A stretch of 64,000 nucleotides of DNA from Vitrella brassicaformis CCMP3155 (taxonomy: Eukaryota > Protista > Chromerida). Location: positions 1-64,000 of the forward strand of contig CDMY01000214.1 in the NCBI GenBank assembly GCA_001179505.1, in the 5' to 3' direction. The notes under the pieces are model-generated. The model was not told the DNA's origin. It searched no databases and saw only the letters and a list, made by a program, of their open reading frames with translations. Both the position numbers and the translations under genes were made by a program. Positions 1 to 64,000 of this stretch are shown here, piece by piece. How positions within the stretch are numbered: the first letter of the stretch is position 1; the number at the start of each line of letters is the position of its first letter.

Positions 1-152
1 AATGGGAGCCGCCAGGATCAGCCCAACGATGACCTGCACCAGCAACGCAACACGGTAAATGAAATCGGCCACAGCCGCGCCACGTCAGATGAAGCAAGCC
101 TCCTGAGTAGCTTCTCTTCGAGTGGAATGTCTTCACACACGGTGGTCACTCG

Positions 153-990
153 ATGGATGCCGCCGATCTCACTCGACTGCTGGCGCAGCCGGCGTCCGCA
201 TTCAAGCCGCCTGAGACGGTCGACGACACGACCTTCTCCGTTGAGTGGGCGAACCGTTACCGATTGAACGAAGAGCAGATGCGGGCGTTCCAAATCATCT
301 GCAGCCACTTGCTGAACCACTACAAAGACCTGAGGGACAATAAATACATCGCGGCAGTGCGCATGTGCCTGACCGTCATGAAAGCCGTGGAGGCCTGTTC
401 TGCTGAACTACAATGCAGACATTGGCTGTGTCTGGCGGCACTTACCGGTGTGGCTGCAGATAACACCGAAGGCTCGACAATCGATTCGCTCCTGCGCCTA
501 TTCGATGACTTCGAGAGGGGCGAGAAGAGGCTGCGGCGCAAGCGGGGAAGCAGCAGACACTCGATGGTGACCGCATTTGCAGAGAGGAGTCTTGCAAGCG
601 TATCCAGTACCAAGTCCACTGCACGATAGTCGGCGAGATCTCTTTCGTTAACCGCCAGAAGCTCGACAAAGTCGATGCGCCACTGAGGGACCTGCGAAAA
701 GGCACCCAAGAAAGACCAAGCTGAACCAGCTGCATGACCGGACAAGGGAGAAACATCCCATTCACCACAAACTGGCGCGTTTCGTGTATTCAGTCAGTTG
801 ATGCTTACTTCCGTTATGGATCTTGCTTTTTTAAGAGGTTCGCGCCCAGAGAGACCCTTGTTCGTTGACTTTCTCCGCGAAGCAAGCGCGATCTTTTTCA
901 AGCAGCAGCGGTTTCAGGGAGCACCCTAGACGTCCTGACCGCCAAGCTTTTTCCATATAATAACTTGCCGCTTTAGGGCATATCGGTCAC
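153..990 (+). pseudogene. Degenerate PIF1-family helicase (Helitron-like or host PIF1 remnant)
   Basis: ORF 153..629 has LNEEQMRAFQII (the LNxEQ motif before Walker A) and LAALTGVAADNTEGSTIDSLL (motif Ia/Ib, A-x-TGxAAxxxxGxTxHS). After a frameshift near 590-600 another frame reads HCTIVGEISFVNRQKLDKVDAPLRDLRK, a decayed Walker B (IxDEISMV). A weaker FFKQQRF, like the motif IV QxR, lies near 895-915. Walker A is missing and the downstream frames contain stops. Confidence 0.6.
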
Positions 991-1127
991 TGATCCAAAG
1001 GTGACAAAAAAACACGAAGCATCTTGACATATTGCCGTGTCTGTAGTACTGCAAGCAACACATCACTCCTACCGTTTTTCCTTTTTTCTTCCATACGATC
1101 GTGATCGAACGTTTTGTCTGACCGAAC

Positions 1128-1499
1128 GTGTTGTTTCGTAAAGACGCAAATCGGGCACTAGCCCAATTCGCGGATTCGCGGACTCTCCACGGATCCGCTG
1201 CGAGCCAACTGGACATCCCTGTGGGCTACTCGGTGGTCCGGATGCCCGTGGATGACAACGGCCTCCCAACAGGGGCGGTGGAACCGTTCCTGAGACGCCG
1301 AAATGCTGCGGCAGAGGGTGCGAAGTGGCCCTCAGGGTTTCGTCCAGTTGGGGTCGTTTTTGATGCTGAGGGTCGAATGCTCGTTTCATCAGCTGCTTCT
1401 GGGGAGATCGTGATGGTCAGGCAAAGCACTCAGCGAATTGGTTTAGGAAGCGAAGCAGATTGTGGCAGAGAGCAGAGCGAGGGACGAACAGAGGTATAA
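1128..1499 (+). pseudogene. C-terminal fragment of a PQQ-dependent sugar/sorbosone dehydrogenase (GSDH/AA12-like beta-propeller)
   Basis: The translation has LHGS...PVGYSVVRMPVDDNGLP and FRPVGVVFDAEGRMLVSSAASGEIVMV, matching the C-terminal blades HGSWNR..P.GYKV and FRPVGLA.D..GRL..SSD..GEI. No N-terminal part was found upstream. Confidence 0.6.
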
Positions 1500-2088
1500 G
1501 GTTGGATTGATGCATGTGTGTTGACCGACTAAGTAGCTGTGTACATACATACGTCTCTATATCGATGTACATGTGTAAATGGGCAATCGATGTATGTATA
1601 CATACGTATACATGTCATGTCGTGTACGTGTAGGACGCAAACACCTGGATCGATCTTGGGGGAGATTTGTATGGGGGTGTGCCATATCTTTCCACCCAGA
1701 CCATTCTTTTGTTGAATGAACTGAATGAACTGACCCCTCTTCTGTCACTTCATCACGTGACGCCTACACACGCATTAGTATTAGAAGATCGTCATCAGCC
1801 GGCTGTACAGGGCAATGAGGGTCCGTGCATCCAGTCTCGCGTCCACATAAGTGTGCCGATTCCGTGGTCTATGCAACGACCTCGTGACGGAAAGCCAATC
1901 GAACGGGTGTGTGCGTTGCGCTCATCGTCACGAGACCATCACAAGACCATCGAAATGGCACTTGTTGCTGGACGCCCATGCTATCAGATCACCTCATCTC
2001 ATCTGTCTATCTGGCCCACACGCCATACACAGACCACCACGCTCGGGCATCTAGACATAGGCAGGGGCCCATCCGCTACTAGTCTCAC

Positions 2089-5000
2089 TCATCGCTCAGG
2101 CTGCAGCAGCCGCATGACCTCGTCTATCAGCCCCACCACCACCGACAAGTCAACTCGCACCTCTGCACCACCATCAGGGTCGTCCGGCCGGCCCCCCACA
2201 GTTACAGACACGGCAGTCTCCCCCAGCTGCCGCACCGCGTCCATGGCCTCCTCCATGCCGCCCATCAGCGGCACACCCCAGCTGATCCCACCATCACCAC
2301 CACCTCGCGGCCGGTACCCAGCAGCAGCAGCAGCAGCGGCAGCAGAAGGACGTTGCATCGGCTGCTGCTGGAAGAACACCATTCCCGTGGCCCCACCGCC
2401 GCCAACGCCTCGGTCAGTTTCTGCTGGCGCCTTCTCCTCGGCTATGAGTGACGTCCACATGACGACTGAGTCGAGGGCGACCTCTAGAGTGGCCACGGCG
2501 AGGGGCAGCAGGCTGCCCGTCGAGTGCTGGGGCTGGGGAGCGTCTGAGGGGGAGGCGGGGAAGGACGAGGACGAAGCAGCAGCAGCAGGGGGCTCGGCAA
2601 CGAACGACGGCAGCCGCCTCTGGGTAAGCCAACAGAAAAGGGCAACACGCGTGCCGCAACGAGCCTTCTTCTCATTTGTGTGTTGGGTGGGTTGGATGCA
2701 TGTCCGCTGACTGACCTGTGTGGTGTGTTCCCTCAGTTGTGCACAGAAGGTCCCGAGGCAGCTCGCCGCCACCTGCTGCAAAATCGACAGGCGTGTCTTG
2801 GCATGACGCTTCAACTGATGGACGAAAGACAGGCAGAGCACAACACACACACACAAAATACACATACACGTATCTATCAGTGAGTGTCAAGGAGACCCTT
2901 CTGCGTGTCTGGCTGACCCTGTTCATTTCGACCTCCCTGATGTCGCCGTCCCTGGCAGCGTCATCTCTGTTCTGCGGCGTGGGGATGTTGATGTAGTCGC
3001 CGGCAGCCGTCGGCTCCCGCGGTGAGCCGATCTCCTCATAGCCCTCCATGCGGAGCCGGCGCTGCCGAAAAGCGATGGCGTCGCCCACACACATGCTGTC
3101 ACTGTCGCTACCTGATACACAAATCGATCGAGACACATTGTGTGTGCGCAGACAGACACAGTGTTCGTTCCTCTTTCATTCATTCTGCAGCCTACGTAAG
3201 CAGGTGAGGGCCCGCAGGGTCAGCTTCACGCGGGTCTCCTCATGGGCCAGCATCCCATCGCCTCCCTCTCCCCGGCTCTCCCTTACCGCCACATTACACA
3301 GCGATTTCAGCAGGTCCAGCATGCTCTCGGTCACGGCGTCATTCAGCTCACGCACCCCAGCCGTCCGCATGTCGGCCGCCTGCTGCTGCTGCTGGTCGAA
3401 GAAGGCGGGCGGGGGGTTGGCCGGGGTTTCGGCGCCACCACGAGGCACGTGTCGCGGCGCCAGGAGGCGTCGACACGTGGGCGTTGCCGAGAGCGCCTGC
3501 CACAGCTGAATTAGCAGGTCGGTGGACCGGCACAGCTCCTCGATGGCCCGCTTGTGTGACGGCGGTGACGCTTTCCCTGCTTGTGACTCCCTGTCCATGT
3601 CGTCAAGGGCCGTGTGCATGTCGCCCCACGCGCCAAGGGGCGGCTGTGCGGCCCCCTGCTGCTGGGTGGCCGTGCGGAATCGGCCGTCTAGGAAGGGCAG
3701 TGTGGCCAGCAGCTGTGGGTGCTGCAGCAGCACCCCGCTGTGACCCAGGAACCAGTCCAGCAGCCGGTCCGCCAGTCTCGGCTGCGCGCCGAGCTGATTG
3801 AGCAGGGAGAGGAGTGTGAGCAGCAGGGGCGCCAGTAGGGAGGGCGACACCAGCTGCTGCAGGTTGTCAAGGCCTCGGATGAATGGCGTGGGGAAGGCGA
3901 TGGCAGCAGTGCCGTCGGCGAATGACTGGCCATGGCCGAGGTGTGCGCGCAGGAGCGCGACGAGCGGCTCAATGGCAGCGTCCATGGTGAGGTCGATGGC
4001 CGCCGCCTCCAGGAACTGCCGGTGCAGCAGCGACTCGGTCAGCAACCTCTCCACCGACACATACGTCACTGTGGTGGCACGCTGCAAACAAACATGGACA
4101 CACATGACAGACTTATAAGGCGATCATGGCATGGTGTCCCTTATTGCTGTCTCATTCAGCGAGCCCACCTGCAGGACGATGGACAGCATGTGTGCGGCCC
4201 CATGGAAGAAGAGTCGTTTCTCGGTCCTGTCCCACCGCCCACCCAGACCAGCATCGTCCTCATCCAGGCCGGATGCAGCCTCCCACCTCACTGTGTCGGG
4301 CTCAAATGCATGCCGCACCACCTGCTCAACCAGCCGCCACAGCGACGGCGTCCGCACCAACACCCCACACAGCGACCCATCCACGGTGGTTCCACCACTG
4401 CCAACGCCTTCCTCCTGCTGCTGCTGCTGCTGCTGCAGCTCGGCCACGAGCAGCGTCCGCAGCACGGCGATGGCCTTGAGCTGCACCTGGTGCCGAACGT
4501 CCCCCGTCGTGAGCGGCATCACTGACTGCTCCTCCGCGCCACCGCTGCCCAGCTTGCCCAGACCACCTGCCCCCGACTCTCCTAAGGGCTGTCCGAAAGG
4601 AGATGACCAGTCTGGTGGCTGGGACGGAACGCTGAGCCCGGCCTGTGTGTGGGGGCTGTCGAGCTGCCCGGCCGCGTCTTTGAGGATCATCTCGACCAGT
4701 TCGTGGCGCCTCGCCGCCAAGGCCGCCACCCACATGGCGAGAGTGGTCTGGGGGCCGGCCTGGACGTGCTGGCCTGTGTGGACGGGCAGCAGGGTGACGA
4801 GGGCGGTGTAGAGGTGCTGGCAGATGTTGGCCGAGGCCGCCCGGTGGACCAGGGCTTTCAGCAGCGCATCCGTCAGGGTCTGAGAACCAACAGAGAAAGA
4901 ACCTCATGACGCACTGCACTGTCTGGCCCCTGTCAGTGTATTTCTCTTTTTCTACCTGGAGGAGTGCCCGAGTGATGTACTGGACAGTGAGACCCTCGTT

Positions 5001-8000
5001 GCCGAGGGCCGTGAGCAGCTGCGCCAGCATGGCCGACACCATCTCGAACTTGAATGCCACCGACCGGGGCTCGCCGTCCGCCATCCCCCCACCACCGCCG
5101 CCCCCAGTGACCTCCCCCAGCTGCGGCAGAAGTGTCTCGATGTGGTCCCGCAGCAGCTCTATCCGCTGCTGCGTCGTCAGGTTGCCCTCCCGCCCCTCGT
5201 GCCTCGCGTGGCGGAGGAAGTGAAGCCCCGCCGACAGGAACTGCATGAGAGCGTGGCCGCACCGGTACCGCTGCCCCGCCGCGTGGGTGTAGCTGTTGTG
5301 CTCGTAGGCGTACTTGAGCATCGGGGAAAAGGGCGACTGCTGCTGCTGCTGCTGAAGAAGAATGCCGTCCATCATGCCACCAGTTGCTGCTGTGGGGGAC
5401 CCACCGCCCCCACCACCACCCCCGGCCCCCCCACCGCCGTCTGTTGACACCGTCTTGCACCATCGGAGCACTGCACCAGGGTCCAGGAGGGTCATGTTGT
5501 GGGTGCGCGGCTTCCCCCCGGCCGTCTGCGAGAGCTGCAGGGCAGCTGACTGCATGAAGCTCCCCCATGTGTCGCCAGAGGGCCGCCCGTAGTCGGTCCA
5601 CATCACCGGGGGCGGGGGGGCCGGCCCTGGAGGCACCAGGTCATCGAACGCATTGCAGAGGTCCACGATGGCCGAAGTGAGGTACTTGCCGCGGCCGTCT
5701 GCCTGTGCGTAGCCGATCTCGCCGCCTCCCAGGGCCACCGCCACCGCGGTCTTTGTCAAGAGGTAGACGAGCAACTCCTCAATGTGCGGTGTCCTCTCGC
5801 GCTTCTGCGCCACAATGAGCCGCTGTCGCGTGTTGAGCTGGACGTCTGGTGGGGCGTTGAGGGCCTCGGTTGAGAGGTGCATCTCCAAGGCCAGTATCTG
5901 GGCCATGCCGGCCAGCTGGGCCAGGAGGATGGGCCGCAGGGGCCAGAGGACGCCCGCCCACTGCAGCGACAGCAGGAGGTCGAACTGGGACCACTGCGAC
6001 TGCCACTGGAACCACACCATCCGCAGGGCCACGTCGGCGCACTCAGGGATGGACAGCAGCCGCACCACCACCTCCACCGCCAGGGCGTACACCCGCTGCT
6101 GGCTCTCGGCGACCGACAGCAGGTCGTCGGTGCTGATGGGCTCTGCGTCGGTGATGAGCGGTGGCGGGGGCGGGGGGACCTGCAGGATCTTCATGATGGC
6201 GTCCAGGCAGTTGCGGTCTAGGAAGGCCTGCGACAGCTCGAACCGCTTCTCCAGGGGGTTCACGCCCGCACTGTCGGACCGCCACTCGTCCACCTCCAGC
6301 CCCAGCACCCGGAAGGCCAGCCCCGCCCCAGCCACGCCACCTCTAATCGCCTTGTGCAGGTAGTCGGGCCCTATGCCGTCGAGCAAAAAGTGCAGCACCA
6401 GCTCGCGGATCGACGTGCGTGTGAGGCACGCAGGGGTGTCGCACTTGAGTGGCGTGGACCTGATGACCTCTGATGGGTCGTTCGGGGGCAGGGTCCAGAA
6501 TGAGGGGAGGGGCAGGGTCGTGAGGTACCCGATGGACACGTACCGATGATCACGGCTGGAGAGGGACACCGCAGACGACCCCCTGGTGGCGGACTCGTGC
6601 AGCGCCCAGGTGGCGAGGTCGACGGCCTCGACGATGGCGTCCTCATCCTCGTTCCACTTGGCCTCGAGGGCGGCATGGAAGGGCAGCGACGTGAAGCTGC
6701 TCGTCGCAGACACATGGGGGTCGAACCGCTCGCCCTCCTCTATTGAGGCCACCTCAATGGCGAAGGTCTCCCTCATGCCCATGTCCCACTCGTGCGGCTG
6801 GCTGCCCTGCGGCAGACGGCTGGGTCGGCCGCCATAGGGGATCCCCGCCGCCGCGGCAGCGGCGCTCATGGGCTCGAACATGCTCTGGCCGATGGAGGGG
6901 TCGAGGAGACACTCCGTGGGCGGTAGGGCGCCGTAGTCCAGCCCCCGGTCGCTAGATGCGTCGGTGAGAATGGCCTGGAGGGTGGGGGTGAGCTTGGTGA
7001 GTAGCGAGGGCAGCTGCAGCAGGACCGTCGTGACGCCCTCGGTGTCGCGGAGGTGCATCTGGTGCAGCAGGTAGACCACCGACTTGCCCACGTTGGGCCG
7101 CACCATCCCCCGGCCGTCGTACAGCACATACTCCAACAGATAGGCCGCAAAGGGCGGGGGCGGGTTGAGCTGCTCCTGCAACCGCATCCCCGCATTCGGC
7201 TCTCCCCGCTGACTTGCCGCCATCTGGCCCCTCACGGCACGCGTGAAGACCGCCTCCCGCTCCAGCACTCCGTGGATGGGCCGCAGGCTCGTGGGGTCGC
7301 CGACCATGAGGTCCAGCTGGCTCTCGTTGACACCCAGACCGATGGGGATGGGCGGCAGCGGGCCCGCCGCTGCTCCAGGGTCGCCCTCTGCGGGGGCCGC
7401 GGCCACGTTGTATTTGTGGTGTGAAAAGAAGCGCTGGTAGAAGGCCAGGAAGAGTGTGTCCCGCTGGAAGGCCAGCCGCAGTATGTCCAGGCCGACAGCC
7501 ACCGTCTGCTCCATGAACACCTGGTATGGCGCCGGCCTGCCCTCCCTCTCGGCCAACGCCAGGTACCCCGCCCCGTGCAGACACGTCAGTGAGAGGATCT
7601 GCCGGCACACCTCGCCGTCAGGTGTCAGCAGGGACCGCCACAGGTATATGACGGCCGCGTCGGCCTTCTGCGTGCTGCCGTCGACGAACGGCTCGCGAGT
7701 GATGGCGTTGAGCTGCTCGCTGTCCACCGGCGGCAGCGGGCCCCGCAGCACAAGTCGGAGGTACCTCATGCAGAGGGCGGCCAGGCTCCAGTACCTCACC
7801 GGCCGCTGGATGAGGGCGGGGCTGCTGAGCAAGCGGAGCAGGAATCGGTCGACGATGGTCCTGGTCAGCTGGAAGAGCTCCAATGAGTACCTCCGTCGGT
7901 AGCCGACGAGCATCAGCAGCGTGACCACAGCCGACATGACGGCCACGGCCAGGTGCCCGTTGTCCTCCTGCCGCTCGGCGGCCTCGGCCGCCTCCTGCAC

Positions 8001-11000
8001 CAGTGCTGGCCAGTGGTTGATCAGGTGGTCGAACACCGAATACGCATTGACGGGGTTGGCCGCCACCGCGGGCAGCGCTTCGACACACACCGCCTTGAGA
8101 TGCGCCAGGTGTCCGCCGTTGCCCCCGCCGCCGTCCGACGTCAGCCACAGGACACTGAGGATGGGCTCCCACGCGTCTTTGAAGCCGAAGGCCTGCATGG
8201 GGGCGGGCTTGGTGAGCACAGGGGGCGGCGGGGGGAGGGATATGAGCAGCCGTGTGCTCCACGCAGCGCCAATGAGTCGGAAGGTCGACAGCAGGGCCAG
8301 ACGGGTGCCGAAAGGCAGGTCGCGGGGGTGGGGTGGGGCCGCCATCTGGTCCTGTTGATGCATCAATGGCATCATGGGATCGACGTAATGGCCATGGTGG
8401 TGACCAGTGGCGATGGCCTGCTGCTGCTGCTGGCCACATAGCTGCCGCCAGAGGTACTCGAGGATGAAGTCCAGGCGGAACCACAGCTGCTGCGCACTCA
8501 GTTTCTGCCCTGTTTGCTTTGCCGCGGCCTGGGGCCCTCTGCCGATGACCGTCGCCGCCAGATCCAGAATCTCCCCATGAAGCATAGGCAGACCGGGGGC
8601 TGTCTGCTGGTGCTGGTGCTGGTGGTGTTGCGCAGCGGCCCACCCATATTGGTCGTACAGTGGGGGCATATGGGGGTGGGGGTATTGCCTATGTCTGGTC
8701 GTCTCGTGTGGGTGTGGTGAGTGGGCCGGGGCGGCAGCAGCGGGGTCGGTGTGCGCCTCGGGCGGCATGTGGAAGGAGTCGATGGCGGCCAGCAGGACCT
8801 CGGCGAAAGCGGCGCACGCAGTGGGGTGAAGGCGGCATATCTTGTTGACGGTCTGCAGGAGGGAGATCTGCATGCTGTCGGGGGGCATCTGGCGGCTTCG
8901 CACCGCCGTGGTCTCGATGCGCTTGATGTCCGACCACTTGTACAGATGCAGCAGAATGGTCCTGGCACACAAGCAAACACATAGCGGGGGGGATCTTGTC
9001 GCTCTGTGTGTGTGTGTGTGTGTGTGCCCACTTGAAGAGCTCGCTGAATGTCAGGAGGGAAAGGTGAGAGCCGAAGTCGGTGCTGGGCACTGAATATGAC
9101 AACACACACACACACACTCACACAGACGTATACCAGAGGCTAGGGCAGGGCTGTGTTGTGTAGCTAACGTACGTATGAGTTGGTCGCGAATGAAGTCGAT
9201 AATCTGCCACGTAACCACACCACGGTGGAATCGGGCACGTTCTGCACCGCAAGAACAGAACAACACACCCCATGGTCATTCCACTGATACGTACGCCTCT
9301 GTGTGTGTGTGTGTCCCTGACCTTCCAGGTAGACCCCCACAACGACGAAGCTAACAAGGCGGCCGAGAGGGGTCTCTTCAGACCACACTAGCGCCTGACA
9401 CACACCCCATGTGCACACACACACATTGAATCGGGCACTTACCGTTCCGCGTGTGCCCCTGATTCTCTGCATGAATGGTGTGTCCTGGTCCCTCTGCTGC
9501 GGCGCCCACGGCGCAGCCGATGGCTCGGGCGGCTGGAAACCGTGGAGAGAAGAATCGGTCTGGCCACACACACACACACACACGGAACCACTGTCGGAAT
9601 TAGAATCCAAAGGAGCCTTCCTCAACTGACCTGCGGTGACGTCTGTGGTGAGGGCGCTGCAGCAGCAGCAGCAGCCTGGTTGGGGGGAGGGGTCTCATAA
9701 ACCGGATGAGTGGGCTGGGCCTGACAACAGCAGAGAAGGGCGAAAAGTGTGAAAAGCGTGTTCAGCTAGATGGTTACCCTGTCTCTGTCCCATCGCTTGA
9801 CATCGGGATGCAGCACAGCCAGCAGCATCACCGCCAGACGAACACTCAGCTACACTCACAGGTCAACCAGACCAGCCACACACAAACGATTTATTCTTCC
9901 CATCAAGTCAGTATTCTTCCCCTCCTCCCTCTCACCCACCCCGTTGTGTTGTATCCCGAATGCCTCGTCAAACTCCTGAGCTGTCGGCTCACCAGAAAAC
10001 ACCTGTAATGTAATGACACGCGGCCACACCCACCCGACAGACAGTCACGCCTTCTACGCGTGTCAGGGGTTGTGTGGTGTGGGGTGATGTGTTGTGGTGA
10101 ATCACGCTGACATCGTCTTCCAGCCTCTCCACAGCCTGCGGCACCAGGCGGATAAGCATATTGACCTCAGCCTCAGTCGCGTGGATGTGGGAGAAGAAAC
10201 CAAACAAGGCCGACGACAGCAGCCACACGAGCTTCTGCGCAAAGTAGCGGAAGTAGGGGCCGCTCTCAGCGTTGCCAGCACCTGAAAACCCAACACAAAC
10301 TCATGTATTGATACAGCCATGCCATCCCTATATCGCCGCATGAGTGTCGGGCCCGCCGACCGGTAATGTCAGCGATCAGCGTCGATATGGCCTTGATAGT
10401 GTTTTTGACGAACTGGTGGCGAGCCAGGTCGAGGAAGAAGGCCGCAGCCAGCCGCTGAGGGCCGGGGACGACTCTGAGGTCCACTGCAAGCCCCTCTGCC
10501 GCCTCTCCTGTGTCCTCCGGCTCAGTCCCCAGCTGACCCCGGCCACTCACCGACAGACTCTGCACCCACACACAAGACAAGAGCCAGACACATCGACTCG
10601 CATGTGTGAGGTGGCGTGCGTCTGTCGGCCTGTCTGTCTGTCTGTCTACCCACCACCCACCTCGGCGAGATCTGCAAGGCACATGCCGATGAAGAGCCGC
10701 TCCCTGTAGTACATCTGCTCGCAGGCCAGCACCAGGTCGCTGCGGCACTCGGGCACCCTCACGGCCGCCTCGAGAAGGGCACAGCACTCGTGCTGGTGCA
10801 GCTGCAGCTTGGTCGACAGCCGGTGGATGACCTGCTGCAGCTGGCTGGCGTCGAAGCTCTGCAGCAGATCTCTGTGGTTGGTCTGGATGTGTGTGGCGAG
10901 GGCCTGTGGCGTGATGTTGTCGTCTGGCGGTAGGGACAGCCATGGGTTGCGGCAGTACTCCTTGTGCTCGAGCAGCGATGAGTAGGCGGCCGCCTCCGCC

Positions 11001-11092
11001 CTCTCGGGCGACTCGAGCGGAGCGCCCTGCAGCAGAGGGCCGAGGACCTCCGAGTGGAGATGCTCAAAGCGGCCACTCGCAAACATGCTCAT
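2089..11092 (-). CDS. Very large multi-exon alpha-helical protein, probable Nup205/Nup192 (or Nup188)-like scaffold nucleoporin
   Basis: ATG at 11092. The first exon has HRLSTKLQLHQHECCALLEAA...LVLACEQMYYRERLFIGMCLADL, like the Nup205/192 N-terminal LS..L.L.E..a..LL...A..YY.ER pattern. One ~4 kb exon (about 8950-4945) is followed by exons in ORFs 4124..4735, 3176..4105, 2672..3136 and 2089..2865, all separated by GT-AG introns. Leu-rich helical sequence with poly-Q/G/A inserts. The gene itself is well supported; the family assignment is tentative. Confidence 0.5.
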
Positions 11093-11210
11093 CAGTCACG
11101 CAGCAACGTGGCTCAGCGGGAAGCGTATCAGCTCATGGTTCAGTTCAGTAAGCTGGCCGCTTCAGTAAGCTCATGTGTTTCAGGAAGATCCTCAAGATCT
11201 CGTCGTCGAC

Positions 11211-11220
11211 GCGAGCTCGC
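11211..11220. promoter_or_regulatory. Palindrome GCGAGCTCGC in a divergent promoter (candidate cis-element)
   Basis: Lies between ATG 11092 (-) and ATG 11312 (+). The same 10-mer occurs at 17389 and 63205. Confidence 0.4.
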
Positions 11221-11311
11221 AAAGTTGACATTCCGTGAAACCGCTCTCTCAAAGTTGGTTTCACGACACTGCTTAAACCCACATTCCCAGCACCCCTTGA
11301 AGAATTTTCTG

Positions 11312-14300
11312 ATGGCGACAGCCCAGTTGGCCGCCGGCTTCACGGAGATTCTGGGCGCCGACGAGAAGGAGGAGGAGAAGCCCCACGAGCCGCCAGCTAT
11401 TTTCATCACGGATGGCCATTACCGGACGTCGTCAGCAGCACAATCCCTGGCGTTTGCGAGAAGGCATGTCAGCGTCCACTCGGAGAATCCTGCTGAGGTC
11501 GAGGAGGATCTGGAACCCCCCATGGAGATCGATGTCCTTTCGCCCCCGTCGAGTCGCTCACCGCCGTCTCAGCAGCGGCAAGACGTCCTTGGCAATGGTG
11601 ACGGCAGAATCAAGGTATGCAGACCATGGAAGAGACGCCGATCAGGACGTATGTGTTATGTTCCCTCTGTGCACGCAGCTGAAGCTCTTGAAGTCGCCTG
11701 TGTTGGTTGGGAGGTGGGAGACACAGACAGACAGACAATCAGACAGGCAAACCACTTACATCCCACTCATTGGCCTGTGCTTCCCATAGACTTCCGGAGA
11801 GGAGATCTGTGCTCGTGAGGTGCACAATGCCAGCAGGGAAAGAGAAGGAGCGTGGCATTCCGCCCGGTCCAAGGCCCAGGGCCCTGAAGAGCAGCAAGAA
11901 GCGCAAGAACGACAGGGAAGACGTCCCTGAGCCTCCTGTCTCACCTCTTCGACGCCAGATCGCCTTCCCTCAATCGCCCTTCGAGCGCATAACTGGCTGT
12001 CCGCTGCCCCGTCGCTGTCTCCCAGGAACCACAGCCGTGCCCGACATGTATTCGCGCGGCTTCGAAGGCCGACAAGGGAAGGGGCAGGCGCGGCATGGGG
12101 CCGCAAGGCCTGAGATATACGGCAAGCCTCGGATATCGAGGAAAAGGGAGATGCAGGAGGCGATGGCCCAGACAAAGCAGCAAAGAGGGTCGCGCAGCCG
12201 GCAGGAGACACGGAAGGTCCAGAAGATCAAGGCAGGTCTGAAGATGAGGCCAATGACCGCTGAGCTGGCTCAACTGGCCGTCTCCTTCAAACTCAGCATG
12301 CCTTCTTCCCATGACTCACAGCAATCAGGAATCTGGGCGCCTGAGAAGTCCGTTGCGCTGTCAGCATCATCGCCCGTCCTTGCCTACAAATCTTACTTTG
12401 CTGACGCGGTCAACTGGACGACTATCGGCTCTGTGTTCCCTCACTCATACAGAGTAGACTGGCGGGATACACTGGCCCCGACGTCCAAGCCACGGAGGCG
12501 GCCCCAGTCAGCGCCCCCTGTGCAGTGCCTCATCAGGCGAACACACAACCTGACTGTCGAATCGACGGCTGCCAAGAGAGACATGGCAAAAGGACGGCCC
12601 TGGACGGCCACACCACTCCCTCTTCCCGGTATACCCGAGACCCCTGCTCTGGAGGACATGCCGACGAGGCCAGCGCGATCGGGCAGTTTCGGAAAATTGG
12701 CTCCGAGACTGGATACGACTGTGGAAGAGCGGGGCGACCACATGCCCTCGTCGCCCCATCTCGAGCTGAGCAGATCGTCTTTGCCGGAAGCGGAACAGCC
12801 AAGCAAGGACTTCACCACCTCGCTAGGCCGTCAGGGCATGTTGGCCTTCAGACGCCTGCTAGCATCCACGCCATCGGAGAAGAAAGCAGCCCGAAGGCGC
12901 TCGTCGGCGCCATCATGTGTCGATGCTTCCAGCAGCGCTGTCGCGTCTGCCTCTGCCGTGACCGAGCGGTCACAGGCCGGCTGTCAAGTAGGTGACAGGC
13001 CACAGTCTGGCAGTGACAGAGAGAGGAAACGGCCTCGGTCAGCGAAGGGTGGTGAGGTGCTGACGTCTCCTACCAACAGCCTTCCCAGCCGGCCGCCGTC
13101 TCGAAGACAATCGGCACCGTCAGATCCCACACGACCAGCCGCACCACCAAGACGTCCGAAGGCGATCGTCGAGCCGACGTTGGAGACGAAGGAGAGGGGT
13201 CTTGACTTGGTGCGGGTGGCTATCGAGTATGAGAGTCCTACGTATGTCTCGTCGGGCGGCTATCGTGTCTCTGCTCCGAACGTGAACACGTTCTATCCCT
13301 TGCCGTGCCGCCGCTCGAGGCCCTGGCCACCTGTCGGGACTATCAGGGGCAACGAGGAATGGCTGACGAGCACCTTGATGCCCAACGTCAGAGCGCCTGA
13401 GATGGTGTCCCCACAGCAGTTGAAGCGGTCCTATTCCGCTGTTTTGATGCATGCAAAGAGGACTGCTGGGGAAACTGAACCACATGCCGCTGCTGTCCAT
13501 GGAGAGCAACCCACTCGTCCCGCGTTGCAGATCCCCGTCACGCAGAGCGTTTGCGCTCCAGCAGAAGACGCGCTGAGTGATCGGGTCCTTCATGTCCATC
13601 GGCCAGTTGGGGAAGACGGTGCTTTGGCCTTCTCCCATGCAGAGAGCCTCGATGTTGGCTCTCGACCTCTCACGCCTTTCGGTATCTCGACGGCCGCGAA
13701 AGGGCCTGCCACCATGACAAGCAAGAAACCGCACACCGTCTGCAGTGCTGTTAAGACCGCCCCAGCTGCTGCTGGACCCAAGCCCCTGTACCGTCGCCCA
13801 GCAGCCGGGCCCTCTTCGCCCACCGGTAGATTCTCCACAAGCGGCAGCCTCCTCCGGCTGGCGGAGAGCGGTGTGGACATGTCTCGGAGAGCATCTGACT
13901 CACAGCCGACGGTCTTGGACAAGCTGCAGCCGATCGCACACACGATTGTGGAGAGGCATATACCGCAGCCAAGAGTGGAAGCGGCCATGAGTAGTGATTT
14001 GCCGACGTGGTCCGTGCATACAAGGCGAGCCACGCTGCAGGTGGTTAGCCGCCAGTATCCTCACGGTGCGCGCAAACAAACACCAAAAGAGACGTTCATT
14101 GATCATGGGATCATACTTCCTTGTGTCTCTGACCTGTCTGGCCGCATCCGCAGGTGTGAATGTATTGCCGACCTCGTTTTTCTATTCGAATTTCCGGCGG
14201 GCAAACAAGCGAGGAGACAAGCGACTGACCAGCTGACCTGCATTGTACTTTTGTGTCTGTACAGACGTGTGCGTACATGTGTGTATGCATCCATGTACGC
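11312..14300 (+). CDS. Hypothetical low-complexity S/P/R-rich, probably disordered protein
   Basis: ATG at 11312 (MATAQLAAG...), short introns near 11615-11790 with an (AGAC)n tract, then a >2 kb open exon in ORF 11707..14391. No recognisable domain; the 3' end is uncertain. Confidence 0.55.
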
Positions 14301-14351
14301 GTGCAGACTGTTGCATTCACCGACTGAGATTCACCGTCAGACTTCATCATC

Positions 14352-15331
14352 ATGTTTTCGGCCGTCTTTGTCGCAGTTGTGTTGCTCCTGAATTTCGGTG
14401 ATGAGCAGGAGTCCATTGACCTGAAATTGCAACCGTCCCGCAAGTGGGCCCCGACCAAAAGCGACATGTCGCTGCTCGAGAGAGACATCACCGGCGAGCT
14501 CGACAGGCAAATCGGCAATCTCGTGGACGTGCAGGAGGCTCGACAGGCACTCAGAGCACAGTCGGCGGAGGCGTGGGCAACGCCATCCTACGCCTCCATG
14601 ATGATGCAGCAGCAGCCTGGCTACATGGCCGGCACTACACTCTATCAGGCTGCAGTCGAGCAGTATCCAGGCAAGCAGAAGATTTTGTCTGTCTGTCTCA
14701 CTGCCTGCCTCCCTGTCTGTCTGTCTCTCTGTCTCTCTGCGTCTCTGTCAGTCGTCTATCGTTTGCCGCGTGCAGGCAAGAGGAGTAAGGGCCCATTCGG
14801 CTTCATCAACCCAATCACAAACAAGCCTGACGTATGCATGAGCTCAGAAGAGACACAAACCACGAAGGGCAGACAGACAGACAGACAGGCACAAGTGCAT
14901 TGCACACAGAGCGAGAGGCTGCATTTTTAGTTGTCAGATGGGTTTCGGCTCACTGAGCTTCCGCCAACTGCAGCCAGCGCAGCGAAACGACGCCCGATTC
15001 ATGCAGATACGACAAGTAAGTGACACACACTCGTTGACACAACCAAACGCATCTTTTGTGTCTGTGAGTCAGGCGGCTGGTGTGTTGGGGCGTCTGCTCT
15101 CTGCCGCTGCCGCAGCCTCAAACAACAAGAAGACCAAGGAGAGGGAGACAAAAATGACAACAGGTGAACGGCCACATGATAACGAATGGACGCGTTCGTC
15201 CACGGTATGTGTCTCGGTGTGCGACAGCAACTGACGCAGCGGCTGGGACAGCGATGGATGCACTCCAGGACGGGCCTGTCGACCCAACAAAGCTCGACAA
15301 GATGCTCTTCGGCCGCAATCACCAATTGTGA
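14352..15331 (+). CDS. Small hypothetical secreted protein
   Basis: MFSAVFVAVVLLLNFG hydrophobic leader. Exons are separated by repeat-rich introns (14671-14775 GC-AG; ~14831-14937; ~15016-15072). The putative last exon reads ...AMDALQDGPVDPTKLDKMLFGRNHQL* (TGA 15329-15331). Confidence 0.5.
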
Positions 15332-15780
15332 ATGAACGATGGACAATTTGACAATCATCGATGAAACATAATTGCCTGATACCAATGAGCAAATAATGTC
15401 TCATGAATCCATTCACAAGGAGGGTGGCATAACAACCCAGAGAGGACAGCACAATATGACCACACACATTCCCCATTCGTCACATGCATTCCCATCGTCG
15501 ATCTCACACGCATGCAGAAAGCTCATGAGGTGAATGAGGATTTTTGGGGATGTATGCGTGTGAGATGGATGGGAAATGCGGTGGTGGCGCCCCATTTCCT
15601 TTCGTCCCTGTAACGAGGTGAAAAGAAAGGGCCATCTACGCCCCCTAACCCTCTCACGCACGTGAAACGACCTTTTGCACACGGAAGAACCACAGCTGCC
15701 TTCATTGGTCAAACAATACAACACAACACATAACGCACCCATTGTTCGTCCATCCATCCATCCATCCATGTACACGCGCA

Positions 15781-17228
15781 TCATCTGATCAGCGGCCAGT
15801 CCTCCCCCTGTGTCAGCCGCCGCAGTCCATCATTGGACAGGCCACATGTGTTGCTCCCTCGCCGAGGTATCTGCCTGGCCCGCTCCACTCTCGTCACTTT
15901 GTAGCCAGCATCCCGCAGCAAATCTAACACGCTATCCGACTCGGCCAGGAAGTGACCCTGACAGGCAGAAGAAAGGAAAGCACACGTGTCTGTGACTCTG
16001 TGACTTGTGTGCGCCTGTTTTCTGACATACCACGCCGAAGGCAAAGACGAAGAGGGGACGGCAGGGTGAGTCGGCTTTGGTGGGGTCGTCGCTCCTGGCG
16101 TGTTGCAAGATGTGCCGCATCCGCCTTATCCAAAGCTGGTTCCTCTCCGCAAGCAATTTCTTCTTGAACAGGGTACCCACTTCTCCCTGGCTGCCCTCCA
16201 GCGCCTCCAACTCGGCGACGAGACCCTCATCGAAATAGTCTGTGTAAACTGATTCTCCGCTGGATGGCAGCCGCCGCACCAAATCGATCTCTGTCACGTC
16301 CATGCCTTCGTCCGACACCAGCTTGCCGAGGAGCTGCTCGTCGCCGCTCTTCCACGCATGGACCAGGGGCGAGTTTGGCGAGGCCATCATGGGCGGCGGC
16401 TTGTCCTCCCAGTGCTTCGTATAGACTTCGAGCATCGTCAGTGTCGCGTTCAGAAAGTGCATCTGCTCGGCAAAGGAGATGTCTGTGTCGTTGAACACCA
16501 GATCCATGACCTCCGACACCGTCTCAATCCCTCCCACACCCACACCCTCAGACTGTCTGCCGAGCGACGCCACGTACCCATCGACCGTAAGACCCCCCGA
16601 GGCCATGAGCTCTTCCGAAAAGTCTTCAAATTCCAGCAGCAATGACAGAGATGCGGTGGCAAAAAGGGGAGGCATCATCTCAACGGTCATCGCCCAATGC
16701 ACCGGCAGCGCCATCATCGAGAAGGGCGAGCTGAAACGCTGGAGATAGCCATAGAAGGCGTTGAGCTTCTCCTGCACGTCGGGGTACTCCTTCAAGTGGT
16801 GCTTGAGCGTGTTGTTGAGCGGCACCGACGGCAGCTCCTTGTTTGTCACGTTGACCTCCAGTAGAAAGGCATCAGGGTGAGCCCTCTGGACTAATGTGGA
16901 CACGAGAGAAAGGGACGGGCCCTCCAGCAGCCGATAAGGGAGATGGATAGTGCCCACCAGGTAAGCAGCAACCTCACCCCGTTGAGTGTCTTCCACCTGC
17001 ACTCATCCATCCATCCCACAGGCAGCAGCATCCATGTAGTGTCATCGAGCGTCTGCAACCCACCCAACTCACCTTCCATATGAATGGCTTTGCATCGCCC
17101 TGCAAGCGGCGCTGACCTGAGGGCCTTCTCAGCAAGCCGTCAGCAGTTGCGAGGACAGAGCAGAGCGAGCAGAGGACGATGGCCACTATGCAGCGCCGCA
17201 CAGTCTGCGTCACGAATCCCGTCACCAT
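15781..17228 (-). CDS. TraB/GumN/Tiki-family protein with signal peptide
   Basis: Spliced translation: signal peptide CIVAIVLCSLCSVLATA, then KPFIWK|V, YLVGTIH, AFLLEV, GIETVSEV, LLAERNQLW, LFVFAFG and GHFLAESDSVLDLLRDAGYKVTRV. These are all diagnostic TraB-family motifs. Confidence 0.85.
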
Positions 17229-17388
17229 CTTGAGCAAAGATCTTCTAAGGAAACCAGGTAGAGCCAACACATGACCATGTGAGGGGATGAGTGGATCAGT
17301 CTGAGTCAAATGCGCCATGCCTGGACAGATTCGAAGACACGTTCAGTGCTGTGTGAGGCCGCGGGATGAGTAGATCGCGAGCTCACAC

Positions 17389-17398
17389 GCGAGCTCGC
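17389..17398. promoter_or_regulatory. Palindrome GCGAGCTCGC upstream of the TraB gene
   Basis: About 160 bp upstream of ATG 17228 (-), with a second near-copy GCGAGCTCAC at 17377. Confidence 0.4.
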
Positions 17399-17716
17399 AC
17401 GAGAAACACGCGGATCGCAAGGCAGTGCCACGTGGACGACAATCGTCGATGCCGGTGAGTGAGTCAGTAAACACGTTCTCACGAGAAACAGACTCGAGAA
17501 TGGCCAGGAAGTGATTGAATGACTGGGTAGATCAGAGTGTTTGATGATAAATGTGTTTTGTGCACGCAGCTGTGTGCTTTGGCCAGTGTCATTCACACAC
17601 ACAGACGTAAAGAGACAGACAGTGAGTCTCTGATTTGTCCCTCACTCTTAACTAATGTACACAAGCAGTCCGCACAACATGGGCAGAGCCGTCTGTCTTG
17701 CAGCTGGTGTGTTTAT

Positions 17717-19870
17717 CTACTCCCCGCCCGAGTTCGAGTCGCTGGAAGATGATGACGAAAAGTCATCCTGGCTGAAGCCATAGTGCTGCCACACCGCCCG
17801 ACGCACACACGCCGGTAACTGACGGGCGGCGCGGACGGCCTCATCTGTTCACGATACGCACACAGACAGACAGGCTCACGTGTTTGTGTGCTGCTTGGAT
17901 GTGACCTGGGTGTGTCTCCACTGCCTGGCGGCACCATTTACAGGTTGCTCGGATCGCCTCACCCTGGTCCATCCGCCACATGCACAACAGAACAGAATCA
18001 TGACAGCTACTCCATCGATGCAGCCGCTCGGCGTACCACTGGTGTGAGCGTAAAGCCCGTGTCAAGCGCCTTCATGGCTGCCGTCACCTTGGACACATCG
18101 AGGGGCTGCAACCGCTCGACAGACGGCAGCAGACAGGTGTAGCCGGTGTCATTCTCATTGTCGATGACTCGGAATCGGGGCGATGTGTCTTTGTCCGTGC
18201 AGCCGGCCTGGAACCGAACAATGAAGACACACACAGCTTGATGCATCATATGTGTGGGCGGGCGGCATTTCGCCTGCTCACCACTTGCGTGAGGAATTCT
18301 CTGATGTCCATTGCCTCTTCGCAGGCCTAATGAATGGGACACGAACACATACAGAAAGGCACACAGCCGGCCATGTGTCAGTGCATCAATACGACTGACC
18401 ACATTGTACGTCTCTAAGGCCGCTTGGCCCGATGGCGGCTGCATCAATCGAGGCCGCTTCGCTGCGGGCTGGGAGGGCTCATGCGAGGGCCGGATTGCAT
18501 CATTGATGAGCGCCACGATCACGCGGACCACATCATGGCTGCAACAGAGAGCGGCATGAGCACAATGAGTACGTCTGAACATTGTGTGGCACACACCTGT
18601 ATGTAATGGACAGCCTCTGCTGCTTGTAGTGCTCGGGCTGATACATAGATGCCACACATCGATGAGTGTAGCCACAGGGGGACCGGTCGGTCAGACGTTC
18701 TCTATCCCTCCTTGCCTCTCGTGCACAGACAGCATCACCAGACCAGGTCTATCGGCTCAGTGTGGCTGCACCGCACCCAGAACCAATAGGCCCAGAAGCG
18801 ATATGTGTTGTCATATGGACCTGCACACAGCAGACGGCAACATACACACGTGCATTGTGCGCGTGTATATGTGTACGTTGTCTTGAAACTTGCATACCGA
18901 TGACGTCAGAGAGTCTCAGTGCAACTATTCGTGGCGGCGAATGTGGGCTCCCGTCTGCTCGCCCGCCACGCCCATCGCACAGCCATCTCGACAGCCACTC
19001 CTCGCACGCCAGTTTCCTCTGATGAACACACGGAAAATCTCTGCGTGGACGCGTGGATCGCTGGGTTTGTATATTGGTTGCCTCACATGTCCATATCTGT
19101 CCTTTCTGTTTAGTCGGGCCGCCTCCACCTCATCGACTGGCCGGACAGCATCATCCTCACACACATGAGACCGACCAGACCACCTGCACAGCCACATCCA
19201 TGCCTTGGCGCATTACAACCGACGCAAACGCATGTGGTGAGAGGTGGGGAGGTGTGTCTTGACTGACCGCTGTGTATCACACACCTCATACACAGAGTCG
19301 CTGGAGATGAACACATACAGCTGGAAGGATCCCTCCAGCGCCCGCAGGGAACAGTCGATGTCAAGCGGACTGAAAGCGGAGAAGTCTACTACTGAATGAC
19401 ACCAGCCAGCAACAGCAGCAACACGTCTACGGCTGTGCATGTGTGTAGTGTTGATATGAACCCACCGGCAGTCCACTTCCATTTTGCTCCGTTTGTCTGT
19501 CGCTTCTTTGCAGTGAGGTCGATGAGGCTCTGACGGAACTCATCCCGCCTGCAGCGGTCGGCCTTTACACGCGGCACACAGCCTCCAAAGGGATCTGCAC
19601 ACAACACACGAACAGACCGTCAAGCGTCAATTCCTCATTCCTTTCATCTGATTCATCCATGCCGCCCGCACCGTCAGTGCCGAAGTACTTATTGCCTCTG
19701 TTGACCATCACAATGTCATGCGCGTCATCCCTCTGCACCAAACACTCTGCACACAAACAACACAGAAGGAATCAATCAAACAGGCGGATCTTGGCTGTTT
19801 GAGTCACATCACCACCTAGGAGGCCTCTTCCGACGAAGCTCGTGCCGCCGAGGACCAGCACCGACGCCAT
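17717..19870 (-). CDS. Atypical SDR / NAD(P)-dependent epimerase-dehydratase family protein (SDR_a1-like)
   Basis: Not visible in the ORF track; reconstructed by splicing. MASVLVLGGTSFVG (dinucleotide-binding), VMVNRGN, KADR, VVDFSAF, YVFISSDSVYE, a YGHRK (YxxxK) motif formed across an intron, LRLSDVIGPYDNTYRFW, LSITYSHDVVRV, ETYNV and LLPSV..PLDVSK. Stop TAG at 17717-17719. Confidence 0.8.
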
Positions 19871-20001
19871 CGAATCACACACCGGACTCCCGCCGGATGG
19901 AGCTCGCATTTCACGAGCCGATGGCGTTGCTATATATGATGGTGCCTGCCCATCATCTGGCTATCGTCGATGTCGTAGACGAATCTTCTGCTTTGCTTCA
20001 C

Positions 20002-20693
20002 GACAATTGATTCACAGTGAGTGACAGCGTCTGGGAGGCGATGGCTCATCCTGCACCTTTTGTGTCCACGTGGTGTCCGTGTTGGCTTTGACTGATGCAG
20101 ATCGATAGCCGCCTGAGCGCTCATGTCCACGGACGCCAACGCCGAGGCGCTTTCCCCCGACAGCCCGACGGCAGACAGCAACAGCCCCGACAATAGAGGA
20201 GATGCCAGCCAGCAGGAGCAACCACAGCAGCGGCATGTGTGTTTGAGTGCCAACCCGGTAGAGGAGGGATTTGGTGCAGCTGGACGGTCCGGCGATGAGT
20301 CGAACGGGAGCGGCCCTGATGACCGCACAGAGAGTGCGTCGTCTGCCCCGCTACCGGCATCTCCCCACGCAGAGCGCACCGCTACGACTGACAGCAACAA
20401 AGCTACCTCTCGGCAGCTCGCGTCCGCACCCCCCATCGCAATCCAGCGTCCGCCGACCCCGACTGAGGCCATCGACATACACCAGAGTCAGCAGCAGCCG
20501 AAGCCAGCCGGCCAGCGGGATCAGTCCACGCTCATTCCCATCCCGTCACCAGCAGCCGACACATCAGTTATGGGCAGCGTCCCCATGCAGCAGCAGGGAG
20601 GGGGCTCGGCACTGATAAGAGGTGCGGGGCACGGCAGTGGGTCCGGAGAGGAAAACACCACTGTGGACGCCACATCGGTTCGGACAGACATGC

Positions 20694-20724
<31 letters not shown>

Positions 20725-22883
20725 CGATGGAGGTGCATGCCCACATGTGTGCATATGTGTGAGATGTGTGGCTGTGATTGTCGGGACGGCAGCCGTCAGC
20801 ACTCCACTGCTTTCGACATCTTCCGATGCACCCAGCAGCAGCAGGCCGTCGTCGACCCCACCAGCTCCATGATCGACCCATCGCCAGTCGCCGCAGCAGC
20901 TGCATCAGGGGATCAGCAAACAGCGGGTCCCTCTCGCCCGTCCCCTCCCTCCACCCCCTCCCCCATCACACTCGACCAGCAACACACGGCCAACACGCGG
21001 AAGGGCCAAACGTCGGCCTCTGATGCTGTTGCCATTATGTCCCTCGCTGCTGATGCTCTGCTGGCTGGTGACATCGGCCCCTTCGTTGAGCAAGTGGAAG
21101 AGCTCAATGAGACGCCGCTCTTGCCGGATGATGGCCCAGTTGTCGAGGGACTCGTACGGTATTTGGCCAAGAAGGACAGAGCGCATCGACAGCAGGGTCG
21201 GGGAGGCCTCGCCGGCTGTATTGCTGCAATTTTCAATGACAGCAGCAACCCATCACATCAGGCTGCGGCGACGTACTTCCTCAATCGGCTTTGTCAAGCT
21301 GGGTATCCGTTTGGCGTGGAGTGGCTGCTGCTGTTTGGTGTCTTGGTGGAGGAAACGGTGAAGAGGCTGACACTATCGGTCCAAGAATTCATGACAGCTG
21401 CCTCCGTGTTTCTCAGCGGGAGCATTCCAGGTGATCATGCGGTGAATCGGAAAGGTGGCTGTCATGTCTCCACATATCTGTGTGCCTTTGGTGCATCGCT
21501 CAGTGACGGCTGAGGCGCTGGGGGCGTTTCAGCAGCACATGTGCTGCCACATCGACACTCTCGTCGAAACACTGGCCACCAGCAGTCTGGGGATCGTGTG
21601 GAGGGCTTACGAGCTGATAGGCATCATCTTCTTACACACCCGCCGCGGCTTCCCCTCTGAGCTAGGTGTGGGACACCTGGATGCCGAGAGAGCTCGTTGG
21701 TTCTCAAATTAGTACTGCGTGTGTGGGTGTGTGGATGCAGGTGTGTTGGCGTCCATGTGCCGTAGTGTGTCAGCGAGCCCCGCTGCTCTGGGCAAGATGG
21801 CCGCAGTGCGGAAGGACCACGCCGCCTGTGAGTGGCCGGACTGGATGGTCGTGCTCTGTCTAAACGTGCCAGCGGCAATGGCTGGTGAGTAATGGTGCGT
21901 GGTCCATGCCACTTATTGATGTCTTGTGTGCGTACGTGGGCGCTCAGAATGTGGCTACTGCGAGCGTGTTGCGCAGGCGGGCTTCCTCTCGGCGGCTATG
22001 ACCATCCTGCAGAGCAACAGACTGACCAAGGATGGCCGCCACGGACGAGCTGTCGTGACGGCTTCGGTTCATCTGCTCAATCTCATAGTTGCTCGTAACT
22101 CGGTCAGTCAGAGTGGATGCGACGCGCGTGTATGAGCACTCGGCACTCCTGTTTTCACTTAACTTCAGTATGCTTCGTGCGAGGGCCTGTCCCACACACG
22201 CATCTGCTACCTGTGTGTCAGCAGCCAGCCAAGTGACACACACATCCCTTGAGTCCTTACTCTCTGTCTGTCATTCAGATCTCTTTGCCCGAGTGGCGTT
22301 GTCGATGAGTTTGTCGGCGCGGCACACCCCCAGCAGCCGCACCGCCCGCAGGTGTCCGAGGTTATGTGCTCTCTGCTGTCGACGGTTGCGACGAGTGACG
22401 CTGCATACGTCGCATCCATCACTTGCGGGGGCCCCATCGGCATGGCAATTGGCGTCCTGGACAGCCTCGCCAGGTGCGTCTGTCCTTCATGTCTTGAGTG
22501 CACCGAGTGAATTGTCTTCATATGTGCAGATTCTGTGATCGGCAGCTGATGAGCGGCAAGGCCAAAGACAACCCGATTGTCGAACGTGTTCTGCAGGTCA
22601 GTGAGGGCAAAGGATGACCGAATCGGCGGTCACCTGTGTGTGTCTGTTGCTGTGTGTTACGCCCCCCTTCATGTGCAGGTGGACCTCTCTGCCCTGTCCG
22701 GGCCCCCCACGGCGGGGTCACAAAACAGCCTCATACAGGAGGTGAATGAAGTGCCAACAACACGCAGGCCCACAGGTATGTGCACCTGTGCACCTATGGC
22801 TGCAGATTTTGGATCTCTTAGCCAAGTTTCGCCGCCGCAAGGTCTGAGGGTACCCCACGTAGACCGATCGATCGCTGCTCGCC

Positions 22884-22914
<31 letters not shown>

Positions 22915-25900
22915 TCCGTGTAGGAGGCGATCGATCGGTGGGTCTCATCGCAGCACGACCCCCACAGAGAGGCTGCACGACGGCAGAACAAGCAGGTGGG
23001 GACAGAGAGAGCGACCATGTGTGACCGACCCCTCAATGTGCTGTGTGTCTGTCAGAATCGGCTGGTGCGGTGTCTGTCGGACAAGAGAGTCCTCCACACC
23101 ATCTACCAGCTTGTTGGGCCGTCGCATTTCGCTGTCGCACAAGTCGCTATGCTCGCGCTCTCATGTCGAAGTCTGCTAGACGCGTAAACAGTCATTCACA
23201 CACATACAGACGCACCTTTACTCCATGGCCACTTCATGCTGCCTGGGTTTAGGCTGTGTCCCGTCCGTTCGACTGACCGCATCTCACCGTATGCCAATCG
23301 CGAGCTGCTGGCGCCATTTGCATCGATCTCAGTGAGCAAGCAAAATCGGCTGGTGGCGGCATTGGCGAGGTATGTTGGTGGGAAGAGATGATGGACAGCA
23401 ATTCACTTGTGTTCACGGCTTCATTCTTGCCATCAGGTATTCACCCGACATGATGTTGACATTGTCGATCCACTGGGAGTGCTCACCGACCGCCGATGAC
23501 ATCAGCGACCTCATCGGCTTCCTCCAGAGGGCCGACAGACTCATGACGCTCAGACTGATGTGTAAGCCGACCATAAGAGAACGCGCACGTTGTCGCTGAT
23601 TGTCAAGGTATGTGTGCCGCTCAGTTATGGATTTGACTCAGGTGCCTGATGACGAGTGCGCCCAACTTGCCGACGCCATCGGCCGCCTGCCCTCACTTGC
23701 CACTCTCCACCTGGAAGAGGAAGACCTGAGCTGTGCCTTCGCCGGCCGGTTGAGTGCCGTGCTCAAGGCCCGGCCAGAAGGAGACGGCAAGGGCGGCAGC
23801 AGCAGTGAGACTGTCTCCCCACCACCGTCATCGTCACGTGGCGTCACGCGCGCCGCCAGCACATCGTCCGCTGTCGTGCCGGCAGACTCAGCGGAGGACA
23901 GCCAGGGGACGACCGAGGCGGGGTAGACGGCCGACACGGGGGACGACAAGGAAGAAAGGCCCCTCACGGCACTCAGGTATAGGCGCAGGACAGGGAATGA
24001 GACAACGGAGCATTCACTGAGGCCGTTGGGTGTACAGGAGGATGACAATCTCTTTCTGTCGAGTGTCGTTCAATTCTTGTCTAAACTTGCTCGAGGTGCG
24101 TCGAAAAAACGAGGAGATTCCATCTTGCTGATTAGGGCCTGTGTGTGTCGTATCACCTACAGGGCCTCTGTGGTAGGTCTTTCGAGTTTCTGAGTCTGTA
24201 CAATATCACGTTGACCAAGTCTGAGGGCGAAACTGATCGATACGACCAACTGCAGGTCTGGAAAGCACTGGCCACACTCAGACAGCCTCGATGACACCCT
24301 TCTCTGTTGGCATATCCCTTGTCCACAGAGAGTGATGGGGCGACTCTTCGGAACCATTGTGTGCATGGAGTTCCTTCTATCGTTTCGTTCCGCTGGCGAG
24401 TTGTCGCTGCCCGTCGTTGAGGAAATAGTCATGTCGGCCGCGACGGCTGGCCTTAAGGCCAACCCAAATCGACGCACTCTCAAGTACGCCACATACACCT
24501 GGAATGTGAGTATGTATGTAGCTGACCGTGTCCCTTCAGGTTCCTGGATCTGCCTGCCACCGCAAACAGCGTTGAGCCCTTCCTCCAATTGGCATTGAAG
24601 GACCTCACACTATCGTACCTCTCTCTTTCATGTACGTGAAGCCACCAAGCAAATGTCGCGTACATGATGCTGTTTCATATGTGTCGATTCGGCAGCATCT
24701 GAGCCGCTGGGCGATCTCATCAGCCGGCATTTCCTGTCGAGTGGCGACTTTGCGTCATTGGTGCATGGGGCCGTCGCCAGGGCCGATGCTGAGCGTGAGA
24801 GTGCCCTGCAAGCCGAACGTGGTGTCAAGGAGCGTCAGTGGGCGGCCGATGATGCCCGCCTGCCGCCGGCGGCTGACGCAGCTGAGGAGGACCGACGGAG
24901 GGCGGCAGGGGGAAGGAGGGAGGAGGGGCTGCGGGCCAAGGAGGAGGAGGCCAGAAGCAAATCGCCATTCGTGCTGGACCTCAGAGGTACGTGAATGTGC
25001 AGACAGAGCCAGGGGGATATCGGTGCATTTATGTTGTGTTGGTCTGCCTGTGACTCCCGTTCAGACGTTCCTCTTGCCGGTGCCAGCAGCGATGCCTATG
25101 ACGTGCCGGCTATGTTTCAGGTGGTCGAGGACATGAACAAGCAATACAACTTCCGGCGTTCGGTGATCGACACATGTAAGGAGCCGAAGCCACCTTTCCC
25201 CTCAACTCCTCTGTGTGTGTCTTCCTCTCTCTCAATGTCTGTCAGCCCTGGATTCCGTCGGTTGGCAGCTGTCGCCTATCCACCGGCGCCTGTGTCGTGC
25301 CCTTGTGCAGTCCTATGACCCAATCAGCCCTCTCGTGTGGGCGGAGACAGTCGCCAGCAAGGGGACTTCATTGATGCTGCTGTATTTTGAAAGCCTATCA
25401 CACAAGAATCCCGGCGCCGACTCAGAACATGGCTTCCAGAACCCCTTCTCTGTGACGGCGGCTGACCTGGCCATTTACCGCGGCTGCGTGAGGGAGCTCG
25501 AGGCTCTCAAAGACGACCCTGCCATCAACAACATCACTCAAGAGGATGTCGACAGTGCCAACACCGCCCTCACTGGTAAGTGAGCTGAGAAGGGGGAAAT
25601 GGCACCATCACACGCATGTGTCATCTCCTTCGTTGTGTTGTGGTTAGAGACCGTCAGGCTGGGCCAGGAGCAGGGGACTGTGCATCTAGCGGTACACGAG
25701 ATCACACGCTGCGGATCGTCTGTTGCCGACTACTGTGCGCTTATCATTCAGGCTTTGTTTGAGAAGCAGAAGCGGCTGCAGGTGATCGAGAACCTGCTGG
25801 CGACGCTGCAGACCAAGCTCAGCGACCTCAAGGGGCAGAGGGACAAGGCCGCTCTGTCCAAGGCCGGCAAGAAGGGCATCGACACGAACAGCCTTGACAG

Positions 25901-28490
25901 CAGGATCGCCAGCCTCACCGAGCAAATCAACAAGAACACCGCGGCAAGGGCAGAAGTGGTCAGAGAGATCGGTACGAAGTGCAGCATCAGACGCAGACAC
26001 AAATCTTACATTCTACTCCGTCTTTGGACCAGACATGCTTCAGAGGATGGTTACCGGCGAGCGTCCTGCGGTCGAGGACCAGCCCAAAAGCCGCTGTGAC
26101 GTCGTGCGCGAGGAGCTGCGTGAGAAGCTTGAGAGAAGGAAGAAGGAGAAGGCCAAGCAGGAGCGGCGCACGAAGCGCCAAGCCGACAAGACAACCGACG
26201 AGGCCGTCAGTTCCGTCATGGCGGCCAAGGAGGTGACGGCGCGCAGGAACGAGAAGGACCTTCTCCGGGAAATCGGCGAGCAGGTGTCCGACGAGAGTGA
26301 GGACCAGCAGCGGCAGGGCGAAGGTGGGCAGCAGGTGGGCGAGGGCGGCAAGAAGGCCAAGAAGAAAAAACGACCCAAGACCAAAAGACCCCCGGCCGCC
26401 TCTGCTATATCGTCTGGCCCTCTCCCATCCGCCGCCGCAGCGCCATCCGTTGCGGCAGACGGCAGCCCATCTGTGCAGGAGGGAGAGGGAGAGGCGGATG
26501 ACGGCCTCGAGCTCGTGGACAGCGAGCCGTCGAGCAGCCATCTGTATGGCCCAGCTGTCGCGTCCGGTGGTGCTGCGGCCACGAGTGCTGCCCAGGAGTC
26601 ACTGCAGCATCTGTCGATGGCTCCCTCCATGCACCCGCTGCCCGACGTCGGGTATTACTCTGACGACCTGCTGTCGCTTGATGCTGTGAGTGAGGATGGT
26701 GGCGGTGGTGATGGCCTGGCTGGCCAGGGTGCTGGGGCGACGGGAGGCGCGGCGGGGCATCGTGACAATGGGCGTGTGGGTGGTGGAGAGGAGACCGAGG
26801 CGATGCGGGCCAGGTGAGGCGATTCATGGGGTCTGGTTACACAGTGACGGTATGTCTGGTCTTGTCAGGGTTGCTGAGCTCGAGGCTGAGTTGATGCGCA
26901 GAGACCGGCAAAGCGAGGCGGCGAGGTGAGACAAGAAGAACGAAGTGGGGAGGGACTCACCACCGTGGTTGTGGTGTCGGACTATAGGCGTGAGTCGATG
27001 GAGAGGGAGGCCGCGTTTCAGCAACAGCTTCAGGCTGCCCAGCAGGAGACTCATGCGGCTCGTCAGGAGATCGAGCGGTACACATGCATCGGTGCATCCA
27101 TCCAACTGACTGTTCCCTCCTTTGTTGCTGTCTGCAGGTTGCGTGAGGCTCAGTTGGCCGGCGAGCAGACCGTCGCTGACACTCTGGCGGCCAACGAGCG
27201 GCTCCGGGCCGATATGCGGCAAGCCAATGCGGATCGACAGCAGCTCAGCCGACAGCACCAGCGGCTCACCAGGTATCTACACACACAGGGCCTACGCAGC
27301 GCCTCACCGTCTGTGTGTCCGTGTGTTCAGTGACATCGATCGCGAGAGGTCTCTTCGTGAGCAGCAGGCGGCCGAGATGGGGCAGCTGCAACATCACCTC
27401 GACACACACAAGAGGTCAGCCAAACAGCACTGACGCCCACAACAAAATGAACGGGACTCACCCCGTGTGTGACGTTTGTCTATCATTACGTATGTGTCAG
27501 GGCTGCTGCTGAGAGGGAGGCGTCGCTCACTCAGCAGAACACATCCCAGGCACAGGAGATCGCCAGGTAATTAACCGACAGGCCGCCAACGTACCTCGTC
27601 ACGCATCTCTCTCCCTTTGTGTCTGTCGCTCAATCAGTCTCACCGAGGGCAACCGGGCGCTGCAGGCCGACATTGATGAGCTACGCAGCAACCAGATCGA
27701 CAGGTCAGTACCCAATCACACAGAGGCGGGCAACACCAGTGCATGCCCTTTGATGTGATGTCTGTCATTCAGGTTGACCGAGAGATCTGGCCAACTGACC
27801 ACTGCTGATGAGTTCAGCGGCTTTGCTATGCAGCTGGCGGACCGCCAGACGGCCCTCACCACCACAGAGCTGCCCCAGCTGCATTCACTCGAGCGGCGGG
27901 CTCAGCAGGCCGCCCAGCAGAAGATGCAGGCCGAGTTGCGCCAGCAGATGCGGCAGGAGATGCAGCAGAGCAACCAGAGGACACGAGAGGAGGCCACCGA
28001 CTGCCAAGTCTGCCAGGAGAGGGAGCGGTCGGTGGTGCTGCGGCCGTGCAACCACTTCTGCATCTGCCTGCAATGCGCACAGACCATGCAGCCCCGCCAG
28101 TGCCCCCTGTGTCGACAGGCCTTCACCGGCTGGAGCCCCGCCATATTCTCGTGACAACAGATCGACCCACTGTGGGTGCTGGTGGTGGGGTGGGTGCTGG
28201 TGGTGGGGCTGTGGTGCGGTCGAATGCGTGTGTCGACGGCCGGCATGCTATCATGGCAGACAGACAGCGGGGGGAGGGGGCCCAGTGGTTGATTTAAGAC
28301 TTTTGTTGCTCTGTGTCCGTGTCCCCCAGAGGCAGCCTTTATGGCTTTTTGACCCCTCATTGCATTGTGTACGTTTCCTTCTTTATGTTGACTAGCTGCC
28401 TCGCTGTCTGAGTGCGTGTGCCACCGACCGACGCTATCATGGCAGAGTTGTGTTGTGATGTGTGTGTGTTCATGGAGGAGAGCTTTCATG
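20002..28490 (+). repeat. Left arm of an ~8.5 kb inverted segmental duplication
   Basis: Homology starts at GACAATTGATTCACAGTGAGTGACAGCGTCTGGGAGG (20002), whose reverse complement ends at 60438. It runs through exons, introns and the 3' flank (CCCCAGAGGCAGCCTTTATGGCTTTTTGA) to about 28490. Confidence 0.95.
20123..28154 (+). CDS. Multi-exon putative E3 ligase, copy 1: disordered N-terminus, helical region, F-box-like/LRR-like segment, coiled coil, C-terminal RING-HC; interrupted by TAG at 23924-23926
   Basis: About 25 exons joined by GT-AG introns. The C-terminal CQVCQERERSVVLRPCNHFCICLQCAQTMQPRQCPLCRQ is a C3HC4 RING of the IAP/MGRN-like class. Heptad-rich Q/E/R exons lie at 26870-27700 and an F-box-like LSDKRVLHTIYQLV...LALSCRSL at ~23060-23180. 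It is collinear with copy 2 exon by exon. Confidence 0.7.
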
Positions 28491-28769
28491 GCCTTCTTTA
28501 ACCACACCTCAGTCACCGTCTTGTTTTGCATTCCATTGCATGGGTCTCGCTCCTTGCTTTATGTGTATATCCATCGCTGCCTCGCTGCCTAGGTCAAAGG
28601 AGGGATATGTCGGGTGCTGATGTGTACATACATACATACCTGTATAGATACTCAGTCATCCATTCATCCACCCGACTCCTTGGGGGTTGCCTGGCTTCGG
28701 TGCCTGGTGCGTCTGAATGCATGTGAGCAGAGACCTCTACAGTTACCAACCCAGCCACGCACCAATCCA

Positions 28770-31381
28770 TCAGAGTGTCTTGACAGTCATATCAACACGT
28801 CCCAGACAGTAGTTCTCCATCACGGCAGCAGCACACGGCACCAACACAGAGATGGCAAAGGCGGCCAGCATGGCGAGCGGCCGGTCAGAGATCAATACCG
28901 CCAGAGGGAGGGGCAGGTACGCTGACGACCGCGCCCCGAACATGCATACCACCACACCTACCGGCACACACACAACATACGAACAGAATGTGTTTGTGAA
29001 TGGTTTCTGTGTTGACATATGGGAATGCACCTGAGAGGGCGGCCGCGAGCCCAGCGGCTGTGTTGCAGATGGTCGATCGCTCCATGAAGGGGTAGGCGCC
29101 CTCAATGAAGTCACCGAACAGGAAGTTGATAAACAGACCACGCCGAGACAAATGCACATCTGACATACACACACGCGGACACAGACACAGACACACGCAT
29201 CACGCACACACATAGATCTAAGTGTGTCCGGGGTGGCTGTGCGGCTGACCTTCCTTTTGCCTCGGGAAGACGATGTGTGCGAGGCAGAGGCCAAGCGACA
29301 CGCCCACAAGGACGCACTCGTCTATCGCACCAAGTGTGGCAGGGTCCCCCCGCTCCATCTCGACAATGATCAGCGGCAGAATGACGATGTGGTACATGCC
29401 CCTGCCCGACCCCCACCACACAAACCACCCCAGGGCAGCGCCCTTGATGCACCGAAGTAGCATCGACGAGAGGGGCCACGAGTGGAGGATGAAGCGGACA
29501 GATGACGCCAGTTGGCTGCAGATGGGAGAGAGGGCCAGCTCCACCAGACCACCTGCACACACAGACGGAGAGGGGAATGATATGAGCCAGGGGTTTTAGT
29601 GTCTTTGTATGATGTCACCTACCCGTGACAATGCCCGTCCCCCCTGCCGTGGTAATGCTTGCAGCAGTGGCAGGCACACCTGACGATACATACCAAAACA
29701 TACACACACACACACACACACGGTCTGCTCATGTGCCATACCGTATCGACATGCGCAAGCGAGCACCGTTGGTGCGGCCATCCCCCCCAGCAAGCCCGCG
29801 ATGAGCCCAGCGATGACGCCTCCCTGCCCGACGATGCAGCTGCCCGCCAACGCACCCACCAATACACTCGTCTCACCTGTGTGGGTGGACAGAAGCATCC
29901 ATCAGTCTATCGCCAAACTGTGTCCATGGCTGGAGCATCCTACCAAGCTCAGACGTCTGTTGCGCTGCCACCGTGGCCACCACAGTCGGCAAACCACGGG
30001 AACACAACACCTGGACAGACACACACGCACACGCGTGTGCGAAGGCGTGTGTGGTGGGTGTGTTTCTTGTTTGTTGCAGACACACGCACAGGTAAGGTAC
30101 CTGCATCCACATTGACGCAGTGGATTGACCGCTGCTATCGTACACGCGGGACAAAGCCCACTTGACCACCATCACACACACAAACACGGGCAGACAACCT
30201 GACACAGACAGACAAACAAAGAAAGGCACATGCAAATAAGGACATCAAGAGATGCCTAGCTTAGACCAAACCCCATCTGCTGACTGACCTCCAAGCACAG
30301 AGTGCATGGTGTGCAGCAGGTGCCGTATACCCAACACTGTCTGGCCACTGGTAGGCCAGTAGGGCACACGCAACTCACCAGCAACCGACGCTGCAAAACT
30401 ACAGGCACACGCACAATGGTCAATGCCACGTTGTCGTGGGTATGTATGTGTGTGTGTACGAGATGGCCTTCGAAGCAGGTGTGGTGGCCACCGATCCCCC
30501 AGAGCTGCCCACCACCCGCGCCCCCATGCTGATGGCACGGCCTGCAGTGCACACCAGCAGACAAGCACACAAACACAAGGGTCAACGTGGCCATCGATCT
30601 GCGTCTTCATGTGGTCGTCACTTACCGATGAGGTCCCTCCCGTGCCCACGATTGGCAGGCGGACTGTTGGCAGCGATGCCGCGATGAGGGCCTCACGATT
30701 GACGCCGTCAGCATCGAATGAGAGAGCAATCAGACCAGACAGCCGCAGTGACGATGTGATGTTGTCACTGTCGCCATTGCCATTGCCGACGCCGCGAATG
30801 AGGGTGCCGATCTGCCTATCGACGTGACGAGCCACCCCATTGACCTCCTGCAAGGTGCCTGGACGAATCGACGCACAAAGCGGAGTGTCCATGTTGGCGT
30901 TGCTGCACATGTCGCAGCGTGTTGTCTGACCCCTCACAGTGGCGATGGGCGCCCTCCCTGGCCTCGAGGTGACATTGTCAGTCATCAGCTCTTTCTGTGC
31001 GTTGCTGAGGAGCGATGGCGGCCGAACAAATAGCGTGGCCGAAGCTTCTCTGCTGGCAACGTCCAGAGGCACTGCACAGCACACGCAGACACGGATGAGC
31101 AGGCAGGCAGGCAGGCAGATCTGTATGTGTGTCGTGCCAGCGTACACACCGCACCTTGTGTTGCAACGAACTGAATGACATCAAGCGTCATTTTGCAGGC
31201 GGCAAGCTGACCCTCTACCTCATCGAAGAAGAGCTCGGGAGAGGTGTGCCTAGGCACGCACGCAAAAGCAACACACACAACAGATGGAGATCCATCCATC
31301 GATAGAATGATCGAAGGCTGATGCGCACCCGAGGGTCGCTGCGCCTCCGCCACTGCTGCCTACGAGCGCAATTGAGGGCAT
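28770..31381 (-). CDS. Bacterial-type PTS EIIC-like membrane protein with a soluble N-terminal domain (about 11 introns)
   Basis: Spliced translation: MPSIALVGSSGGGAATLG|HTSPELFFDEVEGQL...VIQFVA, GTLQEVN, GLIALSFDADGVN, LPIVGTGGTS, HSVLGGCLPVF, LPTVVATVAAQQTSEL, GGVIAGLIAGLL, VPATAASITTAGGTG, GMYHIVILPLIIVEMERG...LGAIDECVLV, GLFINFLFGDFIEGAYPFM, ARSSAYLPLP. It recalls prokaryotic proteins annotated 'PTS sugar transporter / EIIC'. The frame stayed open at every junction checked. Confidence 0.75.
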
Positions 31382-31393
31382 CTTTCACGTCCA

Positions 31394-31417
31394 GTTTGCG
31401 AGCTAGAGCTCGCAAAC
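31394..31417. promoter_or_regulatory. Inverted repeat GTTTGCGAGCT-AG-AGCTCGCAAAC in the 125-bp divergent promoter
   Basis: Perfect 11-bp arms between ATG 31381 (-) and ATG 31507 (+), built from the two halves of the GCGAGCTCGC motif. Confidence 0.45.
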
Positions 31418-31506
31418 GCTCAACGGCTATTGTACGTGGTGTGTTGTTTCCGACGAAGAGTCGACAAAGAGGGCATGTGTGCGTGAGTAATTAGGGTACC
31501 CTTCAG

Positions 31507-34500
31507 ATGGTGGCCAAAGCGACCGGCCTCCTGAAGGCAGTTTTATCTCTCACCGCAATCTGGCCTTCATGCGTGGTGGATGCGCAGATCGGCAGGGGCG
31601 TGCTCCCACGTCGGCGGCGAGGCATCGTGACGTCCCCCCTCGGCCTCAGCCAGCAGTTCGCAGAGACCCTGGCCACCCTGCAGCACGCCAACACAGCCAA
31701 CTTCGCCAACGGACCTGTCACGTCCTTCAATGGCCTGCCCCCTGCCAGTGTTGCTGCGGCGGCGGCGTCGACGTCCATATCATCGCTGCCGATGGTGGAT
31801 GCGACCACAGTGGAGGACACTGTCGGGCAGCTGGTGAAGAATGACACGAGTGGATCGGCCGACAAAGAGGATGGCAGCAGCAACAAGGACGAGCAGAAGG
31901 GCAGCAGTGACGATGACGAAGGCAGAAGCGGCGGTCTCAAGCTGTGCGACCCTGTGTGTGGTGAGGGTGAGGTGTGTACGGTGTCCCACAGGGGCGGCAG
32001 CGACTTCCTGTCTAAACCGCAGTTCGAATGTCGATGTCTGGAGAGGGGGTACCGCACTGACGCCAGCGGCAAATGTGTCCCACTGGTGCAGTTGAGTGAG
32101 AAGAAACCACCAGCAGCGGCAGCAACAGCACCTGAGGAGAAGAATGATGAAGAGCCCAAGGCGGCTGACGATAAGGCCAAGGAGGCAGACGCAAGTGAGT
32201 GAGCAGGGAGAGGCTGACGTGGCTGATGCAGTACTATTTCTTGCTGCATGTGTTGGTTATCTATCCATATGCAGAGGATGCTGCAGCTGCCTCAGCGGCC
32301 GGAAACAGCGATGGCGATGCCGCTGCCAACAAGACGCTCCACGAAACCCTCGCGTCGAAGACGGTATGCACAATGCATCCGACACGCTCTCATCTCGTCT
32401 CATGTGTGTGGTCGATCTATCTATCAGGAGCTGAGCTCCTTCCTGCTCTTGCTAGAGACCGCCGGGCTTAAGGAGGTGCTGGACCGGCCCTCACCCAAGG
32501 TGACCATCCTGGCACCCTCCAACGACGCTATCAAGTCGCTCGGGCAGGGCGCACTCACCAGCATCGTCGGCGACACTCAAGTACTGTCCAGCCTCCTGGC
32601 TGCCCACATAATGGAGGGCGAGTACACGGCCGACGCCATAGCCGACCTCAAGACGCTGCCCACACTCGGTGGGTGGGAGGTGTCGGTGGAGCGAGAAGGG
32701 GGTCTGGTGCTCGGGGACTCGGCCACCATCCTGCAGCGGGACATCAAGGCGAGCAACGGCCTCATCCAGGTGCTGGATGCGGTCATCCTGCCGCCACCCA
32801 AGGGCCCTGACCTCAAGATGAAGAACAACACATCTAACACGACCACGACAGATACGACAGATACGACGGCAGACGGCGGCCCGAAGCAGATGGAGGACGG
32901 CGACGGCATCGTGTCTATCGCCACGGACCCGCTGCAGCCTGTGGATGACCTCGGAAGTGGTGCTGGTGCAGGTGCAGGTGCTGGTGCGGGTGCAGGGACG
33001 GCTGGGGAGTCTTCGACCCCCGACAACGAGCCTGTGACGATGTTGACGGAGGGCGAGGGAAATGACAATGACACATCGGTGGCAGCAGCAGCAGCAACAG
33101 CAGCAGCCGCACCAGAGCAGAAGGAGGACACCCCCCCGGTATCACCGTTCAATGGCACGCTGGCCGACTTCATCGAACAGGACAAGGTGATTGATTGGCC
33201 CAGTGGCGTGCAAACAGATTGTGTCTATATGTGTGTGGCTCTCCCTCCCTTATTTCCTCCCTCAGGATCTGTTCACCTTCAACAGTGCGATGGTCAAGAC
33301 CATGACGCGTGCCGCCTTCGCCGACACCGAACACGGCCCATACACACTCTTCGCCCCTGTCGACAAGGCATTCGGGCGGCTCACCCAGCAGCAGCTACAG
33401 TTCCTCGGCGAAAGCCCCGACGCACTCACCAAAGTCAGTCAGTCAGCACACCTGCGGAAACACAACACACCCTCGTCCACCCACTCATGTGCGCATCTGT
33501 GTTGTGTTGTGTGTGGTGCAGCTGGTGGCGTACCACGTGGTGAGCGGGAAGCTGACATCTGCAGAGGTGACGGCAGCGAGCAGCAGGGACCTCCCATCGG
33601 TGCTGGGCGACACGGTGACCGTGAGCAGGACCCCTGGGGGCGAGTTGTTGGTCAACGATCGGGCCAAAGTGCTCAGGGCGGACGTCCCCGTGGCCAACGG
33701 GGCCGTCTTCTTCGTCGACAATGTGCTGCTTCCCGTCTCTGTGGACGAGGGAATGGCCACAGCGGCTGCCGAGGCTGAGAAGGCTAAGCAGGCTGCCAAG
33801 CCGCAACAACAGGCCACTGCGAACGGCACTGCTGCGTCTGGTGCGGCTGGTGCTGAGCTGCCGGCACAGAATGAGACGGAGGGTGCCAATCCGAGTGCAG
33901 ATGCAATTCTCTCAGCCGCAGCAGCGGCGGCCTCTGACGCGCTTGGACCTGCGGCACCACGTTTCGCCGGCGAAGACATGCAGCAGAGTGGTGTGGACGA
34001 CGCCATGGGTGCACTGGACATGGCTGGTGGTGGTGGTGGTGGGGGTGGAGATGAGGGTGACGACGGCATGGTGAGCATCGCTACCACGAGTGATGGCGGA
34101 GAGCCTGTGCCGTGGGAGGAAGGGCCGAATGGTGCGAGGAAACCCGGCGGATATGACAACAGCGTCGGCGACGTGCTCGCTTCAAACGAGGTCAGTGACA
34201 GGGAGGGAGGGAGGGAGAAATCTGCTGTGTTGGTTTGGTTCATGTGGGCGTGGCGTTGGTGTCTCGTTTCCTGTTGTCTGCAGGACTACTACACGTATTT
34301 GTCGGCTGTGCGTGCGGTGGGCCTCTTTGACAAGCTCGAAGCAGAAGAGGGTAAGTGCAATGGGTGCACAGACACGGACACATACAGACAGACAGACATG
34401 TGTATGTCTCATGCACTCACTGTCTGTCTGTCTGTCTGTCTACAGGCCCCTTCACGGTGTTTGTCCCGAGTAACGAGGCCTTCGCTTCCCTCGGGGGCGA

Positions 34501-36506
34501 ACTCCTCGGACACCTCACCAAACAACCTGACATTCTCGAAGACGTAACCACAAACATACAACACACCCAACACACAGGCTTATAATAAGCCTCCCATGTG
34601 TGTGTGTGTGTGTTGAATGGCTGCAGCTGGTGCGCTACCACATCATGAACCGGCGCAGCTCCTACCAGGAGTTCATGGGCAGCTCACGCATCGAGTTCCC
34701 GGCCATGAATGGCGACTTCGTCTCCGTCAGCAAGGTCACCAACCACCAGACATTCTCCCTACTCCCGCAGCAGGAGGGCGCAAACGACGAGGTCAGACTG
34801 AACGGCGCCGCCCGAGTGACCATTCGGGACATCCCCGCCGACAACGGCGTTGTGCACGTCATCGACCTGGTGTTGGTGCCGGCGCGCATCCAGCGGGCCA
34901 TTGAGACGGGCGAGATCGACCCGGAGTGGGTGACGCCTGCACCGGCCGATGACGAGATGGAGGACCTGGACATTCCTAACGCGGGAGCGCTCAAGTCGCT
35001 ATCGGACACGCTCGCAAAGACACCGGTAGGCAATGGGAAGGGGGGACGACTGCACAGAGAGATTGAGTGTGCGTGTGTGTGTGTGGTAGATTATGCAAGC
35101 GATGTACGAGTTGATGGAGAAGGGCGGGCATGAGCAGCTGATAGAGGACAGCAAGAAGGGGCCCTTCACCGTCCTCGCACCCGCCAACACTGCCTTCGTC
35201 GGGCTGGGCTCGTCCGTCGAGTTGGAGATCGAGCAAAGACCCGGATTCAGAGAAACGGTCAGACACGAACACTGACATACACATAAGTAGAGGGGCTTCA
35301 TTTACCTCTACCTCTCCCGCCCTCTGTGTGTGTGTTCAGCTGGTGAAATATCACATATTGGACGAGGCCGTGTACATCCAGAACATGGAGGTCGGTGTCC
35401 ACGAGTACTGGACCATCAACAACCGCACCGTCACCTTTCAAAAGTTTGAAAACGGCGACGTCTGGATCAACGGCGACAAGGCCAAGGTCATTCGAGAGGA
35501 CAGGTTCGCCAACAACGGCGTGGCGCACCTCATCAACTCGGTCCTCATGCCAACTCCCGTCAAGAAACGGCCAACCGAGGAGGGCGAGCCTACCGAACCA
35601 CCTAACGGCGAGAGCGACGGCATGGGTTTCGACGCGATGGTCTCTGCTCAAGGCGCCGTGACCACCCCGCCGCCCATAGAGTCTCCCTTCCCAGGCCGTT
35701 CAGAGAGCGAGCAAGAGGTGCGGGCGATCATCAAGGGCGAGAGGAGTCTGTCGACGCTGGTGACGCTGCTCGAGGCGACTGGTGTGGGTGAGGAGATGGA
35801 CAAGGGGGACGACTTCACGTTCTTCGCGCCCAGCAACGAGGCCTTCGAGAAGATGGGCACGCGCACGCTCACCAAGTTGCTTGCCAGCGGAGCGCTCAAA
35901 GAGGTGCTTGAGTACCACGTGATCCCACAACGACTCTTCTGGGAGGACCTCGCCGCCCCACCCAAACTAGCTACCCTCTCCGGCACCAACGACACCGCCG
36001 CCAATGACGCGTCATCACCATTACTATCACTGTCACCATCAGCAGGGGGACATGAGGGCGTCTCATCCCTTGAAGCAGCCAAGGCTGCCGCAGCTTCACT
36101 GAAGAGCGACCTCTCCGACGAGAAAGAGTACCCCACGTTGCTGGCCAGCCACGAGCTGATGATCAAGGCGGGCAGCGAGGCAGAGGGGCTTGTGGTTCGG
36201 GTGGGTAAGCAGAGGGGGCGGCTGATCGATGGCGACATTGACGGGAAGGACGGCGTGGTGCACATAGTGGACACGGTCATCCTGCCGCCGCACTTAGAGA
36301 AGGAGGGAGGGGGAGAGGCTGGTGAGGAGAGGGAGAGGCGAGAGCTGTTTGCACAGCAGAGGAGAGAGGGGAGAGACGAGGGCGTCTATGGTCATGGTGG
36401 TGTCGATGGTGAGCGGACCGATCTTGTCGATGTGGATGTGCGTGCTGCGGTGGATGGTGGTGTTGTGCTTGAGACAGATGAGGGGTGGATAGAGCTGCTC
36501 GACTGA
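31507..36506 (+). CDS. Secreted fasciclin (five FAS1 domains) with an N-terminal EGF-like module
   Basis: Signal peptide, then the Cys module CDPVCGEGEVC...FECRCLERGY...GKC. Five repeats each have H1 (TILAPSNDA, TLFAPVDKAF, TVFVPSNEAF, TVLAPANTAF, TFFAPSNEAF), a YH/AH motif and H2 (NGLIQVLDAVILP, NGAVFFVDNVLLP, NGVVHVIDLVLVP, NGVAHLINSVLMP, DGVVHIVDTVILP). Confidence 0.92.
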
Positions 36507-37071
36507 TCAGATCAGCCGAGCCACCAGAGTATGCGAACGTTTGTGTAGCTTACCTTGTATAGTGATTTCTTCTCCTCCGCTATCGCATACGTACGCTCTC
36601 TTTTTCCCCATCTGTCTGTCTGCCTGCTTGTCTGTCTGTCTGTCTGTCTGTCTGCCTTTCTGTGTACAAGCCAATCAACCACCAACGGTGTCGATCAGCG
36701 AGAGTGTGGATAGGTACATGTAGCCATAGGTACATGTATGTATTACATGGTAGATTATTGTGGCATGCAAGCATCATGGATCGGATCATCCGTTCTTTTT
36801 GCAGCCAGCCTCCTCCCTCCCAGCCACGCCACTTACATTGCATCGTCTCGGTCGGTCGGCCGGTCATCATTTGCTGCTTTGGTGTCTGCGGTGATGACAA
36901 CTGTCAATAAGCCTGCTGTCTTCCTCTTGCAATGCCACATGTTTTTGTCACCCGTCCTCGAAAAAAGGCCGCACATCCTCGCCAGAGGGGAAACGATCTG
37001 ACCCAAGCTCGCAACCTCACGCCTTTTTGCGTTTGCCTTTCTCCCCACACAGAACAGGTTCTCAAGCGTTG

Positions 37072-40000
37072 ATGACGAGCCGTCGCGAAGCACACCTCAA
37101 GTAAACCACCACACACGGAATCCGACGCCAGATCTGTCAAACGATGCATGTGATGTGCGTCTGTGTATACGTCAGGGAGGCGCTGGGAGATGACCTGTAC
37201 GCCCGTGTGAAGCGTTCGCGGCTGCTGGTGGTCGGTGCGGGCGGCATTGGCTGCGAGCTGCTCAAGAACCTGGTGCTGGCGGGATTCGACGACATCGATA
37301 TCATCGACCTGGACACCATCGATGTGCACACGCCCACCACACTCACACAGATAGATGCACACCTACACACAGATGCACGTGTGTTTGTGTCGGTGTGTGT
37401 AGGTGTCGAATTTGAATCGTCAGTTTCTTTTCCGCAAGCACCATGTGGGCCAGCCCAAGTCAACCGTGGCCAAGGAGAGCGTGGCCTCTTTCAGCCCGCA
37501 CACACGCATCCAGGCCCACCTCGGCAACATCATGGAACCCAGATTCGGTAACCACACACACCACACACACTGATGACACCCTCAGAGTGTGTGTGTGTGT
37601 GCAGCGTGTCGGTACTTCAGTCAGTTCGACGTGGTGTTGAATGCGCTCGACAACGCCAAGGCGCGCAGCTACGTCAACTCCATCTGCATCGCCACAGGTA
37701 CGCACACACACACACACACAGCCGCACCCACCCTGTGTGCTGTGTGTGTTGTGTATGGGTGTGTGTCTATCTCTCTATCTGTCTATCCATCAGAACGTCC
37801 GTTGATAGAGAGCGGCACTACAGGCTTTAAGGGTCAGGTGCGCGTCATCGGGGGCGACGTCGAGTGCTACGAGTGCCAAGTCCAGACGAACACGGAACAG
37901 ACCTTCGCCGTCTGCACAATCCGATCCACACCCGACAGACCGGTCACCCTCACTCACTCACTCACCATACACACTCAGCACCCACCTTGCTGCCCATGCA
38001 ATTATGTTGCCGATTCTTCGGTATCTGTGCGTGTGTGTGTGTGTGTGTGTGTCTTCAGGAGCACTGTGTGCAATGGGCTAAGTACTTGTATGAGCTGATG
38101 TTCGGCGACCCGAACGACGACAACCTCCTGGCCGACCTCAAACACGAACTCAAGCAGGAGGAACACGTGGGCTGCCCAACATGAATGGCACACACTGAGC
38201 CGGGCAGGCAGAAATGTGTGTGTGTGTGTGTGTGTGTGTGACGGTGGTCAGTCTGACCACAACGGCAAGTTGGTGGCCGACAGGTTTGCCGAGAACATCT
38301 TCAACAAGCTCTTCAAGAAGTGAGTGTGGGCAGGACAATGAATGCATCACACACCTACGCGACGCTGCGGGCGGCACACATGTGTTATGTATTGCAGGGA
38401 CATAGAGCAGAACCGCGAGCTTCAGGACATGGCCAAAAACTTCTTCAGACCACCGCCAATGTGCGCATCACACCCACACCCACACTCACACACACATATA
38501 TACACCGGCATCATGTGTGTGTGTCTTCGATCAGTCCCCTGTCGTTGGACGGGGCCATGCGGCTGACCGACGGCAACGGCAACATCCATGGGGCCAACGG
38601 CAACGCATCAAGCAGCAGCAGCACCACCAACGCCGGCACTCCCGCTGCTATCGCCGAACAAAAGGTGACGAGGAATGGCACACGGACAAACCACACACAC
38701 ATTGATGGCCTCTATGTCGGATGCGTGTGTATGTGTGTGCGCATTCAGGTGTGGTCAGTTCACGAGTGCGCGCAGAAGTTCATCGGCGCCATCACGACCA
38801 TGTACAACGAACGGTACGCAGCCCATCCCCCCACCCAGCTGCCTAACACACATATAACGCGTTACATCACGTCGTTATGCAGTGGCGATGAGGTGGGGAC
38901 TCTGCAATTCAGCAAGGAGGACCCCATCGCTGTCGACTTCGTCGCAGCCGCATCCAACCTCAGGAGCCACAACTTTCACATAGCTAAAAAGGTCAGCCTA
39001 CCACGGTCATGCAGATAGACACCCACCGTCAGTCATACACTCACTGCTCACCTCCTCTGTCTGTCTGTCTGTCTGTGTGTGTGTCTCTGTGTGTGTGTCT
39101 GTCTGTCTGTCTGTTGTGTCAACGGATGGCATGCAGTCTCGTTGGGACGTGCAGTCGATCGCCGGCCGCATCGTCCCCGCCATCGCCACCACAAACGCCA
39201 TAGTCGCCGGCCTGCAGGTACCCACACACACCTCACATACGATATATGTGGTGGGCATGTATCGATTCGCCTGTGTGTGTGTGTGTGTGTGTGTGGTCCG
39301 TCGGTATGTGGTGTGCAGACGGTTAATTTGTATCACGTGTTGGAGCAGGTGATGCTGCAAGAGAAGAAGGAAGAGAAGCAGGCCGCCAACGGCACCACAC
39401 ACACCAACGGAGTGGCCCCACACAGTGACGACAAGAGGAGCGGCACACAACAGATTTCACTTATCAACTCGAAATGCCGAAACGTGAGCGAGCAGCAAAT
39501 CAGCGCACAGACACACACGTATGCAACGCGTCTGTCTGTCCGTCTGTGTGTGTGTGTGTGTGTCTGTGTGTCAATCAGGCGTGGCTGCAGTTGTGGGACA
39601 GCAAGCAGTCCAAGCTGGTGATAGGCGAGCGGCTCTCCGCCCCCAGGCCCGATTGCGTCGCATGCTCATCACCGCCCGCCCGCGTCACCATCACCGACAT
39701 GGATGTGCGTATGTCTAAGTCTGTCCGTCTGTCTGCGAACTGTCTGTGGATCGGTTCGTGTGTCTTGCTGCACTGCAGTGGACCATTGGCGATTTCGTCG
39801 CGACCGTCATCCAAGGTGGGTGGCTGGCTAGAGAGCTGGTGTGGTCAGCTCCGGCACGTATCGGTGTGTTGTGTGGCTGCATCACGTGTGCAGGCGCTTT
39901 GCAAGTCAAAGAGCCGGTGGTATACTTCAACAACGACCCCATATGGCAGCACCAATACGATGACGAAGAGGATGACATGGACGACGGTCAGCCACACACA

Positions 40001-40725
40001 CACACACACACACAGGCACACCAGCCGACACACACACCAGTGTTATATCCCCACAGACAACTGCCCAGAGATGTCCCTGAGTGGGCGCGGTCTCTATGAC
40101 GGCTGCATCATTGACATTAACGACCTGTCAGATTGGACGCCCGTCGAGCCCACTGACGACAACCCAATGGGCAAAGAGGTCCGCCACCCAGCCACCCACC
40201 CCCTCACCCTACACACATTCATGCATCATGCCTTGGGGTTTGTGCAGTACAAGAGCTTCAACTGTGTGGTGTTTGCCGACGTGTCGGTGGGGTCGTGCCC
40301 TAAGGGCTTCCGCATCGACCGCCCGCCCAAATTCAAACCCCCACCACCCACCCCAGCCCCTCCAGCTGCAGAGAACGGCTCGACGCCGACTGGCGGCGTC
40401 AAAAGGCCGCGAGACGAAGCCAACGGGTACGCCAGATCCACACACGACCATCATGTGATGGACTCTTCTCTCGATGTCGTTGGGGCGTATCTGTGTGTGC
40501 AGTGAGGCGTCCGGTCTGCCGGCCGCTAAGAAGGGAAAGAGCGATTCTGCCTCTAGTTCTGCCGCTGCTGCTGCTGGTGGTGGTGTGGGTGAGGGCGGGG
40601 AGTCGGTGCACGATGCCATCATGATCGACGATGACGGTGACCATAGCTACAAGGCTGCCGTGCCGGCCAAGCCCCACCAGGGCGAGGGCGACACCGTGGC
40701 CGACGCCATGGTGGTGGACGACTGA
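37072..40725 (+). CDS. UBA2: SUMO-activating enzyme subunit 2 (UBA2/SAE2)
   Basis: [10 protein letters not shown]|EALG...[26 protein letters not shown]|[41 protein letters not shown] (catalytic Cys), [37 protein letters not shown] and the Zn-finger PRPDCVAC. Confidence 0.92.
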
Positions 40726-41460
40726 CTGGCTGATGGATACAGAGATAGATAGATAGCCGTGCGCAGCGATGTGATACACACATGTATGGGTTTCCGCATA
40801 GAGTGCATCATATATATATCGCAAGTACGGGTGCGCATAGATATCGACACAAGCCGACAGCAGACTGTTTGCGTAGCTGCCCAAAAAGAAGAGGGTGCCG
40901 CTTACCGATAAGATGCATCCTGAGGTAGAGAAGATGGAATGTGCATTGCCGGAAAGTAAGACCATGTTAACGGCGAGAAAGCGGTTCTCGCGAGACGGGA
41001 GACTGCGAAAATAATTTGGTAAATTGTTCCGGCTTCGTGTCGTTTTCACCCAGTACTTCTGCACAGGATGCAAGCTTCTGCTGCTGCTTACGGCGAATTG
41101 CGTTTCCCTATGCCTCAGCTGCCCGTCATCAGCACACACCAGTCAAGGCGGGAGCGGCCTGCTACCTCGGTCTCACACCCGCTCTCATGCTGAGCTTTCT
41201 GGCAGCCGCGTGGGGCGACTGGGGTGAGCACAATTGTTTGTTCCGGTGCGTTTCTTGTGCGGGATGCGACGCCTTTTGTGCAGTCGAACTCACAGTTTTC
41301 ATCTGTCCTCCGGGTTCGCTTAAACAAGAGAATGACGACGCCGTGCGTCGCGCGAGCAAGGCCGAGGAAGACCTGATGGAAAAGAACAAGGACATCTACC
41401 ACTCGCACGCGACACCGATAGGGCGAGGCAGGACAGCTTCTGCGAGACTGCGTCATTGCT

Positions 41461-44159
41461 GTGGCTGAGAGACTTCTAGGTGCGCAAAGACACACGCACA
41501 CACACAGCACACGCACCCACATGGACCAATCTTTGTGTCCAGCGCTGGAAGAGGAGGCACGGCAGGCGAACACATTGTCCCTGCATGTTTGGGGTGAGTG
41601 CCTTAGACAGGCAGACTGGTGTGTAGGTGATGTTTGTGTGTATCTGCGTGTGTGGGCATGCAGACAACCGCGTCGTCATGGCGGATGTGGTAGGGCGGAT
41701 GCCCACCGTGACGTTTGCTGAAGTGTCAGCGCCTGTGGATGCCCTGCAGATGGCCAATGGTAAGCTGACAGCGCAGCCAGCTGATCGCTTAACGTCATGG
41801 TTACTTGATTGACTCTTCCTCAGACTCGAGTGACGACCGCCAGCGGAGGGAAGACCGGCACAAGTTTGCCGTGTTGACTTACTCGGCCTCCTTTGATCTG
41901 TGCATCAAATCGCGCGTCATCTCTGTCGACGACTCTAGAGATAACGTAAGCACAGGCGGCACACAGCGTGCATTAATGACTTCTCTCTGCTTGCCTGCCT
42001 GCTTGCCTGCCTGCTTGCCTGCCTGCTTGCCTGCAGGGGCGTGTTCGCGTTGCCAGGTTCTGGAGTACGCGCGAGAGGCGTGACGCATCAAGTTACTATG
42101 ACAACCACCACACACTTGCACTTTCGTTTGATCCGAGCAACCAGTAAGTGGGCGCCTGTGCCAGCAGCCCGTGGACGAAAATCGCACGCACCCTGTACGC
42201 CAGCCAGCAGCCATCAGGTTCGCAGATAGGTCGCACACGTGTGTGTGTATGCCACAGGCTGTTGCTGAGATCGATCGCCGCTTACATTTTATATTTCCCT
42301 GTCTCGTGAACTACTTGAGCCGTTTTCCCTCGTGTGCTGTGCTCAACTTCCCACACGAGCTCGTCGAGAGGGTGGGAGGTGGGAGGACTTGTCATTCATT
42401 CATCTGTCTGTTCTTGTTGTCTTTTTGACCCACCTCGATACGGGTGCGGGGAACAGGCAACTGAAGACCTCGAACAACAGGTGCAAGGGCGGGGATCTGC
42501 GCGAGACAACGATGACACCCAGAGAGAACAAGACAAAGGATACAAAGAAGCTCAGCAGTACATGGCCTTTCTTCCTTCTGCCTGCCAGGCACTGTGAAAG
42601 GACCCAACGGGAGAGAGGCGGTGCATGCGGGCGACACAGAACAACAATACCCGCGAGGAGAACGTGCGGCCAAAGCACTGGTACGTAGCCAGCCAGAGAG
42701 CGATGCAGTGGGCGGGACACAGAGGCACGAAGGAAGCAAGGAACCTGTGACACAACAATGCACTCCATTCCACTCCATCTGTGTCTGTGTGTGGGATGTT
42801 GATTCGTTCAGTTGTGGCTGATTAGCAACGCTGGGTTGAAGTTGGAGTATTCGATAGACCCGCGGGCCGGCCGGTTTGGGACGGCGGTGCCCATGAGAGA
42901 TGCCGACGGTCGCCTCTGGACCGTCAAGCTGCTGTCGCACGACGAGACGGACGGCAACGCTCGACCGGTACGCACCATCACACAGGCAGGCAGGCAGGCA
43001 CACAGACAGACAGACAGACAGACCAGACAGACAGACAGACATGCAGACAGGGAGAGAGTGCTCGTTCGACCGCTCTTTATGCATATGTGACCACTTATGT
43101 CACGTCTGTCGTGCAGGTCAACGGGTGGTATCGCTCGGGGAATGATTTGTGGTTGAACGAGTGCCGGCGGCGGGCGGAGCAGCCCGACGGCCTGCAGCCG
43201 CCAGACGGGATGGACCGCCTCCAGGCCGTCCACCACATTCCGCTCCCCTACGCCACCCGTGAGGGCGACCGCGTCGAGGGCATCACGGCATACCAAATGG
43301 AATGGATCGACAGTAAGCACACCGTACCACTTTACTCTCTCCCCCTCTCTCTATGTGTATGCGCATTGGTTGCAGTGTCGTTGCATGAATTGAGGGGGCC
43401 GCTGCCTGAGAGCGCGTTGATGCGCATTGGTGAGGGGGTTGTTCGCGCCGTCGACTACCTGGGGCGACGAGGTCTCATGCACGGCGACATTCACGTACGT
43501 GTAAACACAGATACTTGCCACGTATTTGCCATCCGTCTATCCGTGTGTGTGTGTGTGTGTGCAGGCCAGCAACATAGGTATTCGTCGGCGGCAGGCGCCA
43601 AATCCCAGCAGCAGCAGCAGCAGCAGCAGTAGCAGAGCGGCCGGCAAGGAGTACGAGGCCGTTTTGCTCGACATGGACCGGCTGCACAATGCCTACGGGG
43701 ACCACGTCCTGAGCCTTCCCGACAACGCCACCGACGCTCCGCCCAACGCACCCAGGCAGCGCCCCGGAGTGCTATCGCACAAGCGCGATATGCATGACGC
43801 GGTCACCTGCGTCATCGAGAGCCTCCGGCGGCTTGGCGCTCCGCAGCGGCTGATCGACGTCTTCGAGCACGCTCTCCCCGCCAGCGAGATCCGCCCGACC
43901 CTCTGCACCTATCGCGTAGGTCGACTAGCACGGCCAACCACTCACACAACAGACACACACAGAGACATTTATCCATCCATCCATTCAGGTCGTATCGGGG
44001 CTGCGAGAGCTGGAGAGGAAGGCGGCCAAGTCGGCGGACGAGAACCGCAGGACGCCGCCCCTGTCGCCGCCGTCGATGCGCCTGCCGCGCCACCTCACCC
44101 CACAGCTATTAGATGGCTCACCTGCCGCTCGGCACCGACAACGGCAGCAGCCCTTTTGA
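41461..44159 (+). CDS. Atypical protein-kinase-like gene (core 42813-44159; 5' exon structure unresolved)
   Basis: Spliced core: PRAGRFGTAV (Gly-rich loop), LWTVKLL (beta3 Lys), AYQMEWID (hinge), LMHGDIH|ASNIG (catalytic loop split by an intron) and VLLDMD (DFG position). Stop TGA at 44157-44159. I could not keep the upstream exons 41460-42750 in one frame near 42595. Confidence 0.6.
42235..42346 (+). repeat. Duplicated intron-end plus exon module, copy A
   Basis: CGCACACGTGTGTGTGTATGCCACAGGCTG..GAGATCGATCGCCGCTTACATTTTATATTTCC..GTCTCGTGAACTAC..CCGTTTTCCCTCGTGTGCTGTGCTC recurs nearly identically at ~44278-44388. Confidence 0.9.
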
Positions 44160-44277
44160 CAGCAGCAGCGGCAGCAGCTGTGGTGGTCAGCAGCGCCGAA
44201 CAGGGATCCAGGCACCACCAGCACGACAAGGGCCGTACTATGTGCGCAACCACACAGTCGGCACCCTGTGCCAGCCC

Positions 44278-44680
44278 GCACACGTGTGTGTGTATGCCAC
44301 AGGCTGCTGCAGAGATCGATCGCCGCTTACATTTTATATTTCCATGTCTCGTGAACTACTTCACCCGTTTTCCCTCGTGTGCTGTGCTCTGGGGCGCCCA
44401 GTTGTCGTCAAACTCGAATCATACGAATCGGACATCGGTATGTGGATTGCAGATCCATCCATCCATCCATCAGCGGCGTGTCTTGCGTCATGTGTGTCAT
44501 GCAGTGTTGGTCAAACGGTTGAGAGAGGAGCTGCGCAAGTACATCAACCCCACCGTCGCCTGGGACGTCTTCAATGACTTCATGGACCAAGCGCTGACGA
44601 TCCTCGCCGATGGTGATCCGCAGGCCCCACAGTGGACGGAGCACTTCGCCCAACTCGCATTCGTCGAATTTGTCATGTGA
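44278..44680 (+). pseudogene. Duplicated module copy B followed by a short unrelated coding tail (gene fragment or small gene)
   Basis: AAAEIDRRLHFIFPCLVNYFTRFP followed by the exon VLVKRLREELRKYINPTVAWDVFNDFMDQAL...FVM*. It starts about 120 nt after the kinase stop codon and has no clear start of its own. Confidence 0.4.
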
Positions 44681-45684
44681 ATGATCGGTAAGTGGAGGCA
44701 TCGAACCAACGCAACACTCCAGCAATGCATCCAGCCCGTTTGTTTCCTGCCTGCCTGCCTGCCTGCCTGCCTGCAGAGCTTCAGATAGCCTCCCCCATGT
44801 GGAAGCTACGTCTTTTCAGTCAGCGGTGCCGTGAGCGTCAGCTACTCGTGGCGTAGAATTTCGGGGGATGTATGATGTGATTTGGGGGACTCTGTCTGTC
44901 TGTCTGTCTGTCTGAGCGTAAGGCAGGTCTGTCTGCTGTTTTCGGCCTTCGCAGGCAGGACTGTTTGATCAATCGTTGCCTACATTTTATATCTGCTGTG
45001 ATGGTGTCTCGAGACGCTTTGTTTGACACACGGAGATAATGAGACGAACGCAGTCTGCATGATCAAGACATTCATTGCATCAGTCAGTCAGTCCGCTGTG
45101 TCTGAGTGTGTCTGTGGTTGGCTGTGCAATGGGTGACGAGGGCAGCGGCAGATATCCCCCATCGATCATGTGGGACCACAAACGATGGCCAACTCACCAC
45201 GTACAGCCCCGGAGAGCCACCACAGCCACCCGCACCCAACTCACCACTTACGACAAAACACCTTTCTCTATCTCCGTCTGTCTCGCTGTCGTCCCTTATG
45301 CGTGGGCGGCAGTGTGCTCAGGTGATGTGCGCCTCCCTGTCGGCCATCGCCCCCTCGGCAACTCACAGGCAACCGACGAGGGAATGATGGACCGCAAGGA
45401 GGACACACCATGAATGCAAGTATGTATAGCTATATGGCATCGCTGGTCTGTTTTCGTCCCGCGGCTGGCGACGTGTGACGGACTCTCACACTGGCAGAGA
45501 GACCATCATCCGTCAACTGCTGCGGTTCAAAACAGCCCGGCGGTGCCGGGCCACCACACATGTTTGACCTCACTGAGGGGAAACACATTCACGCGACCAA
45601 CCCAGGCAGGGCCATCAGTCCAGAGTATCTTTCCTACGTACAAAACGACACCCCACACATCAGAATGTCCAACCAACATGCCCG

Positions 45685-45687
<3 letters not shown>

Positions 45688-45718
<31 letters not shown>
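45688..45718. repeat. (CT)n microsatellite
   Basis: About 15 uninterrupted CT units. Confidence 0.9.
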
Positions 45719-45721
<3 letters not shown>

Positions 45722-46337
45722 CTCCCCACAATCAAGAAGAGAGAGAGAACCCCGAATGACTCTGTAGTTCACTCAGGCACACACACACACATGGATAAAT
45801 CCATTCGATGTTCGCACCGCGGCCGCTCGCGTTGGTGCTTTCGTGTGCGTACCTTAATTCCATCCGCTAAATGAGCTCGTCGGGCGCCACGTGGTCTCGG
45901 TGTCCGCCCTCCTGATCCATCTACCCTGCTGAATCATCCTGAAGGCAACCCAGATGAGAGCGACCCATTCAATACACTTGTCTCCGGCATCTGTGTCAAT
46001 CAAGAAGTACTCACCCGCTTCCTTTCTTCTCGCTTGGCTCTCGTGTCTGTGTGAGGAGCGTCTGCAGCCGCGGATCTGCTCGAGTGCATCAGGTGCTGGC
46101 AAGACGCGGATGCGAGATGAGCGAATTGGCGACGCGGATGCAGACAATCTCTGGCCGACCAAGCTTTGGCATCCCAATATGTCCATCACCCTTCAGATCG
46201 CGGTAACAGTGGGGTGCTCCCTGAAACCTGCGAGTGGAGCGGCTCGCCTGCTTGAAAAAGGCCGATTTCTATGACGCAGTGAGTAGGCCGTGTGCCAGTG
46301 GTTGCCTTCCGTCGGCTGCCGGTCGGTCGTTGCAGAG

Positions 46338-47835
46338 ATGGTACTCTCGTTCGCCATCTTGTCCCTCCTGCTCCTGCTCCTCTACCCCCTCAGCTACCTG
46401 TTCTTCCAGGTGGGTGGCAGAGAGGCGACGGATGCAGCCATCCATGCATCAGGCGCATGGGAGATCTCTCTCTCTCTCGCTGTCGCTGCTGTTGCTGGTT
46501 GGCTTTGGGTGTTGTTGCAGGTGAAGCTGAAGGACACCATCTTTGTCATTGTTCCCAACCTCTTTGGGGTGAGACTACTGTGCACATCACACACACTCCA
46601 GCCGCTGATTCCATCTCTCGCTCATGTCTGAGTATGTCTGTCAGGTGTATGGTGCTGCCTATCTCGAGCTCAAGTTCCCCAACGATTCCCTCCTGTCCCT
46701 CTGCACCAACAGCAACCCCGCCAGCGTCGATGCGTGGAGCCAGGCGCTCTTCCTCATGTGCTTCCCCCTCTTCCTGCTGGACCTCATCTTCACCAAACAT
46801 GACTCAATCATGATCATTCACCACATTGCATGGTGAGTCAGCCAGGGCGCAAAAGGCGTGCAGACACCTCTGTGTCTGTCTGAATGTGTTGTGTGGGCAT
46901 GGTGTTGCAGCATGGTCAACTGGGCCGTTTATCTGGCCATCCAGTGGAGCCCTCTGAGCCACTCGATGTCCCCCTCCTCGCCCATCGCTTGGTTCGCCTC
47001 GGGCGGTTTCATCTTCCAAATCCCAGGCTTCTATCTCGAGTGCGGCCTCTTCGTCAACCACTACTTCCGGCTCATCCGCAAGCAGCGGCCGGCCTACCTG
47101 GTGCCCGCGGCTGTCACGTTCCTGGCCTACTTCACGGCCAGAGTGCTGTTTCTGCTCTACTGCTGCGTCGTGCAGCTGCGGTACATCGAGGGCGAGTGGG
47201 TCGGCAAGATATCGACCGAGATTGTCTTCGTCTGCAATGTGGTCTGGTTGGTGCGCATCGTCCGGGGGCTGGTGCGCGGCTTCAAGGAGAGGGGGAAGCG
47301 GCGCGCACTGAGGGGTGAGGACGAGAGCAACATCGAGACCCAGGACAGCAGAAGTGGCGGCGAGAGCGAGACCGACTCGTCAGTGGTCAACGCATCTGAG
47401 GAGCCGCGGACACTGACCAAGACGAGCAGGCAGCCGCGCGACACTGTCTCCAATGCCAACGCATACCCCGTCGAGACGGCCGGGGAGGGCGTCATCCTCG
47501 GGGCACTCAACCAAACCGACCGCCGGCCGCTACTGCCGCACAAGCAGCAGACGAGGCACCGGGCGTCCATCAACGGGCACCTGGAGATCGAATCACAGCC
47601 GGCAAGTGTAGGCCACGCCCCCGCCAGCATCGAGGTCATTGGTGCGACCGTCGCTCAGAACGCGGCAGCTGCAGATGGGGAGCAGCAGTGGGGGTCGGCC
47701 GCGGCAGCTGGCGGGACCACTGAGCAGCAGCGGCAACACATGACGCCCTTCGTGTTGATGGCCGGGCGGGACAGGCCGAGAGATGCAGCAGGAGGGGCAG
47801 CATCTGGCAGCTCAGCAGCCAATGCCCCACCATAG
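46338..47835 (+). CDS. TLC (TRAM/LAG1/CLN8)-domain membrane protein
   Basis: Multiple hydrophobic segments with LDLIFTKHDSIMIIHH (D...HH), FYLECGLFVN, FLAYFTARV and NVVWLVRIVRG, then a disordered C-tail. Three GT-AG introns. Confidence 0.7.
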
Positions 47836-48057
47836 TAGCTAGGAGTGAACAGAGAGGGTCGTTCGTTCGTCATTGCCATTCATTTCCTCGGCACTGTGTT
47901 GTTGAAGCGTTCGGTCGCCGTTGCGTTTTTTTGGCTGCCACACGAGTGTGAGAGATGTTTGTTTTCTTTTTGATATGGACATGTATACAGCCTGTGTGCA
48001 TGCGATGCGCGTGACGCGCCGTTGTCCCTGCTGCTGCTGCTGTCGAGTGCAGCGCTC

Positions 48058-48089
<32 letters not shown>

Positions 48090-48587
48090 GGCAGCCTTCT
48101 CGTGGATGAGGCTGACCGTAGTAGCCAGATGGATGCCGTTGATGTGTACTGAATGAGTTTTGTGAGTGAGTGCAGAGTGCGTTTTTGGAGACTGGAGAGA
48201 CCTACTTGGGGGTGTGCGACTGCGCATACGTTGCATGTCGGTGAAGGTCCATCTCATCTATCTCCACACATGGCCCCCACCCCACCCACATACGTCAGAT
48301 GTATGTATATTTGTGTCTCGACCATCGTACGGATGCACATACCATCGCGGAAAATAGATGCCGCACCTACCAAACACCCCACAAACGAGACGACACGTCT
48401 GCTGGTCCCCTTTGTTTGTGTGGGTGAAAATGGTGCGTTGCATGTGCATCCACGGCATGGCTGTGATGTAATAGCTGGCTATCAGATGCAATCAATACAG
48501 CAATGGGTTGGCTGTACAGCAAGGGTGGGAAGGTCATACACACACACACACACGAAACACCACAGAGGGTCCGGTCCGTTCAGCAAG

Positions 48588-51093
48588 CTATGCAATCAAC
48601 GGTGGATGTGAGTATACACGTTGCGATCGAGTCGAACCGCATCTCACGTCGTGCCTGAGGTAGACGTACACAGAGTGAGCCTCCCACCAGACACGCACGT
48701 CCAGTTTGCGTACCAGGCTGCATGTTGGTGGCGATCGACGTAGTAGTCGGGGCTTCGCTGCAGAGAACACTTCAGCACATAGCAGCGGAGATTGCACCCT
48801 CGTGCAGTGCTTATGAGGCGCTGACCTGTCTGTGTCAGCTGAGGTCGGGTTCCGCCCGCGAGTAGTGGATGCCTTGTCAGTCGACGACACGCCACTGCAG
48901 ACAGAGATACACAGCAGGCTATCCTTCACACATCCTCCCCCACCGCCCTGTTGACTCACCTGTTCCTGGTAACTTGTGCCAGTTTCGCCTTGAGCTGTGC
49001 GATCTCTGCGTTTTTCGATGCCAACTCGCTGAATGAACAAAAGAATACACGTTACATACACACACACACACACACATATGACATACGTCTGCCTGTCCCC
49101 CTATCTGTCTGTCTGTCTGCCTGTCTGTCTGTCTGTCTGCCTGTCACCTCTGCAGGCTTCGTACGGTGCGACGGAGGTCTTTGTCAGCCTGACAGACACA
49201 CACACGGACATTGATCACTTCAGCATCCGCGAACACGTGTGCTCACCCCCCTCCCCGCCTTCATGGACGCCCAGGACCTCTCCATCTTTATCACAGGGCA
49301 GTATTGCTGATGACGGGGCTGCATGAGCGGCACCACGTGGTCGAGGAACGCGCCAATGTCGTCGTTGGTCGTCCGGAGCTCACCGCAGTCCACTTTGGCG
49401 AGGGAGCTGGACAGCTCTGGGCTGAGCTGCTGGGTGATGCTGCCGGAGCACCAGCAGGCGATCACTATCATGGGGTGTGAAAAGTACTCATACTCCACAC
49501 GGGTGAGGTGCCCGAGCACAGTCTCCCGGGCGTCCCTGCCAAGCGCACTGACAGACAGCCACAGCACATAACAAACATCACGTGTCTGTCTGCTTCTCTC
49601 TCCGGTTACTTACCGGGACATGTTGTTGATCTCCCTCCACTTCCCCTGCTCAATACAGCACTGCAGGTACTGCATCGCGAGCGACGCGTACAGGAAGAGT
49701 GTCTCTGTCAGCCGCAGCTTCACCTCCTTCAGCCGCACATCCCCCACCCCCTTTCGCACCAGCTCGTCGGCCGCCAGGTTGAGCACCTTCGTCGGCGGCT
49801 CATGTCCGTCGTTTATCGTCACACGCATGGATGATGTGAACTCATCGCTGCCGTGGAGGGTCACGGGGGGCTGGCCCTCTCTCTCGATGGCGAAGGCGCC
49901 GCTTATCGAGTAGCACCCTGTCCTATGGCGCCCATTAGTGGGCACCTCCCACCTCGTCACCTCCGTCACCGTGCGCTCGGATGGCAAGGTTTCCTCCGAC
50001 CGTTGGCCCTTGAAGACGGGCAGTGCGAGTCTCCACCCATGAAGCCGAACTGACGATCGGCTGCCGTCGCTGAGGAAGGGTTTCATCACGGTGTGGGTCT
50101 GGAGAGAGTGCTGGCGGTCAGCGAATACCTTGTCTGCATAGTCACAGAGAACAGCATCGATGCATTGTCCATCCTATGTCCCCTGTAGGGGTGTGAGGCC
50201 TTGGTGCGTCGCGTACACAGTGCGTCAGGGAAGGTCTGAGAGTTGGTCACCACGGTGAGGAAGCGCTCCAGCCGCTCTGTCACTGCGACCGCGCCCCAGA
50301 ATTCTCTCAACTTCCCCAGGTAAATACGGTCGATGAGGACAATAGCCGCCTGTCTGGCCTCATCGCCGGCCACCCTGTCGTACAGCGGCCGGATGCACTC
50401 GGGGTGGTCGAGCACCATCTCAGTGAGGCCACGCGCCCAGTAGTTGCAGGTGGAGATGATGAGGCGGCCGATGGGGGGCTGGTCGAGGGACTGCAGGAGG
50501 GCCATGGCAAACGCGCTGTCGCCCTGGAACTCCTTGCTGGTCTGCAGTCCATCAGTTTGGTCGCATCAGAGCGTGTGTGCATCCGTCATGTGTCCGCCGC
50601 TCCCACCATCATCGCGACACGCTCCAAGATGCTGTAAGAGCACCCTCCAGTGAAGTACTCCAGTGCCACCAACGTGTCAATGAAGTTGTCCTTGGTCAGC
50701 GACGTGATCATCGAAGGGCGAAAGTGTTCAATCTCGAGCGAGAGGATAGGATACACCTGCAGGACGACGGCCGCCACTTGCGGGTCCACATCCACAATGA
50801 CAAACCGATTGGACGGCTCCTCACGATGACTCGACAACGCAAACGACGGCGACTGGATGAAGCAAGCAGAGCAGGGAAGCAGATGACCTCCTGTCCTGTG
50901 TGTGTCATCTTTCTTCGCATGGCAGTGTGTGTGTTTGTCGCTCACTCACCGTCTTGAAGTACTCGAACTGCATCAGAGTATCTCTGCTCACGCGCAGTCT
51001 GCGGTCCTCGCCGACGCCATCGGGGTCTTCACCCTTCTTGATGAACACCAACTCACACACAGATGACTCATCACCGCACTCGAAGCGCTTCAT
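48588..51093 (-). CDS. BTB/POZ-domain protein with a C-terminal coiled coil
   Basis: N-terminal CELVF...LRVSRDTLMQFEYFKT|ALS...FVIVDVDPQVAAVVLQVY...LTKDNFIDTLVALEYF follows the BTB consensus. Downstream exons lie in ORFs 50086..50505, 49610..50089 and 49220..49567. The penultimate exon reads ASKNAEIAQLKAKLAQV. Confidence 0.6.
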
Positions 51094-51969
51094 CTGCAGG
51101 AGGTACATCACATCAATTAACGTATGACCGATCTGTCTGAGAGAAGCAGCTTCCTTCCAAAAGGTAGGGCGCAATAAGAGCTCGCTTCTCTGGCGAGCTG
51201 TCGATCTGGGGCAGGAGGTGACTTTCTGAGGCTGAAAAGACCGCTTCCTCCACCAAAAAGATGGCTTCTTGACCCAAAAAACGACTCGCCGTTGCAAAAA
51301 GGTAGATCATTCATGCAAAAGGACAGCCGCAAACCCAAAAAGACATCTTTTGGACCCGCCTCACAGCTGCTCAGCCACTATCACACCTTTGCAATGAGAG
51401 TGACGACTGTTTGACCAAAATGCCACCATCTGCTTGTGTGCATACCTCTATGAGGCCCTGGGAGGCGGGACACCTTATGTCGCAGGCTCGTCGAAGAACC
51501 ACCGAGGGAATTGAGTGGGGGTTTAAACCCATTCTAGTGAGGCATTTGTATCGTCTGTCCGCCTTTCTGTGTGCGTGTGTAACGAATGAATGAATGTTAC
51601 ATGTAACACAATTGCTGTTTACACAGCTACTCAGTGAATGAATCGATCATTGCATAGCGCGAATGCATTCGGTGTGTGTTGCCTGTGTGCACTGGTGCTG
51701 ACGTCGGCGTAGCTCATGCGCAGGTGTGTGTGTGTCCGGATACAGCTCCCGTGTCTGTCTCAATGCGGCCTAAATACCCCACCCACATACGTCATATGTA
51801 TATATGTATCCCGCTCTGTACAGAAGGTGCATTCACCGACACATGTACATGTACAGAGACGCCCAATGCATATGTATGTATGTAGGTATGTATGTACACA
51901 CGACGCACCAACCGCAGACGCGTGGCCCTCCAGATCTAGGCAGCAAAGCAGCGATGGATCTATAAAAGA

Positions 51970-54900
51970 CCTCTCTTCTTCATGGCCACACACACATCAC
52001 AACAAAATTCGCAGATGCACCGGTCACCCCATCCCCATGGTAGCGTCGGTCGGCGGCACACGCACTGAGACAGCGAGGTAGCTAGTCGACATAAAGAAGG
52101 AAACGTACACAATGCAATGCATCGAGGGCTCAAAAAGCCATAAAGGCTGCCTCTGGGGGACACGAACCGAGAGCAACGAAACTCTTAAATCCATCAATTG
52201 CCCCACCCCCCTGCCGTCGTCTGTCTGCCATGATACAGCATGCTGGCCGTCGACATATGTATTCGACCACACCACAGCCCCACCATAGCACCCACCCCAC
52301 CACCAGCACCCACAGTGGTCGATCCATTGTCACGAGAATATGGCCGGGCTCCAGCCGGTGAAGGCCTCACGACACAGGGGGCACTGGCGAGGCTGCATGG
52401 TCTGTGCACATTGCAGGCAGATGCAGAAGTGGTTGCACGGCCGCAGCACCACCGACCGCTCCCTCTTCTGGCACACTTGGCAGTCGGTGGCCTCCTCTCG
52501 GGCCCTCTGGTTGCTCTGCTGCATCTGCTGGAGCATCTGTTGACGCAACTCGGCCTGCATCTTCTGCTGGGCGGCCTGCTGAGTCTTGACGATGAGCGAA
52601 TTCAGCCGGGATTGCTCGTTGGTAAGTGCCGTCTGTCGGTCGACCAGCTGCATGGCGAAGCCGCTCAACTCGTCTGCAGTGGTCAGGCCATTGAAGGTCT
52701 CACTCAACCTGAATTACACACATCATTACATCAAAGGGCATGCACTGGTGTCGCCCGCCTTTGTGTGATTGGGTACTGACCTGTCGATTTGAATGCTGCG
52801 TAGCTCATCAATGTCGGCCTGCAGCGCCCGGTTCCCCTCGGTGAGACTGCTTGAGCGACAGACACAAAGGGAGAGAGATGCGTGACGAGGTACGTTGGCT
52901 GCCTGTCGGCTACGCACCTGGCGATCTCCTGCGCCTGGGATGTGTTCTGCTGAGTGAGCGACGCCTCCCTCTCAGCAGCAGCCCTGATAGGGCGAACGAC
53001 ACACACGCACACACACACACACACACAGACAGTTCCGTCCCATTCATTGCGGTGTGGGTGAGTGAGTGCTGTGTGGCTGACTGACCTCTTGTATCTGTCA
53101 AAGTGGTGTTGGAGCTGCCCCATCTCGGCCGCCTGCTGCTCACGGAGAGACCTCTCGCGATCGATGTCACTGAAAGCACTGACACAGAGAGTGAGGTGCA
53201 TATGACCTTGTTTGCCTCCTGTGTGTGTGAAGCTACCTGGTGAGCCGCTGGTGCTGTTGGCTGAGCTGCTGGCGGTGGGCCTCATTGGCTCGACGCATAT
53301 CGGCCTGGAGCCGCTCGTTGGCCGCCAGAGTGTCGGCGACGGTCTGCTCGCCCACCATCTGAGCCTCACGCAAACTGCAGACGGCAACAAAGGAGGGAAC
53401 AGTCAGTTGGATGGATGCACCGATGCATGTGTACCGCTCGCTCTCCTGACGGGCCGCGAGGGTCTCCTGACGGGCCGCATGAGTCTCCTGCTTGGCCGCA
53501 TGAACCTGATGCTGGAGGGCGGCCTCCCTCTCGATCGACTCACGCCTATAGCCCGACAACGCAACCACGGTGGTGAGTCCCTCCCGCCGTTCGTTATTCT
53601 TCTCTCACCTCGTCGCCTCGATCTGCCGGTCTCTGCGCATCAACTCGGCCTCGAGCTCAGCAACCCTGACAAAACCAGACACACCATCACTGTGTGCCCA
53701 CACCCCATCAATCGCCTCACCTGGCCCGCATCGCCTCGGCCTCCTCTCCACCACCCACACGCCCATCGTCACCGTGCCCCGCTGCGCCCCCATCGGTCTC
53801 TCCAGCACCCTGGCCAGCCAGGCCATCGCCGCCACCATTCTCTTTTACACCATCAAGCGACAGCAGGCCATCAAACTCATTCCCGCCATCGGCCAGCGGG
53901 GGCATTGAAGGAGCCATCGGAGGAACCAGAGGCTCACTGACAGCACTCACGGCTGCACAAGCACCAGCAGCGACAGCTGGGCCATGGAGGGGGCTGCTCG
54001 ACGGCTCGCTGTCCACGTGCTCGAGACCACCATCCGCCTCTCCCTCTCCCTCCTGCACAGATGGGTTGCCGTCTGCCGCAATGGATGGCGCTGCTGCTGG
54101 GGCGGATGGGAGAGGGCCAGCCGATGCAGCTGGGGCAGCTGGTGTCTTGTTCTTGTGTCGCTTCTTCTTCTTGGCCTTCTTGCCGCCCTCGCCCCCCTGC
54201 TGCGCTGCCTCACCATGCTGCTGCTGGTCCTCATCGCTGGAGAAGTCAACCCCCAGAGCCTTGCGCGCCGCCCGAGCACGCGCCTCGGCCCGCTTCAGCC
54301 GCTCCTGTGCTCTCGTGTTGTCCTTGGGCGGCTGGTCGCCTCTCTTGCTGTCCTTCTCGGCCTGGCGGGCGGCCCGCTTCTGCATGATGTCGCGTTTGTG
54401 GCGCAGCTCGTCGCGTTTGCTCTCGAAGCGGGTCGGCTGCCGGCCCTTGCTGGTGCGGGGGTCCTCCTGATGCGACTCGGCGGTGCCAGAGACGAATTGC
54501 GACTCAGGGAACTGAGCTGCCATGGCGTTCCGCAGCACCTCTGAACGACGAAGTCAAAGGAAAGGCGGTGTGCCATGCGTGTTCGTATGCGGTTGGTGGT
54601 GGCCAGCCCACCGATGTCCTCGAGCAGCGTAGTTTTGGCGGCGGTGTTCTTGCCGATCTGCTCCGCGAGGCTGGTGATCTTGCTGTCGATGTCGGCATCG
54701 GCGGCGGCCGGCTTGTCCCTCTGGGCCTCGAGGTCGTTGAGCTTGGTCTGCAGCGTCTGCAGCAGCTTCTCGAGAACGGCAAGCCGCTTGAGCTTCTTAT
54801 CCAAAGCCTGAACACACCAATGATTGACACAGTGACCAGTCGAACTTGCTGTATTTTCAGGCACGCATGCTCGAACTTGTGATCCACCCCGTTGGAGCAC

Positions 54901-57900
54901 CAGCCTGGCGGCTTCTGCACAGAACAAATCACAGCAATGAGGCTATGACCGACACCAGATGGCTTCTGCCCCCACCGGTCCCTCACTTACCATTGAGGGC
55001 GTTGAGGGCGGTACGCGCTGTATCGACATCCTCTTGAGTGATGTTGTTGATGGCAGGGTCGTCCTTGAGAGCCTCAAGTCGACTCACACAGTCGGAATAC
55101 CGTGTCAGGTCAGCCGGCGTCACAGAGAAGGGGTCTTGGAAAACGTGTCCTGAGACGATGCCGCGGTCGTCATGTGACATGCTCTCAAAATACAGGGTCA
55201 GCAATGAAAGCCCCATCGTGGTGAAAGCCTTCCACCACGTGAAGGGGGCGAGAGGGTCGTAGGAGCGCACCAGGACATCACACAGGTGCTGGGGGAGATG
55301 CGACGATGGTTCGACATAGAGCTTGTCGGGCACAAACTTAAGACCTGAACAGACAGCAGGGAAGGGGGGTGGCGCTAGTGTAGCTGGTTGGCTCACCTGT
55401 GCAGATAACTGGCTGTTCGTAGGCGCCTTTCTTGTTGATCTCTTCGATCCCGCAAATGACGGCGACTATGTAGTCCCTGTGGGGCACATCTGCACCGGTC
55501 CACAGGCACAACCAAGTAGTCGCACGAGCTGGCATGCCCTCCCTGCACGTTCACGTACCTCTGAGGTTCAGAACGAATGGCGGTTTGCTTCTGGCCTCCT
55601 TCTCCTTGGCCTGCAGCCCCTCCTCCCTCCTCTCCCGTGCTGCCCTCCGTCGGTCCTCCTCAGCTGCGTCAGCCGCCGGCGGCAGGCGGGCGTCATCGGC
55701 CGCCCACCGACGCTCCTTGACCACACGTGCGGCTCGGAGCTCACTCTCACGCTCAGCATAGGCCCTGGTGACGGCGCCATGCACCAATGACGCAAAGTCG
55801 CCACTCGACAGGAACTGATGGCTGATGAGCTTGCCCAGCGGCTCGGATGCTGCAAAATGGACACATACGAAACAGCATCATGTAGGCGAAGGTTGCTAGT
55901 GGCTTCGTACATGAGATAAAGAGGCCCGATAGTGTGGGATTCTGCAATGCGAATCGGAGGAAGGGCTCAACGGTGTTTGCGGTGGCAGGCAGACCCAGGA
56001 AGCTGAAGGGACACGCTCAGCGACATACACACTCGCAGACACACGAGTGCATGTGGCCTACTTGAGAGTGCGTCGATTGGGGTTGGTCATGAGGCCAGCC
56101 GTCGCGGCCGACATGACTATGTCCTCAACGACGGGCAGCGACAGCTCGCCAACCAAATCGAACGACAGAGAGAGCGACGTGCACGCAATGGTGCCGAAGA
56201 GGCGCTCAAGCACTCTCTGCGGACAAGAGAGATGCCAACAGGGGAGGGTATCCGCAAGGCTGTCTAAGTGTGGCCAGTGCCTTCCACACCCGCAGTTGGT
56301 CGTATCGATCGGCTTCGCCCTCAGACTTGGTCAACGCGATATTGTACAGAAGAGACTCGGAAGACCTACCACAGAGGCCCTGCAGGCGATACGACACACA
56401 CAAGTACAGCCCACCACATGGATTCCCCGGCGACCTCGAGCAAGGTTAGATAGGAATTGAACGACATAGCACATGATAAGAGTGCCATTTGCCTGCACAC
56501 ACACATCACATGGCCTCAGTGAATGCTCCATTTTGCCATTCTCCGCCGTGAACTCATACCTGAGTGTCGTGAAGGGCTGTTCTTTCTTGTCCTCCCCCGT
56601 GTCGGCCGTCTGCCCCGCCTCGGTCGTCTCCTGTGTGTCCTCCGTTGAGTCTGCCGGCACGGCAGCGGATGATGTGCTGTGGGTGCGGGTGATGTCACAC
56701 GATGATGACGGCGGCGGGGAGGCACTCTCGCTGCTGCTGTCGCCCTTGCCGTATCCTTCTGGCCGGGCCTTGAGCAAGGCACTCAACCGGTGGGCGAACG
56801 CACGGCTCATGTGGACGCCGTCCAGGCGCAGCTCGAGAAGAGAGGGCACGCGGCCGATGGCGTCGGCAAGTTGGGCGCACTCGTCATCAGGCAACTGAGT
56901 CAAATCCGCATCTGCGCGAGACAAATGCCTTGACAGTCAGCGGCAACGTGCGCGTTCTCTTGTGACCGGCTTACCGATCAGTTGGAGCTTCATGAGCCTG
57001 TCGGCCCTCTGGAGGAAGCCGATGAGGTCGCTGAGGTCATCGGAGGTCGGCGAGCACTCCCAGTGGATCAACAAGTCCAACATCATGTCGGGTGAATACC
57101 TGACAGCAAGAATGAGGCCGTGAACACGAGGGAACTGCTGTCAGTCATCCCTTCTCATCGACATACCTGGCCAATGCCGCCGCGAGCCGATTTTGGTTGC
57201 TCACTGAGATCAATGCAACTGGCGCCAGCAGCTCGCGATTGGCATACGATGAGATGCGGTCAGTCGTACGGACGGGACACAGCCTAATACCAGCCAGCAC
57301 GAAGTGGCCATGGAGTAAAGGTGCGTCTGTCTGTGTGTGAAGGACTGTTTACGCGTCTAGCAGACTCCGGCATGAGAGGGCCAGCATAGCGACTTGTGCG
57401 GCAGAGAAATACAACGGCCCAACAAGCTGGTAGATGGTGTGGAGGACTCTCTTGTCCGACAAACAACACACCAGTCGATTCTGACAGACACACAGCACAA
57501 ACGTGAGTGGTCGGTCACACATGGTCGTTCTCTATATACCCACCTGGGTATTCTCCTGTCGTGCAGCCTCTCTGTGGGGGTCCTGTTGCTGCGATGAGAC
57601 CCACCGATCGATCGCCTCCTACATAGATCACACACACACACACACACGCACACGCACACGCACACGCACACGCACACGCACAGTGGCGAGCGGTGATCGA
57701 TCGGTCTATATGGGGGTCAGACCTTGCGGCGGCGAAACTTGGCGAAGAAATCCAAAACCTGACCCGTGAGTAATACGTATGTACAGACATGTGGCTTGCA
57801 CGTTATTGACACTGAATTGCAATTACCTCATTCTGTAGAGCGCTGTTTTGCGAGGCCGCCGTGAGGGGCCCGGACAGGGCAGAGATGTCCACCTGCACAT

Positions 57901-60438
57901 GAAAAGCGCCACACACAGCAGACACACAGGTGACCTCGAATTTGGTGATCGTTTGACCTTACGGACCTGCAGAATCCGTTCGACGATCGGGTTGTCTTTA
58001 CTCTTGCCGCTCATCACCTGCCGATCACAGCAGCTGCACACATGAAGACAATTCACTAGAGCCGCTCAAGATACGACGGACAGACGCACCTGGCGAGGCT
58101 GCCCAGGACGACCATCATCATCCTGACGTCGTTGCCGCCATTAGCAATGGATTCGAGCTGTAAAATGCCTAGCCTCACAGCCCTCGACAGCTGGGAGCAC
58201 ATGAGCTCGGCCAGACCCTCACACGAAGCATACTAAACACAACGAAGACAGGAGTGGCGAGTCTACACACAAATAAGGCATTGGTTCCGTCGTATTCTTT
58301 GCTGACCGAGTTACGATTCACGATGAGGTAGAGCAGATGCACCGAAGCCGCCACGACAGACTGTCCATGGAGGGCATCATTGGTCAGTCTGTCGCTCTGC
58401 AGGATGCTCATGGCTGCGGAGAGGAAGCCCGCCTGCGCAACACGCTCGCAGTAGCGACATTCTGAGGAAACACAGACGCACACGAGACATCATTAAGTGG
58501 CATGGGCCATGCACCATCACTCACCAGCCATTGCCACTGGCACATTCAGAGATCTGCAGACCGTGTTAGCCGACTGCTCAGCGGTGGCGTGGTCCTTCAG
58601 CAATGTGGCTATCTTGCCCAGAGCAGCGGGGCTCGCTGACGCACTACGGCATATGGACGCCAACACACCTGCATCCACACACACCCACACACGCTCACAC
58701 AGCGGCGTGACGAGTCAACGAGCCCTCTTGGCATCAAGGTGACCCACACCTGGCTCAGAGGGAAAGAAGCGGGCGTAGAAGCAGATGATGCTTATCAGCT
58801 CGTATGCCCTCAACATAGCCGGTTGATCACAGCTGGTGACCAGGGTCTCGACGAGCGCATCGATGTGGCAGAACATGTGCTGCTGAAACGCCCCAAGATC
58901 CTCAGTCGTCACTGAATTACACATATAAAACACTCAGATACACTTAAACACGACAGCCCTCTTTGTCCATTCACCACATGATCACCTGGAATGCTTTCGC
59001 TGAGAACCACTGCCAGAGCTATTCTGAATACCTCGTCCGATAGTGTCAGCCTCCCCACCGTCCCCTCCACCAAGACACCAAACAGCGGCAGCCACTCCAC
59101 ACCAAACGGATACCCAGCTTGACAAAGCCGTTTGAGGAAGCACGTCGCCGCAGCCTGATGCTCCATGTCGCTGCTGTCATTGAAAATGGCAACAATGCAG
59201 CCGGCGAGGCCTCCCTGACCCTGCTGTCGATGCGCCTTGTCCTTGACGGCCAATGACCGTACGAGGCCCTCGACAACTGGGTCATCATCCGGCAAGAGCG
59301 GTGTCTCATTGAGATCTTCCTGTTGCTCAACGAAGGAGTCGATGTCACCAGCCAGAAGAGCATCAGCAGCGACAAGTTGAGCAGCGGCGCACGTGATGGC
59401 AACAGCATCCGAGACCGACGTAGTGCCCTTCCGCGTGTTGGCCGTGTGTTGCTGGTCGGGTGTGATGGGGGAGGGCGTGGAGGCAGGGAATGGGCAAGAG
59501 GGACCCACTGGTTGCTGACCCGCTGATGCAGCTGCTGCGGCGAGTGGCGACGGGTCGATGGAGCTGGTGGGTTCGACGGCCTGCTGCTGCTGGGTGCATG
59601 CGAAGATGTCGAAAGCAGTGGAGGGCTGACGGCTGCCGTCCTGACAATCACAGCCACACATCACGCACATATGCACACATGTGGGCATGCACCTCCCTCG
59701 TGTCTGTCTGTCTGTCTGCCTGTCTGTCTGTGCATGTGTGTCCGTACCGATGTGGCGTCCACAGTGATGTCATCCTCTCCGGACCCACCGCCGTGCCCCG
59801 CCCCTCCCATCAGCGCCGTGCTGCTTCCGTGCGGCTGCACGGTGACGCCGCCCACAACTGATGTGTCGGCTGCTGGTGAGGCGATGGGCGTGAGCGGCAT
59901 GGACTGGCCATGGGGGACGGAAGGCTGCGGTAGCTGCTGACTCTGATATGTGCCGACGACCTCAGTGAGCATCGGCGGACGCTGGATGCCGATGGGTGGG
60001 GAGCCCGAGGGCAATTCCTCCGTTAGCTCTTGAGAGTCAGCTTCGTCGCTGTCAGACGCAGGTGTGCGCTCTCTGTGAGAGGATGCTGCTAGCGGGAAAG
60101 GCGACGCACTCTCTGTGCGGTCACCAGGGCCATCAGACGGCTCATCGCCGGACCGCCCAGCCGCACCAGATCCCTCCTCTGCCGGTCTGCCACTCATACA
60201 CACGTGTTGCTGCTCTGTGTTTGCTCCTGCTGGCTGGCATCTCCTCTGTCGGGGCTGCTGCTGTCTGCCGTCGGGCTGCCGGCAGAGAGCTCCTTGGAGT
60301 TGGTGTCCGTGGACACGAGCGCTCAGGTGGCTATAGATCTGCATCAGTCAAAGCCAAAACAGACGCCACATGGACACAAACGGGTGCACGATGAGCCATC
60401 ACCTCCCAGACGCTGTCACTCACTGTGAATCAATTGTC
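51970..60438 (-). repeat. Right arm of the ~8.5 kb inverted segmental duplication
   Basis: Reverse complement of 20002..28490. The arms are separated by a ~23.5 kb unique spacer. Confidence 0.95.
52330..60344 (-). CDS. Multi-exon putative E3 ligase, copy 2 (F-box-like/LRR-like, coiled coil, C-terminal RING-HC)
   Basis: RING: CQVCQKRERSVVLRPCNHFCICLQCAQTMQPRQCPLCRE. CAG at the position of the copy-1 TAG. The start is uncertain (ATG 60344 or ATG 60197) because the ATG homologous to copy 1 reads GTG (60316). Confidence 0.75.
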
Positions 60439-61092
60439 CCTCACTGATTACTGGCATAGGGTCCGCTGGGCTCGGCGTCCACCGTGTCACTCGATGCTGA
60501 TCTATCTGCCAAGCAAACACACGTACAACGTTGCTTCATTGTGTTGCTTCACTGACTGTGCTTGAGCACAAGTGGAGGCTTACGTTGATGCGTGATGTGT
60601 TTTCATTTTTGTATGGCGCGGGAGACCATTTTTCAGGCTCGCAGGGTGTGCTTGCATTCTGCTTCTTCCCATGACCCCTCCTTTCTCGCGATGCAGACGA
60701 TGAGCAGTGATAGCTCATAAACGTATCTATGTCGTTAAATGAGGAAAACATGCATTGGCTCATTCAACCGGTTGGCTTCCTACCCGGCCATGGCTCTCTC
60801 GTCAGCTCACGAGCAGTCGACGAGATGTACATGGCCGACAGCGGTCACCCGATAGCCCAGGCACCAGACATCAGCCCCTCCCCCCGCACACACTGTCTGC
60901 CTGTATCGAAGCGCATCGCTGGTCTGCTTGCGTCCCGCGGCTGGCGGTGTGTGATGGACTCTCACAGTGACAGAGAGATAGTCAAGCATCACCTGCCTTG
61001 ACATGAAAACAGCGCAGCAGTGTCGGACAAGTGAACAAACCAACAGATGCCAAATTGTTCGCAGGGCCCCACCACGTGGCCCTCATGGCTAC

Positions 61093-63011
61093 TCATACAG
61101 TATCGACAGCTCTGCACAGTTCTCTCTCCATGACATCCAGGAACCTCTCCGCCTCCTCTCTCTCAATCAGGGGCGCGCTCGTCTGGAGGCACACGCACAG
61201 CCGGCCGCCCACCGTCACGCACGACAGCTGAAACAAACAGCCGTTCTGGCTGTTGGTCACGCCGTAATACACGCCATCCAGACTGATGGGGCCGTACTGC
61301 GTCTTGCCCGGCCACACTCCCGCGTTGGACAGACCACATGTGTAGGCACGACCTGCACACAGACACAGACAAATGCAGCCGGCAATCTCTGTGAGTGCCG
61401 GTCGCCCGCTGGCTGACCGTGAGTCTGTTCCGATGCAGCAGCATTCTCGACGATGGCCTCAATGTTCACCAGCCGCATGCCCACGTCGAACAGCAGCGGC
61501 CCCTCACGCCCACTCACGTCGATGACCGACCGGAACTCCTCCCGGCAGCCCTTGGCAAACCGCCAGAAGGCCTCAGGTGTTGCGAGGGAGGATGGAACTC
61601 GCAAGTTGAATTCCACAGAGCCGCTGACAGATGAGAGTGTGCAGGGGCGGGGCAGCGGCGAATTCACGGCAAACCGACGCAGATCGGTAGACAGAAGGAA
61701 CCGAACCAGAGGACTGCTCCTTCCTGAGACGTCTTGACACGCCATAAGGGCGGCTGCGATGAGGGCTGCCGTCTCCGTGGTGCCCTCCTGCCGGCTCCTG
61801 TGCCGCAACTTCTCCATCAGCGGTCGGCCGAGTGTCCTCAAACACAGCTGAGTGCGCCGCTGTGACGGCGTCAATCCCTCGCCTCTCCGTCGGTCCAGCA
61901 CCAGCATGACCGGACACACAATGGTGGCGAAAGCCCTCACGAGGTGCTTGACGGTCTGCCACGAGCACGCCCGCTTCACATAGCCGACAAATGGCTCCTC
62001 AATGCTGGTGTTGCCGAAGAGCATGGCCTCCATGCTCGGGGGGAAGGAGACGGGGACGGAGGCAGCACTGTCGGTGTTCTTGTCAGACGACTGGTGTGGC
62101 TGCAGGTGGGTTAGGAAGTCCTGCAGGACGACTTGGGCTGAGATCTGGTCGGCTATGGCGTGGTTGAAGAGCCACACCAGTGCCGACCGGCCGGCAGATG
62201 GGCTGTGGATGACATGCAGCCGCCACAAAGGGGCATCATGGGCAAACGTCACACCTGCATACATGTAGAAAGGCCATGTCCGCTGTGGCGGTTGCAGATT
62301 TTCTCTGCTCTTATCTCACCGTCAATCATGCCTTCAACAAGCGTCCGCCACTCCTTTCTCAGGTCCGTACCATCTCTCGTGTCCACATCCGCCCACACCA
62401 GCGCCCTGTCCACCAGCTCATCAGCGGAGGCATCCAGCGGATAGAACCACGGCCATTCCTTGTCCTTCCGCCTGAGGAACTCATTGCCCGCAGGCAGCTC
62501 CGCTATCTGCACGCGCAGCAGCGGATGCATTGACACCGCTCGCCTCAGCGCACGGCGCACGTCGTCTCGCGTAAGCGACGATGTCCCACTCAGCTCGTCC
62601 ACAGAAAAACCAGCCACTGATAAAGGGGCGTCTTTGTCGTTGCGTTGGGTCTTGGTGAGGAGTCGCTCCCAGCTGCCGAGAGGGCGGATGTAGGTGGGAC
62701 TGGAGGAGCCTGTGATGGGTGCTGGCGGCTGCTCGACTGCAGGTATCTGCCTGTCCGGCGATGCTGAGGGAAGAGGCGTGACCTGCATCGTTGACAGGCA
62801 ACGCATTCATCCATCTGGTGAGTCAGACAGATGGAGGGCCGTGTGTGTATGTGTTGCTGTCCAGCTCATCACCCACCTGTCTGCGTCCGCGTGTTGAAGC
62901 GCGTCGGTGACGGCTGGGCTGCCACGGCTTCAGGAAAGCGCCTCGAGTGCTCAGATCTGCATCGACCACACCGGCAACGAGCCCCAGGAGCCACCATAGC
63001 TGGAATAACAT
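61093..63011 (-). CDS. CoA-dependent acyltransferase of the condensation/CAT fold (PapA5/alcohol acetyltransferase-like) with a bipartite targeting leader
   Basis: IRPLGSWERLL, ALRRAVSMHPLLRVQI, PLWRLHV, catalytic-type NHAIAD (HxxxD), STDLRR, CGLSNAG and FQLSCVTVGGRL. The N-terminus MLFQLWWLLGLVAGVVDA (signal) is followed by GAFLKPWQPSRHRRASTR (transit-like). Confidence 0.75.
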
Positions 63012-63204
63012 GGAGCTCCACGCCTCAACGCCCCATAGCCATCCACCCACTACTCCGTCCTCCGGTGGCGCCGATCTCGCCGAGGCCACGAGTCGTGGAA
63101 AAGGGCTTTTCGCTCACAAAATGTCCATCTATTTCTGCCGGCAGGCTGAACATGGTCACAACACGACGGATCTTCTCCGGTTTTCTTCGCGAGGAGGATC
63201 GTTT

Positions 63205-63214
63205 GCGAGCTCGC
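63205..63214. promoter_or_regulatory. Palindrome GCGAGCTCGC in a divergent promoter
   Basis: GTTTGCGAGCTCGCAG lies between ATG 63011 (-) and ATG 63392 (+). Confidence 0.4.
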
Positions 63215-63391
63215 AGGTTTTCGGGGGGGGTGAAGGGGGCGTTTGAGTCTCAGCGCCACCAGACAAAGGTCCAGCTGAGAGATTCGTGGCGAATCAGCGA
63301 GTCCAGTGGCCGTCTCCTTGCCTGAGCAGCGAAGCATCGCCTCTATCGGCCTGTCTGACTCTCTGAGCACAGCTTCAGCATCGTCAGCATC

Positions 63392-64000
63392 ATGTCGTCT
63401 GTCCCCAACATGCAGGCCTTCGCCACGGGCGGCCTCATGGTGAGCACAAAGAAGGCTCACACAGAGAAACGGACACACAGCCAGTCAGGCCGTCACACTC
63501 GGTGTCTCTATGTGTGCCTCCCTCCCCCTTTCTGCCTGTCTGCAGCCGCCAGGGGGTATGCCGACGCCCAACGCGCAGCTGTTCCAAAGCCTGCCTGCTG
63601 GTGGGATGCCTGGCGCGTCACAGATGGGCGGCGGCATGGGACCGATGGGAGGCGGCATGGGCAGCATGGGCGGCATGGCAGGTGCGCCTGGCGCGATGCA
63701 ATCGATGCCGCCGATGCAGCAGCAGCAGCCTCCACAGATGGGTCCAGGAGGTGGCATGATGAGTGGTCCTGCGCAGCCAGATATGTCGTCGATGATGGGC
63801 ATGGGTGCGGGCGGCGGCATGGCTGGGCCGGGCGGCATCTCGCCCCAGCAGCAACAGCAGGCGGCCATGGGGGGCGCCGGGATGGGCATGAGCATGGGCA
63901 TGATGCCTCCCCAACAGCAGCAGCCACAGCAGCCGATGATGCCCCAGCAGCAGATGGGCGGGCCGGGGATGATGTCACAGATGGGCTCCCAGATGGGATC
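63392..64000 (+). CDS. Partial gene with a G/M/P/Q-rich low-complexity N-terminus (runs off the window)
   Basis: MSSVPNMQAFATGGLM|gtgagc intron...ctgcag|PPGGMPTPNAQLFQ...MGGGMGPMGGGMGSMGG...QQQQPPQMG; the frame stays open to 64000. Confidence 0.7.
   Translation, partial: MSSVPNMQAFATGGLMVSTKKAHTEKRTHSQSGRHTRCLYVCLPPPFCLSAAARGYADAQRAAVPKPACWWDAWRVTDGRRHGTDGRRHGQHGRHGRCAWRDAIDAADAAAAASTDGSRRWHDEWSCAARYVVDDGHGCGRRHGWAGRHLAPAATAGGHGGRRDGHEHGHDASPTAAATAADDAPAADGRAGDDVTDGLPDGI

What the first reader, a model, noticed from the sequence alone, without database searches (positions are those of the whole stretch)
28770..31381. Prokaryote-type PTS EIIC-like transporter gene, fully intronised, in a eukaryote
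Seen: splicing by hand gives a continuous frame across about 11 GT-AG introns of host style. It encodes a soluble N-domain (ALVGSSGG..., GTLQEVN, SFDADGVN, PIVGTGGTS) fused to a multi-pass membrane domain (YHIVILPLIIVEM..G...LGAID...INFLFGDFIEGAYPFM). Established: PEP-dependent phosphotransferase systems are prokaryotic and need EI, HPr, EIIA and EIIB; no such partner is in this window. Inference from motif recall: it belongs to a poorly characterised bacterial family annotated as a PTS sugar transporter. It would then be an old horizontal acquisition repurposed as a phosphorylation-independent or ligand-gated transporter/sensor, an undescribed eukaryotic system.
Basis: partly seen in the sequence, partly recalled or inferred. 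Interest (0 to 1): 0.85.

Follow-up and report, generated by a model that had tools for sequence, protein, structure and literature searches.

The report
PTS-type EIIC transporter gene in alga
The alga Vitrella brassicaformis has an intron-rich, transcribed nuclear gene for a transporter built on the bacterial sugar-phosphotransferase (PTS EIIC) fold and joined to an unknown N-terminal domain. This matters because PTS parts are held to be absent from eukaryotes, yet relatives also occur in diatoms, pelagophytes and dinoflagellates.

Summary
A minus-strand gene at 31381..28770 has 13 exons and 12 short GT-AG introns, and it can encode a 564-aa protein.

- **Organism:** the genome is Vitrella brassicaformis.
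- **Transcription:** spliced RNA contigs show all 12 introns. At intron 4 they use the first GT of a tandem donor (TCG|GTAA|GTGACG). That choice breaks the conserved frame. The frame-preserving form was not seen, and the deposited model CEL94273.1 is mis-spliced at this point.
- **Family models:** no Pfam or NCBIfam model hits the protein.
- **Membrane domain:** the fold is a Glc-family PTS EIIC fold (Z 19.9 to E. coli IIC-Glc over 318 residues; the next unrelated fold scores 8.7). Profile-profile comparison with E. coli EIICs gives 94-97% probability. It pairs the invariant His413 and Glu479 with PtsG H212 and E298, the residues that hold the sugar hydroxyl that PTS phosphorylates.
- **N-domain:** about 200 aa, flavodoxin-like, with three Gly-rich loops. 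It has no family-wide Cys or His and resembles no EIIA, EIIB or other known family.
- **Bacterial relatives:** the same two-domain family is widespread in bacteria (362 loci), where it is labelled "PTS sugar transporter". It usually sits beside a sugar-phosphate-type TIM-barrel gene and not beside PTS genes.
- **Eukaryotic relatives:** these sequences form one clan, separate from the bacteria.
- **Function:** untested. My best reading is a solute transporter that works without the PEP relay.

The scan has not reported this on other DNA.

The parts
28770..31381 (-). Whole coding region: 13 exons and 12 GT-AG introns giving a 564-aa protein in the frame-preserving splice form
   Evidence: spliced RNA contigs
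31329..31381 (-). Exon 1: ATG at 31381, first Gly-rich loop GSSGGG (S9-G13)
   Evidence: junction 31328|31249 seen in RNA contigs X1 and X7
31155..31249 (-). Exon 2
   Evidence: junctions in X1 and X7
30931..31071 (-). Exon 3
   Evidence: the 72-nt intron 3 is in frame and stop-free but is spliced out in X7
30622..30858 (-). Exon 4 (frame-preserving form), holding the second Gly-rich loop GTGGTS. RNA contigs end this exon at 30626 instead
30621..30626 (-). Tandem 5' splice site TCG|GTAA|GTGACG. The first GT (84-nt intron) is seen in RNA contigs and breaks the frame. The second GT (80-nt intron) is needed for the conserved protein
   Evidence: spacing to the next motif matches homologues only with the 80-nt form
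30460..30541 (-). Exon 5: third Gly-rich loop GSSGGSVATT; internal Met181 at 30527-30525, where the transcript ORF P0001 starts
30289..30398 (-). Exon 6. The deposited model starts it at 30390, which RNA does not support
30101..30198 (-). Exon 7: first transmembrane helix of the EIIC domain
29944..30010 (-). Exon 8
29742..29876 (-). Exon 9
29623..29679 (-). Exon 10
29250..29552 (-). Exon 11: motif GxYH...LP...ExE...GAID. His413 is at 29391-29389, Glu423 at 29361-29359, Asp436 at 29322-29320
29031..29159 (-). Exon 12: motif GDFIE..YPFM. Glu479 is at 29103-29101 and pairs with PtsG E298
28770..28957 (-). Exon 13: motif SSAYLPLP, last helices, stop codon at 28772-28770
28712..28769 (-). At least 58 nt of 3' untranslated region covered by RNA contigs
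   Evidence: table 8

Best explanation
This is a real, spliced nuclear gene of Vitrella brassicaformis. It encodes a two-domain membrane protein.

**N-domain.** It is cytosolic, about 200 aa, and flavodoxin-like. Three glycine-rich loops (GSSGGG, GTGGTS, GSSGGS) sit at the ends of its strands. That arrangement is typical of phosphate or anion binding sites.

**C-domain.** It is a homologue of the glucose-glucoside family PTS enzyme IIC, an elevator-type carrier. It keeps the His (H413) and Glu (E479) that hold the sugar OH-6 in E. coli IIC-Glc.

**Family.** The protein belongs to a family with no Pfam model that is common in bacteria. There it usually forms an operon with a sugar-phosphate-type TIM-barrel enzyme and a GntR/UTRA regulator, and it is not next to PTS genes. 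The family also forms a single clan in algae (diatoms, pelagophyte, Symbiodiniaceae, Vitrella, picoeukaryotes).

**Inferred mechanism (not shown).** It carries a small polar, sugar-like solute across a membrane by the EIIC elevator mechanism, without the EI/HPr/EIIA/EIIB relay. The fused N-domain replaces EIIB as a phosphate- or ligand-binding accessory that gates or couples transport. The eukaryotic clan most likely stems from one old bacterium-to-alga transfer.

**In Vitrella.** The assembled mRNA uses a splice donor that breaks the frame. The full-length protein can therefore come only from a splice form that I did not observe.
For: **Gene and splicing.**

**Organism.** (CEL94273.1 of Vitrella brassicaformis CCMP3155 is in the same 90% cluster).

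**Fold.**
- AF2 model of P0001: pLDDT 91.6. Full-length relative: pLDDT 94.2.
- VIA-align: 8qsr_A Z 19.9 over 318 aa, 6bvg_B 18.3, 9lgt_B 18.2, 3qnq_A 16.7; the next hit scores 8.7.
- Foldseek: the top 8 hits are all EIIC, E from 8.5e-6.

**Sequence.**
- hhalign of the family against five E. coli EIICs: probability 94.3% (E 1e-7, local) and 97.3% (E 6.6e-11, global). It pairs H233/E299 of P0001 (H413/E479 of the model) with PtsG H212/E298.
- Those PtsG residues coordinate glucose OH-6 (PMC11393339).
- Bacterial members hit TIGR01995/01996/00852 at E 1e-8 to 2e-14.

**Family.**
- 139 representatives and more than 200 hits.
- Bacterial branch. 362 loci in GTDB genomes.
- ESM Atlas bacterial clusters named 'PTS sugar transporter': TM 0.73/0.76 over 497 aa.

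**Bacterial neighbours.** The TIM barrel lies directly downstream in 40 of 77 loci, GntR-UTRA is present in 25, and HPr/Crr/PtsG-like genes are nearby in 1 of 80.

**Tree.** Eukaryote/bacteria bipartition with SH-aLRT 99 in two trees.

**N-domain.**
- Invariant GSSGG, D57, N88, S115, GxGG, T168.
- No family-wide Cys or His.
- No N-terminal extension relative to bacterial members.
Against: - No transport, binding or localisation data exist for any member, bacterial or algal.
- Pfam PTS_EIIC models do not hit.
- The N-domain has only generic structural matches (Z 8-10). It shows no profile similarity to any tested domain, so its role is a guess.
- The bacterial TIM-barrel neighbour acts on phosphorylated substrates by family resemblance. 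That argues that phosphorylation is part of the pathway, which fits the rival (group translocation) as well as or better than this reading.
- The Vitrella RNA contigs, and the 384-aa 'complete' transcript ORF, fit a frame-broken mRNA.
- Absence of EI/HPr was tested only in this 64-kb window.
- The tree is unrooted, so the direction of transfer is inferred.
Confidence: 0.6

Rival explanations
1. Self-contained group translocator. The N-domain is a new kind of phosphoryl-transfer or kinase module, using a nucleotide or another donor. It phosphorylates the sugar held by His413/Glu479 as the sugar reaches the cytosolic side. The protein would then do the whole enzyme II job without EI/HPr, in bacteria and algae alike.
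For: - The OH-6-holding His and Glu are invariant across the family.
- Three Gly-rich loops with invariant Ser, Thr and Asp are typical of phosphate sites.
- The conserved bacterial operon partner is a TIM barrel resembling enzymes of phosphorylated sugars: HxlA, class II aldolases, NanE and RPE, all sub-threshold.
- GntR-UTRA regulators are frequent neighbours.
- PTS genes are not adjacent.
Against: - There is no resemblance to any kinase, EIIA, EIIB, SIS or Dha domain by Pfam, NCBIfam, hhalign or fold.
- There is no conserved Cys or His acceptor.
- There is no Walker-type motif.
- There are no biochemical data.
Confidence: 0.2
2. The gene is a sensor or transceptor, not a carrier. The EIIC domain binds an external ligand and the N-domain relays the signal.
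For: The fused cytosolic domain of unknown function and the lack of a PTS relay allow it.
Against: - The whole elevator architecture and substrate-site residues are conserved, as in carriers.
- The bacterial context is catabolic (a TIM-barrel enzyme in the same operon) and not signalling.
- The N-domain has no recognisable signalling fold.
Confidence: 0.08
3. In Vitrella itself the locus is unproductive or decaying. The dominant mRNA is frame-broken at the tandem donor. It yields at most a 246-codon N-terminal product, or an EIIC-only product from Met181, and no working fusion protein.
For: - The X7 contig (1739 nt, nearly the whole CDS) skips 84 nt at intron 4.
- The X1 contig extends one matching base beyond exon 5, as expected for the same joint.
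- The MMETSP ORF is a 384-aa 'complete' ORF, which is what the 84-nt form predicts.
Against: - All 13 exons are open.
- Every family-wide invariant residue is kept in both halves.
- Spacing across the junction matches homologues exactly with the second GT.
- GTGACG is as typical as the gene's other donors.
- Logan contigs drop minor variants, so the 80-nt form is not excluded (tool note).
Confidence: 0.15
4. Bacterial contamination, or an assembly artefact, in the algal genome.
For: None beyond the bacterial affinity of the family.
Against: - The gene has twelve spliceosomal GT-AG introns, all removed in RNA contigs.
- Its GC matches the host.
- It lies inside a 64-kb eukaryotic window.
- Its nearest relatives are eukaryotic.
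Confidence: 0.01

Closest known systems
E. coli PtsG (IICB-Glc; PDB 8qsr) and V. cholerae IIC-Glc (9lgt): glucose-glucoside family PTS enzyme IIC
   Same: - Same fold over about 320 residues (Z 19.9 and 18.2).
- Profile-profile homology of 94-97%.
- The His of hairpin HP1b (H212) and the Glu of the GITE motif (E298) that hold the sugar OH-6 are matched by invariant family residues.
   Different: - Sequence identity is about 13%, and no Pfam or NCBIfam model is passed.
- PtsG residues E202, R203 and K257 are not matched.
- There is no C-terminal EIIB domain with a phospho-cysteine. An unrelated N-terminal flavodoxin-like domain takes its place.
- No EI, HPr or EIIA context.
- It occurs in eukaryotes, with introns.
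B. cereus MalT (6bvg, 5iws) and ChbC (3qnq) EIIC transporters
   Same: Same elevator-type EIIC fold (Z 18.3 and 16.7 over about 320 residues).
   Different: hhalign against a single E. coli ChbC sequence is not significant (5%). The family sits nearer the Glc/Bgl branch than the Lac/Chb branch.
Unnamed bacterial family labelled 'PTS sugar transporter' (for example Tsukamurella soli, Bacillus sp. 03113, Mycoplasmatota MAGs) or 'fructose-specific PTS IIC' (IMG)
   Same: - Same length and two-domain architecture, and the same motifs in both domains.
- Whole-length structural match with TM 0.73/0.76.
- The Vitrella protein is a member of this family.
   Different: - The bacterial genes are intronless and usually sit in an operon with a TIM-barrel enzyme and a GntR regulator.
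- The algal clan is a separate branch (SH-aLRT 99).
- It carries its own variants of the loops: GSSGGGTATLGH with a eukaryote-only His, and NAGGSVATT in place of SGTTGTTN.
- No member of either branch has been characterised, as far as my literature searches show.

Membership tests
PTS enzyme IIC, glucose-glucoside family / GFL superfamily (Pfam PF02378; TC 4.A.1) | EIIC fold: about 10 membrane helices plus re-entrant hairpins, elevator type | tested here: met
   AF2 pLDDT 91.6. Top four VIA-align hits are all EIIC (Z 16.7-19.9, 318-321 aa aligned); the next fold scores Z 8.7. The Foldseek top 8 are all EIIC. The result repeats with a full-length relative.
PTS enzyme IIC, glucose-glucoside family / GFL superfamily (Pfam PF02378; TC 4.A.1) | Match to the curated sequence models (Pfam PTS_EIIC PF02378 or PTS_EIIC_2 PF13303; NCBIfam EIIC models) above their cut-offs | tested here: not met
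   No Pfam hit even at E<=10 for the exons, 10 eukaryotic members and 10 bacterial members. No NCBIfam hit for eukaryotic members. Bacterial members hit TIGR01995/01996/00852 only far below the cut-offs (42-53 bits against 291-615).
PTS enzyme IIC, glucose-glucoside family / GFL superfamily (Pfam PF02378; TC 4.A.1) | Detectable sequence homology to bona fide EIICs | tested here: met
   hhalign of family alignment A3 (Vitrella sequence first) against PtsG+NagE+BglF+TreB+MalX gives probability 94.3% (E 1e-7, 263 columns, local) and 97.3% (E 6.6e-11, 333 columns, global). Sub-threshold NCBIfam hits for bacterial members reach E 2e-14.
PTS enzyme IIC, glucose-glucoside family / GFL superfamily (Pfam PF02378; TC 4.A.1) | Substrate-site His (HP1b) and Glu (GITE motif) that hold the hydroxyl to be phosphorylated | tested here: met
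   Invariant H233 and E299 of P0001 (H413 and E479 of the model) align with PtsG H212 and E298 (H233 also). Their role in PtsG comes from PMC11393339. The residue-level pairing rests on a remote alignment, not on a superposition that I could inspect.
PTS enzyme IIC, glucose-glucoside family / GFL superfamily (Pfam PF02378; TC 4.A.1) | Works with an EIIB domain (phospho-Cys) and with EIIA, HPr and EI | tested here: not met
   - The N-domain has no family-wide Cys or His (best columns 68% and 71%, the His in eukaryotes only).
- It shows no similarity to ChbB, GatB, UlaB, ManX, Glc-type IIB, Crr, HPr or DhaKLM and has no specific fold match.
- No EI, HPr or Crr lies in the window.
- PTS genes are adjacent in 1 of 80 bacterial loci.
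- Genome-wide absence in Vitrella could not be tested.
PTS enzyme IIC, glucose-glucoside family / GFL superfamily (Pfam PF02378; TC 4.A.1) | PEP-dependent transport with phosphorylation of the substrate | not testable with these tools
   Needs biochemistry.
Uncharacterised N-domain + EIIC family ('PTS sugar transporter' of bacterial annotations; no Pfam model) | Architecture: a flavodoxin-like N-domain of about 190 aa with three Gly-rich loops, followed by an EIIC domain; 510-610 aa in total | tested here: met
   The model is 564 aa. Relatives' architecture. Alignments.
Uncharacterised N-domain + EIIC family ('PTS sugar transporter' of bacterial annotations; no Pfam model) | Family-wide invariant motifs: GSSGG; GxGG(S/T); G..T..T(R); GxYH...LP...ExE; GAxD; G(D/T)F(I/V)E..YPFM; AY.P | tested here: met
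   All are present in the Vitrella model.
Uncharacterised N-domain + EIIC family ('PTS sugar transporter' of bacterial annotations; no Pfam model) | Significant direct sequence similarity to bacterial members | tested here: met
   phmmer with one 100-aa exon finds bacterial P0061, P0093 and P0121 at E 1e-6 to 1e-4 against 1.8 billion proteins (contexts). The family HMM scores them at 254-326 bits.
Uncharacterised N-domain + EIIC family ('PTS sugar transporter' of bacterial annotations; no Pfam model) | Adjacent TIM-barrel partner gene (seen in about half of the bacterial loci) | tested here: not met
   A profile of the partner finds nothing in the window or in eukaryotic loci L002, L003 and L010. 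Adjacency is not expected in a eukaryote, and the rest of the genome was not searched.

The most novel reading that the evidence does not exclude
The fused N-domain is a new kind of phosphoryl-donor module that replaces EI, HPr, EIIA and EIIB. The family would then be a one-polypeptide group translocator, and algae would import and phosphorylate a sugar-like nutrient by a PTS-derived mechanism thought not to exist in eukaryotes.
Probability: 0.15. Interest if true: 0.9.

Novelty: new variant of a known kind. Interest (0 to 1): 0.66.

Why it matters
- Reviews still state that the PTS is absent from eukaryotes (PMC13106763). Here its membrane core, with the substrate-site residues intact, sits in intron-bearing nuclear genes of several ecologically dominant algal groups.
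- It shows that an EIIC elevator carrier can be kept for long periods without the PEP relay. It also points to a candidate route for uptake of an organic solute (osmotrophy) in diatoms, dinoflagellate symbionts and chromerids.
- It brings to light a large bacterial family (362 or more species genomes) with an orphan N-domain and a conserved TIM-barrel partner. These genes are currently mislabelled as a fructose PTS component, a histidine-biosynthesis protein or a thiamine-phosphate synthase.
- The bacterial members make the mechanism directly testable.
- It corrects the deposited Vitrella gene model.

Tried and rejected
- **Pfam and NCBIfam on exons and full-length eukaryotic members:** nothing.
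- **ESM Atlas by features:** nothing for exon 11 or for the N-domain.
- **tblastn of exon 11 against plasmids:** nothing.
- **PDB sequence profile search:** nothing.
- **Prokaryote genome scan with eukaryote-derived peptide patterns:** nothing. It succeeded only with a bacterial alignment.
- **hhalign against a single PtsG sequence:** too weak (0.4% and 9%). It needed a five-sequence EIIC profile.
- **N-domain against ChbA/B, ManX, DhaK/L/M, UlaB/C, GatA/B, GmhA (SIS), NagB, YieK, Crr, HPr and Glc-type IIB:** all 2.5% or less.
- **Idea that natural split forms exist (P0071 and P0123 start where P0001 starts):** rejected. In L013 the N-domain continues in frame upstream, so P0071 is a truncated gene call.
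- **Dinoflagellate names taken from the P0198 cluster:** rejected as such. Those members are unrelated B-box proteins (branch length 9.2, no BLAST hit). P0198 was then shown to be Symbiodiniaceae through its neighbour gene.
- **The 274-aa ORF upstream of P0017 as a TIM-barrel partner:** rejected. It is low-complexity sequence with no profile hit.
- **Search for algal homologues of the TIM-barrel partner:** the list was saturated by bacteria and was uninformative.
- **Spliced 564-aa model:** it has no reference, so I did not submit it to any tool. I used P0001 (residues 181-564), P0236:1-174 implicitly via alignments, and relatives instead.
Full report
**1. What is in the sequence**

The gene lies on the minus strand. 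Listing every frame-compatible GT(GC)-AG junction between the open segments leaves essentially one canonical choice per gap. Joining them gives 1695 nt, or 564 codons plus a stop, in 13 exons and 12 introns of 61-90 nt, all GT...AG. Gene GC (0.579) equals the window's (0.588).

**2. Whose genome, and is the gene expressed**

An exhaustive HMMER search with the 100-aa exon 11 found a 384-aa protein identical over the exon (P0001), plus 138 further representatives.
- P0001 is an MMETSP transcript ORF. Its 90% cluster holds CEL94273.1, an 'unnamed protein product' of Vitrella brassicaformis CCMP3155.
- P0001 equals my model residues 181-564 exactly.
- The deposited 560-aa model differs only in a 28-residue stretch that is read out of frame. 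Homologues there show the conserved VGNAGGSVATT-type loop that my splice restores.

Laying public contigs on the gene showed spliced contigs in two runs: X1 (1234 nt) and X7 (1739 nt, nearly the whole CDS plus 58 nt of 3' UTR). All 12 introns appear as CT..AC skips, and 11 lie exactly at my junctions. The in-frame, stop-free intron 3 is removed.

The exception is intron 4. The contig skips 84 nt and uses TCG|GTAAGT. The conserved frame needs the GT four bases downstream (TAA|GTGACG, 80 nt).
- With the 84-nt form, the ORF from the ATG ends after 246 codons in exon 7 (30174). The longest ORF then becomes the 384-aa P0001, which explains why the transcriptome ORF is 'complete' at that length.
- CEL94273.1 uses the 84-nt intron and regains the frame with an acceptor 8 nt inside exon 6. 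Neither RNA contig supports that acceptor.
- Contigs drop minor variants, so the 80-nt form is not excluded. I have not seen it.

**3. What the protein is**

No Pfam or NCBIfam model matches any exon, P0001, P0236 or eight other full-length eukaryotic relatives, even at E<=10.

Structure gives a positive answer. With a 90-sequence alignment, AlphaFold2 models P0001 at pLDDT 91.6.
- An all-against-representatives structural search ranks four PTS EIIC transporters first: E. coli IIC-Glc 8qsr Z 19.9 over 318 aligned residues, B. cereus MalT 18.3, V. cholerae IIC-Glc 18.2 and ChbC 16.7. The next, unrelated fold scores Z 8.7.
- Foldseek independently puts eight EIIC entries first.
- A full-length relative (P0010, pLDDT 94.2) gives the same result for residues 195-547.

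Sequence evidence followed once bacterial members were found.
- Bacterial members hit NCBIfam Bgl/Scr/Tre/Glc EIIC models at E 1e-8 to 2e-14, far below the curated cut-offs.
- A profile of the whole family, with the Vitrella sequence first, aligns to a five-member E. coli EIIC profile with 94.3% probability (E 1e-7, local) and 97.3% (E 6.6e-11, global; 333 columns).
- That alignment pairs the family-invariant His (H233 of P0001, H413 of the model, codon 29391-29389) with PtsG H212. It pairs the invariant Glu of G(D/T)F(I/V)E (E299, or E479, codon 29103-29101) with PtsG E298. In the 2024 cryo-EM study these residues coordinate glucose OH-6, the hydroxyl that is phosphorylated (PMC11393339).
- The family is nearer the Glc/Bgl branch than the Lac/Chb branch. 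IMG's 'fructose-specific' label is probably wrong.

**4. The N-domain**

Residues 1 to about 190 form a flavodoxin-like alpha/beta domain. Its only structural matches are generic (Z 8-10: a uroporphyrinogen-III synthase half, periplasmic-binding and LacI sub-domains, flavodoxins, receiver domains). Foldseek finds nothing specific.

Across 99 full-length members the invariant residues are GSSGG, G22, D57, N88, S115, GxGG, S142, G160, T164 and T168 (P0010 numbering).
- No Cys or His column is conserved family-wide.
- The best His column (in TLGH) is conserved in 70 of 74 eukaryotic-branch sequences and in 0 of 25 bacterial sequences.
- Profile comparisons with E. coli ChbA/B, ManX, GatA/B, UlaB/C, Glc-type IIB, Crr, HPr, DhaK/L/M, GmhA (SIS), NagB and YieK are all 2.5% or less.

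It is therefore not a recognisable EIIA or EIIB. Glycine-rich loops that follow beta-strands are the usual signature of phosphate or anion sites; that reading is an inference. The N-terminus starts at the same point as in bacteria and has no presequence. An N-terminal plastid or mitochondrial signal is therefore unlikely, and the domain should face the cytosol, as the N-terminus of EIIC does. This also is inference.

**5. The family**

A shape search of the ESM Atlas found bacterial clusters named 'PTS sugar transporter' that match over the whole length (TM 0.73/0.76, 497 residues).
- Divergent hits lie in plainly prokaryotic contexts.
- A search from one of them returned Streptomyces, Tsukamurella, Brooklawnia, Treponema, Mycoplasmatota and Bacillus proteins with those names.
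- A scan of one genome per prokaryotic species confirmed 362 loci in Bacillota, Mycoplasmatota, Spirochaetota, Chloroflexota, Actinomycetota and Bacteroidota.

In 40 of 77 loci with room, a gene of about 279 aa follows directly on the same strand, with a gap of 0-186 nt.
- It is 53% identical between two unrelated loci.
- It resembles phosphate-binding TIM barrels, all below threshold: 3-hexulose-6-phosphate synthase, class II aldolases, NanE, ribulose-phosphate epimerase, TMP-TENI, His_biosynth and DUF7916.

GntR-UTRA regulators occur in 25 loci. HPr-, Crr- or PtsG-like genes are near in only 1 of 80 loci.

On the eukaryotic side, named members come from diatoms (Fragilaria, Fragilariopsis, Seminavis, Mayamaea, Amphora, Attheya, Grammatophora), Pelagomonas, Fugacium kawagutii and MMETSP transcriptomes.
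- A GC-rich subclade lies beside SET, PhyH and ion-channel genes, so it is eukaryotic.
- P0198 lies on a 1.29-Mb contig whose neighbouring B-box gene is 97% identical to Symbiodiniaceae proteins.

Two maximum-likelihood trees separate all labelled eukaryotic sequences from all labelled bacterial sequences with SH-aLRT 99.
- Vitrella is a deep, isolated branch. Its closest relative is a Tara metagenome sequence at 40-42% identity.
- The Symbiodiniaceae copies nest within diatoms.
- The trees are unrooted. One bacterium-to-alga transfer, followed by vertical descent and some alga-to-alga movement, is the most economical reading, but it is not proven.

**6. Partners**

tblastn of E. coli EI, HPr, Crr and PtsG, and of the TIM-barrel partner, against the window gives only chance hits. 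A profile of the partner finds nothing in the window or in three eukaryotic loci. The rest of the genome could not be searched. The scan's notes hold no PTS-related finding in this genome.

**7. How it most likely works**

*Shown.* It is an expressed, intron-rich nuclear gene. It has the EIIC fold and EIIC homology with the substrate-site His and Glu conserved. It carries a fused orphan N-domain. It belongs to a bacterial-algal family. The bacterial genes sit in an operon with a sugar-phosphate-type enzyme and without PTS genes.

*Inferred.* It is an elevator-type carrier for a small sugar-like solute that works without the PEP relay, and the N-domain acts as a phosphate- or ligand-binding accessory. 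My confidence is about 0.6 for the whole statement. It is about 0.9 for the identity part and about 0.45 for the relay-free carrier part.

*Main rival (0.2).* The N-domain is itself a new phosphoryl donor, which would make the family a one-chain group translocator. The TIM-barrel neighbour and the kept OH-6 site fit this at least as well.

*Separate caveat for Vitrella (0.15).* The dominant mRNA may be unproductive.

**8. Novelty**

Literature searches found no paper linking EIIC to algae or describing this family. A 2026 paper still states that the PTS is 'absent in eukaryotes'. One automated annotation (Seminavis robusta, 'phosphotransferase system component') shows that pipelines have brushed against it. 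I rate it a new variant of a known kind: an EIIC carrier with a new fused domain, established in eukaryotes.

Noticed in passing
window 30390-30626 (exons 4-6): The deposited model CEL94273.1 (P0236) reads 28 residues of exon 5 out of frame. It uses the 84-nt intron 4 and then an acceptor at 30390 that no RNA contig shows.
   Followed up: yes
window 30621-30626: There is a tandem 5' splice site four bases apart (GTAAGTGACG). The consensus-like first GT is the one seen in RNA and is the unproductive one. This could be regulated unproductive splicing.
   Followed up: partly
window 31099-31120 (intron 2) and 29689-29729 (intron 9): A (GCAG)n-like run in intron 2 and an (AC)n run in intron 9 attract many foreign contigs. 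This shows as depth spikes, chimeric 'joints' such as 29189->31099, and many loose ends. These are repeats shared across the genome and not rearrangements.
   Followed up: partly
L003/L004 8001-9416; P0167: The Symbiodiniaceae copies of the family are single-exon. They group inside diatom sequences (58% identity to Fragilaria, 37% to Vitrella), which hints at an alga-to-alga transfer rather than descent shared with Vitrella.
   Followed up: partly
cluster of P0198: The 90% cluster listing mixes the transporter with unrelated dinoflagellate B-box proteins encoded 3.9 kb downstream. The likely cause is a fused gene model. Names taken from cluster members can mislead.
   Followed up: yes
L006:11599-12435, L009:11560-12393 and 38 further loci: The conserved bacterial partner is an uncharacterised TIM-barrel family. 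Sources variously name it 'histidine biosynthesis protein', 'HisF' or 'thiamine phosphate synthase' (700 hits). These names are probably wrong.
   Followed up: partly
window 31507-32200 (+ strand): A divergently oriented open frame starts about 125 nt upstream of the transporter's ATG. It begins with a hydrophobic, signal-like N-terminus. I did not examine it.
   Followed up: no
L008 2311-2589: In Bacillus sp. 03113 an HPr gene lies 7.4 kb upstream of the family gene. This is the only PTS gene near any of the 80 bacterial loci.
   Followed up: partly
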